Shown in pieces: positions 1 to 32,000 of a stretch of DNA of 32,000 bases. Under the pieces are notes generated by a model. It was not told where the DNA came from. It made no database searches and saw only the letters and a program-made list of their open reading frames with translations. The stretch covers positions 1,980,001-2,012,000 of the forward strand of contig NZ_LT934425.1 in assembly GCF_900232105.1 (NCBI RefSeq), in the 5' to 3' direction. Numbering within the stretch: position 1 is the first letter of the stretch; the number at the start of each line of letters is the position of its first letter. A program made the position numbers and the translations under genes. This stretch comes from Candidatus Kuenenia stuttgartensis. GTDB taxonomy: Bacteria > Planctomycetota > Brocadiia > Brocadiales > Brocadiaceae.

Positions 1-10
1 GCAGTCGGCG

Positions 11-114
11 GTCTACAGTCGGCAATCAGCAATAAGCAGCCGGCAATCCTTTGTCCCCCGCTGGCGGGGGTGCAGTGGGTGGAAATTGTAGACTGTAGAT
101 TGCCGACTGTGGAT
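11..114. repeat. Imperfect inverted repeat pair (11-27 / 98-114) enclosing a short all-GC hairpin (55-70)
   Basis: gtctacagtcggcaatc (11-27) matches the reverse complement of gattgccgactgtggat (98-114) at 15 of 17 positions. cccccg-ctgg-cggggg at 55-70 is a 6-bp GC stem with a 4-nt loop. cagtcggc recurs at 2-9 and 16-23. Confidence 0.5.
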
Positions 115-132
115 TGTAAAAAGGACTCCTGT

Positions 133-693
133 ATGAGATATTTATTCATTGTAATTATATTTTTCACCTGTACTTTTTGCCCCTCCCTTTTATTTGCGTT
201 GCCAGCAGATGATGTTGTTCCTCTGGTGGACCAGGAGTACTATTTTCACGTACACAGGGCGATGAAAGACGCCAAAAACTCCATTTTTTGCGTTATGTAC
301 TCTGCAAACATCAACCCGAAATACCCGAAAAGCAAGGAATATCAACTGCTGGATGGGCTTGTCGACGCTCATAAACGAGGCGTAGCCGTAACGGTAATAT
401 TTGAAAAAAACATTGCCTTCTGGGAAAAAGGAGCCAAGGGCAAAACGGTGGAAAAAAAGAGTCCGAAGGCATACGAGTTTCTCAAAGAAAAGGGTGTTCC
501 TGTTTTTTACGACAGTGTTAAAAATATCACTCATAGCAAAATACTGGTTATCGATAATTACGTCACCATTCTTGGTAGTACAAACTGGACGTACAGCGCC
601 TTGAATAAAAACCACGAGGCCTCCGTCCTGATCAAGTCCAGGAGCGTAGCGGAGTCTTTTCTTGCGAAACTCAATAAGATCCCAAGGGATTAA
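133..693 (+). CDS. Secreted single-HKD phospholipase D / Nuc-endonuclease superfamily protein
   Basis: ORF 70-693 trimmed to ATG133, because MRYLFIVIIFFTCTFCPSLLFALPADD looks like a signal peptide and the GTG70 extension overlaps the hairpin repeat. One HKD motif is present: HSKILVIDNYVTILGSTNWTYSALNKNHE (HxK-x4-D-x6-GSxN). The size fits single-HKD members that dimerise. Confidence 0.8.
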   Translation: MRYLFIVIIFFTCTFCPSLLFALPADDVVPLVDQEYYFHVHRAMKDAKNSIFCVMYSANINPKYPKSKEYQLLDGLVDAHKRGVAVTVIFEKNIAFWEKGAKGKTVEKKSPKAYEFLKEKGVPVFYDSVKNITHSKILVIDNYVTILGSTNWTYSALNKNHEASVLIKSRSVAESFLAKLNKIPRD

Positions 694-743
694 CCGAGAC
701 TGCTTATTGATCATAAATGGCGCTTGTTTAGAATTTCAAATCA

Positions 744-785
744 TTTTGTCATTAGAATTTGTTTCCTACTTCGTATTTCGAATTT
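744..785 (-). repeat. Dispersed AT-rich repeat, family A (other copy 13284-13332)
   Basis: The reverse complement reads aaattcgaaatacgaagtaggaaacaaattctaatgacaaaa. It shares an identical 16-mer aaattcgaaatacgaa and the 3' block gaaacaaNttcNaatgacaaaa with 13284-13332. Confidence 0.6.
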
Positions 786-911
786 CACGAGTATCTTATT
801 TCACCATTAAATATTTTGACAAAAATGCAAAGATATTACTGATAAGCACAAAGCCCTCCCCACTATGTTTCATTATTATCGACGGCAAATCTCTTTTTCA
901 TCGAAAACATT

Positions 912-940
912 TTACAATAAAAGCGAATTGATAGTATAAT
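912..940 (+). promoter_or_regulatory. Sigma70-like promoter TTACAA-17 nt-TATAAT overlapping the annotated start of the next gene
   Basis: ttacaa at 912-917, a 17-nt spacer and a perfect tataat at 935-940. The predicted TSS near 946-948 coincides with the second in-frame ATG (948), so the mRNA may be leaderless. Confidence 0.4.
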
Positions 941-3239
941 GACACGCATGGAAAATGTTACCCAATGGAACCTAATTTTTACCGGGCTTGAAGGTTTTGG
1001 CCTCCGTGCGATGGTGTTTATAATTGCAATAGCGATTCTCTTTTTTTCATGGTCGAGCATCAAAAATATCCGGCCTGTTTCCCGGCGCATACTCTTATTT
1101 TCTTTACGGCTGGCAGGAACCCTGCTGATAGTCCTTCTCCTTTTTCAACCACACCTGGAGCAAAAAGAGGTATTGAAGCTGAAAAATAAGGTGGTTTGCC
1201 TTCTCGATGCTTCGAAAAGCATGTCTCTTAAATGCGGAGATATTGCGGTTACCCGGGCACAGTTGCTTGATAATTTTTTTACGGAGAATGATGCTTTTTT
1301 CAAGGAACTGCAAAGTTCTTTTGACGTAAATTTCTTCACTTTTTCCGATATCCCAACGGAAACCTCCTATAAAGATATCAGGACGGGTATTACTCCAGAT
1401 GGAGAAGATACGGATTTTGCGCAAACTCTGAAATATTTACAACAACGTTACAAAGACGATAATGTGAAGGCTTTTTTCCTTTTTTCAGACGGGAAAGACA
1501 CGGTGGAACGCCCGGCGAATGTAAATGCCTCGGAGGTTATAGCAGGCATTGCAAGAGAATTTTCTTCCCCCTTTTTTACCTTTGCACCCGCAGAGAATAT
1601 GGAGGCAAGAGATGTTGCTTTAAGCAGCATTTCCTACAACACATTTACTTTTGCGCGAAACCCATGGAAGGTAGACGCCACGATAAAGGTGATGGGATAC
1701 AACAACCTGAAACTACCCGTTACGCTTAAAGAAGGGAGCGACATTATTTCTACAAAGGTTATCACTGCCAATGAAGAAGGTGAATACAACGTCACCCTCT
1801 CATTTACTCCATACAAAACAGGAACCTTTCTTTATACCGTATCGATTCCCGTTCAGCCGAAGGAAGCAATTACTGAAAATAATCAGGTAAGCTTTCTTGT
1901 TAAGATAGTGCGGGACAAGATCAGGGTAATGCATGTTTGCGGAAGGCCCTCATGGGACGAACGTTTTTTGAGACAAGCGCTGAAGAACGACCCGAACATT
2001 GACCTTGTTTCTTTTTTCATCCTGCGGACGCCGAATGATATTTCCAACGCAAGCAATGATGAACTCAGCCTTATTCCCTTCCCCGTGGACGAACTCTTCA
2101 CAGAGGTACTTAACAGTTTTGACCTGGTGATATTTCAAAACTTTGACTACCGCCCTTACGATTCCCCGATATACCGGTTTTCTTACTATTTAAGCAACAT
2201 TGAAACATTCGTAAAGGACCATGGCGGCGGCTTTCTCATGATGGGGGGGGACTTGTCTTTTACACAGGGAGGGTATGACGGCACCTCTATAGAAGAAATT
2301 CTGCCGGTTTACCTTACGTCCGGCAAAGACCTTACGGAAACAGCCGGATTACGCGCAGCTCTTACAGAAAACGGACAACGACACCCAGTGACAACCCTTG
2401 ATATAAATAACGACAGAAACCTCTCCATATGGGAAAATCTCCCGGAACTTGATGGCTGTAATATTACGACACAACCAAAGGCTGACGCTGTAGTATTGGC
2501 CACATATCCATCACAGGGAGAGCCTCCACTCATTGCTGTTCGCGATGTCGGGGAGGGAAGATGCATGGCTATTACCGCCGATTCCCTTTGGCGATGGAAT
2601 TTTCTATCAGTGGGGAGAGGGGGCAGCAACAGATATTATATGAAATTCTGGCAAAATACCATCAAATGGCTTATTAAAGACCCCCTGTTTAACCCAATTC
2701 ATATAACAATAAACAAGGACACGTTCCTTCCGCAGGAAGAAGTACAGGTAAATATAAAGGTTTTGGAAAAAAGCTACCAGCCATGGGAAGGGGTGCATTT
2801 GGAGATAGACGTCACAAACGAATTTACCGGTAAAAGCATTTTCATTAACAAAGGAATAACCGGGCGCGACGGACAATATACCTTTAATTTTAAATACGAA
2901 GAGGAAGGGTTTTATATTATCAAAACAATTGCAAAAAATGAGAGCGGGGAGATCGGGCAGGAACATACCGTGTTTAATATTATGAAAGCGGATAAAGAAT
3001 TTAAGGACACTTCGATCGAAAGGGAATTGCTTATGAAATTGGCGGAGGTTTCCGGGGGCAAATATTTCAATTTGCCCCAAAAGGATATCAGGGGAAAAAT
3101 TTCCATAGAAAATCCGCCCATTACGAAACTTGTCGGAAAAAAGCAAATCTCCCTCTGGGACAAGGGGTACGTTTTTGTGATTATTATATCAATCGTGTCC
3201 TTTGATTGGTGGATAAGAAAACGCAGCGGCCTAAGCTGA
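939..3239 (+). CDS. Large membrane protein with BatA_N-like N-terminus, VWA-like domain and DUF1355/GATase1-like region
   Basis: 766-aa ORF. It has N-terminal TM helices followed by VVCLLDASKSMS (DxSxS MIDAS-like). The central blocks VMHVCGRPSWDERFLRQAL and ITADSLWRWNF are typical of the Planctomycete-type BatA/DUF1355 membrane proteins I recall. There is a C-terminal TM helix plus a WWIRKR tail. The true start may be ATG948. Confidence 0.7.
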   Translation: MTRMENVTQWNLIFTGLEGFGLRAMVFIIAIAILFFSWSSIKNIRPVSRRILLFSLRLAGTLLIVLLLFQPHLEQKEVLKLKNKVVCLLDASKSMSLKCGDIAVTRAQLLDNFFTENDAFFKELQSSFDVNFFTFSDIPTETSYKDIRTGITPDGEDTDFAQTLKYLQQRYKDDNVKAFFLFSDGKDTVERPANVNASEVIAGIAREFSSPFFTFAPAENMEARDVALSSISYNTFTFARNPWKVDATIKVMGYNNLKLPVTLKEGSDIISTKVITANEEGEYNVTLSFTPYKTGTFLYTVSIPVQPKEAITENNQVSFLVKIVRDKIRVMHVCGRPSWDERFLRQALKNDPNIDLVSFFILRTPNDISNASNDELSLIPFPVDELFTEVLNSFDLVIFQNFDYRPYDSPIYRFSYYLSNIETFVKDHGGGFLMMGGDLSFTQGGYDGTSIEEILPVYLTSGKDLTETAGLRAALTENGQRHPVTTLDINNDRNLSIWENLPELDGCNITTQPKADAVVLATYPSQGEPPLIAVRDVGEGRCMAITADSLWRWNFLSVGRGGSNRYYMKFWQNTIKWLIKDPLFNPIHITINKDTFLPQEEVQVNIKVLEKSYQPWEGVHLEIDVTNEFTGKSIFINKGITGRDGQYTFNFKYEEEGFYIIKTIAKNESGEIGQEHTVFNIMKADKEFKDTSIERELLMKLAEVSGGKYFNLPQKDIRGKISIENPPITKLVGKKQISLWDKGYVFVIIISIVSFDWWIRKRSGLS

Positions 3240-3438
3240 ACTCCATGCATTTGCAGTAAATCCAGGACCAATAAGGGGTATGATGTGTAGTGGCAAGGGG
3301 CGTGCCTTGCCATTGCAGGATGGAAAATAGCATGATCCCTGTTTTTACGATCCTCGTTCCTACGCTCTGCATTCCGGTAATTTAATAAATTCCGCTGAAT
3401 AAATACGAGTATTCATAAAAATAAGAAAGGGAAAAAAT

Positions 3439-5979
3439 ATGAAAAAATGTATGTCTATGTTCGGAGGTTCTTTTTTATTTACCTTAATTATATGTACCCC
3501 TTTTGCCTTTGCTGCCGGCGTGGAAAAAGTAAATCTGGGCATATATGGCGCTCAGGTACAGGATATTACATCATATGATAATTCAGGCACAACGGAAATT
3601 CTTATTGGTATTGATAGCATCAAAGGGGTATACAAATGGAATACGAGTACTTCTTTTTCATGGGAAGCGGTCACTTATCCCGATATCACCGGCAAGTGTT
3701 CAGAGATTGAAGCAAACCTTGTATCCGGCTATGAAAATGATATTTATGCGATCATCAGCGACAGTACCGGCGCCTCACAAATATATGCAAGCGACAGCGG
3801 TGGCAGTTACGGAAGCTGGGTTAATATTGCAACCGTTATTCCTGCTCCAGGGGTATTAACTGCCCATAGTTCAGGCTTATACGCCGGCACTTATCAGGGG
3901 GATGTTTACAGAAATACCGGTGGAACCGGCAATCCGTTTACCTTGCTGTATTCTTTTGGCTCCGGTTCAGAAATCACCTCTCTTTCTGTCTATGATGCGG
4001 ATACTATGTTTGTTATGGTAAGAACCGGAGGCAGCATTGTAACGCCATATAAATTGGACGGTTCGCCTTTAATTGCAACTGCACTTACACTGCCATCAAG
4101 TCCTGCATCCGGTTCAGGTTCCGTTGCGGTTGAAATAATCGGCGTAGACCCTACAGACGTTAACACTATTTTCATCGCAGGCGGCTCAGCAAACCCTCAG
4201 GTTTATAAGACAACAACCGGGGACTCCCCCTGGACTTCTTCATGGGATTTTGAAAGTTCCGGCGCTGATAATTTTCCGGGAGGATTCCCTCAATATATTA
4301 GATTTAATAACAACCGTGTCTTTATCAGCGCTTCTGTATTGGACGGTGCATCAGGTTCATGGTCTCATGCGCCGATCCTTTCCTCAACGGTTGGTTCATA
4401 TACCGTTGATACCCATGTTAATGACGGGGCATTAGATATTAATCCCAATGATACAACCAACATTTACATGGCAACTGACTGGGCTATTGGAGAGCTTAAT
4501 TATAATTCAGGCACATGGACCGCCGTCTCGGAAGTTGGAAATAACAATGGCATAGAAGGGGTTGTCTTAAATGATATAGATTTCTATGAATACTCTTCCA
4601 CCCATAAAGAACTATGGATTGCCTCAAAAAGCGGCGTTGGCAGGGCAGTCAATTTCGACCCCACAGATTCCTTATCAACAGCAAGTTCTTCAGACTGGAT
4701 TTTTCCTATGTTTCCTGAGACTGACGGGCCTCCGGTAACGGAAGTAACCATAAATCCAAATGACCCCTCAATAGTATTCGTAGGTAATAATGCGGGAAGG
4801 GTTTATGTGACAACAACAGGCACATCCACTTCACCGGCATGGGCAAAGGTATTCCAGGCAGAAGATCATACCGGCGAGTTTGGTTCTACACGCCCGGAGC
4901 ATTCAAATATTACCGCAATTGGTTTTGTGCCTTCCGTCTGCAACAGGATATACATTGCAGGCACAAACTGGGAAACCGGAGCAAACGGGGGAATATTTTA
5001 TAGTGACGATGACGGCATTACCTGGACGGCCGATACCATAAACAGCACTGGCGCAACTATTGATTTTCCGGTAAATACACTTTGGGTAACTGACAGTGAA
5101 GTCTGGGCTGGAGTTGGCGGGGAAAACAGTGCGGAAACAGGACTTCGCTGGAGGCTTTCCGTATGCTTAACCAATAGTTTCTGGGAGCCATCTACCGGAA
5201 CAAATATTGATAATGAAGTTGTAACGTCCATAGACGGAACTACGATCTCCGGGGATGTAACAGTTTATATTGCAACAAAAGGGGGCGTTTACAAGGGAGA
5301 AAAACCTTCGGGCAGTTCTGCATGGACATGGCAAACGGTAACCCCTTCTTCCGCAACATCCACTGATTTCACCTCTGTTACGGTCAACCCTTCCGATGCT
5401 AACAATGCATATGCTGCAGTGGGTAATTGTATTTATGAAACCACAGACGGCGGCGTTACATGGACTATTTTTGGCTCGTCCTGCAGCGATTCACATGAAG
5501 ATGTTAACGTATTGATATTTGACGATATTCTGGCAGGTACGGCAATCGGATTGTTTTCTTACAGCAGTAACGATACAACTCCAACTCCAACACAAACGCC
5601 AACCCTTACCCCAGATATACCTGCCAGCCCTACTCCAAGAACAACACCCACACTTACGCCTACAACAACTCCAAAAGAAGAGTGCCAGGCTGATTCCATG
5701 CAGGTTTCATCTGATAAAACTTCATTATTTGTTGGAGAAGTCAAGGACGTATATGTAAAAATCACAGGAAATGACAACTGCCTTGTCGAAGGCGCCAGTA
5801 TTAAAGCAAAGGTGACAAAGGGCAAGCGGTTATTAAACCTGTCATCCAGGAAAGAAACTACTGATGCAAACGGAGAAGCTGTTTTTGCGATAACCGCCAA
5901 CAAAAGTGGCAAAGCAAAAGTTATGTTTAAGTCGAACAATCTGAAGAAAAAAATATCCGTAACAATAGAGGAAGATTAA
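3439..5979 (+). CDS. Secreted BNR/Asp-box repeat (beta-propeller, sortilin/Ycf48-like) protein with Thr/Pro linker and C-terminal bacterial Ig-like domain
   Basis: Signal-peptide-like N-terminus MKKCMSMFGGSFLFTLIICTPFAFAAG. Asp-boxes SDDDGITWT and TTDGGVTWT, plus degenerate copies. TPTPTQTPTLTP...TPTLTPTTTP linker. The C-terminal ~100 aa (TTDANGEAVFAITANKSGKAKV) looks like a Big_1-type domain. Confidence 0.8.
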   Translation: MKKCMSMFGGSFLFTLIICTPFAFAAGVEKVNLGIYGAQVQDITSYDNSGTTEILIGIDSIKGVYKWNTSTSFSWEAVTYPDITGKCSEIEANLVSGYENDIYAIISDSTGASQIYASDSGGSYGSWVNIATVIPAPGVLTAHSSGLYAGTYQGDVYRNTGGTGNPFTLLYSFGSGSEITSLSVYDADTMFVMVRTGGSIVTPYKLDGSPLIATALTLPSSPASGSGSVAVEIIGVDPTDVNTIFIAGGSANPQVYKTTTGDSPWTSSWDFESSGADNFPGGFPQYIRFNNNRVFISASVLDGASGSWSHAPILSSTVGSYTVDTHVNDGALDINPNDTTNIYMATDWAIGELNYNSGTWTAVSEVGNNNGIEGVVLNDIDFYEYSSTHKELWIASKSGVGRAVNFDPTDSLSTASSSDWIFPMFPETDGPPVTEVTINPNDPSIVFVGNNAGRVYVTTTGTSTSPAWAKVFQAEDHTGEFGSTRPEHSNITAIGFVPSVCNRIYIAGTNWETGANGGIFYSDDDGITWTADTINSTGATIDFPVNTLWVTDSEVWAGVGGENSAETGLRWRLSVCLTNSFWEPSTGTNIDNEVVTSIDGTTISGDVTVYIATKGGVYKGEKPSGSSAWTWQTVTPSSATSTDFTSVTVNPSDANNAYAAVGNCIYETTDGGVTWTIFGSSCSDSHEDVNVLIFDDILAGTAIGLFSYSSNDTTPTPTQTPTLTPDIPASPTPRTTPTLTPTTTPKEECQADSMQVSSDKTSLFVGEVKDVYVKITGNDNCLVEGASIKAKVTKGKRLLNLSSRKETTDANGEAVFAITANKSGKAKVMFKSNNLKKKISVTIEED

Positions 5980-5993
5980 CCACTCAAGTCAAA

Positions 5994-6014
5994 AGTGAAA
6001 GTGAGGCTTTCACT
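5994..6014 (+). terminator. Possible weak terminator hairpin after the BNR gene
   Basis: agtgaaag-tgagg-ctttcact is an 8-bp stem with a 5-nt loop, 15 nt after the stop codon. Only a poor T-rich tail follows (ctggctttatctc). Confidence 0.3.
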
Positions 6015-6090
6015 CTGGCTTTATCTCTCACTCCGAAGGGCTGCTACGTGGTTAAGAGCGTGTTTACTGCGAGGTTGCTTCGGAAAAAGA

Positions 6091-6126
6091 CCCTCGCAAT
6101 GACATGCTGGATCCCTCGCAATGACA
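6091..6126 (+). repeat. Two direct copies of ccctcgcaatgaca (6091-6104, 6113-6126)
   Basis: The 14-mer repeats exactly, spaced 22 nt start to start. It is preceded by tgcgaggttgcttcg, which is partly complementary to the repeat core (cgcaa/ttgcg). Confidence 0.6.
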
Positions 6127-6233
6127 AGGTGGTTAAACTCTCTTTGGTCACGGCTTTGCCGCACTATATATTTAATGGCGAAATCCCCTATGTATGAATC
6201 CGAAGAGCAATTTAATGAAAGGTTTTTTGCAGC

Positions 6234-7442
6234 ATGCCGCCTGTATTAAAAATAGCGTTACGCGCCATATTAAGGAATAAATTACGCTCCTCACTTACAA
6301 TACTTGGTATCGTTATCGGAGTGGGGGCGGTAATTGTCATGGTAGGTATCGGACAGGGTGCGAAGGACTTGATTGAGAAACAAATAGAAAGCCTGGGCAC
6401 AAACGTACTCATTATTATCCCTGTCAGCACTTCTCACACCGCCGCCAGGGGAACGGAAGGAACCATTACCCTCACTGCGGAAGACGTAGCGGCAATAGCG
6501 AAGGAATGCCGGGAGGTAAGCCATGTATCGGCGAATTTACGAACGGCTTCCCAGGTGGTATATGGAAACCAAAACTGGTCAACAAGCATTGTAGGCATTC
6601 ACCCGGATTATCAGATTATACGGAACTGGGAGCTGGAGGCAGGCAGGTTTATCAGATCGCAGGACGTCAAGATAATGGCAAAGGTATGCGTATTGGGGCA
6701 AACGGTTGTCGTGAATTTATTCGGGTCTCTCGACCCGGTGGGCAGGTGGATACGCATTAACAATATCCCGTTCAAAGTAATTGGTGTATTAAAGGCGAAA
6801 GGGCAGTCTCCGATGGGTACAGACCAGGACGATACCGTGCTTATGCCGTATACCACCGTTCAGAGAAAGATTATGGGCGTTACACATGTTAGCGCTATCC
6901 TTGCTTCTTCGTATACCGCGACGGGACGTTTCAGGGCTATCGGGCAGATTACCGATCTGTTGCGAGAGCGCCACCGGCTGCGGGCTGGGGATGAAGATGA
7001 CTTCCGGATTATCAGCCAGGTCGAATATGCATCCACAATGACGGAAACCAGCCGCACAATGACCATACTGCTGGGGAGTATCGCGTCTGTTTCTTTAGTT
7101 GTGGGAGGTATCGGGATAATGAATATCATGCTTGTCTCCACCACCGAAAGAACGAGGGAAATAGGCATCAGGATGGCGGTTGGGGCGAAGGAAAGGGATA
7201 TCCTTCTTCAATTTCTGATAGAGGCGACAGTATTGAGTTCCATCGGCGGGATTATCGGCGTAATCTCCGGCATTGTCTTTTCAAATGCTATTTCACTTTA
7301 CGGTGGATGGCCTTCGATGCTCACCCCATTGCCAGTGGCAATAGCATTTCTCTTCTCCAATATAGTAGGTATATTTTTTGGATACTATCCCGCAAGAAAG
7401 GCGTCAAGGCTGAATCCTATTGAAGCGCTCAGGTACGAATAA
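6234..7442 (+). CDS. ABC transporter permease, MacB/FtsX family (MacB periplasmic core domain + FtsX)
   Basis: 402 aa. The N-terminus LRNKLRSSLTILGIVIGVGAVIVMVGIG is the typical MacB-type TM1. A large periplasmic segment follows. The C-terminal FtsX block reads TERTREIGIRMAVGAKERDILLQFLIEA...YYPARKASRLNPIEALRYE. Confidence 0.85.
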   Translation: MPPVLKIALRAILRNKLRSSLTILGIVIGVGAVIVMVGIGQGAKDLIEKQIESLGTNVLIIIPVSTSHTAARGTEGTITLTAEDVAAIAKECREVSHVSANLRTASQVVYGNQNWSTSIVGIHPDYQIIRNWELEAGRFIRSQDVKIMAKVCVLGQTVVVNLFGSLDPVGRWIRINNIPFKVIGVLKAKGQSPMGTDQDDTVLMPYTTVQRKIMGVTHVSAILASSYTATGRFRAIGQITDLLRERHRLRAGDEDDFRIISQVEYASTMTETSRTMTILLGSIASVSLVVGGIGIMNIMLVSTTERTREIGIRMAVGAKERDILLQFLIEATVLSSIGGIIGVISGIVFSNAISLYGGWPSMLTPLPVAIAFLFSNIVGIFFGYYPARKASRLNPIEALRYE

Positions 7443-7592
7443 GAAATGTTACAAAATGTTCAACATTCAACTCTCAAATTGTCGCTCATGTGCATTTAAC
7501 ATTGAACATTGAACTAAGCCTGTATCCAAACCCCACACGAACAAACAACGTTTGTCCGTGCCACCCATGTTGCACAAAAATATGTATGACAA

Positions 7593-7615
7593 TTTCCAAA
7601 AAACTAAAGTGCTAC
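7593..7615 (+). repeat. Copy of 24-nt motif family F (TTTTTAAAAAACTAAARTGYTAC)
   Basis: tttccaaaaaactaaagtgctac lies 35 nt upstream of the ABC exporter start. Related copies are at 9676-9699 (inverted), 9950-9973 and 20551-20574. Confidence 0.55.
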
Positions 7616-7649
7616 GCAAAAAGATATTTTTTGCTTATAATAGCCGTCT

Positions 7650-9668
7650 ATGAAAAAAGAGTTCCATTCAAAAGGCACATACGTAAGATTGTTATGCTAC
7701 CTGAAGCCATATTGGCGGAGGGTGATTGTCATTCTGCTGCTTTCAATAATCAGCGCTTTTGTTGCCGTGTTGCCTATTCAAATATTGGGGATAGCGGTTG
7801 ATGAAATAAGAATGGCGGACCGCCATGCTAATAGGAATGTAGAGACAACGCATGCGTTGTCTCTACCCGCACAAAAGGCAAACATGTCTGGCGATGAACC
7901 GGTTCTTAAAAAGAAATATTCCATTCCCGTTGCAAAACCGTTGCTGAAAATGTCAGGATATATTCATAACCATTGGTTCCTGGAGTATAATTACATTATG
8001 GTTACGCTCGTATTCCTTGCCTCGGGTTTTCTCGTGTTGCACGCAATAAGCAGTTGTATATCACTGGCGCATGGGTATATTACCTCGGAGCTTGGACAGC
8101 GGCTTGTGTATGACATGCGGAATCAGCTTTATGGCCATATCCAGCGATTCCCACTAAGTTATTTCGAAAATAACAAAACCGGCGACATTATGAGCAGAAT
8201 TATGAACGATGTGAATTCACTGGAACAGGCGATTGTGGGTCCGGTGATTACGTTCATTACCGATATGTTCAAATTCTTCTGGATTATTTATTTTTGCATG
8301 AAACTGGATTGGCAGCTTACCAGCATCGTTTTGTTTGTATGTCCTTTTATTTCACTCTGTACCTATAGTTTCGGGAAAAGAATCAGAAGGATTTTCCGCT
8401 CGTTACGCGAAAAGACGGGCGATCTTAATGCACTTATTCAGGACAATATATCCGGTATTCGTGTCATAGCGGGTTTCGCGAAAGAGACGGAAGAACTGGA
8501 ACGTTTTAAACACAAAAACTACGAGAACTACTTTCTTCACGTCCGCATTCTTAGGCTTGTGAATACCCTGCGGCCGGCGGTTGATTTAATAACGGAGACC
8601 GGCGCAGTGGCTGTTATCTGTCTGGGAGGATACAAGGTGCTGCAGGGGCAGCTTTCTGCGGGAACGTTTGTTATTTTCTTTCCCTACCTGCAAATGATGT
8701 ATGGTCCTATTACCGGGCTGACGCGGTTTTATAATCAGGTGCAGCGCGCTATTGCATCAACCGAACGTGTTTTTGAAGCGCTTGATACGCCCGTAGAATT
8801 GCAAGACGCTCCGGATGCCCTGCCATTGCCTGTGGTACAGGGATTTGTGGAATTCAAACATGTACACTTTATGTACGGGAAGGACAAAGAGGTGTTAACG
8901 GATATTAATATAACTGCATGCCCTGGCCAAATGATTGCCTTTGTAGGGCCTAGCGGGAGCGGAAAGACCACGCTGACCAAACTGCTGCCACGGTTTTATG
9001 ACCCGGTAAAGGGGGACATATTTATTGATGGGTATAATATAAAAAACGTCACCCTGCATTCTCTGCGAAAACAAATGGCGATGGTGCTTCAGGAAACCTT
9101 TCTTTTTAACGACACGGTAAGAACAAACATCGCTTACGCAAGATCGGACGCTTCGGATAAAGACGTTGAATATGCTGCGAAAGCTGCAAATGCGCACGAC
9201 TTTATCATGCAGCTCCCGAATGGTTACTATTCCATTATAGGAGAGCGTGGGGTAAAACTTTCAGGTGGACAGAAACAACGCATCGCAATCGCGCGGGCCA
9301 TCCTTGCAAATCCCAGAATACTGATCCTGGACGAAGCTACTTCCTCCGTAGATACGGAAACGGAACAGCTCATCCAGAATGCCATCTACCGGTTGATAAA
9401 AAACAGAACAACCTTTATTATTGCCCACAGATTATCAACGATTCTCCATGCAGACAGGATTGTTGTTTTGGAAAATGGAAGGATCGTCGAGGCAGGTCTT
9501 CATCAGGAACTTCTTGCGAATAATGGACTGTACAAAAAGCTCTTTGAGATGCAATTCGATACTCAGGAAAAAATAAAACCGAAACCAGAAACCGAAACCG
9601 GAGAAGACATGAAAAACCCCGAACCGGTCATAGATATAGAAGAACTCCGGCAAACCATGGAATGGTAG
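7650..9668 (+). CDS. ABC exporter, fused permease/ATPase (MsbA/lipid-multidrug exporter type)
   Basis: 672 aa with an ABC_membrane-type N-terminus (LLCYLKPYWRRVIVILLLS). Walker A GPSGSGKTT, signature LSGGQKQRIAIARA, Walker B ILILDEATSSVD and an H-loop IAHRLST are all present. It has an unusually long first external loop and an acidic/Pro-rich C-terminal tail. Confidence 0.9.
   Translation: MKKEFHSKGTYVRLLCYLKPYWRRVIVILLLSIISAFVAVLPIQILGIAVDEIRMADRHANRNVETTHALSLPAQKANMSGDEPVLKKKYSIPVAKPLLKMSGYIHNHWFLEYNYIMVTLVFLASGFLVLHAISSCISLAHGYITSELGQRLVYDMRNQLYGHIQRFPLSYFENNKTGDIMSRIMNDVNSLEQAIVGPVITFITDMFKFFWIIYFCMKLDWQLTSIVLFVCPFISLCTYSFGKRIRRIFRSLREKTGDLNALIQDNISGIRVIAGFAKETEELERFKHKNYENYFLHVRILRLVNTLRPAVDLITETGAVAVICLGGYKVLQGQLSAGTFVIFFPYLQMMYGPITGLTRFYNQVQRAIASTERVFEALDTPVELQDAPDALPLPVVQGFVEFKHVHFMYGKDKEVLTDINITACPGQMIAFVGPSGSGKTTLTKLLPRFYDPVKGDIFIDGYNIKNVTLHSLRKQMAMVLQETFLFNDTVRTNIAYARSDASDKDVEYAAKAANAHDFIMQLPNGYYSIIGERGVKLSGGQKQRIAIARAILANPRILILDEATSSVDTETEQLIQNAIYRLIKNRTTFIIAHRLSTILHADRIVVLENGRIVEAGLHQELLANNGLYKKLFEMQFDTQEKIKPKPETETGEDMKNPEPVIDIEELRQTMEW
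7839..7866. repeat. Perfect 28-nt palindrome inside the ABC exporter CDS
   Basis: gtagagacaacgca|tgcgttgtctctac is perfectly self-complementary. It is preceded by a 15-nt palindrome atggcgg-a-ccgccat at 7812-7826. The arm gtagagaca is shared with the intergenic palindrome at 9766-9790. Confidence 0.9.
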
Positions 9669-9675
9669 AAAAAGA

Positions 9676-9973
9676 GTAACACTTTAGTTTTTTAAAAAAT
9701 GTATTACCTATAAGCTCCGTAGGAGCAGCCTGTTTGTAGCAAAATAGAATATTATAACAGATCGTAGAGACAGGTTTGAAACCTGTCTCTGCAATTAGGA
9801 GCGACCTGTCTCTTGTAAATCCATATTAAACAGGTCTGCCTGAATACGTACAGGCCGCTCCTACGGAGCTATTTACTCTATTGAATTTTATTGTGCTACA
9901 AACAGACCGCCCCTAACGGGGCGACATGGTATTTTTTCTATACCGTGAATTTTTCAAAAAGCTGAAATGTTAC
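9676..9973. mobile_element. MITE-like non-coding element (~300 bp) bounded by imperfect 24-bp inverted repeats
   Basis: The left end gtaacactttagttttttaaaaaa (9676-9699) matches the reverse complement of the right end tttttcaaaaagctgaaatgttac (9950-9973) at 20/24 positions. The interior has no ORF but is packed with palindromes: agagacaggttt-g-aaacctgtctct at 9766-9790, agctccgtaggagc at 9713-9726 with its complement at 9857-9870, cctgtttgtagca at 9729-9741 with a 12-nt complement (tgctacaaacag) at 9894-9905, and cgcccc-taac-ggggcg at 9908-9923. Confidence 0.4.
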
Positions 9974-10070
9974 GAAAAAGGGGATAAATCTTGCATACTT
10001 ACCAAATTTTTTAAAACAAACTGATTTTACTTTTACAACAGTAGTCATGTTCGAATTAAAATAACAGCAT

Positions 10071-10190
10071 ATCGAAGCTATCAATCGTTGCTTTGCTGTA
10101 TATTCCAGAATTGAGCAAGTGGTTCTCTGTGGCTCCCGTGCTATAGGAAATTACAAGGATGGCTCTGATATTGATTTGACAATTTTGACT
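10071..10190 (+). pseudogene. Fragment of a minimal nucleotidyltransferase (MNT/NTP_transf_2-type) gene
   Basis: Translates to IEAINRCFAVYSRIEQVVLCGSRAIGNYKDGSDIDLTI, which contains the GSxxxG...D-x-D nucleotidyltransferase signature. There is no start codon (an in-frame TAA lies just upstream), the family resemblance stops after DIDLTI, and no HEPN partner is present. Confidence 0.45.
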
Positions 10191-10223
10191 TTGAAAAATC
10201 GCAAATATCTAATATCTAGCAGG

Positions 10224-10466
10224 TTAGGTAGAACTATTTGTTATAGTCTTTTTTTGATAATCAGGTTTAAGAATTAAGGAAATGGGTTTTTGTGTCTTTA
10301 ATGCGCTTACTTTTAATATTGAAAAACCAATAACTTCTCCATCCTTATCTACTTTTTCCATAACAGCATCATTCTCAGTTTCTTTAAAAAAACCTTCTTT
10401 CCTATCAAACAACACTTCAAGGTAATCCCCTTCCTGGTCGTACCATACTTTTATTTCTCTTCCCAT
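10224..10466 (-). CDS. DUF2283 family small protein (antitoxin-like partner)
   Basis: 80 aa. MGREIKVWYDQEGDYLEVLFDRKEGFFKETENDAVMEKVDKDGEVIGFSILKVSAL follows the DUF2283 pattern (Y D xx xD xL x V ... D xx G xx IG x xI L). Confidence 0.75.
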   Translation of the reverse strand: MGREIKVWYDQEGDYLEVLFDRKEGFFKETENDAVMEKVDKDGEVIGFSILKVSALKTQKPISLILKPDYQKKTITNSST

Positions 10467-10780
10467 AATATTCCCCCCTTTTTTATTGTATCTGTAAAGT
10501 ATGCAGTAATAATAAATGAGTCATCAATTCATGATTTTATGACAACACCGAGATATTTTTCGGTAACAGGGGTTCTGGAGTATTTTTTGTAAAACAACTC
10601 TACTTCATTATCCGTTTTCGATCTTACGATCATGAAAGGATTTTTAAGTGTGTCCTTTATTTTATCATATTGATTTAGCATTTCAGGATGATCTTGTTCA
10701 ATATGGTCTTTTCTGTCACCAGTAAATCTTATAGTTCGATTCTGGTAATCTTTAATGATTTCTATTTTATTTTTATTATT
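10451..10780 (-). pseudogene. Frameshifted, start-less toxin-like gene upstream of and overlapping the DUF2283 gene
   Basis: On the minus strand one frame reads ...KIEIIKDYQNRTIRFTGDRKDHIEQDHPEMLNQYDKIKDTLKNPFMIVRSKTDNEVELFYKKYSRTPVTEKYLGVVIKS and stops at 10529-10531. A second frame continues IDDSFIITAYFTDTIKKGGILWEEK and stops at 10451-10453, 16 nt inside the DUF2283 ORF. No ATG/GTG/TTG start follows the upstream in-frame stop. The pattern resembles small nuclease-like toxins that pair with DUF2283. Confidence 0.4.
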
Positions 10781-10795
10781 TTAGGCCCATAACGT

Positions 10796-11533
10796 TCAAA
10801 TTGAGGGGCTGCGCACTTTTGCGCAGTCCCTCTCGAATACAGGGTTATACACAGGTTTAATAGCCAGCATTTCATTGCCACCTCGCTGAAACTCGTAAGG
10901 AACACGCTTGACCTCAACGCCGAAGCCGTGATTCTCAAGGTGTTTGCTCACAAAATCAAGGTGGGATGATGGCGTGCTATCGAGCGCAAGCAGTGGAAAC
11001 ACACGCACTTCGCGAGCAACACGCAACATTTCTTGAAGAGCCTGAAGATGAAACTCCGCCGATAAGTGGGCGCTGTACAAAAATAGAAAATGAGACGATA
11101 AGGCGATGTCGAATTGTCCGCTTTTGAAAGGTAACGACGGTAACTCCCCTGCAATGTATCGGCCTTCCTGTTTTCCTGTTTCGAAGTCAGCAAGGAAAAT
11201 TTCCATTGCTGACATGCGAACATTCCCGGGTTGTTCCACTGACGGAATAGCTCTCCCCCAAACGTAGTCGTTTTTGTTCTTGCGCATTTGTGTCATCACG
11301 GCTTCATACGTATCAGAGACGCGGCTTCTAATCTGCGCAGTATCAAAAACATAGATCGGATCGACTGAGACGACGTTACCACCGCGCTTGCTCAGTGCGG
11401 AATTGAATGCGGCAGGGCCATCACCGCAGCCGAGAATATGAAGCACCAGATCGCCCTCTGTGAGGCCGAACATGCGGATGTATTCGTCATACGAACGCCC
11501 CCACGGTACAACTTTGTCGAGCGTAAATCCCAT
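10796..11533 (-). CDS. Class I SAM-dependent methyltransferase
   Basis: 245 aa. SAM-binding motif I is HILGCGDGPAAF, followed by an acidic residue after beta-2 (VVSVDPIY). It is visibly more GC-rich than both neighbours. Confidence 0.7.
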   Translation of the reverse strand: MGFTLDKVVPWGRSYDEYIRMFGLTEGDLVLHILGCGDGPAAFNSALSKRGGNVVSVDPIYVFDTAQIRSRVSDTYEAVMTQMRKNKNDYVWGRAIPSVEQPGNVRMSAMEIFLADFETGKQEGRYIAGELPSLPFKSGQFDIALSSHFLFLYSAHLSAEFHLQALQEMLRVAREVRVFPLLALDSTPSSHLDFVSKHLENHGFGVEVKRVPYEFQRGGNEMLAIKPVYNPVFERDCAKVRSPSI

Positions 11534-11638
11534 AAATGGCCTGCCTGTCTAACGGTTAAAATCACTGGCCGGCTCCGGTGTGTTAAAGAAAAAAACGTGC
11601 TGCTAGTTCCGGTCAAGTGCATTTTTTTGTTAGCTGAA

Positions 11639-12232
11639 TCACGTTAATATACTCAGCAATTTATAGGATTCCTCAAGTAAAACCCGTCTACATGCGACAT
11701 CCTTAACGTCTTTAAGTTCAGTGAAGATTTCAACATATCGGTTTCTGATCTTTATGAATTCTGAAGAGTTATAGAGTTGTGAGATCCATTTGATTTCTGT
11801 AACGGACAAATTGTCAAGGATTTGCGAGGGTGTATATTCAAAATAATCGCTTTCGCAGTCGTTTGAAGAGTGCCATATGTTGTATTCAGGTATCTCTATA
11901 CCAATGATTTTTGGTATAAAGTATAAATTTGAAAGCATTAATTCAGCTAATTTGATTTTTGCTTCACCAGCTTTACCCATTTGATACAGCATGATTGCCC
12001 AACATAATAGTTGAATCGGTTCTCCGCTATCATCTGGGAATTCATTCTCGTACCATTCAATGTATGTCGATGATTTTTTCAGATCACCGAGTAAAAAATA
12101 AAGACAGAAAAGCAAATATCTTTTACCAGCACCGTCATTGATTGAACCATAAGTTTTCTTTTCTTTATTCAAGGAGCTTTTATAACTTGAAATGTGCTGT
12201 TTAATCTTTTTTTCTGTATCTGGAATATTCAT
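11639..12232 (-). CDS. Hypothetical protein (AT-rich, no motif recognised)
   Basis: 197-aa ORF with no competing ORF of comparable length and helical-repeat-like composition. I recognise no family signature. Confidence 0.45.
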   Translation of the reverse strand: MNIPDTEKKIKQHISSYKSSLNKEKKTYGSINDGAGKRYLLFCLYFLLGDLKKSSTYIEWYENEFPDDSGEPIQLLCWAIMLYQMGKAGEAKIKLAELMLSNLYFIPKIIGIEIPEYNIWHSSNDCESDYFEYTPSQILDNLSVTEIKWISQLYNSSEFIKIRNRYVEIFTELKDVKDVACRRVLLEESYKLLSILT

Positions 12233-12320
12233 ATATGTTTTACTTTCTTCCTTTTATAGGTTTTCAGCCAACGTCGCAAATCAGCCGCGCCGCTTTTTGG
12301 CGTCGGCCGAATTTGCCTTG

Positions 12321-12617
12321 TTATGTTCTTTTTTTCCAGTGCCGTGGATGACGACTGCCATGCATAACGGCAAGTACCACAACCGAGTCTTCATCGACTC
12401 GATAAAATATCCCAAAAGGAAATCGGCGCACTACAGCACGGCGACTTTGCCTATGCACTACGGGGTAAATATTCGGATTTTCTGAGATTGTATCTAATGC
12501 AACAAGAACGTCATCAAGAAACTCTTGGCCAAGACCTTTACGTTGCCTATCATACCACGTCGCAGCATCTTCAATATCTGCTTCAGCTTCTGGTCGAAGA
12601 TAAACCTTAAGACTCAC
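12321..12617 (-). CDS. parE: Type II toxin-antitoxin system toxin, RelE/ParE family
   Basis: 98 aa. AEADIEDAATWYDRQRKGLGQEFLDDVLVALDTISENPNIYPVVHRQSRRAVVRRFPFGIFYRVDEDSVVVLAVMHGSRHP is the classical ParE-like pattern. It overlaps the upstream antitoxin gene by 4 nt. Confidence 0.85.
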   Translation of the reverse strand: MSLKVYLRPEAEADIEDAATWYDRQRKGLGQEFLDDVLVALDTISENPNIYPVVHRQSRRAVVRRFPFGIFYRVDEDSVVVLAVMHGSRHPRHWKKRT

Positions 12618-12823
12618 AATCGTTTCCTAATGTCAGATATTGCTTCACCGGCTAAGCGGCCTTTAAGTCGTTCCGATTCGTAAGCATTCAAGCGTCGGTC
12701 AAGTTCCTCTTTTTGTTCATCGGTTAATGGCAATGCCGCTTGATCAGTAGCAATGCTATCCCAGATATCCTCAACCAGTCTTATCCTCTCTTCAATCGGG
12801 AGATTACGTAAATAAGCTGTCAT
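12614..12823 (-). CDS. Putative addiction-module antitoxin component (TIGR02574-like)
   Basis: 69 aa. ERIRLVEDIWDSIA...LTDEQKEELDRRLNAYE matches the 'putative addiction module component' family. A GGAGGA RBS lies 7 nt upstream of the ATG. Confidence 0.8.
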   Translation of the reverse strand: MTAYLRNLPIEERIRLVEDIWDSIATDQAALPLTDEQKEELDRRLNAYESERLKGRLAGEAISDIRKRL

Positions 12824-12837
12824 CGTTACTTCCTCCG

Positions 12838-12866
12838 TTTATATTTTAACAGTATTTGACTCACAA
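12838..12866 (-). promoter_or_regulatory. Candidate promoter of the antitoxin-toxin operon
   Basis: The minus strand reads TTGTGA-17 nt-TATAAA just upstream of the GGAGGA RBS. A small palindrome ttgat...atcaa a little further upstream could be an operator. Confidence 0.3.
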
Positions 12867-13011
12867 TATTTTGAAACAGGACCATTGATTATCACAATCA
12901 ATTGCCCTGATGGCTTGAGAAAAACACTATTATCAGGTAAAATTGTCGCGTAGTTTTTAAAAAATTACTTTATAATTTTATTTCTTATACATTGTAGGAT
13001 AGGAGAAAAAG

Positions 13012-13140
13012 ATGTCAAACAAAAAAGGGGGAGGTTGCCAGATGAAGCGAAAGATATAATGAGGCTTAAGCATTATTATATCCATCCATAAAGAACGATC
13101 ATACGGTGATTGGATCAAACGATATATTCAATACCACTGA
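13012..13140 (+). pseudogene. Degraded N-terminal remnant of a tyrosine recombinase (integron-integrase/XerD-like SAM-like domain)
   Basis: AGGAG RBS plus ATG13012 (MSNKKG). After frameshifts it reads RLPDEAKDIMRLKHYYIHP* and then KERSYGDWIKRYIQYH*. Compare the conserved integrase N-terminus ...IRLKHYSxRTExxYxxWIKRFIxFH. Only about 45 codons remain. Confidence 0.5.
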
Positions 13141-13283
13141 ATGACCGGTAGAGTGACCGAAACAGCTTTCGCTTGCATTTTTACAATCGCAAAGTAAAAT
13201 GAAACATCCATGGCCTAAAAGTCACAGAGTGAAGTGAAAATAAATAATCCACAGATTACTTGGCGCGGCCTTTGGCCGCAACC

Positions 13284-13332
13284 AAATTCGAAATACGAAT
13301 GTCGAAATATGAAACAAGTTCAAATGACAAAA
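13284..13332 (+). repeat. Dispersed AT-rich repeat, family A (other copy 744-785, inverted)
   Basis: aaattcgaaatacgaatgtcgaaatatgaaacaagttcaaatgacaaaa, preceded by the GC hairpin gcggcc-ttt-ggccgc at 13265-13279. Confidence 0.6.
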
Positions 13333-13731
13333 AACCCAATACTCCAAACTTTACGTAAGCCTCATCTAATCAATGTCTTACGGTTGTGTAGTTTGAAAAA
13401 CTAGCATAAAAAACAAGAAGTTGATGGATAGTAGTACGGATTTCTACAGATCAGGAGAAGATTAAAGAAGTTTTTTATCTGTTGTGAGATCTTTGAATGC
13501 GGTAGTTTTTCATAAAACATGACGATAGTGATACACGGGAATCCGGCGAATAAAATGCCCGTGAGTTTTCAGTATGAAGCGCTGTATATGGAAAGGGACT
13601 TGCGTTAAATCATCTTTGGTGATATATGAAGAAGGCAAAGTTTTACCCGTATTGAAATACAGTATAAGAAAGCTTTGATAAAAGCAAAGAATTGATTGTT
13701 TACGAAAATTTATAAACGTTGAGAATGAAAC

Positions 13732-15042
13732 ATGAACGTAGAAACCGATAAGAAATCAGGATATGTATTTAAAGCCCCCAGAGGCACTGAAGATGTTTTG
13801 CCAGGCAATTGGGATTTGTGGAAGAAACTGGAGGAGGCGGGCCGTCAGGAGTTCGAATTATGCGGATACTATGAAATCCGCACCCCGGTTTTTGAAGACA
13901 CGCGCCTTTTTGTAAGAAGCATAGGCGAGGCGACTGATATTGTGGAAAAAGAGATGTATACCTTTTCAGACAGTGAAGATTCGAGCATAACATTGCGTCC
14001 TGAAAATACCGCGCCTGTTATGCGGGCATATCTGGAATATGAACTGCACAAAACAAAAAAATTTCAAAAGTACTATTACATCGGTCCGCAATTCAGGAAA
14101 GAACGCCCTCAGGCAGGCAGACTTCGCCAGTTCCACCAGATGGGGATAGAAGCGGTTGGCGCAAACGACCCATTACTCGACGTAGAAACGATTGGTGTTG
14201 CAGTGAGGATTTTTGAGCGTATCGGGTTGAAAGGTTACAATGTGAAGATCAATTCAATAGGTTGTAATGAATGCAGGCCGGTATTCAGAAATATCATAAA
14301 GGACATCCTCTGCGAGCGCGAGACTGCATTATGCGAACTTTGCCAATCACGGCTTCACAGGAATGTATTTCGTATACTTGATTGCAAGAATGAAAAATGC
14401 AAGGAAGTAACACATCAACTGCCGCCTGTGAATGACTATCTCTGTGAAGAATGCCGTATTCATGCAAATAGCGTCAGAGAAGCCTTGGTGGGAATAGGCA
14501 TCCCTTATATTGCGGATGCGCATCTTGTGAGAGGGTTGGATTACTATACGAAAACGGTTTTCGAAATTACCCATTCTTCATTAGGTGCCCGCGATGCAAT
14601 CTGCGCCGGCGGGAGGTACGACAATCTGATCGCCGATATGGGAGGGCCTTCCATCGGTGCTGTCGGGTTTGCGATAGGAATGGAGGCAACTATTCTTGCG
14701 ATGCAAAATGTATTAAACAAAAAAAAACAGCCTGTTCATCTCGAAATTAACGAGCCTGCGCCAACGGTTTACATCGTTTCTATCGACAAGGAGATCAAAA
14801 AGCATTGCTTTTACCTGCTCAACCTTTTGAGAAAGTCCGGTATTTCCGCGGATCTGGATTATGAAGGGAGGAGTCCGAAGGCACAAATGCGTGTTGCAAA
14901 TAAACTGGGGGTAAAATACGTTCTGGTGCTGGGGCCTGATGAATTGGAAAGGGGTAATGTTAAGGTAAAAATAATGGAAACGGGCGAAGAGGTTATCGTA
15001 AGGCAGGATGAGATACTCAATTGGTTCCTTCAAAAACGATAA
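13732..15042 (+). CDS. hisS: Histidine--tRNA ligase
   Basis: 436 aa with class II aaRS motifs: FKAPRGTEDVLPG, YYEIRTPVFE, LRPENTAP, YYIGPQFRKERPQAGRLRQFHQ and AICAGGRYDNL. The C-terminus is an anticodon-binding domain. Confidence 0.95.
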   Translation: MNVETDKKSGYVFKAPRGTEDVLPGNWDLWKKLEEAGRQEFELCGYYEIRTPVFEDTRLFVRSIGEATDIVEKEMYTFSDSEDSSITLRPENTAPVMRAYLEYELHKTKKFQKYYYIGPQFRKERPQAGRLRQFHQMGIEAVGANDPLLDVETIGVAVRIFERIGLKGYNVKINSIGCNECRPVFRNIIKDILCERETALCELCQSRLHRNVFRILDCKNEKCKEVTHQLPPVNDYLCEECRIHANSVREALVGIGIPYIADAHLVRGLDYYTKTVFEITHSSLGARDAICAGGRYDNLIADMGGPSIGAVGFAIGMEATILAMQNVLNKKKQPVHLEINEPAPTVYIVSIDKEIKKHCFYLLNLLRKSGISADLDYEGRSPKAQMRVANKLGVKYVLVLGPDELERGNVKVKIMETGEEVIVRQDEILNWFLQKR

Positions 15043-15256
15043 ACCGGCAAGCGCAATTTAGTCTCACGTCCGTAGTTAAAGAATAGCAAGACACGCGATA
15101 CAGCAAAAAGGAATTTTTAGATAAAGATCAACGGTATTGCAACCCTCTCTTCACAACAAAAATCCCGCCCTGAATCTTCCTTGCAATAAAGACACATTAT
15201 TTTTTTTCGGACCATTTTAAATGAGAAATTTGTAATCCACAGGAGGCAGTAAACAC

Positions 15257-17020
15257 ATGTCTAAATTAAAGCGAACGTGTACGTGTGGACAGTTGCGCTT
15301 AAAAGAGGTCGATTCAACGGTAGTTTTGATGGGATGGGTAGATAGCGTTCGGGACCACGGAGGAGTAATTTTTATCGATCTCAGGGACAGAGAGGGAATT
15401 ACCCAGGTGGTTTTTAATCCTGACACGGCAAATAAATCATGTGAACTTGCACATCAATTAAGATCTGAATACGTTATCGCAATAAAGGGAAAGGTTGCTG
15501 CCAGGCCCGCCGGTACCGTCAATCCGGATTTAGCTACCGGCGAGATAGAGGTGCTTGCCGATGAGCTTGAAATTTTTAATAAATCCGAAACGCCGCCATT
15601 TGAAATCATTGACAATTCCAACGTTTCATTAGAATTAAGGCTGAAATATCGTTATCTGGACCTGAGACGTTCAGAAATGCAAACGCATTTAATTTTCCGT
15701 CATAAGGTGTGCCAGACTATACGTGAATATTTTAACACACGGGGTTTTATTGATATTGAGACGCCTGTACTGACAAAGAGTACCCCCGAGGGCGCCAGGG
15801 ACTATCTGGTTCCCAGCAGGGTGAATCATGGCAAGGTATATGCTTTACCGCAATCTCCGCAACTATTTAAGCAGGTGCTTATGGTTTCAGGGTTTGACCG
15901 CTATTTTCAAATCGTCCGGTGTTTCCGGGACGAAGATCTCCGCGCACAACGGCAACCGGAGTTTACCCAAATCGATATGGAAATGTCTTTTGTGGATGAG
16001 GAGGATATTATACAGGTTATCGAAGGGCTGATTGCTGCGATTTTTGAAAAGGTTGTGGGGAAACCGGTCAACCTGCCGTTCCCCAGATTATTGTATCAGG
16101 AGTCCATGGCGTCCTATGGATGCGACGCCCCTGATTTACGATTCGGTATGAGGATACAGGATGTTTCTCACATTGTAAAAGAATCAAACTTTAAGGTTTT
16201 TTTAGAGACAATTAACTCCGGCGGGCAGGTGCGGGCGATAAACGCGGCAGGGTGCGGGCATTATTCGAGAAAAGATATAGATGAATTAACGGAATTTGTA
16301 AGCCAGTTTGGCGCCAGGGGGCTGGCCTGGTTCAAAGTGGAAGAAACAGGTCTGGTTTCCTCAATAACTAAATTTTTTCCTCCGGAAATATTGCAGAAAA
16401 TTCAGCAGCACATGAATGCTAAAGCCGGTGATTTGCTCCTGTTTGTTGCGGATAAGGAAAAGGTCGTATCCCAATCCCTGGCGCATCTCCGGACGCATCT
16501 TGGTCATAAAAACAATCTTATCAATGCAGAGGAATTTAATTTTGTATGGATTGTTGATTTCCCGCTGTTCGAATATAATGAAGATGCGAAACGTTACGTG
16601 GCCCTCCATCACCCGTTTACCTCGCCCCGGTCTGAAGATATTCCTTTCCTGGAGGAAAAACCCTTGGAAGTCAGGGCAAGGGCATACGATCTCGTGCTGA
16701 ATGGCGTGGAGCTTGGAGGAGGCAGTATTCGTATTCATTCCCCTGAAATACAGAAAAGGGTGTTTCGCCTGCTGGGGATAAACGATAACGATGCGTATCA
16801 GAAATTTGGATTTCTGCTGGATGCGTTAAAATTCGGAGCACCGCCCCATGGCGGAATTGCATTGGGAATTGACCGCATGATTGCATTGTTGTTGCACCTT
16901 GACGATATCCGGGAAGTAATCGCATTTCCAAAAACACAGAAAGCTACCTGCCCCATGACGGAAGCCCCTTCTGAAGCAGACCCGCAACAATTAAAAGAAC
17001 TGGGCATAAGCCTTGCCTGA
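15257..17020 (+). CDS. aspS: Aspartate--tRNA ligase (bacterial type; discriminating or non-discriminating not decidable)
   Basis: 587 aa. OB-fold N-terminus (VVLMGWVDSVRDHGGVIFIDLRDREG), then FRDEDLRAQRQPEFTQIDMEMSF, a GAD insertion domain, GGGSIRIH and PPHGGIALGIDR. An AGGAGG RBS lies 10 nt upstream. Confidence 0.95.
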   Translation: MSKLKRTCTCGQLRLKEVDSTVVLMGWVDSVRDHGGVIFIDLRDREGITQVVFNPDTANKSCELAHQLRSEYVIAIKGKVAARPAGTVNPDLATGEIEVLADELEIFNKSETPPFEIIDNSNVSLELRLKYRYLDLRRSEMQTHLIFRHKVCQTIREYFNTRGFIDIETPVLTKSTPEGARDYLVPSRVNHGKVYALPQSPQLFKQVLMVSGFDRYFQIVRCFRDEDLRAQRQPEFTQIDMEMSFVDEEDIIQVIEGLIAAIFEKVVGKPVNLPFPRLLYQESMASYGCDAPDLRFGMRIQDVSHIVKESNFKVFLETINSGGQVRAINAAGCGHYSRKDIDELTEFVSQFGARGLAWFKVEETGLVSSITKFFPPEILQKIQQHMNAKAGDLLLFVADKEKVVSQSLAHLRTHLGHKNNLINAEEFNFVWIVDFPLFEYNEDAKRYVALHHPFTSPRSEDIPFLEEKPLEVRARAYDLVLNGVELGGGSIRIHSPEIQKRVFRLLGINDNDAYQKFGFLLDALKFGAPPHGGIALGIDRMIALLLHLDDIREVIAFPKTQKATCPMTEAPSEADPQQLKELGISLA

Positions 17021-17141
17021 ATATTTTGCCGGGTATTAAAATGAACCTTTATAGAAAGGAGGATATTTTCACTAAAGGGAGAATGTCCTGGTTTTTCAGA
17101 AAAGACCTCAGGAAAAAGGAAGGATACGCCGAAGAATATTT

Positions 17142-17546
17142 ATGAAACAAAAAATGCTTATTATGATTCTATGCGCGTCATTTGTCGTGCTGCTAACTTC
17201 AGTTGGCTTTTATATATATTTGAAGCGCCAACACCATTCATTATCGTACCTGCAAATGGCTGGAGAATATGTGCAGCAGGGGAAATACGACGACGCCATT
17301 CATTTATTGAAAGAGACATTGCGTAATAATCCTCACATTGCGGAGGCGCATGCCGCGTTGGGCATGATATACAACAAAAAAGACCTGCCCGATGAATCTT
17401 TGCAGGAATTGAAAATTGCGCTAACGATGAAACCTGACCTTATAAGTATTTATCAGGAAATGTATAAGGTTTACAAGAAAAAGGGCATGGAGGAAGAAGC
17501 ACAAAAGGCTTTAGGTTCTTATGAAAAATTGAAAGGAAACGAATAA
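17142..17546 (+). CDS. Membrane-anchored TPR repeat protein
   Basis: 134 aa with an N-terminal TM helix (LIMILCASFVVLLTSVGFYIYL) and TPR-like repeats (YDDAIHLLKETLRNNPHIAEAHAALGMIY...). Confidence 0.7.
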   Translation: MKQKMLIMILCASFVVLLTSVGFYIYLKRQHHSLSYLQMAGEYVQQGKYDDAIHLLKETLRNNPHIAEAHAALGMIYNKKDLPDESLQELKIALTMKPDLISIYQEMYKVYKKKGMEEEAQKALGSYEKLKGNE

Positions 17547-17589
17547 AATTTAATTTGTATAGTTTTTGCAAAAGTGTTAACATTTTTTT

Positions 17590-18672
17590 ATGAAGAACTA
17601 TTTAAGACTATTTCCTATATTCATATTTGTTGGCATTTTTACTATGTCTTCTGTATTTGCCGACGCAAATAGCGAAGCAAACAAATTTTACCTGGATGCG
17701 TACAATCTGTACAAGCTGGGGAAACTGGATGAATCTCTGGTATTGCTGGAAAAGGTAATAACTTTGAATCCCAATCACCCAGAGGCTCATTTTGGGATGG
17801 GAAGCATATACTTCCGCCAGGAAAAATTCCAAAAAGCCGTTGAAGCATTTACGAAGGTGACGGAAATCAAACCTAATTATGTGGAGGCATATCAACGGCT
17901 CTGGCTGGCATATAAAAAACTGGGCATGAGTGAAAAAGCCGAACAGGAACTCCTAAAATACCGCAAACTGATAGAAGACCGTATGCAGTCAATGTCGGGT
18001 GGTTCGCCTCAGGTGGTAAAACCAACGGCTCCCGCACAAAAGGAACCTGCGAAAGAAAAGGAACCTGCGAAAGAACAGGAAGAGAAACCAGCAGAACCGG
18101 CAGAAACAAAACAAGTGGCAAGGCCAGTGCCGGAAAAAATAACCCCATCGGGAACAACTAAATCGCCGGAATCGCATGTGACGGAATCCAAGCCGGCTGA
18201 AAAAGAACCCGTGGCCGAAGTTGCGAAAACGGAGGTGAAAAAGCAACCGGAACCCGTTGCCGTAGTACCTGTGAAACCGCAAAAAAAAGAGGCACAATCG
18301 CCTTCTGTTGTTGTTCCGCCGGAATCTCCGCCGGTTGTACCGGAAACAAGGCCTTTAAGACCGGAAAGTCCGTCGGTTGAACTGAAATATAAACCGCATC
18401 TCGATACGGAGTCTGCCGCCAAATATAAAAAATCTTACAAAGGCGACGATCCTACCCTGAAGGGTTTCATTAGAAAATTAAAATCCACGGCTTCATTTTT
18501 GATTAAAAATCCTTTCCGTAGAAGCGACGGAGCAACGGAAAAATCTTATTTTGCAAAACTGGTAAAGGGTGCAGTATATTATGTAGTGGTAATTCAAATT
18601 TGGTTATGCGTTGCTGCGGCGCTATGCATTTATTTTTCTAAACCGAGAAGTAACGACAAGGGAAATGTCTGA
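17590..18672 (+). CDS. TPR repeat protein with Pro/Glu/Lys-rich spacer and C-terminal TM helix
   Basis: 360 aa. Signal-like N-terminus, TPR repeats (LDESLVLLEKVITLNPNHPEAHFGMGSIY...), a low-complexity KEPAKEKEPAKEQEEKPAEP... region that includes an exact 18-nt tandem duplication (18040-18057 / 18058-18075), and a C-terminal hydrophobic helix. Confidence 0.7.
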   Translation: MKNYLRLFPIFIFVGIFTMSSVFADANSEANKFYLDAYNLYKLGKLDESLVLLEKVITLNPNHPEAHFGMGSIYFRQEKFQKAVEAFTKVTEIKPNYVEAYQRLWLAYKKLGMSEKAEQELLKYRKLIEDRMQSMSGGSPQVVKPTAPAQKEPAKEKEPAKEQEEKPAEPAETKQVARPVPEKITPSGTTKSPESHVTESKPAEKEPVAEVAKTEVKKQPEPVAVVPVKPQKKEAQSPSVVVPPESPPVVPETRPLRPESPSVELKYKPHLDTESAAKYKKSYKGDDPTLKGFIRKLKSTASFLIKNPFRRSDGATEKSYFAKLVKGAVYYVVVIQIWLCVAAALCIYFSKPRSNDKGNV

Positions 18673-18692
18673 GTATAATAAGGATATAAACT

Positions 18693-19145
18693 ATGAAACT
18701 ATGCCCTTTTTGTGCAGAAGAAATTAAGGACGAAGCTATTAAGTGCCGTTTTTGCGGCGAATTTTTGACTTCTTCTCACGAAGAGGTCGGTGAAAGAGAG
18801 CCCAAAACCGGATATACTCCCTCATCTAAAAACCTCTATAAAAAAACAAGGCCTCAGAAGGGCAAAAAAACTCTTCCGCAACACATTGCTGGTAAGGAAG
18901 AAGAACGGCTAATGTCTCAACAACAATCGGAGGGGCAAACACCGCTTCAGACGGTTTATGCGCCGCCGGCAGTTGAAGTGAAGAAATCGATAAAAGAAGC
19001 ATCTGCCATTGTCTTCCCTGGAAAATCCGGCGAGGTAAAAAAGAAGAAAAAAGACTGGGTATTAATAATTGCGATTATTGTATTTGGTATTTTACTTCTG
19101 GTAATACAATTCAGCAAACAACTTGGCATAGAGGGATTTCCGTAA
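18693..19145 (+). CDS. Zinc-ribbon domain membrane protein
   Basis: 150 aa with an N-terminal CPFC-x12-CRFC zinc ribbon, a charged linker and a C-terminal TM helix (WVLIIAIIVFGILLLVIQF). Confidence 0.6.
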   Translation: MKLCPFCAEEIKDEAIKCRFCGEFLTSSHEEVGEREPKTGYTPSSKNLYKKTRPQKGKKTLPQHIAGKEEERLMSQQQSEGQTPLQTVYAPPAVEVKKSIKEASAIVFPGKSGEVKKKKKDWVLIIAIIVFGILLLVIQFSKQLGIEGFP

Positions 19146-19204
19146 TCTTCAGAACATCGTAGTTTTTTGAAAAATTCCAATAATAGCGATGTTTGCCTCA
19201 TAGT

Positions 19205-19226
19205 GTAGGGGCGAAGCATTTGCTGC
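19205..19226 (+). repeat. Copy of dispersed motif family B (GGGCRAAGCATTTGC)
   Basis: gtaggggcgaagcatttgctgc. Related copies are at 20481-20496 (same orientation) and 20532-20547 (inverted). Confidence 0.6.
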
Positions 19227-19230
19227 AACT

Positions 19231-19275
19231 AAAAAGGGGTGCATCCCGCTCTTTTATAAAAGCGGTATGCACCCC
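19231..19275 (-). terminator. Rho-independent terminator between convergent genes (best fit for the minus-strand thioredoxin-like gene)
   Basis: ggggtgcatcccgctcttttat / ataaaagcggtatgcacccc forms a long imperfect hairpin (19236-19275). On the minus strand it is followed by TTTTT (complement of aaaaa at 19231-19235). It lies 40 nt after the minus-strand stop. Confidence 0.5.
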
Positions 19276-19314
19276 GGTATGCTTCCTTCCGCAGAGTAAA
19301 AGCTCTTATCGCCA

Positions 19315-20259
19315 CTACCTGAATGAAGGTATATCCTCAGATTCGGTTTCGGAAAGGATTGCTGCAACAGTCATTGTTATTCCACGAATTTCATTTCCAA
19401 TATAGCGTACCTTGCTTTTCCTGTCTAATACATATATCAAGGGTAAATTCTGCACATTATAAAGTTGGGCCAGTTCACCTTTAAATTGTTCTCCGTCAAA
19501 TATCTGCGGCCAATCAAACCGTTCTTGTTGCATAAAACTTATAAGGTTTTCAAGATCATTATCCAGACTTATTCCTATGAATTTCACCCCCTGACTTCCC
19601 AAATTGGTGTACATTCTCATGATCTTCGGAAATTCCTGGATGCATGGTTCTGCCCATGTCGCCCAGAAAAACAAGAGAACAACCTCGCCCTTGTAGTCCG
19701 CCAGGTTAACAGTCTTTCCATTTACATCCTTTACGCTGAACATTGGGGCTTCCACACCCATTTGTGTAGTGTTGCTCAAGTCTCCTCTAAAACTGGCGGC
19801 AGCCTGGGGTTCTATTTCTTTTAATGCCGCAATAGTTTTTTTTGCATTTACAACGTCACCCTTACCCAGAAGGGCCTGTATTTTAAAATAAAGCGTTCGC
19901 GCCTTAAAATTTTTGTCGACCCCTTCCTGACTCAATACAGTATCAAAGCATTTTACCGCCTCATCAAATTTTCTCGTCATGTTGTACACATTACCGATAA
20001 AAAAGGTTGCTTCCAGACCCTCCCAGGTTCCCTCGTATTTTTTTTCCAGTTTTTTTAAATCCTTAAGGAAATCTTTGTAGAAATTTTCAGCATCTTTTAA
20101 TTTCATTTCCGTTAACCCGCTCAGGTTTTTTCTTAGCAATTCAAGTTGTTTTGCAGCTTCCTGATTATGTGCAAGCTCCTTTGCAAAAGATACCTGGCTT
20201 ACAAAAGAAAAAAACAGTGCCGAAATTATTGTTACAACAAAAAGACAATTTTTCTTCAT
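19315..20259 (-). CDS. TPR-like N-terminal domain fused to a TlpA/ResA-like thioredoxin-fold domain (AxxC variant)
   Basis: The ORF is trimmed to ATG20259 (MKKNCLFVVTIISALFFSFVSQVSFA signal peptide, AGGAG RBS 8 nt upstream). The C-terminal half FSVKDVNGKTVNLADYKGEVVLLFFWATWAEPCIQEFP is the TlpA/redoxin pattern, but the active site reads W-A-E-P-C instead of W-C-x-P-C. Confidence 0.8.
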   Translation of the reverse strand: MKKNCLFVVTIISALFFSFVSQVSFAKELAHNQEAAKQLELLRKNLSGLTEMKLKDAENFYKDFLKDLKKLEKKYEGTWEGLEATFFIGNVYNMTRKFDEAVKCFDTVLSQEGVDKNFKARTLYFKIQALLGKGDVVNAKKTIAALKEIEPQAAASFRGDLSNTTQMGVEAPMFSVKDVNGKTVNLADYKGEVVLLFFWATWAEPCIQEFPKIMRMYTNLGSQGVKFIGISLDNDLENLISFMQQERFDWPQIFDGEQFKGELAQLYNVQNLPLIYVLDRKSKVRYIGNEIRGITMTVAAILSETESEDIPSFR

Positions 20260-20480
20260 GGTATAAACTCCTAAAGTCCCTATGGATAATGTGATGTTAA
20301 AAAAATAACGCCTGTAATATAGCGGCAATTCAAGAATTGCAGTTGCTATAGTACTACACGGTGAAAGCTTATTTTTTGCGGGTTTTTTTCGCGGCCTTCA
20401 TGTTCTTCGCGGTTGAACTATTTTGGGTTTGCAGCTTTGCCTTCTATGTCAGCAAGGATACAAAACATGGCAACAGTCTG

Positions 20481-20547
20481 AGGGCAAAGCATTTGCTATA
20501 AATTGTCATGAATGCGTTCATACCCAAACGTGCAAATGCTTCGCCCT
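20481..20547. repeat. Inverted repeat of family B motif (20481-20496 / 20532-20547)
   Basis: agggcaaagcatttgc ... gcaaatgcttcgccct gives 15/16 complementary positions separated by 35 nt. Confidence 0.65.
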
Positions 20548-20550
20548 TAC

Positions 20551-20574
20551 TTTTTAAAAAAACTAAAATGTTAC
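20551..20574 (+). repeat. Solo copy of family F motif (MITE end-like)
   Basis: tttttaaaaaaactaaaatgttac closely matches the reverse complement of the left end of the 9676-9973 element, apart from one mismatch and one extra T. Confidence 0.55.
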
Positions 20575-20887
20575 AATAAATCTATTTTTCAGAAAGCCGC
20601 CTAAAGCCTGATTTATATTGAAAAGAAATAAGGGAAGGAGGGGGGAAATATTTTACACGTTCGTATTAACATGCTATGAATTTGAAAAGTTCCCGCAATC
20701 CTTACGTTAAAAAAGAATACAAGACAGCGGGCTATGCTAACACAGAATACATCCTTTATTCAAGACTCATTTTCGGTAAAATTATTAACACTATATGACA
20801 AACGCGGCTATCGTTGGAATTTTTTAAAAAACGAACTTGTTACGTTTTTTACAATGCTTATAGAAAAGGTGTGTTTTAAAATTTACG

Positions 20888-20917
20888 TTGCAAAAAAGCC
20901 GTCTTTCCTTTTAGAAT
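20888..20917 (+). promoter_or_regulatory. Candidate sigma70-like promoter for the M16 peptidase operon
   Basis: TTGCAA (20888-20893), an 18-nt spacer and TAGAAT (20912-20917), about 160 nt upstream of ATG21075. Confidence 0.25.
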
Positions 20918-21074
20918 GAAACTGGTGGTTTTCTTATTAATTTGATATTTACAGACAGTGTTCATGTTTTCGATAAAAAGATTTTTGTCACGGATGCCAT
21001 GTTTTTTATAATCCGATATTTTTAAAACCATTATCTATATTTTTATCAGATGAATAACCGGGAGTACGTATAAA

Positions 21075-22580
21075 ATGATACAAACGAAACGTCTCATATC
21101 TTTTGCAATCGTGAATTTTTTAGTCATCTTTCTTATTTCACTGAAGGCGCATGCCGAACCGCTCAAATTAGACGTAAAGGAACACGTTCTCGGGAACGGC
21201 CTGAAGCTGCTCATGCTGGAGAAACACGAGGTGCCTATTGTCTGCCTTCGGATTAATTTCCGGGTAGGTTCTGTGGATGAAAGGCCTGGTATTACCGGCG
21301 TTTCTCATCTCTTCGAGCACATGATGTTTAAGGGAACAAAAATATTTGGAACGAAAGATTATGCTGTCGAAAAACCGTTGCTTGAAAAAGAAGACGCGCT
21401 GGTAGCAGAAATTGCATGGGAAACCGGAAAAGAACTCCATGACAAGAAAAAAATTGCCGCATTAGAAAAAGAATTGCAAACGACAAGGGGAAGACTGCGG
21501 GATTTGGCGGTAAAGGATGAAATATTTTCCCTCTACCTGCGACATGGTGCGGTCGGATTAAATGCTGCAACATCTTCTGACGGCACGTTCTATATCTGCA
21601 ACATTCCCGCAAATAAACTGGAGTTGTGGGCTTTTATCGAATCAGACCGAATGAAAAACCGCGTATTAAGGGAATTCTATTCCGAACGTGACGTTGTAAT
21701 GGAAGAGCGGCGGACAAGAACGGAAACAAGCCCGTTTGGCGCATTAATAGAACAACTTAATGCGGTAACATTTATTGCGCATCCCTATCGTTTGCCCACA
21801 ATAGGATGGAGTTCAGATATTCAAAATCTAACAAAGGCGGAAACCGCCGGGTATTTTGAACAATATTATACCCCGAATAATGCCGTGATTGTGATGGTAG
21901 GGAATTTTAAGCAGGATGATGCAATAAAACTGATTGAAAAATATTTTGGCGATATTCCCCGCCAGCCTGACCCGCCAAAAGTTAAGACCGCTGAGCCTGA
22001 GCAAAAGGGAGAGCGGCGGATAGAGGTGGAGTTTGATTCGAACCCTTATATGGCTATTTCATATCACATTTCGGGAATAGACCACCCCGACATCTATGCA
22101 TTGGATGTATTGAGTTCCCTTCTTTCTGACGGAAGAACATCGCGTTTGTATAAATCTATGATCGAGGGAAAACGCATTGCAGTAATGGCGAATGCAGGCA
22201 TTGGCGTCGGAAGATTTCCGGAAACCTTTACCTTTTATGCCGCCCCCAGAGCCCCCCATACCGTTGAAGAGGTAGAGGCGGCGTTTTATGAGGAAGTAGA
22301 ATTGCTCAAAACCAAGCCTCCATCTGAATGGGAGTTGCAAAAGATTAAAAATCAATTGGAGGCAAGCTTCATACGAAGGCTGGAAAGTGCCTCCGGCCTT
22401 GCCAGTGAGATAGGGTATTATGAGATTATTTCCGACTGGAGGTATATTAACACCGTTCTGGAAAAAGTAAGCGAAGTCACTGCTGAGGATGTCACAAGGG
22501 TTGCAAAGAAATATCTGATAAAGAAAAACCGTACCGTTGCTATGTTGGTTAAGAAAGAAAATGGGGAGAGTGCAAAGTGA
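21075..22580 (+). CDS. M16 family zinc metallopeptidase (pitrilysin-like), catalytically competent subunit
   Basis: 501 aa with a signal-like N-terminus and the inverted zinc motif HLFEHMMFKGT (HxxEH), plus downstream Glu residues in ERDVVMEERR. Confidence 0.9.
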   Translation: MIQTKRLISFAIVNFLVIFLISLKAHAEPLKLDVKEHVLGNGLKLLMLEKHEVPIVCLRINFRVGSVDERPGITGVSHLFEHMMFKGTKIFGTKDYAVEKPLLEKEDALVAEIAWETGKELHDKKKIAALEKELQTTRGRLRDLAVKDEIFSLYLRHGAVGLNAATSSDGTFYICNIPANKLELWAFIESDRMKNRVLREFYSERDVVMEERRTRTETSPFGALIEQLNAVTFIAHPYRLPTIGWSSDIQNLTKAETAGYFEQYYTPNNAVIVMVGNFKQDDAIKLIEKYFGDIPRQPDPPKVKTAEPEQKGERRIEVEFDSNPYMAISYHISGIDHPDIYALDVLSSLLSDGRTSRLYKSMIEGKRIAVMANAGIGVGRFPETFTFYAAPRAPHTVEEVEAAFYEEVELLKTKPPSEWELQKIKNQLEASFIRRLESASGLASEIGYYEIISDWRYINTVLEKVSEVTAEDVTRVAKKYLIKKNRTVAMLVKKENGESAK

Positions 22581-24064
22581 GCATAAAAAGATATCAGCAT
22601 CTTATTATATGTGTAGTCTGTTTCGTATGTGTTTTTTCTATAAACAATTTCCGGACACTACGTGCGGAGCACCAAAAAGAGGTACCTCCCTCCTCCGGCA
22701 AGCCTAAATCCGAAGGAGCAAGGATATTATCAAAATTTAAATTTGCACCTCTCGGCTTTAATCCTCCAAAGGCAGAGAGGCTGGTGTTGGATAACGGCGT
22801 AATCCTTTACTTGCTGGAAAATCATGATTTACCGATTATAAATGTAACGGCGCGAATCAGAACAGGGGCTATTTATGAACCAGCGGAAAAGGCCGGGCTG
22901 GCAAGTTTGACGGGAGATGTTATGCGGAGCGGTGGCACGGTATCCATGCCGCCTGACAAAATGAATGAGGAACTGGAATTCATAGCAGCCTCAGTGGAGA
23001 CTTTTATAGGCAGAGAGTCAGGCGGTGCAAGCCTCTCCGTGCTTAAAAAAGACATGGACAAAGGGCTTAGGATTTTTGCCGACGTGCTGAGAAATCCCGC
23101 ATTTCCCGAAGACAAAATAAGGATGGAAAAGGATGAAACCATTGAATCCATCCGAAGGGAAAACGACCGGCCACAGCAAATCGCAGGGAGAGAATTTCGC
23201 AAGATACTCTATGAAAGCAGTCATCCGTACAGCAGAAGAGTGGACGGCACTCTGGAATCCATAGAAAAAATTACGAGAAACGACATGATTGCATTTCATA
23301 AAAAATTTTTCCGTCCGAACAATATAATAATTGGCATTTCCGGCGATTTTGACCGAAAAGCGATGATTAGTAAATTGAATGAGGTTTTTAAGGGATGGGA
23401 AAAGGGGAAAAACATTATCCCTGATATACCAAAGGTCAAATACGAACTAAACAAATCGGTAAACTACGTATATAAAGACATCAATCAGGCAAACGTCATC
23501 ATGGGGCACCTGGGGATACACAGGAGGAGCCCTGACTATTTCCCCATTGAGATTATGAATTTTATTCTTGGCGGCGGAGGGTTTAATGCCCGAATAACAA
23601 GCAGGATACGTTCCGATGAAGGGCTTGCTTATTCAGCATTTAGCAGTTTTCAAACATCTCAGGACCTTGGCATGTTTTATGTAATGTGCCAGACCAAACT
23701 GGAATCCACCAATCGCGCTATTTCAATTGCGCTGGAGGAAATCGAAAGAATGCGCACCACACCGGTAGACAATGAAGAATTAACGCATGCCAAAGAGACT
23801 TTCTTAAATCAGTTTGTTTTCCGTTTTACTACAAGCGCGAGCATTGTTGCGCAAATGGTAGATATTGAATACGAAGGCCTGCCGCTGGACTATCTGGAAA
23901 CGTATGAGAATAATATCCAGGCAGTGTCTGTTGAAGACATAAAAAGGGTGGCACAAAAATATTTACACCCGGACAAAATCTGCATCCTTGTTGTTGGAAA
24001 TAAGGATAAATTTGACAAACCGCTTGACACTTTCGGCAAGGTCAACGAGGTCTTGTTGGAGTAA
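22577..24064 (+). CDS. M16 family peptidase-like protein lacking the HxxEH motif (non-catalytic partner)
   Basis: 495 aa with a GTG start overlapping the upstream stop (GTGA). The fold pattern is M16-like (LENHDLPIINVTARIRTGAIYEP...), but the position of HxxEH reads GLASLTGDVMRSGGT. Confidence 0.85.
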   Translation: MSIKRYQHLIICVVCFVCVFSINNFRTLRAEHQKEVPPSSGKPKSEGARILSKFKFAPLGFNPPKAERLVLDNGVILYLLENHDLPIINVTARIRTGAIYEPAEKAGLASLTGDVMRSGGTVSMPPDKMNEELEFIAASVETFIGRESGGASLSVLKKDMDKGLRIFADVLRNPAFPEDKIRMEKDETIESIRRENDRPQQIAGREFRKILYESSHPYSRRVDGTLESIEKITRNDMIAFHKKFFRPNNIIIGISGDFDRKAMISKLNEVFKGWEKGKNIIPDIPKVKYELNKSVNYVYKDINQANVIMGHLGIHRRSPDYFPIEIMNFILGGGGFNARITSRIRSDEGLAYSAFSSFQTSQDLGMFYVMCQTKLESTNRAISIALEEIERMRTTPVDNEELTHAKETFLNQFVFRFTTSASIVAQMVDIEYEGLPLDYLETYENNIQAVSVEDIKRVAQKYLHPDKICILVVGNKDKFDKPLDTFGKVNEVLLE

Positions 24065-24103
24065 GCTCCGGAAATACCCGCAAAAAACGAGGCTGAATAA
24101 ACC

Positions 24104-24592
24104 ATGGTTGAAACAATGGCGATAACAATGGAGCTGCCGGAGGGGGCAAATATAATAATCGGCCAGGCCCATTTCATAAAAACGGCAGAGGATATTTACG
24201 AAACCCTTATAAATGCAGCGCCGGGAATAAAATTTGGCATTGCGTTTTGCGAAGCTTCCGGCCCCAGGCTTATAAGAATCGAGGGGAACGATGAATATCT
24301 GCAGGAGACGTCCGCAAGAAATGCGAAAAACATTGCCGCAGGCCATACATTTGTAATCCTAATGAAAGAGGCATATCCCATAAATGTATTAAATGCCCTG
24401 AAATTATGTCCAGAGGTGTGTACTGTTTTTTGTGCTACCGCCAATCCCCTTCAGGTTATTGTGGCCAAAACAGTGCAGGGGAACGGCATAATCGGCGTAG
24501 TTGACGGATATAGTCCGGCAGGGACCGAAACTGAAAAAGATATTAGGGACAGAAGACAACTATTGCGTAAAATAGGATATAAGCTCCCTTGA
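24104..24592 (+). CDS. Adenosine-specific kinase family protein (Pfam Adenosine_kin-like)
   Basis: 162 aa. PEGANIIIGQAHFIKTAEDIYETLINAAPGIKFGIAFCEASGPRLIRIEGNDE...AGHTFVILMKEAYPINVLNALKLCPEVCTVFCATANPLQVIV...GIIGVVDG closely follows the family consensus as I remember it. Confidence 0.7.
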   Translation: MVETMAITMELPEGANIIIGQAHFIKTAEDIYETLINAAPGIKFGIAFCEASGPRLIRIEGNDEYLQETSARNAKNIAAGHTFVILMKEAYPINVLNALKLCPEVCTVFCATANPLQVIVAKTVQGNGIIGVVDGYSPAGTETEKDIRDRRQLLRKIGYKLP

Positions 24593-25455
24593 ACTGGCTT
24601 TTCATTTCTCTCTTTTGTGCATTTTGCGTGGCAACCGCTGATGCACTGAGCAAAAAGGTTCTAAAAGAAAAAAACGAGTATATTGTTTTATGGGTGCGCA
24701 TTGGATTTGCCTCTCCGTTTTTGCTGTGTTTCCTGCCTTTCATAGAAATACCAACACTGGACCACATCTTTTTTCTTATTCTCATCTTCCTTGTCCCGTT
24801 GGAGACAACCGCACTCATATTGTATATGAAGGCGATAAAAATTTCACCGTTGTCAATGACATTGCCTTTCCTTGCATTAAGTCCGGGGTTTTTAATAGTA
24901 ACCTCAAATATCATCCTTGGCGAAAGGCTGCATAAGCACGGCATTATCGGTGTACTGCTTGTCACATTGGGTGCGTATTTGCTTAATGTAAAAATGAGCC
25001 GGCAGGGAATATTGCAGCCGTTTAAGGCAATTTTGAGGGAACGCGGCTCTGTTTACATGATCATTGTCGCCTTTATCTACAGCATTACCTCCAATTTGGG
25101 GAAATTGGCGATCCAGCATTCCAGCCCGTTGTTTTTTTCAGCAACCTATTTTCCATTCCTGTCGTTAGTTCTTTTTCCTCTTCTTCTGTGGAAAAATAAT
25201 GGCAAAATAAGACAGCCGTTGAGTTCTCATCTCGCTATCTTTATTTTAATAGGATTGTTGATCGTGTTTTCAACGGTCAGCCACTTCTACGCGGTGACAT
25301 TAACAGAAGTCCCCTATTTCATCTCGGTGAAAAGGACGAGTCTGCTTTTCGGCATTCTCTATGGGGCAATTTTGTTTAAAGAAAAAAATATTGCCGAACG
25401 ACTTGTCGGGGGGATGGTAATGTTTGCAGGAGTTATTGTTATTCTCTTGTTTTAG
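24589..25455 (+). CDS. EamA/DMT superfamily transporter
   Basis: 288 aa with about 10 hydrophobic helices in two EamA-like halves. The TTG start overlaps the upstream stop (TTGA). Confidence 0.8.
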   Translation: MNWLFISLFCAFCVATADALSKKVLKEKNEYIVLWVRIGFASPFLLCFLPFIEIPTLDHIFFLILIFLVPLETTALILYMKAIKISPLSMTLPFLALSPGFLIVTSNIILGERLHKHGIIGVLLVTLGAYLLNVKMSRQGILQPFKAILRERGSVYMIIVAFIYSITSNLGKLAIQHSSPLFFSATYFPFLSLVLFPLLLWKNNGKIRQPLSSHLAIFILIGLLIVFSTVSHFYAVTLTEVPYFISVKRTSLLFGILYGAILFKEKNIAERLVGGMVMFAGVIVILLF

Positions 25456-25502
25456 GGCAGCCCTGAGCTGTTCCGGAATTCGGGGGACACCATACGTAGT
25501 TA

Positions 25503-25531
25503 TTGACTCAATGTTGAAAAACAGCTAAGAT
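25503..25531 (+). promoter_or_regulatory. Candidate promoter of the type I R-M operon
   Basis: TTGACT (25503-25508), a 17-nt spacer and TAAGAT (25526-25531), about 130 nt upstream of the hsdM start. Confidence 0.3.
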
Positions 25532-25661
25532 TCCCCGTGGTCAGGATTGCTCGTGTGGCAGTCCCAGTCTCATGCTATGACGTCAGAATTCTGCTATACC
25601 ATAATTATGCAGTTTAATGCCGGACGGCAAGTGAAAATATTTTTACCCGGGAGAAACCGCC

Positions 25662-27116
25662 TTGTTTGAACAAACCTTCAAGAATATAGACGACATCCTC
25701 CACAAAGACGCCGGTTGCAGCAGCGAACTGGACTATGTGGAGCAGACCTCGTGGATTCTTTTCCTGAAATATCTGGATGATTTTGAGAAGGATAAGAAAA
25801 CCGCGGCAGAGCTTGCCGGTAAATACTATGAAGGTATTATTGACAAACAATACAAATGGGAAGTCTGGGCAGTGCCCAAAGGCAAAGACGGCAAGATCGA
25901 TCATCATAAGGCGCTTACCGGCGATGACCTGAAAGACTTTGTTGACCACAAGCTGTTCCCTTACCTGAAAAAATTCAAAACGTCAGCCGAAAGCGCCGAC
26001 ACCATCGAATACAAGGTCGGCGAGATTTTCAGCGAGCTGAAAAACAAGATTCAGAGCGGCTATAACCTGCGCGAAGTCATTAATCGTATCGATGAACTCC
26101 GCTTTCGCTCCCACGCTGAGAAGCATGAGATGTCGCACCTGTACGAAAACAAAATCAAGAATATGGGCAACGCCGGCAGAAACGGCGGCGAATACTACAC
26201 GCCCCGTCCGCTCATAAAAACCATCGTGAAGGTGGTTGCACCCACCATCGGCAACAAGGTGTATGACGGCGCGGTCGCTTCGGCGGGCTTCCTGGCGGAG
26301 GCTTTTGAATATCTGAAAACCAGCAAGAACCTAACCACCAAAGATGCGGAGACACTTCAGAAAAGAACCTTCTACGGAAAGGAAAAGAAGTCGCTCGCCT
26401 ACATCATCGGCACGATGAACATGATTCTGCACGGCATCGAAGCGCCCAACATCGTGCATACCAACACGCTGACGGAAAACATGGCCGATATCCAGGAAAA
26501 AGACCGTTACGACGTCATCCTTGCCAATCCCCCGTTTGGCGGTAAGGAACGCACCGAGGTGCAGCAGAACTTCCCTATCAAAACCGGCGAAACGGCTTTT
26601 CTGTTCCTTCAGCATTTCATCAAAATCCTGAAAGCGGGCGGAAAAGCGGGTGTGGTGATTAAGAATACCTTTCTTTCCAACACTGATAATGCGTCCGTAT
26701 CTTTGCGCAAACTGTTATTGGAAAGTTGTAATCTGCATACGGTGCTGGATCTGCCCGGCGGCACCTTTACCGGTGCGGGCGTCAAAACAGTGGTGCTGTT
26801 TTTTGAAAAAGGCGTACCAACTCAAAACGTCTGGTTTTATCAGCTCAATCTGGACAGAAAACTCGGCAAGACCAACCCGTTGAACGAAAACGATCTGGCG
26901 GAGTTTGTAGAATTACAAAAGACCAAGGCCAATTCGGAAAACTCATGGTCGGTGAATGTGGCCGATGTAGATAAAACCACATTCGGCCTGTCGGTGAAGA
27001 ATCCGCATAAAAAAGATGAACCCGCGCTACGTGAACCGGGAATAATTTTGGACGAGATGAAGGCGCTGGATGAAGAGAGTGAAATGATTTTCAAAAATAT
27101 TTTAAGGATTTTATGA
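25662..27116 (+). CDS. hsdM: Type I restriction-modification system, DNA methyltransferase subunit M
   Basis: 484 aa. The TTG start has a GGGAG RBS 9 nt upstream. HsdM_N block FEQTFKNIDDILHKDAGCSSELDYVEQTSWILFLKYLDDFE, then GEYYTPRPLIKTIV, and catalytic motif IV ILANPPFGG. Motif I reads YDGAVASAGFL (see findings). Confidence 0.95.
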   Translation: MFEQTFKNIDDILHKDAGCSSELDYVEQTSWILFLKYLDDFEKDKKTAAELAGKYYEGIIDKQYKWEVWAVPKGKDGKIDHHKALTGDDLKDFVDHKLFPYLKKFKTSAESADTIEYKVGEIFSELKNKIQSGYNLREVINRIDELRFRSHAEKHEMSHLYENKIKNMGNAGRNGGEYYTPRPLIKTIVKVVAPTIGNKVYDGAVASAGFLAEAFEYLKTSKNLTTKDAETLQKRTFYGKEKKSLAYIIGTMNMILHGIEAPNIVHTNTLTENMADIQEKDRYDVILANPPFGGKERTEVQQNFPIKTGETAFLFLQHFIKILKAGGKAGVVIKNTFLSNTDNASVSLRKLLLESCNLHTVLDLPGGTFTGAGVKTVVLFFEKGVPTQNVWFYQLNLDRKLGKTNPLNENDLAEFVELQKTKANSENSWSVNVADVDKTTFGLSVKNPHKKDEPALREPGIILDEMKALDEESEMIFKNILRIL

Positions 27117-28153
27117 GAGCTATTCTAAAATATTCAAAAAGGCAGATTGATAAAGCTGGTGGTGTTTTGTCAGGCGTGCCTGATCAAAAGATGAACAAGG
27201 ATCAAGCTATAGAAATTCTAGAAAACTTTCGATCATTACATATCCACCCTCTTATTGTATTTAGAGTGTCTTTGCAAAGAAAGTCTGAAATTATTTCTGG
27301 TGATGTACTAATTTCACAACGATTAAAAAGAGCACCATCAATTGTCAATAAATTAAAAATCCAGAAAAAGATGTCTTTATCGCAGATGCAGGATGTGGGT
27401 GGTTTGCGTATCGTACTGAATAATCTTGACGAAGTATATAAGCTTAAAGATCTAATACGTGCTGGCGAGACACAAATCGCCTTCAAATCTATTCTTTTAA
27501 AAGAAATAGATTATATTAATAACCCTAAAGAAAGTGGATACAGAAGCATTCATTTGATTTATAAATATAATAAAAATGCTCCTAATGCGAGTCAGTGTCG
27601 AATTGAAATACAGATTAGAACAAAAATACATCACGCATGGGCGACGGCAGTTGAAGTTATAGGCACGTACCTCAGGCAACCATTAAAACAAAGTTTTGGG
27701 GATAAAGAACTATTAGATTTATTTAAAGAAATAAGTAAAGTATTTATTTTATTGGAAAACAAAAAAATGGATATTTCTTTATTCAAAAATACAGTAAATA
27801 GAATAGATGAATTAAAATTGCGCGACAAATTACAAGGATTTTCAATGGTAACAAGGATTTCAGATCAGAACGATGAAAATAAAAAAGGTAAATATTTTCT
27901 TATATCCTTGAATTTTAAGAATAAGACATTGACTGTAAAAAGATTCACTGCCTCAAAGTTAGATCAAGCAAATAGTGAATATTCTGAATTAGAAAAAAAA
28001 TACTTGAATGATAATAATACGGAAGTTGTTCTTGTATCAGTAGATGATATTAATAATCTAAGAAAATTGTATCCTAATTATTTCTTGGACACACAAGAAT
28101 TTGTAAAGTTCCTAGACATAGTGAACAAGGAAATTGAAAAATATGAAAACTAA
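27113..28153 (+). CDS. RelA/SpoT-domain (alarmone-synthetase fold) protein with uncharacterised C-terminal domain; candidate toxSAS/CapRel-like effector
   Basis: 346 aa. All synthetase-fold blocks are present: RLKRAPSIVNK (RxKx3Sx3K), DVGGLRIV, ESGYRSIHLIY and IEIQIRTKIHHAWATAVE. There is no HD hydrolase domain. ATGA overlap with hsdM and an 11-nt overlap with hsdS. The gene is strongly AT-rich. Confidence 0.85.
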   Translation: MRAILKYSKRQIDKAGGVLSGVPDQKMNKDQAIEILENFRSLHIHPLIVFRVSLQRKSEIISGDVLISQRLKRAPSIVNKLKIQKKMSLSQMQDVGGLRIVLNNLDEVYKLKDLIRAGETQIAFKSILLKEIDYINNPKESGYRSIHLIYKYNKNAPNASQCRIEIQIRTKIHHAWATAVEVIGTYLRQPLKQSFGDKELLDLFKEISKVFILLENKKMDISLFKNTVNRIDELKLRDKLQGFSMVTRISDQNDENKKGKYFLISLNFKNKTLTVKRFTASKLDQANSEYSELEKKYLNDNNTEVVLVSVDDINNLRKLYPNYFLDTQEFVKFLDIVNKEIEKYEN

Positions 28154-29303
28154 CTGGCAAATAAAAAAACTCGGCGAGGTTTGTGAAATCAAACCACCAA
28201 AAAAAGAAGCAAGAGACCGATTGAATGATGATGACATTGTCTCGTTTGTGCCTATGGAAGATTTGGGAATATTGACAAAGAATTTTATTGCAACAAAGGA
28301 AAGACCGCTGAAAGAAGTATCTGGAAGCTATACGTATTTTTCCGATAATGATGTGCTTCTCGCAAAAATTACGCCTTGTTTCGAAAATGGCAAAATTGGA
28401 ATTGCTCGCAATTTAAAGAATGGTATTGGTTTCGGCTCAAGTGAATATATTATTTTTCGATCACGTGGCGAAGTAATACCTGATTACTTGTACTACTATT
28501 TAGCTCGTGACCAGTTCAGGCAAGACGGCAAAAAAGTGATGACTGGCGCAGTTGGCCATAAACGAGTGCCGAAAGACTTTGTTGAAAACCAAAAAATACC
28601 TTATCCCAATTCCCTCCCCGAACAACAGCGTATCGTTGCCATTCTGGAGGAGGCTTTTGCCGCCATCGCCACAGCAAAAGAAAAAACCGAAAAGAATCTG
28701 CAAAACGCCCGCGAGCTTTTTGCGTCGTATCTGCAGAGTGTCTTTGCCAATCCGGGGGACGGGTGGGAAGAGAAGACATTGGGGGAATGCTTTAAATTAA
28801 AAAGTGGCGATAATATAACAAGCAAAATGATGATTGAGAATGGAAAGTATCCTGTTTATGGTGGTAATGGAATCGCGGGGATGTATAATAAATTTAATCT
28901 ATCAGGGAGCAATGTAATTGTAGGTAGAGTCGGAGCTTTATGCGGAAATGTAAGGCATATAGAAGAGGCTATTTGGCTCACTGATAATGGATTCAAAATA
29001 ACAGATTGTAAATATGATTTTGATAATGCGTTTCTTGCATATTTATTGAACTTAAAGAATCTACGAAATTATGCAAGGCAAGCAGCACAACCAGTCATTT
29101 CAAATTCATCATTAGAAGAGGTGTTACTACAATTTCCAAAATCATTAAAAGACCAAAAATCCATCGTCACCAAACTCGATGCGCTTTCCGCCGAAACCAA
29201 AAAGCTCGAGGCCATTTACCGGCAAAAGCTCGCAGACCTGGACGAATTGAAAAAATCGGTATTGCAAAAGGCGTTCACAGGACAATTGACAATGGAAAAT
29301 TGA
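28143..29303 (+). CDS. hsdS: Type I restriction-modification system, specificity subunit S
   Basis: ATG28143 is preferred over TTG28134. Two target-recognition domains (WQIKKLGEVCEI... and WEEKTLGECFKLKSG...) are separated by the conserved helices LPEQQRIVAILEEAFAAIATAKEKTEKNLQNARELF and LKDQKSIVTKLDALSAETKKLEAIYRQKLADLDELKKSVLQKAF. Confidence 0.9.
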   Translation: MKTNWQIKKLGEVCEIKPPKKEARDRLNDDDIVSFVPMEDLGILTKNFIATKERPLKEVSGSYTYFSDNDVLLAKITPCFENGKIGIARNLKNGIGFGSSEYIIFRSRGEVIPDYLYYYLARDQFRQDGKKVMTGAVGHKRVPKDFVENQKIPYPNSLPEQQRIVAILEEAFAAIATAKEKTEKNLQNARELFASYLQSVFANPGDGWEEKTLGECFKLKSGDNITSKMMIENGKYPVYGGNGIAGMYNKFNLSGSNVIVGRVGALCGNVRHIEEAIWLTDNGFKITDCKYDFDNAFLAYLLNLKNLRNYARQAAQPVISNSSLEEVLLQFPKSLKDQKSIVTKLDALSAETKKLEAIYRQKLADLDELKKSVLQKAFTGQLTMEN

Positions 29304-29313
29304 GAATGGGTGA

Positions 29314-29499
29314 TTGAAAACGAGCAATGTGGTCAAAGAGAAGTCGTTTTACGTTCGCGGTGCGGGTAGTGGACCGGCTACCGAACGTTGTCAGCGCCTG
29401 AATACCAGCGAAGCGGAGTCGGCCATCAACGACAACAAGGAACTCTTGAAACTGTTAACCCGTATCATCAACTCAACTAAACAAGGAATGGACACATGA
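29314..29499 (+). CDS. Doubtful small ORF (61 aa, TTG start) in the hsdS-fic spacer
   Basis: It is an open frame only, with no motif and no RBS. It is chained by an ATGA overlap to a further 35-codon ORF (29496-29603) that ends 2 nt before the fic ATG. Confidence 0.2.
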   Translation: MKTSNVVKEKSFYVRGAGSGPATERCQRLNTSEAESAINDNKELLKLLTRIINSTKQGMDT

Positions 29500-29571
29500 C
29501 CGCTGTCAATTACCAATTGTCCACTGAATACCGTGAAATTGGCTGTTTTTTCTTAGATTTTCACGATTATG

Positions 29572-29599
29572 TTGACAAAAGAGTGAAAGATTTTATACT
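29572..29599 (+). promoter_or_regulatory. Candidate internal promoter for fic (possibly giving a leaderless transcript)
   Basis: TTGACA (29572-29577), a 16-nt spacer and TATACT (29594-29599). The fic ATG at 29606 sits about 7 nt downstream and has no Shine-Dalgarno sequence. Confidence 0.3.
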
Positions 29600-29605
29600 G
29601 TAGCT

Positions 29606-30487
29606 ATGGCAAAAATCTTACATGTTTTTAATTCAATCAATCGCTTGAGAGAGCGGTATTATGTTGCGGCGGTCGGTAAACAATCGCTTTTGGATTTATT
29701 GAGCGAAGCGGAGGTTGCCGAGCAGGTGTATAACTCTAACGCCATCGAGAACAGCACCCTCACCCTTGAAGAAACTGAAAAAATCCTTTTGCAGATACAT
29801 TTAGACAGATACATCACGGAAAGAGAAATCTTTGAAGCAAAAAATCTCGCACGGGTAGTTTCTTACATCAATATCAAGGCCAAAGAACAAGAGCTTACCC
29901 TTGAGGTTATGCTATCGCTTCACAAGATGCTTATAGCGAATATCAGGGATGATATCGCCGGCAGATTTCGCAAGGACGGTGAGTGGGTCAGGGTTGCAAA
30001 CCACATAGCGCCAGACCCAAAAGAAGTGGCAGGAAGATTGGAAAAAATGCTTGCCGGATATAACGCCGCCAGCCATGAAAATATTATAAAACGTATTGCG
30101 CGGCTGCATCTTACCTTTGAACACACCCACCCGTTTGTTGATGGCAATGGCCGTATCGGAAGGGTAATAAATAACTATTTGCTTATACGGGAAGGCTTTG
30201 TGCCGATGAATATTAAATTCATTGACAGGAAGATGTATTACGAGGCGTTTAAGGAGTTTGACGAAAAAGGCACTGCCAAAATCATGGAGGAAATAGTCGG
30301 CAAAGCGCTTACGAATAGTTATCACAAGAGACTTGCGTATCTGGAAGGAGCACACATTATGACGCTTGCTGAATATGCAAAAAAGCATAAAGTATCGCAC
30401 TCTAATTTGATAAATAAAGCACATCGCCAAACTATAGAAGCCTTTTTTGAAAAAGGCGTTTGGAAGATTGGAGATTACAAACCATGA
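29606..30487 (+). CDS. Fic family protein (AMPylase-type active site, class II N-terminal inhibitory motif)
   Basis: 293 aa. Canonical Fic motif HPFVDGNGRIGR (HxFx[D/E]GNGRxxR). SNAIEN near the N-terminus fits the [S/T]xxxE[G/N] inhibitory helix. The C-terminal ~60 aa is HTH-like. Confidence 0.9.
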   Translation: MAKILHVFNSINRLRERYYVAAVGKQSLLDLLSEAEVAEQVYNSNAIENSTLTLEETEKILLQIHLDRYITEREIFEAKNLARVVSYINIKAKEQELTLEVMLSLHKMLIANIRDDIAGRFRKDGEWVRVANHIAPDPKEVAGRLEKMLAGYNAASHENIIKRIARLHLTFEHTHPFVDGNGRIGRVINNYLLIREGFVPMNIKFIDRKMYYEAFKEFDEKGTAKIMEEIVGKALTNSYHKRLAYLEGAHIMTLAEYAKKHKVSHSNLINKAHRQTIEAFFEKGVWKIGDYKP

Positions 30488-31920
30488 ACGAAGCGGAACA
30501 CCCCTATTCAAAGATAAAAGCCATTATCAAGCAGGGCAAAGGGTTGACCGTTGAGTTCAAGGAGTGTAATACCGCCCTCAACAAAGATATTTACGAGACG
30601 GTGTGCGCCTTCCTGAACCGCTTCGGCGGCGAGCTTCTGCTTGGCGTTAGAGATGACGGCGTGATAACCGGTATAGTCCCTGAGTGCCTCCACCAGATCA
30701 AAAATGATTTTACGACAGCCGTCAATAATCCACAGAAAATCAGCCCGTCGTTTTATCTCTCAATGGATGAGGCCGTAATCGACGGGAAAACCATTCTCTC
30801 CATTTACATCCCCGAAAGCTCCCAGGTTCACCGCTGTAACGGGAAAATATACGACCGGAATGAAGACGGTGATTTCAATATCACGGACAACCACAACCTT
30901 GTATCCGCACTTTACCTGCGAAAGCAGATCGGCTACTCAGAAAACACTATTTACCCATATACTGAACTTGCCGATCTGCGGCCTGATGTTATAGCAAGAG
31001 TTCGAAAAATGGCTTTGCTCCAGTCGGAAAACCACCCATGGGGCGCTATGAGTGACCTTGACCTTTTGAGAAGCGTTCAGTTGTATAGGAAGGATTTTCA
31101 AACCGGGAAAGACGGTTTTACGCTTGCCGCAATACTGCTCTTTGGAAAAGACGAGACCATTCTATCGGTAGTGCCGCATTTCAGAATCGATGCCATTCTG
31201 AGACGGGACAACATCGACCGTTATGACGACCGTGACGATATCCGCACGAATCTCATCGAAAGTTATGACCGCCTGCTACGATTTGGAGAGAAACATCTGA
31301 ACGATCCGTTTTATCTGGAAAATGGCCAGAGGATAAGCCTGCGCGGCCATATTTTACGGGAAGTAATCAGCAATATCCTTATCCACCGCGAGTATGCCAA
31401 TGCGTTTCCAGCGAAGTTCGTCATTGATAGAGAAAAACTTTTCACGGAGAACAGCAATAAACCTCACGGGTATGGCATGATTGATCCGTCACATTTTACG
31501 CCCTATCCAAAAAATCCTTCTATTGCGCGATTATTCAGGGAAATTGGACGGGCGGATGAGCTTGGGTCTGGTGTTAGGAATCTGTTTAAGTATTGCAAGG
31601 CCTATTGCGGCCACGATCCGCAACTCATAGAACAGGATATTTTCAAATTCATCCTGCCGCTTACCGGGGAAGCTACCCCTCAAGCTACCCCCCAAGCTAC
31701 AGGGGAAGACGAACGGACAAAAAAAATAATGAATTACTGTCTTAACCCAAGAACAAGAGAGGAAATACAGGAGTTTACCGGTTACAAAGACAGAAAACAT
31801 TTTCGTTTAGAAATCTTACAGCCGCTTCTTGATAAGGGCTTGCTGCACCCGACTATACCCGATAAACTGACAAGCCCGAAACAGAAGTATTACTCTGCAA
31901 AGAAACGAGAGAACCTATGA
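30484..31920 (+). CDS. AlbA_2 (Schlafen-type) domain / HATPase_c_4 (RecG-C-terminal-like) / winged-helix protein
   Basis: ATG30484 is preferred (ATGA overlap with the fic stop). AlbA_2 pattern LTVEFKECNTALNKDIYETVCAFLNRFGGELLLGVRDDGVITGI. Later LREVISNILIHREYANAFPAKFVI...ELGSGVRNLFKYC is typical of the 'putative ATP-dependent DNA helicase RecG-like transcriptional regulator' family. The C-terminus is wHTH-like. ATGA overlap with hsdR. Confidence 0.8.
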   Translation: MNEAEHPYSKIKAIIKQGKGLTVEFKECNTALNKDIYETVCAFLNRFGGELLLGVRDDGVITGIVPECLHQIKNDFTTAVNNPQKISPSFYLSMDEAVIDGKTILSIYIPESSQVHRCNGKIYDRNEDGDFNITDNHNLVSALYLRKQIGYSENTIYPYTELADLRPDVIARVRKMALLQSENHPWGAMSDLDLLRSVQLYRKDFQTGKDGFTLAAILLFGKDETILSVVPHFRIDAILRRDNIDRYDDRDDIRTNLIESYDRLLRFGEKHLNDPFYLENGQRISLRGHILREVISNILIHREYANAFPAKFVIDREKLFTENSNKPHGYGMIDPSHFTPYPKNPSIARLFREIGRADELGSGVRNLFKYCKAYCGHDPQLIEQDIFKFILPLTGEATPQATPQATGEDERTKKIMNYCLNPRTREEIQEFTGYKDRKHFRLEILQPLLDKGLLHPTIPDKLTSPKQKYYSAKKRENL

Positions 31921-32000
31921 ACGAAGCGGAAACCAGAGCGGAACTGATTGACCCGAAGCTCAAAGAAAGCGGCCGGGGCGTGGTGGACGGGTCAAAAATA
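31917..32000 (+). CDS. hsdR: Type I restriction enzyme, R subunit (5' end only; runs off the window)
   Basis: MNEAETRAELIDPKLKESGRGVVDGSKI is the characteristic HsdR N-terminal (HSDR_N) opening. Confidence 0.85.
   Translation, partial: MNEAETRAELIDPKLKESGRGVVDGSKI

Follow-up and report, generated by a model that had tools for sequence, protein, structure and literature searches.

Gene order and junctions of the locus

The window is a stretch of 32,000 nucleotides from the anammox bacterium Candidatus Kuenenia stuttgartiensis, and it ends in a type I restriction-modification (R-M) locus that contains three further genes. When the open reading frames were rechecked, the gene order, coordinates and overlaps given by an earlier sequence-only reading all proved correct, and a Pfam search backed its domain calls (N6_Mtase, RelA_SpoT, Methylase_S, Fic and SLFN_AlbA_2). 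The features are as follows.

25503-25605, forward strand: candidate hsd operon promoter, two weak sigma-70-like sites (25503-25531, 25577-25605)
25662-27116, forward strand: hsdM, TTG start, preceded by a Shine-Dalgarno-like GGGAGA
27113-28153, forward strand: RelA/SpoT-domain gene, CapRel-family fused toxin-antitoxin of 346 aa (PDB, PADLOC and Pfam matches)
28143-29303, forward strand: hsdS, with an alternative TTG at 28134
29276-29531, forward strand: lineage-specific filler DNA between hsdS and the fic module, with an orphan 61-aa ORF at 29314-29499
29532-29605, forward strand: predicted conserved fic regulatory region (promoter scan, cross-locus conservation)
29606-30487, forward strand: fic, predicted class II Fic protein of 293 aa (Pfam, PADLOC, PDB, motifs)
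30484-31920, forward strand: AlbA_2/Schlafen gene, predicted prokaryotic Schlafen-GHKL ATPase-wHTH protein ('Schlatpase-HTH', COG2865) of 478 aa (Pfam, AlphaFold)
30484-30498, forward strand: left copy of the 15-bp direct repeat ATGAACGAAGCGGAA, at the start of the Schlafen gene
31917-31931, forward strand: right copy of the repeat, the first 15 nt of hsdR
31917 onward, forward strand: start of hsdR, of which 84 nt lie inside the window, the gene running past its end

Gene order and domains confirm that the cargo genes are of defence type and lie inside a type I hsd operon. The claim that this cargo is wired into R-M translation stands only in part. The overlaps are real, with ATGA at 27113 (hsdM/CapRel), 30484 and 31917, and the 11 nt ATGAAAACTAA at 28143-28153 (CapRel/hsdS); however, fic is separated from hsdS by a spacer of 302 nt (29304-29605) and is not coupled to it, because a promoter-like site in the spacer directly precedes fic. 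Four-base ATGA overlaps are common in operons and by themselves are no proof of functional integration. Both sites upstream of hsdM have 9/12 matches in a promoter scan that yielded about as many sites in all as shuffled sequence would, and the assignment of the operon promoter to this region is tentative. The stretch 25478-25550 shows 85% identity to one downstream of hsdR in locus L177.

The R-M genes and the broken hsdR

HsdM (484 aa) matches Pfam N6_Mtase (5e-63) and HsdM_N as well as PADLOC MTase_I (7.6e-158), retains the NPPF motif of the type I methyltransferase subunit intact, and has 89% amino acid identity to HsdM of the sister locus L172. In its motif I (YDGAVASAGFL), the alignment places A206 where 7/7 homologues have G, a substitution that we counted among the signs of decay. 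HsdS (386 aa) has two target-recognition domains (two Pfam Methylase_S matches; PADLOC Specificity_I, 6.5e-109).

Beyond the window, hsdR was read on longer Kuenenia contigs; L002 and L003 match the window without a difference. Loss of one nucleotide (GGGG to GGG, window-equivalent ~32139-32150), in the stretch that separates the ExK and QxxxY nuclease motifs, breaks the gene into two ORFs of 87 aa and 667 aa; its final ~150 codons, which encode the EcoEI_R_C domain, are missing as well. This double lesion, frameshift and truncation, is present in all six contigs shown. hsdR is a pseudogene, and the cutting enzyme of the locus is broken; HsdM and HsdS may still work as a methyltransferase.

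The three embedded genes

The product of the gene between hsdM and hsdS matches Pfam RelA_SpoT (4e-21), PADLOC PDC-S33 (1.5e-104) and, over the full length, CapRelSJ46 (PDB 7ZTB/9ERV; E 2.6e-38 with a single sequence, 2.3e-64 with a profile). It has an N-terminal toxSYNTH pyrophosphokinase domain and a C-terminal auto-inhibitory sensor domain with YPNY (YXXY), and R70, R99, Y143, Y320 and Y323 correspond to CapRel R79, R116, Y155, Y352 and Y355. By these sequence matches, it is a CapRel-type fused toxin-antitoxin in which the catalytic and auto-inhibition residues are all kept. The close CapRel clade occupies the hsdM-hsdS slot in 5/6 loci. The CapRel gene is also present in a type I family of only 32% HsdM identity (L011); in L009, a 74%-identical CapRel is flanked by dnaK and a glyoxalase gene. 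In the wider CapRel-like family (35-42% identity), an hsd gene is the upstream neighbour in 5/78 cases and the downstream neighbour in 4/78, all of them from the close clade, and the other neighbours are housekeeping genes or transposases. The CapRel gene has 30% GC in Kuenenia and ~31% across hosts whose hsdM spans 32% to 50% GC. In CPR bacteria and Kuenenia alike, the CapRel clade overlaps hsdM by the same ATGA and hsdS by the same 11 nt, even where the HsdM family differs, and in a junction comparison the first ~40 nt of hsdS are conserved jointly with the CapRel 3' end in the CPR loci; selection for coupled expression could account for the conserved overlaps. Within the embedded clade the sensor region is the least conserved (mean pairwise identity 0.57 vs. 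0.73 for toxSYNTH), which fits a shifting phage target rather than a conserved R-M partner.

Fic matches Pfam Fic (9e-22), PADLOC PDC-S04 (6.7e-34) and SoFic (3e-26), with FICD as the best PDB match (7e-20). Judging from HPFVDGNGRIGR as the active-site motif (residue 175) and SNAIEN as the inhibitory motif (residue 44), it is a class II self-inhibited, PDC-S04-like Fic, whose own inhibitory glutamate would keep it inactive. By eye only, the C-terminal ~60 aa resemble an HTH. Upstream lie an inverted repeat (CGTGAAA at 29532-29538 and TTTCACG at 29559-29565), a third copy (GTGAAAG at 29583-29589) and a strong promoter-like site, TTGACA-16-TATACT (29572-29599, 11/12 matches), that ends 7 nt before the fic ATG; autoregulation at the inverted repeat is predicted as probable. 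This element is kept in 8/8 fic loci of different phyla, whether the gene is embedded or solo; Fic homologues across phyla have 86-97% identity. A near-identical Fic occupies the hsdS-hsdR slot in 2/7 loci, and solo fic genes in L168, L175 and L176 carry the same element. Cross-locus comparison thus shows fic as a self-contained module that travels with a conserved promoter/operator, whether embedded, beside mobile elements or alone among housekeeping genes. The filler that precedes it is missing from L172 and replaced by another insert in L177; neither the filler nor its 61-aa ORF gave a match in Pfam or Rfam or a homologue in any fetched locus.

The AlbA_2/HATPase reading of the third gene was borne out by Pfam SLFN_AlbA_2 (2e-18), together with a Fic-like_C wHTH (3.6e-09). 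HATPase_c_4 scores 24.3 bits against a Pfam cut-off of 26 and is backed by homologue annotations and by a fold match of the AlphaFold model (pLDDT 72) to 3LMM (E 3e-16); the model also matches the N-domains of SLFN13, SLFN12, SLFN5 and SLFN11. Whereas active relatives would be ATP-controlled tRNA nucleases, in Kuenenia the first glutamate of the catalytic motif Ex4(E/D)xK, E in 107/107 homologues, is K19. The protein is probably catalytically impaired, by analogy only with the RorSlfn5 E15A,D20A double mutant. With the hsdR frameshift and truncation, K19 marks the locus as partly decayed.

AlbA_2 homologues are followed directly by hsdM in 17/67 cases and by an hsdR-like gene in 13/67, and they are preceded by hsdS in 17/66; of 80 metagenomic loci, roughly half have the family directly beside hsdS, hsdM or hsdR, often with 4-nt overlaps. 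This family is one of the commonest embedded in type I R-M loci. Its embedding is closer than a passenger of pure opportunity would be expected to show, and it would be in keeping with a functional tie of the Schlafen-ATPase protein to type I enzymes, a possibility also raised in the recent literature. The neighbourhood census thus found cargo homologues enriched in hsd loci (AlbA_2, CapRel clade 5/6, Fic 2/7), the opposite of the outcome that the sequence-only reading named as refuting it.

The sister locus L172 is organised as hsdM-hsdS-fic-hsdR, with neither CapRel nor the Schlafen gene. Relative to L172 and L177, the Schlafen gene is a precise insertion of 1,433 bp at codon 5 of hsdR, and the alignment shows it bracketed by a 15-bp duplication of the first five hsdR codons (MNEAE; repeat spacing 1433). 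Because L172 carries only one of the three genes, the trio is a lineage-specific mosaic of independent modules that, on this comparison, came from separate insertions.

Interpretation and comparison with known systems

It seems unlikely that, as originally proposed, CapRel, Fic and the Schlafen protein act as monitors or backups of the type I enzyme in the manner of PrrC, kept latent by R-M and unleashed by an anti-restriction factor. The cargo is indeed embedded and does have overlapping junctions, the coupling of the CapRel clade to hsdM and hsdS is conserved, roughly half of Schlafen-ATPase-HTH genes lie inside hsd loci, and over 50% of the prokaryotic Schlafens associated with defence are reportedly linked to R-M or other nucleases; two Schlafen-HisKinase constructs, each on its own, gave no protection, which would fit a partner requirement. 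However, the characterised trigger of CapRel is a phage protein that binds it directly, a single gene suffices, and no part of the protein varies more than its sensor, even among embedded members; fic has its own predicted promoter and occurs solo; the trio was assembled by separate insertions; none of the three cargo proteins matches PrrC in PADLOC; and CapRel and Fic are still intact here beside an hsdR pseudogene and a Schlafen protein with K19. A regulatory role, with the Schlafen protein a DNA-binding hsd regulator that times hsdR expression, like type II controller proteins or RptR, and the cargo genes its accessories, is likewise improbable. Its C-terminal winged helix, the placement of COG2865 in eggNOG category K (transcription), its translational coupling directly upstream of hsdR or hsdM in many loci, the existence of dedicated type I island regulators and the tolerance of K19 while the remainder of the protein is kept would all suit such a role. 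Yet the glutamate invariant among homologues speaks for nuclease activity as what selection maintains in the family, the related Schlafen-GHKL modules of SLFN-pAgo are tRNA-cleaving effectors, Schlafen nuclease domains also occur in Cash and RorSlfn5, and a repeat search found no operator-like repeats adjoining the Schlafen gene.

That the whole Kuenenia locus is a non-functional relic, its remaining genes decaying passengers after the loss of hsdR, is very unlikely. The hsdR double lesion, K19, HsdM A206 and the orphan filler DNA point that way, as does the raised pairwise dN/dS of albA2 (0.29 vs. ~0.1 for the other genes, and 0.05 for capRel). However, hsdM, capRel, hsdS, fic and albA2 each retain an intact ORF, the functional motifs of CapRel and Fic are all kept, and many Kuenenia assemblies share the locus with few SNPs between them; the dN/dS of ~0.05-0.13 for CapRel, Fic and hsdM indicates strong purifying selection, which argues that the locus is not simply dead.

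Most probably, this is a type I R-M locus at whose gene junctions defence cassettes, each mobile in its own right, have docked, and which is now partly decayed; it is probably an ordinary defence island rather than a new integrated 'guard' system. Embedding would give the cassettes co-transfer and shared expression, and it implies no physical monitoring of the R-M complex. The C-terminal domain of CapRel, with its YPNY motif, would plug the ATP site and keep the protein auto-inhibited; binding of a phage protein would release it to pyrophosphorylate tRNA 3' ends and abort the infection, an action that would require no restriction enzyme.

Nothing here supports guarding of the PrrC type for CapRel, Fic or the Schlafen protein. 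The novelty claimed for the trio and its embedding did not hold up either: 'guilt-by-embedding' in type I R-M is the discovery principle of Payne et al., the PDC models are defined from genes that lie inside BREX, DISARM or type I R-M, and embedded genes have the orientation of their host system in 96.7% of cases. All three cargo genes, by their profile matches, belong to families already catalogued, with the RelA/SpoT protein falling to PDC-S33 and Fic to PDC-S04, both models so derived, and the SLFN_AlbA_2 protein to the AlbA_2/HATPase_c_4 family that is FAM_00002 of Payne et al. Type I islands also have dedicated regulators such as RptR, and other published embedded systems are TgvAB and DarTG2.

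Operon layout and the state of the type I genes

The operon is a type I restriction-modification (R-M) locus with embedded defence cassettes, and the parts that fall within the window are as follows.

Genes of the hsd operon in the window
25662-27116, + strand: hsdM, type I methyltransferase (Pfam N6_Mtase 5e-63, HsdM_N 6e-09; PADLOC MTase_I 7.6e-158; NPPF kept)
27113-28153, + strand: RelA/SpoT-domain gene of the CapRel type (Pfam, NCBIfam, PADLOC)
28143-29303, + strand: hsdS, two target-recognition domains (Pfam Methylase_S in two stretches; PADLOC Specificity_I 6.5e-109, full length)
gap of 302 nt between hsdS and fic
29606-30487, + strand: fic (KsCSTR_03720)
30484-31920, + strand: AlbA_2 (Schlafen) gene (KsCSTR_03710)
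31917 onward, + strand: start of hsdR, 84 nt inside the window

The sequence-only reading was right that genes of defence type are embedded in an hsd operon; its map of open reading frames, with three ATGA overlaps and one 11-nt overlap, is borne out in the window sequence, and searches with Pfam, NCBIfam and PADLOC confirmed each of its domain calls. The window is identical to contigs from two assemblies (L002 and L003). On both sides, the locus is flanked by housekeeping genes, namely, those for His- and Asp-tRNA synthetases, ABC transporters, M16 peptidases and an EamA transporter upstream, and argC, lon and groEL downstream. A search around the locus for tRNA genes or terminal repeats, as marks of an island boundary, found neither, so that an integrated island bounded by such elements was rejected. 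A 73-nt stretch upstream of hsdM (25478-25550) is 85% identical to positions 4983-5056 of the Brocadiaceae locus L177, where this counterpart sits downstream of hsdR, at the opposite end of the locus; a role as a regulatory element or as the border of an island is conceivable. Further downstream, ~6 kb from the hsd locus and past lon, hsp20 and groEL, there is a HicA/HicB toxin-antitoxin pair (L002 19922-20517).

Two of the three type I subunits have the expected features: HsdM contains the N6-adenine methyltransferase domain with the NPPF and AdoMet motifs as well as HsdM_N, and HsdS contains both target-recognition domains. In the AdoMet-binding motif I of HsdM (26272-26280, residues ~204-206, YDGAVASAGFL), A206 replaces the G found in 7/7 aligned homologues, a change that may weaken the methyltransferase activity.

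An intact HsdR, comprising the PD-(D/E)xK nuclease, the SF2 motor and the C-terminal assembly domain, is not encoded in Kuenenia. In all six contigs shown, hsdR is split into ORFs of 87 aa and 667 aa by one missing G (AAAGGGTGG is present where AAAGGGGTGG is needed for the reading frame), and this 1-nt deletion separates the D...ExK element of the nuclease motif from the QxxxY element. When the frame is repaired in silico, the alignment to intact HsdRs of 766-807 aa stops at residue 657; the EcoEI_R_C domain, which is present in the sister locus L172 and in the comparison locus L008, is absent, and the ORF continues past the end of homology into sequence antisense to argC. A programmed frameshift was rejected in favour of mutation given that GGC AAA GGG TGG contains no slippery heptamer and that the gene is truncated at the 3' end; a frameshift at a non-slippery site combined with this truncation makes hsdR a doubly damaged pseudogene. 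Judging from the sequence, restriction by the Kuenenia hsd system has very probably been lost. Three tandem Cys-rich units (CPxCG..PC[TI]C, L002 ~13100-13270) follow the helicase of the Kuenenia HsdR ahead of the truncation point, in a region that differs in length from that of L172. In the hsdR genes of L177 (3046-4914, a Brocadiaceae MAG) and of the metagenomic locus L087 (8652-9938), a GIY-YIG nuclease domain is found inside the ResIII helicase region and may represent a homing-endonuclease-type insertion.

The three embedded genes

The protein encoded at 27113-28153 matches PDC-S33, the PADLOC model of a phage defence candidate found via embedding, over its full length (E = 1.5e-104; residues 4-338 versus profile positions 5-342 of 349), and is collinear over its whole length with PDB 7ZTB/9ERV (residues 4-335 of 346 versus 12-367; E = 2.6e-38 with a single sequence and 2.3e-64 with a 27-sequence profile). 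The former structure is that of CapRelSJ46, a fused toxSAS toxin-antitoxin in which a C-terminal pseudo-zinc-finger domain with a YXXY motif keeps the ATP site blocked, a state relieved by binding of a phage capsid protein (Zhang et al. 2022, PMC9712102). Residues R79, R116, Y155, Y352 and Y355 of CapRelSJ46 correspond to R70, R99, Y143, Y320 and Y323 of the Kuenenia protein, and all are conserved. The toxSYNTH domain retains RxKxxxSxxxK, DxxGxR, the G-loop Tyr (Y143) and ExQxRT together with the ATP-coordinating arginines (R70, R99), and the same chain carries the C-terminal antitoxin/sensor domain with its neutralisation motif, YPNY at residues 320-323, aligned to Y352-Y355; of the 107 full-length CapRel homologues, 104 contain the motif Y[PS]xYF. 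The sensor segment is the least conserved CapRel region, as it is in CapRelSJ46, and we therefore rejected the possibility of an unusually conserved sensor in the embedded clade, such as would be expected for an R-M-related trigger. Thus, the conserved ATP-site and YXXY residues, the synthetase motifs and the variable sensor indicate that this gene is a self-contained system of the CapRel kind; by these sequence features, it would be a single-gene abortive-infection system of a characterised kind, and PDC-S33 itself turns out, by the same homology, to be a CapRel-like fused toxin-antitoxin. By analogy with CapRelSJ46, activation by a phage protein, pyrophosphorylation of the tRNA 3'-CCA end and single-gene protection would be predicted. 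The identity between the two proteins is nevertheless modest, and their settings differ: CapRelSJ46 resides on a prophage, whereas the Kuenenia gene lies within an hsd operon, translationally overlapping both hsdM and hsdS, in an anammox planctomycete; CPR/Patescibacteria account for most of its closest relatives (67-78% identity).

The Fic protein has the active-site motif HPFVDGNGRIGR at residue 175, and the canonical HxFx(D/E)GN(G/K)RxxR is found in 120/120 homologues; the inhibitory motif SNAIEN at residue 44, aligned to TVAIEG of FICD, is kept in 118 of these. The protein accordingly combines the two hallmarks of a class II Fic AMPylase, i.e. the active-site motif and (S/T)xxxE(G/N) N-terminal to the Fic core in the same chain. 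FICD (7e-20) and CdFic are its best PDB matches by sequence, and it resembles FICD/HYPE and CdFic in both HPFxDGNGRxxR and the N-terminal inhibitory helix. In PADLOC, it matches PDC-S04, another candidate found via embedding, the match to SoFic, a validated Fic defence protein, being weaker (3e-26); the score against NCBIfam ProtAdlyltaseSoFic is 38.9 bits, far under the cut-off of 550, with the match restricted to residues 161-210, and Fic_N is lacking, so that the protein does not qualify as a SoFic equivalog. It differs from known class II Fics in its extreme cross-phylum conservation, with homologues 86-97% identical in MAGs of Planctomycetota, Nitrospirota, Desulfobacterota, Omnitrophota and Pseudomonadota, which is unusually high for a horizontally spread accessory gene, and in a dedicated upstream operator-like element.

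This element, ~75 nt upstream of fic (29532-29605), is common to 8/8 loci from different phyla (Kuenenia, L167, L168, L172, L173, L175, L176 and L177) and contains an inverted repeat (CGTGAAA/TTTCACG), a third GTGAAA, and a near-consensus TTGACA-16-TATACT that ends 7 nt before the ATG. The shared promoter/operator-like stretch points to fic as an autonomous module, with a promoter that is probably autoregulated and possibly leaderless, and suggests that the module is mobile. With a predicted promoter of its own, fic lacks translational coupling to hsdS. A structured RNA in the 302-nt spacer was rejected: an Rfam search of the spacer gave no match, and its conserved arms are invariant and show no covariation, which makes a DNA operator likelier. 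The promoter/operator pattern was not found in the viral contigs searched, and carriage of the fic module by phages was likewise rejected. Between hsdS and the fic module, a filler (29276-29531) that is absent from L172 contains a 61-aa ORF (29314-29499); this ORF has no Pfam match and no homologue among the fetched loci, and was treated as an orphan rather than as an antitoxin or small Fic partner. In L177, the same slot contains a 187-aa ORF with a weak match to an IS200-like Y1 transposase.

In the protein encoded at 30484-31920, Pfam identifies SLFN_AlbA_2 (2e-18), a Fic-like_C winged helix (3.6e-09) and, just under the cut-off, HATPase_c_4 (3e-05). The fold predicted by AlphaFold (mean pLDDT 72) matches full-length 3LMM, a structural-genomics protein (E = 3e-16), as well as the N-domains of SLFN13, SLFN12, SLFN5 and SLFN11. 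With an AlbA_2 Schlafen domain followed by a GHKL-type ATPase and a C-terminal HTH, the protein is a 'Schlatpase' supradomain plus HTH, the architecture that accounts for a large share of prokaryotic Schlafens and for which a tight association with R-M, BREX and type I CRISPR has been reported (bioRxiv 10.64898/2026.05.29.728809; PMC13056530; PMC13462974). The literature on Schlatpase or pSlfn-HisKinase-HTH proteins holds no member of this exact architecture with a demonstrated function, and two HisKinase fusions tested alone gave no protection. The Kuenenia protein agrees with prokaryotic Schlatpases in architecture, R-M association and a fold like that of 3LMM and the SLFN N-domains but differs in having a lysine for the first catalytic glutamate. 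The motif Ex4(E/D)xK is not preserved: the sequence reads G-K19-G-L-T-V-E24-F-K26, and the first catalytic position is E in 107/107 homologues with this region and K in all Kuenenia variants. K19 corresponds to E15 of RorSlfn5, which was inactivated by mutating E15 together with D20. Relative to the nearest relative, dN/dS is 0.29 for the Schlafen gene, ~0.1 for hsdM, fic and hsdR, and 0.05 for capRel.

Assembly of the mosaic and distribution of its cassettes

The sister locus L172 (Pseudomonadota MAG; hsdM-hsdS-fic-hsdR) encodes an HsdM 89% identical to that of the window, and nucleotide comparison shows the two loci to be collinear, at 80-89% identity, over hsdM, the fic module, hsdR and those parts of hsdS that are conserved. 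L172 has other sequence in place of the interval 27080-28602, which comprises the 3' tip of hsdM, capRel and the first recognition domain of hsdS. Compared with L172, the Schlafen gene has been inserted precisely behind nucleotide 15 of hsdR: two copies of ATGAACGAAGCGGAA, at 30484-30498 and 31917-31931, are spaced 1,433 bp apart, and L177 confirms the uninterrupted fic/hsdR junction. Because the 5' end of hsdR is repeated at 30484, the Schlafen protein starts with the MNEAE of hsdR. The scar thus shows a cassette spliced in at a start codon, with the insertion taking over from hsdR both its translation-initiation region and its first five codons. Given the replacement, the filler and the insertion, the three operon junctions behave as cassette slots, in agreement with published remarks on the hsdS-hsdR interval as a recombination hotspot. 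Among the loci sampled, the trio of cargo genes was not seen outside Kuenenia.

For CapRel, one genome per species was scanned, yielding 80 loci. In five of the six loci of the close clade (67-75% identity), all from CPR/Patescibacteria, the order is hsdM-capRel-hsdS, with the same ATGA and 11-nt overlaps as in Kuenenia and ~40 nt nearly identical between the clade and Kuenenia at the capRel/hsdS junction; in the sixth, capRel is flanked by dnaK and a glyoxalase gene. Among the embedded loci, L011 represents a type I family whose HsdM is just 32% identical. The GC content of capRel is ~31% in every host, compared with 32% to 50% for hsdM (27113-28153, L007, L008, L010-L012), suggestive of either repeated recent cassette transfer or strongly constrained composition. 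The other 74 homologues (35-42% identity) stand alone, beside housekeeping or transposase genes; two or three of these have hsd genes nearby, and the one in L041 directly adjoins hsdS. Embedding is therefore a property of one clade rather than of the whole CapRel family.

Seven fic loci were examined besides Kuenenia. Two show the order hsdS-fic-hsdR with a 4-nt overlap onto hsdR (L172 and L177), one lies near a type IIG-like enzyme, one amid transposase genes, and three amid housekeeping genes.

Among 80 metagenomic Schlafen loci (55-87% identity), the downstream neighbour is hsdM in 17/67 and an HsdR-like helicase in 13/67, and the upstream neighbour is hsdS in 17/66, with many junctions formed by 4-nt overlaps. 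With family-specific HMMs, an hsd gene adjoins the Schlafen gene in at least ~44/80 loci; the embedded fractions are minimum values, since the local hsd HMMs, cross-checked by Pfam neighbour scans, recognise no type I family other than that of the window. A conserved fic-albA2 two-gene cassette was rejected given that a Fic gene, of a different, Fic_N-bearing subfamily, is nearby in 3/80 Schlafen loci. Fic-Schlafen fusions of the Rosetta stone kind were rejected as well: the longer homologues (556-687 aa), one of which is annotated 'Fic family protein', carry extra Fic-like_C winged helices and no Fic domain.

Independent or coupled modules and comparison with other embedded systems

The enrichment of cargo homologues within or next to hsd genes, anticipated from the sequence, was observed both for the close CapRel clade and for the Schlafen family. 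The novelty attributed to the locus has to be reduced: such embedding and two of the three families have been catalogued before, and good descriptions exist of the third. Furthermore, the evidence does not favour a working 'restriction plus guard' system: with the restriction subunit dead and the Schlafen active site altered, such a system is unlikely in Kuenenia. Latency of the cargo, maintained by the R-M complex and relieved by an anti-restriction factor, is argued against by indirect evidence. We favour independent modules that share one locus, since the CapRel mechanism is autonomous, Fic has its own promoter and solo loci, and the trio arose via separate insertions. The alternative, that the CapRel clade wedged between hsdM and hsdS and the Schlafen-GHKL-HTH family are coupled to type I enzymes as tRNA-targeting back-up effectors, appears improbable to us. 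If it were true, these effectors would be set off by inhibition or stalling of the methyltransferase or restriction complex, or by its cutting of DNA, forming a widespread PrrC-analogous second layer built from unrelated folds and answering what activates many R-M-linked Schlafen-ATPase proteins; on that view, decay of the Kuenenia copy would have removed hsdR and the Schlafen active site jointly.

Under the favoured reading of independent modules, the locus mostly confirms the published principle that type I R-M operons gather other defence genes. The details added are an insertion scar at base-pair resolution, the equivalence of PDC-S33 to CapRel, a conserved fic operator-like element, and one PDC-S33/CapRel clade locked between hsdM and hsdS in CPR bacteria and an anammox planctomycete. 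These observations suggest that, in Kuenenia, this restriction activity is gone and an abortive-infection gene is retained.

PrrC of EcoprrI is an anticodon nuclease that is kept latent by the type I enzyme and encoded between type I R-M genes. The available part of Payne et al. 2024 labels PrrC almost exclusively type I-embedded. The likeness lies in a tRNA-targeting abortive-infection effector, given that relatives of CapRel and Schlafen, where characterised, target tRNA too. There is no sequence relationship to the cargo, a PADLOC search of the three cargo proteins giving no match to the ABC-ATPase plus anticodon nuclease of PrrC, and the cargo families, for their part, also occur outside hsd loci. 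Defence modules between hsdS and hsdR that work independently of the R-M genes are known in TgvAB (V. cholerae VPI-2), which protects alone, and in DarTG2/RptR (EPEC), where the slot is described as a likely recombination hotspot; these belong to other effector families and accompany an active R-M system. The closest parallel in approach is the 'guilt-by-embedding' study of Payne et al. 2024, the source of PDC-S33, PDC-S04 and FAM_00002, the last being the AlbA_2/HATPase_c_4 family, second-numbered in the available tables of BREX/DISARM/R-M-embedded families. Like 96.7% of the cases in the available part of that study, the Kuenenia cargo is co-oriented with the host system. In that same part, systems with pseudogenes were left out, whereas the Kuenenia hsdR is a pseudogene, and PDC-S33 is not equated with CapRel; compared with the candidates described there, the presence of three cassettes in one operon is specific to the Kuenenia lineage.

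Follow-up and report, generated by a model that had tools for sequence, protein, structure and literature searches.

We analyzed a window of 32,000 nucleotides from Candidatus Kuenenia stuttgartiensis (the whole stretch of DNA considered here; NZ_LT934425.1, positions 1,980,001 to 2,012,000), in which a gene with a RelA/SpoT fold lies between hsdM and hsdS of a Type I restriction–modification (R-M) operon. In window coordinates, the features are as follows:

25662–27116, forward strand: hsdM, Type I methyltransferase, 484 aa (Pfam N6_Mtase, E 5e-63, and HsdM_N; PADLOC MTase_I, E 7.6e-158).
27113–28153, forward strand: predicted fused CapRel-family toxSAS gene, 346 aa (PADLOC PDC-S33; phmmer to 7ZTB; AF2/Foldseek).
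27113–27697, forward strand: predicted toxin domain, aa 1–195, comprising leading helices and the toxSYNTH/RelA_SpoT nucleotidyltransferase core (Pfam RelA_SpoT; alignment).
27698–28117, forward strand: predicted C-terminal antitoxin/sensor domain, aa 196–335, with anchor-1 helices (196–245), a Cys-free pseudo-zinc-finger β-sheet (246–310) and anchor-2 (311–335) (profile match to CapRelSJ46 238–369; AF2 secondary structure).
28070–28084, forward strand: YPNYF, aa 320–324, the putative YXXY neutralization motif (Y320, Y323; aligned with CapRelSJ46 Y352, Y355).
28143–29303, forward strand: hsdS, Type I specificity subunit, 386 aa from the ATG at 28143 (Pfam Methylase_S, E 8.6e-34; 386-aa call in six assemblies).
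29606–30487, forward strand: Fic-domain gene, 293 aa, the second piece of embedded cargo (Pfam Fic, E 8.8e-22; PADLOC PDC-S04, E 6.7e-34, and SoFic, E 3.2e-26).
30484–31920, forward strand: AlbA_2/Schlafen + HATPase_c_4 + Fic-like_C gene, called at 478 aa, the third piece of embedded cargo (Pfam; gene call).
31917–32000, forward strand: hsdR remnant, of which only the start lies in the window; it continues past the window end and is a pseudogene in the lineage (tblastn).

The gene is an intact ATG-initiated open reading frame in the ORF listing, with a Shine–Dalgarno-like AAGGA 5 nt 5′ of its start. The start shares the tetranucleotide ATGA with the hsdM stop, a 4-nt overlap, and at the other end the hsdS ATG overlaps the stop by 11 nt. 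With hsdM ending at 27116 and hsdS starting at 28143, there is therefore no space for a separate antitoxin ORF, in line with the initial annotation, which had seen none adjoining the gene, and a separate small antitoxin is ruled out by the overlaps at both boundaries. Antisense ORFs of 94, 60 and 65 aa within the gene are called as genes in none of six assemblies. A promoter and terminator scan around the gene gave no convincing internal promoter or terminator; the counts were close to the shuffled expectation, so the result is compatible with co-transcription and says no more.

The four motifs of the nucleotidyltransferase fold that the initial annotation had quoted are all intact: RLKRAPSIVNK at aa 70–80, DVGGLRIV at 94–101, GYRSIHLIY at 142–150 and EIQIRTKIHHAWATAVE at 165–181. 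A Pfam scan of the 346-aa protein gives RelA_SpoT alone (aa 69–179, E 4e-21, 75.8 bits against a cut-off of 27), which bears out the further observation that it carries no hydrolase domain. Public records name the protein 'GTP pyrophosphokinase YwaC', and both this name and the match of its core to RelP and RelQ structures (E 1e-10 to 1e-12) would suit a housekeeping small alarmone synthetase (SAS) of the RelQ/RelP/YwaC type, making (p)ppGpp for stress signaling. However, the protein scores 64.6 bits against the NCBIfam GTPPhKinYjbM equivalog, for which the cut-off is 320, and the SAS matches span aa 64–220 alone, whereas the additional C-terminal part of 150 aa corresponds to the CapRel antitoxin domain. 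Its 346 aa also compare with about 210–230 aa for the single-domain proteins of the RelQ/RelP/YwaC/YjbM class, and the gene, low in GC, is inserted into an R-M operon and occurs patchily across phyla. We rejected the housekeeping role on domain architecture and the NCBIfam cut-off, and we consider it extremely unlikely.

Judged by sequence and predicted structure, the gene adds a new member to CapRel, a known family of anti-phage toxins that are single-chain and inhibit themselves. Homology to the fused archetype CapRelSJ46 of Salmonella phage SJ46 (PDB 7ZTB, 9ERV) is well supported by both kinds of comparison and extends over the whole length, beyond the RelA/SpoT domain. In a phmmer search of the PDB, aa 4–335 aligned with residues 12–367 of CapRelSJ46 (7ZTB/9ERV) at an E of 2.6e-38, whereas RelP, RelQ and RelA matched at 1e-12 or weaker and the housekeeping synthetases RelP and RelQ aligned with the core alone. 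Identity to CapRelSJ46 is 35% over 324 columns, 40% in the N-domain and 29% in the sensor domain. The best PDB match of the AF2 model (pLDDT 88, pTM 0.85) in Foldseek was 7ZTB_B (E 1.6e-22, TM 0.67, 360 columns), and the matches that follow cover the N-domain alone. The PADLOC profile PDC-S33 (PDLC04999) was matched by aa 4–338 at profile positions 5–342 of 349 (E 1.5e-104, 348 bits), and CapRelSJ46 likewise matches it over its full length (E 3.5e-86). The matches of the Kuenenia protein to PDC-S33 and to 7ZTB lie well outside what chance would produce. The two proteins differ in the sensor, which several deletions have made shorter in the Kuenenia protein (346 aa in all, against 373 aa for the 7ZTB chain), and in setting: CapRelSJ46 is carried by a prophage, whereas the Kuenenia gene is chromosomal and, in this anammox planctomycete, lies within a Type I R-M operon.

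The C-terminal 151 aa consist of 13.9% K, 13.2% L and 10.6% N and contain neither Cys nor His. This region had been described as Lys/Asn/Leu-rich and Cys-free, which is correct, and as having no recognizable motif, which is not, since YPNYF corresponds to the CapRel YXXY motif. The profile search and structure prediction that the initial annotation proposed for this region identified the antitoxin domain of CapRelSJ46: residues 238–369 of that protein were the sole significant PDB match of the domain profile (E 5.7e-11; the next match has an E of 0.53), alongside the full-length AF2/Foldseek match. A search with the single C-terminal sequence found CapRelSJ46 at an E of 0.003. The AF2 model places β-strands at 248–251, 261–267, 272–278 and 303–309, with a helix at 280–296 between them, a secondary structure that agrees with the published CapRel topology (PMC9712102).

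Seven key residues are common to the two proteins, and the pseudo-zinc-finger domain (pseudo-ZFD) is free of Cys in both. In the alignment, R79, R116 and Y155 of CapRelSJ46 are identical to R70, R99 and Y143, and V338, L339, Y352 and Y355 to V306, L307, Y320 and Y323; at A341 and A351, the Kuenenia protein has S309 and L319. In CapRelSJ46, R79 and R116 stack the ATP adenine, Y155 is the G-loop tyrosine, and V338 and L339 are scaffold residues of the intramolecular interface (PMC9712102, PMC11578894). The YXXY motif blocks the ATP site, and substitution of either tyrosine (Y352A or Y355A) results in constitutive toxicity (PMC9712102). Across 29 homologues of the Kuenenia protein, R70, R99 and Y143 are invariant, V306 and L307 are invariant or nearly so, and P321, Y323, F324 and D326 are invariant around a nearly invariant Y320.

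By analogy with CapRelSJ46, residues 1–195 would form a toxSYNTH pyrophosphokinase toxin and residues 196–346 a cis-acting antitoxin and infection sensor, in which two helical anchors surround the Cys-free pseudo-zinc-finger β-sheet. In a closed resting state, the YXXY motif of anchor-2 (Y320/Y323) would plug the ATP-adenine site that R70 and R99 make up. [quoted passage not shown] We infer the toxicity, the tRNA target, the phage-protein trigger and abortive infection by extrapolating from CapRelSJ46, whose identity to the Kuenenia protein is 35% overall and just 29% in the sensor, and a capsid-type trigger for the Kuenenia protein would be a guess.

The same fused, autoinhibited design could instead release a toxic nucleotide product, (pp)pApp or (p)ppGpp, as do FaRel, Tas1 and GRel/Pag1B. 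The RelA/SpoT fold is compatible with both chemistries, the motifs that we checked do not tell the substrate, and GRel/Pag1B is an alarmone-producing anti-phage toxSAS (bioRxiv 10.64898/2026.04.06.716658). We nevertheless regard a nucleotide product as unlikely, given that CapRelSJ46, by far the closest characterized relative, biochemically pyrophosphorylates tRNA (PMC9712102), that the CapRel subfamily is described as inhibiting translation, and that FaRel and Tas1 chains are absent from the 15 PDB sequence matches at E ≤ 1.

The state of the neighboring hsdR bears on whether the gene is in use at all. With an intact HsdR as the tblastn query, each of the five Kuenenia assemblies that we examined showed a frameshift near aa 80 and lacked roughly the final 150 aa. 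This adjacent pseudogene, and truncated variants of the CapRel-family protein (239–244 aa) in one Kuenenia assembly, would fit a passenger gene that is decaying or inert and currently functionless. Against such a passenger, the exact 346-aa sequence is recorded on 228 contigs, the catalytic and autoinhibitory residues are all intact, and the frame is unbroken and translationally coupled with its neighbors, so that we hold this explanation to be very improbable.

The position of the gene within the hsd operon, with translational-coupling overlaps at both ends, also raises the question of its relationship to the restriction system. Of the 12 distinct loci in the close clade, 9 have the gene directly 3′ of hsdM with a 4-nt overlap, and the placement directly behind hsdM recurs in no fewer than four Type I lineages that are divergent from one another. 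The protein could thus be a guard of the R-M system in the manner of PrrC, restrained by HsdM/HsdS or monitoring them and fired by a phage anti-restriction factor. PrrC itself is a precedent for such a guard. Another is PARIS, which senses Ocr (PMC11578894). The Kuenenia protein, however, has a complete autoinhibitory module of its own, with the YXXY motif and the scaffold residues kept, and homologues 65–74% identical to it (58–71% in the C-terminal domain) stand alone with no hsd gene nearby (loci L093, L090 and L091), so the family is not (almost) exclusively embedded in R-M operons. Nor does CapRel identity follow HsdM identity. Where the gene is embedded in loci L096, L005 and L095, HsdM is 28–37% identical to that of the window, whereas the CapRel N- and C-domains are 71–78% and 52–73% identical; at L096, the values are 28% for HsdM, 78% for the N-domain and 73% for the C-domain. 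The hsdR pseudogene implies, moreover, that little restriction activity remains to be guarded in Kuenenia.

Two broader surveys of genomic neighborhoods bear on the same point. In the wider family, Pfam scans of immediate neighbors identified HsdM in just 6 of 61 upstream neighbors and HsdS in 5 of 64 downstream neighbors. Single-query phmmer searches with the window's HsdM and HsdS were judged not sensitive enough where Type I families diverge; the Pfam neighbor scans agreed (6 HsdM, 5 HsdS). In PADLOC scans of the neighbor sets, the best 25 rows were filled by redundant methyltransferase and specificity-subunit models. For the junction itself, we compared 76 evaluable loci whose HsdM is 81–95% identical to that of the window: hsdS directly follows hsdM in 44, other cargo lies between them in 31, and a CapRel gene in none. 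Many unrelated genes thus occupy the same junction elsewhere, among them YhcG/DUF1016 nucleases, HEPN-MNT pairs, Bro-N, RhuM and reverse transcriptase genes, as well as genes for TIR, Shedu-N and AbiEii-like ATPases.

On this genomic-context evidence, we rejected a PrrC-like guard, which has only a small chance of being correct. The initial annotation had combined two ideas, and they part here: a CapRel-like fused sensor–effector is well supported by full-length homology and the kept residues, whereas control by, or sensing of, HsdM/HsdS finds no support in view of the stand-alone homologues, the divergent HsdM partners, the 6 of 61 neighbors and the other junction cargo. The linkage to hsdM in 9 of the 12 close-clade loci is a strong enrichment, which a hotspot model explains in general terms only. 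The embedding is real and recurrent, and a cargo hotspot is a better explanation for it than functional coupling; the gene is probably one of many interchangeable defense genes at the Type I junction rather than a partner of the restriction enzyme. A similarly slim prospect is that the hsdM-linked clade serves as a second line behind Type I R-M, joining the logic of PrrC and PARIS to tRNA pyrophosphorylation chemistry, with a sensor for Ocr/ArdA-like DNA mimics, Stp-like peptides or a free HsdM surface instead of a capsid protein.

We therefore return to an autonomous fused CapRel toxSAS, triggered by a phage protein, pyrophosphorylating tRNA and carried as hotspot cargo at the hsdM–hsdS junction, and we think it likely that this proposal is right as a whole. 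The gene would be a cassette of about 30% GC that is autonomous and moves horizontally, found at this junction because the junction is a defense-cargo hotspot; it would be co-transcribed and translationally coupled with the hsd operon and yet work without HsdM or HsdS. GC content is about 0.30–0.33 for the gene in nearly all close-clade loci checked, with host-locus values of 0.31–0.50, and the distribution of the family is patchy and cross-phylum.

Among known systems, PrrC-EcoprrI is alike in being a translation-targeting abortive-infection toxin encoded within a Type I R-M operon. PrrC is unrelated in fold, being an ABC-ATPase with an anticodon nuclease, and it depends on Hsd proteins as its antitoxin, whereas the Kuenenia protein has an antitoxin domain of its own. 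PrrC is also described as almost exclusively R-M-embedded, and close homologues of the Kuenenia protein occur outside R-M loci. Because prrC lies between hsdS and hsdR, the placement between hsdM and hsdS is not strictly prrC-like; of the 'prrC-like embedded position' suggested earlier, the location inside a Type I R-M operon holds and the exact junction does not. A closer parallel in organization is DarTG2 in the Type I R-M 'RRDM' island of EPEC, a self-contained toxin–antitoxin cargo that is co-regulated with the operon (PMC12255303); it differs in acting by DNA ADP-ribosylation, in comprising two genes and in lying between hsdS and hsdR. The PhRel/ATphRel and unfused CapRel/ATcapRel pairs share the toxin fold and, according to PMC9712102, the descent of the antitoxin domain, but they are encoded by two genes, whereas the Kuenenia protein fuses toxin and antitoxin and has no adjacent small ORF. 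PDC-S33, to which the protein matches over its full length, is itself an uncharacterized PADLOC candidate label (Payne et al., bioRxiv 10.1101/2024.01.29.577857). According to that paper, the PDC candidates were identified by their embedding in loci of BREX, DISARM or Type I R-M systems, the same arrangement as the hsdM–hsdS embedding described here. Our literature search found no text equating PDC-S33 with CapRel, and we did not find PDC-S33, RelA_SpoT or PF04607 in the supplements of the guilt-by-embedding preprint.

The finding does not overturn current understanding. It corrects a public annotation, from 'GTP pyrophosphokinase YwaC' to a predicted abortive-infection toxin–antitoxin, and it connects the uncharacterized PDC-S33 with CapRel, a family understood from experiments, and so offers PDC-S33 a candidate mechanism. 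It also extends the range of CapRel to anammox Planctomycetota and bacteria of the candidate phyla radiation; the closest relatives, in the latter bacteria, are about 75% identical and have the same low GC, which suggests recent cross-phylum transfer. The comparison of 76 hsdM loci, finally, documents the junction as a defense-cargo hotspot that can be mined for new systems.

The gene lying between hsdM and hsdS is genuine, and its product contains all four of the motifs on which its assignment to the RelA/SpoT fold had been based.

27113-28153, + strand: CapRel-like gene, ATG start, open reading frame (ORF) of 346 amino acids

Its start overlaps the hsdM stop codon as ATGA, with an AAGGA ribosome-binding-like site 5 nt upstream, and its stop overlaps by 11 nt the hsdS start, which is the ATG at 28143 in six public assemblies. 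Because the gene overlaps both neighbors, there is no room for a separate antitoxin ORF, as the initial annotation had noted. The absence of a hydrolase domain also holds, the only Pfam match being RelA_SpoT (aa 69–179, E 4e-21). The C-terminal 151 residues indeed have a high content of Lys, Leu and Asn and no Cys, but the view that they carry no motif does not stand, since YPNYF at aa 320–324 is recognizable. Expression is probably coupled to that of hsdM and hsdS via the overlapping codons; a promoter and terminator scan gave weak evidence, with nothing found that contradicts co-transcription. The GC content is 30% for the gene, 48% for hsdM and 42.5% for the whole window.

In a sequence search of the PDB, the best match of the protein is CapRelSJ46 (7ZTB, 9ERV; E 2.6e-38), with aa 4–335 aligned to chain residues 12–367. 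The two proteins are 35% identical over 324 columns; identity is 40% for the toxin domain and 29% for the C-terminal one. The pattern of domain conservation agrees with the variable sensor known from CapRel. The residues to which function has been ascribed in CapRelSJ46 (PMC9712102, PMC11578894) are retained as follows.

R70 and R99: identical to R79 and R116 of CapRelSJ46, both of which stack the ATP adenine
Y143: identical to Y155, the G-loop tyrosine, whose substitution in Y155A abolishes defense
V306 and L307: identical to V338 and L339, the scaffold of the autoinhibitory interface
Y320 and Y323: identical to Y352 and Y355, the YXXY motif, which occludes the ATP site and whose alanine substitutions cause constitutive toxicity

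All seven are invariant or nearly so in an alignment of 29 homologues at 39–75% identity. An AlphaFold2 model built from this alignment (pLDDT 88, pTM 0.85) has 7ZTB_B as its top Foldseek match in the PDB (E 1.6e-22, TM 0.67, 360 columns), and the remaining good matches are confined to the N-terminal half. For the C-terminal domain, the sole significant match of a profile search across the whole PDB is residues 238–369 of CapRelSJ46 (E 5.7e-11; runner-up E 0.53), which is also the sole match of a single-sequence query (E 0.003), and the predicted strands and intervening helix agree with the published CapRel antitoxin domain. Full-length homology, the C-terminal profile, the predicted structure and the kept functional residues thus support the single-chain CapRel-like reading proposed initially, and the protein as a further member of the CapRel family. 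That it is a toxSAS producing nucleotides rather than modifying tRNA is improbable, CapRel being its nearest characterized relative by a wide margin.

The protein is publicly named “GTP pyrophosphokinase YwaC” or “RelA/SpoT domain-containing protein” of Candidatus Kuenenia stuttgartiensis. The housekeeping name YwaC is unjustified, since the protein scores 64.6 bits against the NCBIfam small alarmone synthetase equivalog, for which the cut-off is 320. Its likeness to the housekeeping synthetases RelP and RelQ is limited to the core (PDB sequence search, E 1e-10 to 1e-12). A housekeeping synthetase and an inert remnant are both contradicted by the architecture and conservation, and the exact 346-aa sequence is recorded on 228 contigs. 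One assembly has shortened versions of the protein, 239 and 244 aa long, on a 341-kb contig. PADLOC assigns the protein along its full length to the candidate PDC-S33 (E 1.5e-104); PDC candidates were defined through “guilt-by-embedding”, their genes lying within BREX, DISARM or Type I R-M loci (bioRxiv 10.1101/2024.01.29.577857). When CapRelSJ46 residues 12–367, rebuilt from the printed alignment, were submitted to PADLOC, PDC-S33 alone was matched, again at full length (E 3.5e-86). Judged by these profile matches, PDC-S33 is therefore the fused CapRel family; our literature search found no text equating the two.

We surveyed 80 genome loci with relatives at 35–75% identity. HsdM is the upstream neighbor in 6 of 61 scorable loci and HsdS the downstream neighbor in 5 of 64; other neighbors include resolvases, PIN, HNH, DNA methylases, JetD, integrase and transposase genes, as well as ordinary housekeeping genes. 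Within the close clade (≥63% identity to the window protein), nine distinct loci place the gene directly 3′ of hsdM with an ATGA overlap (the window, L001, L002/L087, L004, L005, L006, L094, L095 and L096/L097). This striking enrichment favors a PrrC-like guard, in which the CapRel-like protein would be coupled to the R-M system. Against such a guard, the cis-antitoxin is intact in the window protein, and three close homologues are stand-alone genes without hsd neighbors.

L093: 74% identity, stand-alone, adjoins an HSP70 gene
L090: 65% identity, stand-alone, recombinase and DUF2726 gene nearby
L091: 66% identity, stand-alone, adjoins a transposase, a DUF2726 gene and a HigBA-like pair

The DUF2726 gene (L090 5287–5787; L091 3957–4466, L092 1427–1936) adjoins stand-alone homologues in KSB1 and Omnitrophica, upstream in one locus and downstream in the other, an association that may be either coincidental or recurrent. 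Nor does CapRel co-vary with HsdM. The upstream HsdM is 28% identical to that of the window in L096, 32% in L005, 37% in L095 and 35% in L060, but in the L096 CapRel protein the N-domain is still 78% and the C-domain 73% identical, so the sensor domain does not track HsdM. Gene GC is ~0.30–0.33 in most close-clade loci checked (window, L001, L002, L004, L005, L093, L096), in host DNA of 0.31–0.50, and the Kuenenia copy has its nearest relatives, at ~75% identity, in candidate-phyla-radiation (CPR) bacteria; together these suggest that the gene recently crossed phyla from a donor of low GC. In two CPR-type loci, cargo seems to accumulate 3′ of the CapRel-like gene: between it and hsdS lie one gene without a Pfam match in L094 (6031–6651, 206 aa) and three in L096 (4752–6352) and L097 (6071–7671; 197, 209 and 115 aa). 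Several of the Type I loci that carry CapRel have a RhuM-family gene immediately 5′ of hsdM (L094 1408–2397, L096 1120–2160, L097 2439–3479), in one case fused to Fic.

The junction itself was surveyed in 80 metagenome loci with HsdM 81–100% identical to that of the window, 76 of them evaluable. The gene directly after hsdM is hsdS in 44, mostly with the same 4-nt overlap, hsdR in one and another gene in 31, often with the same ATGA overlap. In L099–L177, where HsdM is 81–95% identical to that of the window, inserts of one to four genes occupy ~40% of the junctions. The 33 non-redundant cargo ORFs analyzed include YhcG/DUF1016 PD-(D/E)XK nucleases (PDC-S02), HEPN/HepT and nucleotidyltransferase (HEPN-MNT) pairs, Bro-N, RhuM, Fic-like/AlbA_2 proteins, an AbiEii-like ATPase, a reverse transcriptase, a TIR protein and a Shedu N-domain protein, and several without any family match; PADLOC candidates PDC-S13, PDC-S04 and PDC-S05 also occur. 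These varied contents identify the hsdM-hsdS junction as a hotspot for interchangeable defense cargo, a further point against the guard. None of the 76 junctions holds a CapRel-like gene, which is therefore a lineage-specific acquisition in Kuenenia.

The operon reads hsdM, CapRel-like gene, hsdS, a 61-aa ORF, Fic, AlbA_2/HATPase_c_4/Fic-like_C and hsdR in CP049055.1, the complete genome, and in further Kuenenia assemblies. All five assemblies examined carry hsdR (window 31917–32000, continuing at ~14805–16940 in L081–L086) as a pseudogene, with a frameshift near aa 80 and an end at ~aa 641 of 791 that removes roughly the last 150 aa; two (L081, L086) carry an additional frameshift or gap. Here the Type I system probably only methylates, while the toxin-type genes embedded in it are still intact. 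The dead hsdR also opposes the PrrC-like guard, which we disfavor; with HsdM seldom upstream, close homologues standing alone, no HsdM co-variation and varied junction cargo, the suggested control by, or sensing of, HsdM/HsdS is not supported. The 61-aa ORF (29314–29499), directly 3′ of hsdS and called in several assemblies, has no Pfam match. Two cargo genes follow (29606–31920), a Fic-domain protein (PDC-S04/SoFic-like) and an AlbA_2/Schlafen + HATPase_c_4 + Fic-like_C protein; the stop codon of the first overlaps the start codon of the second. The best promoter-like site of the region (TTGACA-16-TATACT, 11/12 matches, 29572–29599) lies just 5′ of Fic and so may serve these two genes as a promoter of their own. 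Just 3′ of the hsdR remnant, the complete genome alone carries an IS (DDE_Tnp_1 transposase) and a DruA-domain gene (L081 17006–19329), missing in other assemblies.

What was observed directly is the homology, the architecture, the conservation of catalytic and autoinhibitory residues and the genomic contexts; for how the CapRel-like protein may act, CapRelSJ46 offers a model. At rest the protein would be closed, with Y320 and Y323 filling the adenine site flanked by R70 and R99 (PMC9712102, PMC11578894). [quoted passage not shown] PADLOC already catches the family under a candidate label, and the presence of defense genes inside Type I R-M operons was described previously; useful by-products of the analysis are the equivalence of PDC-S33 with CapRel at the sequence level, a corrected annotation and a documented cargo hotspot.

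Follow-up and report, generated by a model that had tools for sequence, protein, structure and literature searches.

Probable separate exchange of a CapRel-type cassette and a specificity domain in a type I RM operon of Candidatus Kuenenia stuttgartensis

PrrC in EcoprrI is a defence gene embedded in a type I RM operon, and shuffling of TRDs in type I HsdS subunits is a classical pattern. DarTG2, in the RRDM island of EPEC (PMC12255303), and TgvAB, in VPI-2 of Vibrio cholerae (10.1101/2024.04.04.588119), likewise lie inside type I RM operons; the embedding site in hsd operons has been termed a probable recombination hotspot (PMC12255303; 10.1101/2024.04.04.588119). The defining property of PDC families is that their members sit within BREX, DISARM or type I RM systems (Payne et al. 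2024, 10.1101/2024.01.29.577857). CapRelSJ46, from Salmonella phage SJ46 (structures 7ZTB and 9ERV), is prophage-encoded and stand-alone, and carries a sensor/antitoxin domain C-terminal to its toxSYNTH domain. [quoted passage not shown] 2022, PMC9712102).

We analyzed a window of 32,000 nucleotides of the K. stuttgartensis genome (coordinates count from its first letter) that carries a type I RM operon with the gene content hsdM, Rel, hsdS, Fic, AlbA_2 and hsdR. The features that concern us are the following.

25478..25661, + strand: left edge and leader of a mobile type I RM island (blastn alignments to loci L021, L022 and L188 all begin at 25478)
25662..27116, + strand: hsdM, 484 aa, a GC-rich backbone gene (Pfam N6_Mtase and HsdM_N; PADLOC MTase_I, 7.6e-158)
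27077..27116, + strand: variable 3' tail of hsdM, its last ~13 codons, recombination zone at the upstream edge of the cargo slot (identity fall-off, alignment ends)
27113..28153, + strand: Rel gene, 346 aa, a predicted CapRel-type fused toxSAS toxin-antitoxin, PADLOC PDC-S33 (matches to PF04607, PDC-S33 and 7ZTB/9ERV)
28136..28190, + strand: conserved 5' end of hsdS (MKTNWQxKKLGEV), recombination zone at the downstream edge of the cargo slot (homology starts)
28143..29303, + strand: hsdS, 386 aa, with two variable TRDs and conserved regions (Pfam Methylase_S, PADLOC Specificity_I)
28179..28598, + strand: TRD1, HsdS aa 13-152, GC 0.38, common to relatives without Rel
28599..28760, + strand: HsdS central conserved region, GC 0.52 (88-90% nt identity to L021 and L031)
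28761..29150, + strand: TRD2, GC 0.34, with other relatives than those of TRD1
29151..29303, + strand: HsdS distal conserved region, GC 0.46 (alignment and composition)

Homology at the left edge of the island, shared with Brocadia-type relatives and with L188, begins 23 nt past the EamA stop codon, and the leader contains a promoter-like site at 25503-25531. HsdM is 74-93% identical in amino acid sequence to its counterparts at 80 loci spanning many phyla. The Rel ATG overlaps the hsdM stop codon (ATGA), and the last 11 nt of Rel overlap the start of hsdS, whose ATG at 28143 is also the one chosen in the gene calls of near-identical contigs.

Judged by its sequence and by a structure model, the gene first described as "RelA/SpoT" is predicted to encode a full-length CapRel-type fused toxSAS toxin-antitoxin. 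Its RelA/SpoT-type synthetase (toxSYNTH) domain is N-terminal (PF04607, 4.2e-21, residues 69-179), and the match to the CapRel structures 7ZTB/9ERV covers residues 2-334 (1.7e-50, ~31% identity). The best Foldseek match of the AlphaFold2 model (pLDDT 80.9) is 7ZTB, with a TM score of 0.64 over 363 columns, while SAS structures match only the toxSYNTH part. R79, R116, Y155, Y352 and Y355 of CapRelSJ46 correspond to R70, R99, Y143, Y320 and Y323, all five of which are invariant in 27 homologues, and the last two lie in the YPNY motif (320-323) of the C-terminal antitoxin/sensor domain. None of these elements is lost, neither the adenine-coordinating arginines nor the G-loop tyrosine nor the YxxY motif of auto-inhibition. 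By homology, the N-terminal toxSAS domain would pyrophosphorylate tRNA 3' ends and halt translation, and the C-terminal domain, with its pseudo-zinc-finger and YxxY motif, would hold the enzyme auto-inhibited until a phage protein binds; release from auto-inhibition would then lead to abortive-infection defence.

The same protein matches the PDC-S33 HMM (PDLC04999) from end to end (1.5e-104; residues 4-338 align with profile positions 5-342 of 349). No paper naming PDC-S33 came up in a literature search; the link of this candidate defence family to CapRel is drawn here from sequence and fold. In the PADLOC scan the only matches were PDC-S33 and a marginal one to Cas3, with no homology to PrrC, and we also found no homology of the Rel protein to DarT or GmrSD. 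The Rel protein differs from CapRelSJ46 in being 27 aa shorter and in its setting, that of a translationally coupled gene within a type I RM operon; the members of its subclade (at least 65% mutual identity) lie mostly behind hsdM. It resembles PrrC, DarTG2 and TgvAB as a presumptive abortive-infection or second-line effector within an hsd operon, but those lie between hsdS and hsdR, whereas Rel lies between hsdM and hsdS.

A preliminary description of this DNA noted a sharp AT-rich block at 27080-28605, covering the hsdM tail, Rel and TRD1. The drop in composition is real: the block has a GC content of 0.321 in a genome that averages 0.411, and no more than 0.66% of the 1525-bp windows of the genome reach so low a value. 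As described, hsdM is GC-rich, with sliding GC values of 0.45-0.55 up to ~27000; the profile then falls to 0.31-0.37 (27000-27650) and 0.21-0.27 (27650-28150), returns to 0.34-0.41 (28150-28550) and recovers to 0.47-0.51 (28500-28800). TRD2 is indeed a second AT-rich block (0.29-0.38 over 28800-29150, between conserved regions of 0.52 and 0.46). The block is not uniformly low, however. It has two levels, 0.30 in Rel (~0.25 in its 3' half) and 0.38 in TRD1, and the Rel/hsdS junction is a composition step within it that the preliminary description lacks. Among the long ORFs of the genome, the GC3 of hsdM (0.614) is at the 99.6th percentile and that of Rel (0.248) at the 0.5th percentile, so hsdM is itself atypical for its genome. 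Rel is also low in GC at codon positions 1 and 2 (0.40 and 0.25).

Both edges of the block coincide with ends of homology. The alignment to L022 covers 25478-27076 and picks up at 28612 (83% nt identity over 28612-29275), and that to L021 covers 25478-27079 and picks up at 28614; homology to these closest relatives therefore ends at 27076-27079 and restarts at 28612-28614. Identity to L022 falls from 0.93 at 27042-71 to 0.53 at 27072-101, the alignments of most relatives stop at 27070-27102, and the last ~12 codons of hsdM are 0.5-0.7 identical to backbone and Rel-linked lineages alike. The upstream breakpoint, which had been placed in the hsdM 3' end, lies in these last ~12 codons, ~27076-27102. 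The view of Rel as a foreign cassette introduced by recombination also holds. Position 28605 likewise marks a true recombination boundary, but one that separates TRD1 from the HsdS central conserved region and is not the downstream end of the cargo. L188 puts that end at the start of hsdS, 28136-28142: hsdS homology begins at 28136 for L188 and at 28143 for L194, and the stretch 28135-28186 is 94% identical in nucleotide sequence to L103, a Rel-linked CPR locus.

The preliminary description proposed a single recombination event, with crossovers at ~27080 and ~28605, that imported Rel together with TRD1, the effector perhaps being matched to that specificity domain. Against L022 and L021, the gap in homology is exactly 27077-28611, and both Rel and TRD1 are below the genome GC, as this proposal would have it. 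In contrast, L188 has the same hsdM (91% nt identity over 25478-27102) and the same TRD1 with the central region (93% over 28136-28721), but a DUF87 ATPase in place of Rel; therefore, cargo has changed without TRD1. The same TRD1 also occurs behind TIR (L194) and RhuM (L195) genes and directly behind hsdM (L191 and L192), with nucleotide identities of 93% for L188 and L194, 87% for L191 and 83% for L192, and amino acid identities of 86-95% among the relatives that share it. When linkage was examined across 196 loci, 26 carried Rel and 15 carried this TRD1, and no locus carried both. Homologues of Rel (65-78% identity) are accompanied by other TRD1s, have other genes between them and hsdS, or lie outside an RM operon: wherever hsdS is in view, in 8 distinct types of Rel-bearing operon, TRD1 is a different one, and in four of these types (L102/L181, L103, L105 and L184) other DNA or genes stand between Rel and hsdS. 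The GC content of TRD1 (0.38) is like that of backbone-type TRDs and unlike that of Rel (0.30) or of CPR TRD1s (0.25-0.31). A single importing event is improbable in the face of these findings, and co-acquisition and effector-specificity matching, as they had been put forward, are refuted. The separate occurrence of Rel and TRD1 is the outcome that the preliminary description had itself set as refuting their linkage.

TRD1 is AT-rich because the TRDs of this operon family are AT-rich everywhere. In a survey of 63 loci, TRDs were AT-rich whatever the GC content of the host, and TRD1 had a mean GC of 0.351, compared with 0.421 for hsdM, and was the lower of the two in 95% of loci. Low GC in TRD1 is the norm of the family and not a mark of import; as a sign of co-transfer with Rel, it is ruled out by this survey and by L188. 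Since TRD1 is present in L188, it is likely to belong to the resident backbone lineage. TRD2 has different nearest relatives (amino acid identities of 85% to L022, 84% to L035 and 79% to L044), and the two domains are bounded by recombination-prone conserved regions, as in type I TRD shuffling. At five loci, homologues of this TRD1 occupy the TRD2 position. Nothing in the hsdS mosaic departs from the classical pattern.

Based on composition, breakpoints and comparison with sister loci, we consider it probable that the AT-rich block is made up of two adjacent, independently exchanged modules, the Rel cassette and TRD1, and that the Rel cassette (~27077/27103 to 28135/28142) was exchanged alone. 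The nearest relatives of Rel (71-78% aa identity) lie in the same hsdM-hsdS slot of low-GC CPR bacteria, with the same overlaps around Rel, an arrangement that is widespread. In the phylogeny, the protein is nested in a clade in which every named member is CPR. Rel has a GC content of 0.24-0.33 in 13 of 13 loci examined, which matches the host at the CPR loci; only at the K. stuttgartensis locus is it a composition outlier. In 57 related genomes a search for Rel gave one distant match (31% identity), and the closest donor found is at the level of 78% aa (~72% nt) identity. The cassette thus probably came from a gene pool of low GC, in which CPR/Patescibacteria account for every named member; both the direction of this transfer and the host of the swap are inferred. 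Within the Rel subclade, 9 of 11 distinct loci have the gene directly behind hsdM, and the ATGA overlap joins it to two unrelated HsdM families that are 28-32% identical to each other. At L185, where Rel stands apart from any RM operon, a frame of 20 codons ends in the same ATGA overlap; it might be a relic hsdM tail, although the similarity is too weak to count as evidence.

The same data bear on explanations that involve no recent swap. The whole mosaic operon could have arrived as one already heterogeneous island, assembled long ago in other hosts, with Rel and the TRDs resisting amelioration. The island was not found in the 33 related genomes searched, hsdM (GC3 0.61) and Rel (GC3 0.25) are both atypical of this genome, and the order hsdM-Rel-hsdS, identical overlaps included, is both old and widespread. 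This scenario is compatible with separate exchange of the cassette, as it merely shifts the swap to an earlier host, but it leaves the other cargo on a backbone only 9% diverged (L188) unexplained unless swaps are frequent and recent, and as an account of its own we think it unlikely. Hardly credible is a purely selective origin of the composition, for instance through selection for low expression or for proteins rich in lysine, asparagine and isoleucine. The low GC of Rel at codon positions 1 and 2 and the AT-richness of TRDs whatever the host GC would fit such selection, but a GC3 of 0.25 next to 0.61 in translationally coupled neighbours is a difference at synonymous sites, and the match of Rel to its CPR hosts and its place within the CPR-labelled clade both argue for foreign origin. 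As an alternative, the order of events could be reversed, with an ancestor that had Rel and this TRD1 and later replacement of Rel in the L188, L194 and L195 lineages; this still requires that cargo moved without TRD1.

Independent exchange of the Rel cassette fits the state of the slot in sister operons. None of 80 HsdM relatives carries Rel there, while ~21 of the 80 carry other cargo, and 6 of 10 cargo ORFs tested belong to an identifiable family (PDC-S22, PDC-S13, PDC-S05, PDC-S02 and a DUF4062/HATPase_c_4 protein). The hsdM-hsdS junction is a hotspot, filled in sister operons by many alternative defence candidates. Recombination that most likely joined the hsdM 3' end with the conserved first ~50 nt of hsdS exchanged the cassette, and translational coupling is kept on both of its sides. 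An intermediate with the exact K. stuttgartensis backbone and an empty slot was not found. By analogy with PrrC, the CapRel subclade (at least 65% identical, mostly CPR) could have specialised as a guard within type I RM operons, triggered by attack on the RM complex (e.g., by anti-restriction proteins) rather than by a capsid protein, with the conserved hsdM tail and hsdS 5' end serving as cassette-exchange handles, but we regard this as doubtful. What speaks for control by the RM complex is context, the position directly behind hsdM at 9 of 11 loci.

The idea of an abortive-infection effector that travels with a DNA-specificity domain is attractive, and it is corrected here. The locus is instead a natural example of modular exchange, in which the same hsdM backbone and TRD1 occur with at least five slot states (CapRel, DUF87 ATPase, TIR, RhuM and empty), and in which a CapRel gene of apparently CPR-like origin sits in a genome with hsd genes most closely related to those of Brocadia type. 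It also ties the candidate PDC-S33 to a mechanistically understood family. Its use lies in annotation and in the choice of embedded candidates for testing; the kind of system is already known, and the Rel locus is an ordinary case of a CapRel-type gene in a known type I RM cargo slot.

The type I RM parts present are the HsdM methyltransferase and an HsdS with two TRDs and conserved regions. There is no intact HsdR: a frameshift near 32140 breaks hsdR in two, a split that recurs in independent metagenome contigs, and HsdR homology ends at residue 617 of ~767 (coordinate 33889). Because hsdR is both frameshifted and truncated, the operon may be decaying. No duplicated gene start was seen at the Rel cassette edge in the sequences inspected; a 15-mer is duplicated at the starts of AlbA_2 and hsdR.

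The gene for a RelA/SpoT-domain protein (here, the Rel gene) lies between hsdM and hsdS in a restriction-modification (RM) operon with the following order (window positions):

25662-27116, hsdM
27113-28153, Rel gene, 346 aa, in an ATGA overlap with the hsdM stop
28143-29303, hsdS, starting 11 nt upstream of the Rel stop (target-recognition domain TRD1, 28179-28598; central conserved region, 28599-28760; TRD2, 28761-29150)
29314-29499, 61-codon ORF without a family match
29606-30487, Fic gene (PADLOC PDC-S04)
30460-31920, gene for an AlbA_2/Fic-like_C protein
from 31917, hsdR, broken

The Rel protein has an end-to-end match to candidate family PDC-S33 of PADLOC (1.5e-104), and a profile of 27 homologues matches the CapRel structure 7ZTB/9ERV (Salmonella tRNA pyrophosphokinase) over residues 2-334 at 1.7e-50. 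The AlphaFold2 model of the protein (pLDDT 80.9) finds its top PDB match in 7ZTB, along the full length (TM 0.64), and housekeeping small alarmone synthetases cover just the N-terminal 190 columns. Residues R70, R99, Y143, Y320, and Y323, the counterparts of functionally tested CapRel residues, are invariant in the family alignment. Based on the PDC-S33 match, the structure matches, and the conserved residues, the Rel gene is a CapRel-type fused toxin-antitoxin. By homology, its C-terminal domain would block the ATP site, and binding of a phage protein would release the enzyme to pyrophosphorylate tRNAs and halt translation.

The host genome is a single contig of 4.4 Mb with 41.1% GC. In a profile computed in 150-nt windows, hsdM has a GC content of 0.45 to 0.55 until ~27000, followed by 0.31 to 0.37 at 27000-27650, a floor of 0.21 to 0.27 at 27650-28150, and 0.34 to 0.41 at 28150-28550. 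GC is back at ~0.50 by 28600, and a second dip (0.29 to 0.38) lies at 28800-29150. The block at 27080-28605 is 0.321 GC, a value equally low in just 0.66% of the genome's 1,525-bp windows. Among 1,718 long ORFs of the genome, hsdM has a GC3 of 0.614 (99.6th percentile) and the Rel gene a GC3 of 0.248 (0.5th percentile), and therefore both are atypical, in opposite directions. The profile, the genome-wide rank, and the GC3 contrast bear out the drop noted in the preliminary description. There is also a step within the block, from 0.30 GC in the Rel gene to 0.38 GC in TRD1.

Both block boundaries (~27080 and 28605) are confirmed to within a few bases by nucleotide comparison with the two closest genome relatives. 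L022 aligns at 92% over 25478-27076 and again from 28612, L021 aligns at 91% over 25478-27079 and again from 28614, and in a sliding comparison of 30 nt, the upstream break falls at ~27075. The earlier proposal that the Rel gene recombined in through the hsdM tail is supported. That proposal went further, with a single event importing the Rel gene and TRD1 together. L021 and L022 differ from the window both in cargo (the genes between hsdM and hsdS) and in TRD1, so they cannot separate one event from two. A TRD1-only search gave closer TRD1 homologues (86 to 95% amino acid identity), whose contexts were then inspected:

L188: slot holds a 696-aa DUF87/HerA-like ATPase; TRD1 94% identical to that of the window
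L194: TIR-domain gene immediately 5' of hsdS; TRD1 95%
L195: slot holds a RhuM gene; TRD1 86%
L191: slot empty, hsdM straight into hsdS; TRD1 92%
L192: slot empty, hsdM straight into hsdS; TRD1 89%

L188 aligns with the window at 91% over 25478-27102, is unalignable across the cargo, and picks up again at the hsdS start codon, with 93% identity over 28136-28721. A backbone and a TRD1 that are equally close to the window, with different cargo between them, contradict joint import and argue that the Rel ORF was exchanged alone. As judged from these alignments, what was exchanged spans nothing but the Rel ORF, between ~27077/27103 and 28135/28142. The downstream crossover would lie in the conserved first ~50 nt of hsdS, a stretch 94% identical even to L103, a Rel-linked locus of the candidate phyla radiation (CPR).

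Linkage counts bear on the suggestion that this effector is matched to one DNA specificity domain. Among 196 gathered loci, in three sets each gathered by similarity to one feature, the Rel gene is present at at least 60% identity in 26 besides the window's own and TRD1, at the same threshold, in 15 (the close TRD1 contexts being five distinct ones); none of these has both, which contradicts the suggestion. RelA/SpoT genes linked to TRD1 homologues elsewhere were looked for and none were found, the cargo in the five inspected contexts being DUF87, TIR, RhuM, or nothing. Four types of Rel-bearing operon (L102/L181, L103, L105, and L184) have other DNA or genes intervening between Rel and hsdS. 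Homologues of the window TRD1 (64 to 67% amino acid identity) occupy the TRD2 position, 3' of the central conserved region, in five loci (L023:3251-3670, L052:9082-9501, L072:9030-9449, L081:9043-9453, and L086:9082-9501), and thus this recognition domain serves in either half of HsdS. The relatives of the window TRD2 differ from those of TRD1 (L022, 85%; L035, 84%; L044, 79% amino acid identity).

Low GC in TRD1 as a mark of cotransfer with the Rel gene was ruled out by a survey of 63 related loci, in which mean GC is 0.351 for both TRD1 and TRD2, 0.421 for hsdM, and 0.423 for the central conserved region. TRD1 is below hsdM in 95% of these loci, and the gap is 10 to 20 points wherever hsdM is GC-rich (e.g., L021, L022, L064, L075, and L092, all without a Rel gene). 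The window TRD1 (0.38 GC) resembles backbone-type TRDs rather than the TRD1s of CPR Rel operons (0.25 to 0.31). Its composition is therefore typical of the family and is no evidence for cotransfer.

The nearest Rel relatives (71 to 78% amino acid identity) are metagenomic, and those with names are CPR/Patescibacteria (Moraniibacteria, Pacebacteria, Uhrbacteria, Magasanikbacteria, and Portnoybacteria). By maximum-likelihood phylogeny, the window protein falls inside a clade in which every named member is CPR, and support for the smallest well-supported set containing it is 97/90. CPR operons show the identical slot and overlaps (hsdM, 4-nt overlap, Rel, 11-nt overlap, hsdS), and the Rel gene also lies 3' of two other HsdM types, 28 to 32% identical to the window HsdM (L102/L181 and L107). 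Homologues at 65 to 67% identity occur outside RM operons, beside transposase or recombinase genes, and distant ones (34 to 41%) are hsdM-adjacent in 0 of 73 loci. It is quite improbable that the RM-embedded CapRel subclade is functionally tied to the RM enzyme as its guard. The Rel gene is 0.24 to 0.33 GC in all 13 loci examined, near host GC at the others and an outlier solely in the window.

On an Omnitrophota contig (L185:2597-2660), the Rel gene lies outside any RM operon, yet the stop of a short upstream frame (…KKIILKEIKRVI*) still overlaps the Rel start codon as ATGA; this frame, whose similarity is weak, may be a relic hsdM tail brought with the cassette. Some CPR operons (L181:4752-6352 and L184:2064-4535) have 3 or 4 small ORFs without a Pfam match between the Rel gene and hsdS, possibly further uncharacterized embedded cargo. 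In several Uhrbacteria assemblies (L015-L018:4620-6004), the hsdM 5' of Rel is called in two pieces (350 and 123 aa), whereas L019 and L020 have an intact hsdM (482 aa); the split reflects a frameshift variant or else a difference in assembly.

The window HsdM family, found in 80 loci at 74 to 93% amino acid identity (L021-L100) across many bacterial and some archaeal phyla, is very widely transferred. Two Candidatus Brocadia assemblies give the best matches. A search of 33 related genomes, including three of the window's genus, did not find the RM island. The family spans Methanosarcinaceae, Thermoplasmata, and Aenigmatarchaeota MAGs, which points to unusually frequent interphylum and interdomain transfer of the operon. 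The Rel gene is absent from the slot in all 80 loci. In most, hsdS directly follows hsdM, and ~21 carry other cargo there, and thus the hsdM-hsdS junction is a cargo hotspot. Identifiable families were obtained for 6 of 10 cargo ORFs tested: KilA-N (PDC-S22), Bro-N (PDC-S13), RhuM (PDC-S05), YhcG nuclease (PDC-S02), and a DUF4062/HATPase_c_4 protein. We conclude that a CapRel/PDC-S33 cassette occupies an embedding hotspot of a known kind at this locus and adjoins an ordinarily shuffled TRD.

Between hsdS and hsdR, the Fic and AlbA_2/Fic-like_C genes are cargo shared with several backbone relatives (L031, L022, L023, and L036) at 86 to 90% nucleotide identity (window 29524-32000); these genes, unlike the Rel gene, are long-standing passengers of the operon lineage. 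The exact 15-mer ATGAACGAAGCGGAA (MNEAE) begins both the AlbA_2-like gene and hsdR (30484-30498 and 31917-31931; 2 matches versus 0 expected) and resembles a scar left when inserted cargo copied the start of hsdR. No duplication of this kind is present at the edge of the Rel cassette. In window-extended coordinates, hsdR has a frameshift near 32140, giving an 87-aa N-terminal piece and a 667-aa body, and its homology to intact HsdR stops at residue 617 of ~767 (~33889), beside a convergent ORF. With hsdR broken, the operon may no longer be active. The same 87 + 667 split is present in independent, near-identical metagenome contigs.
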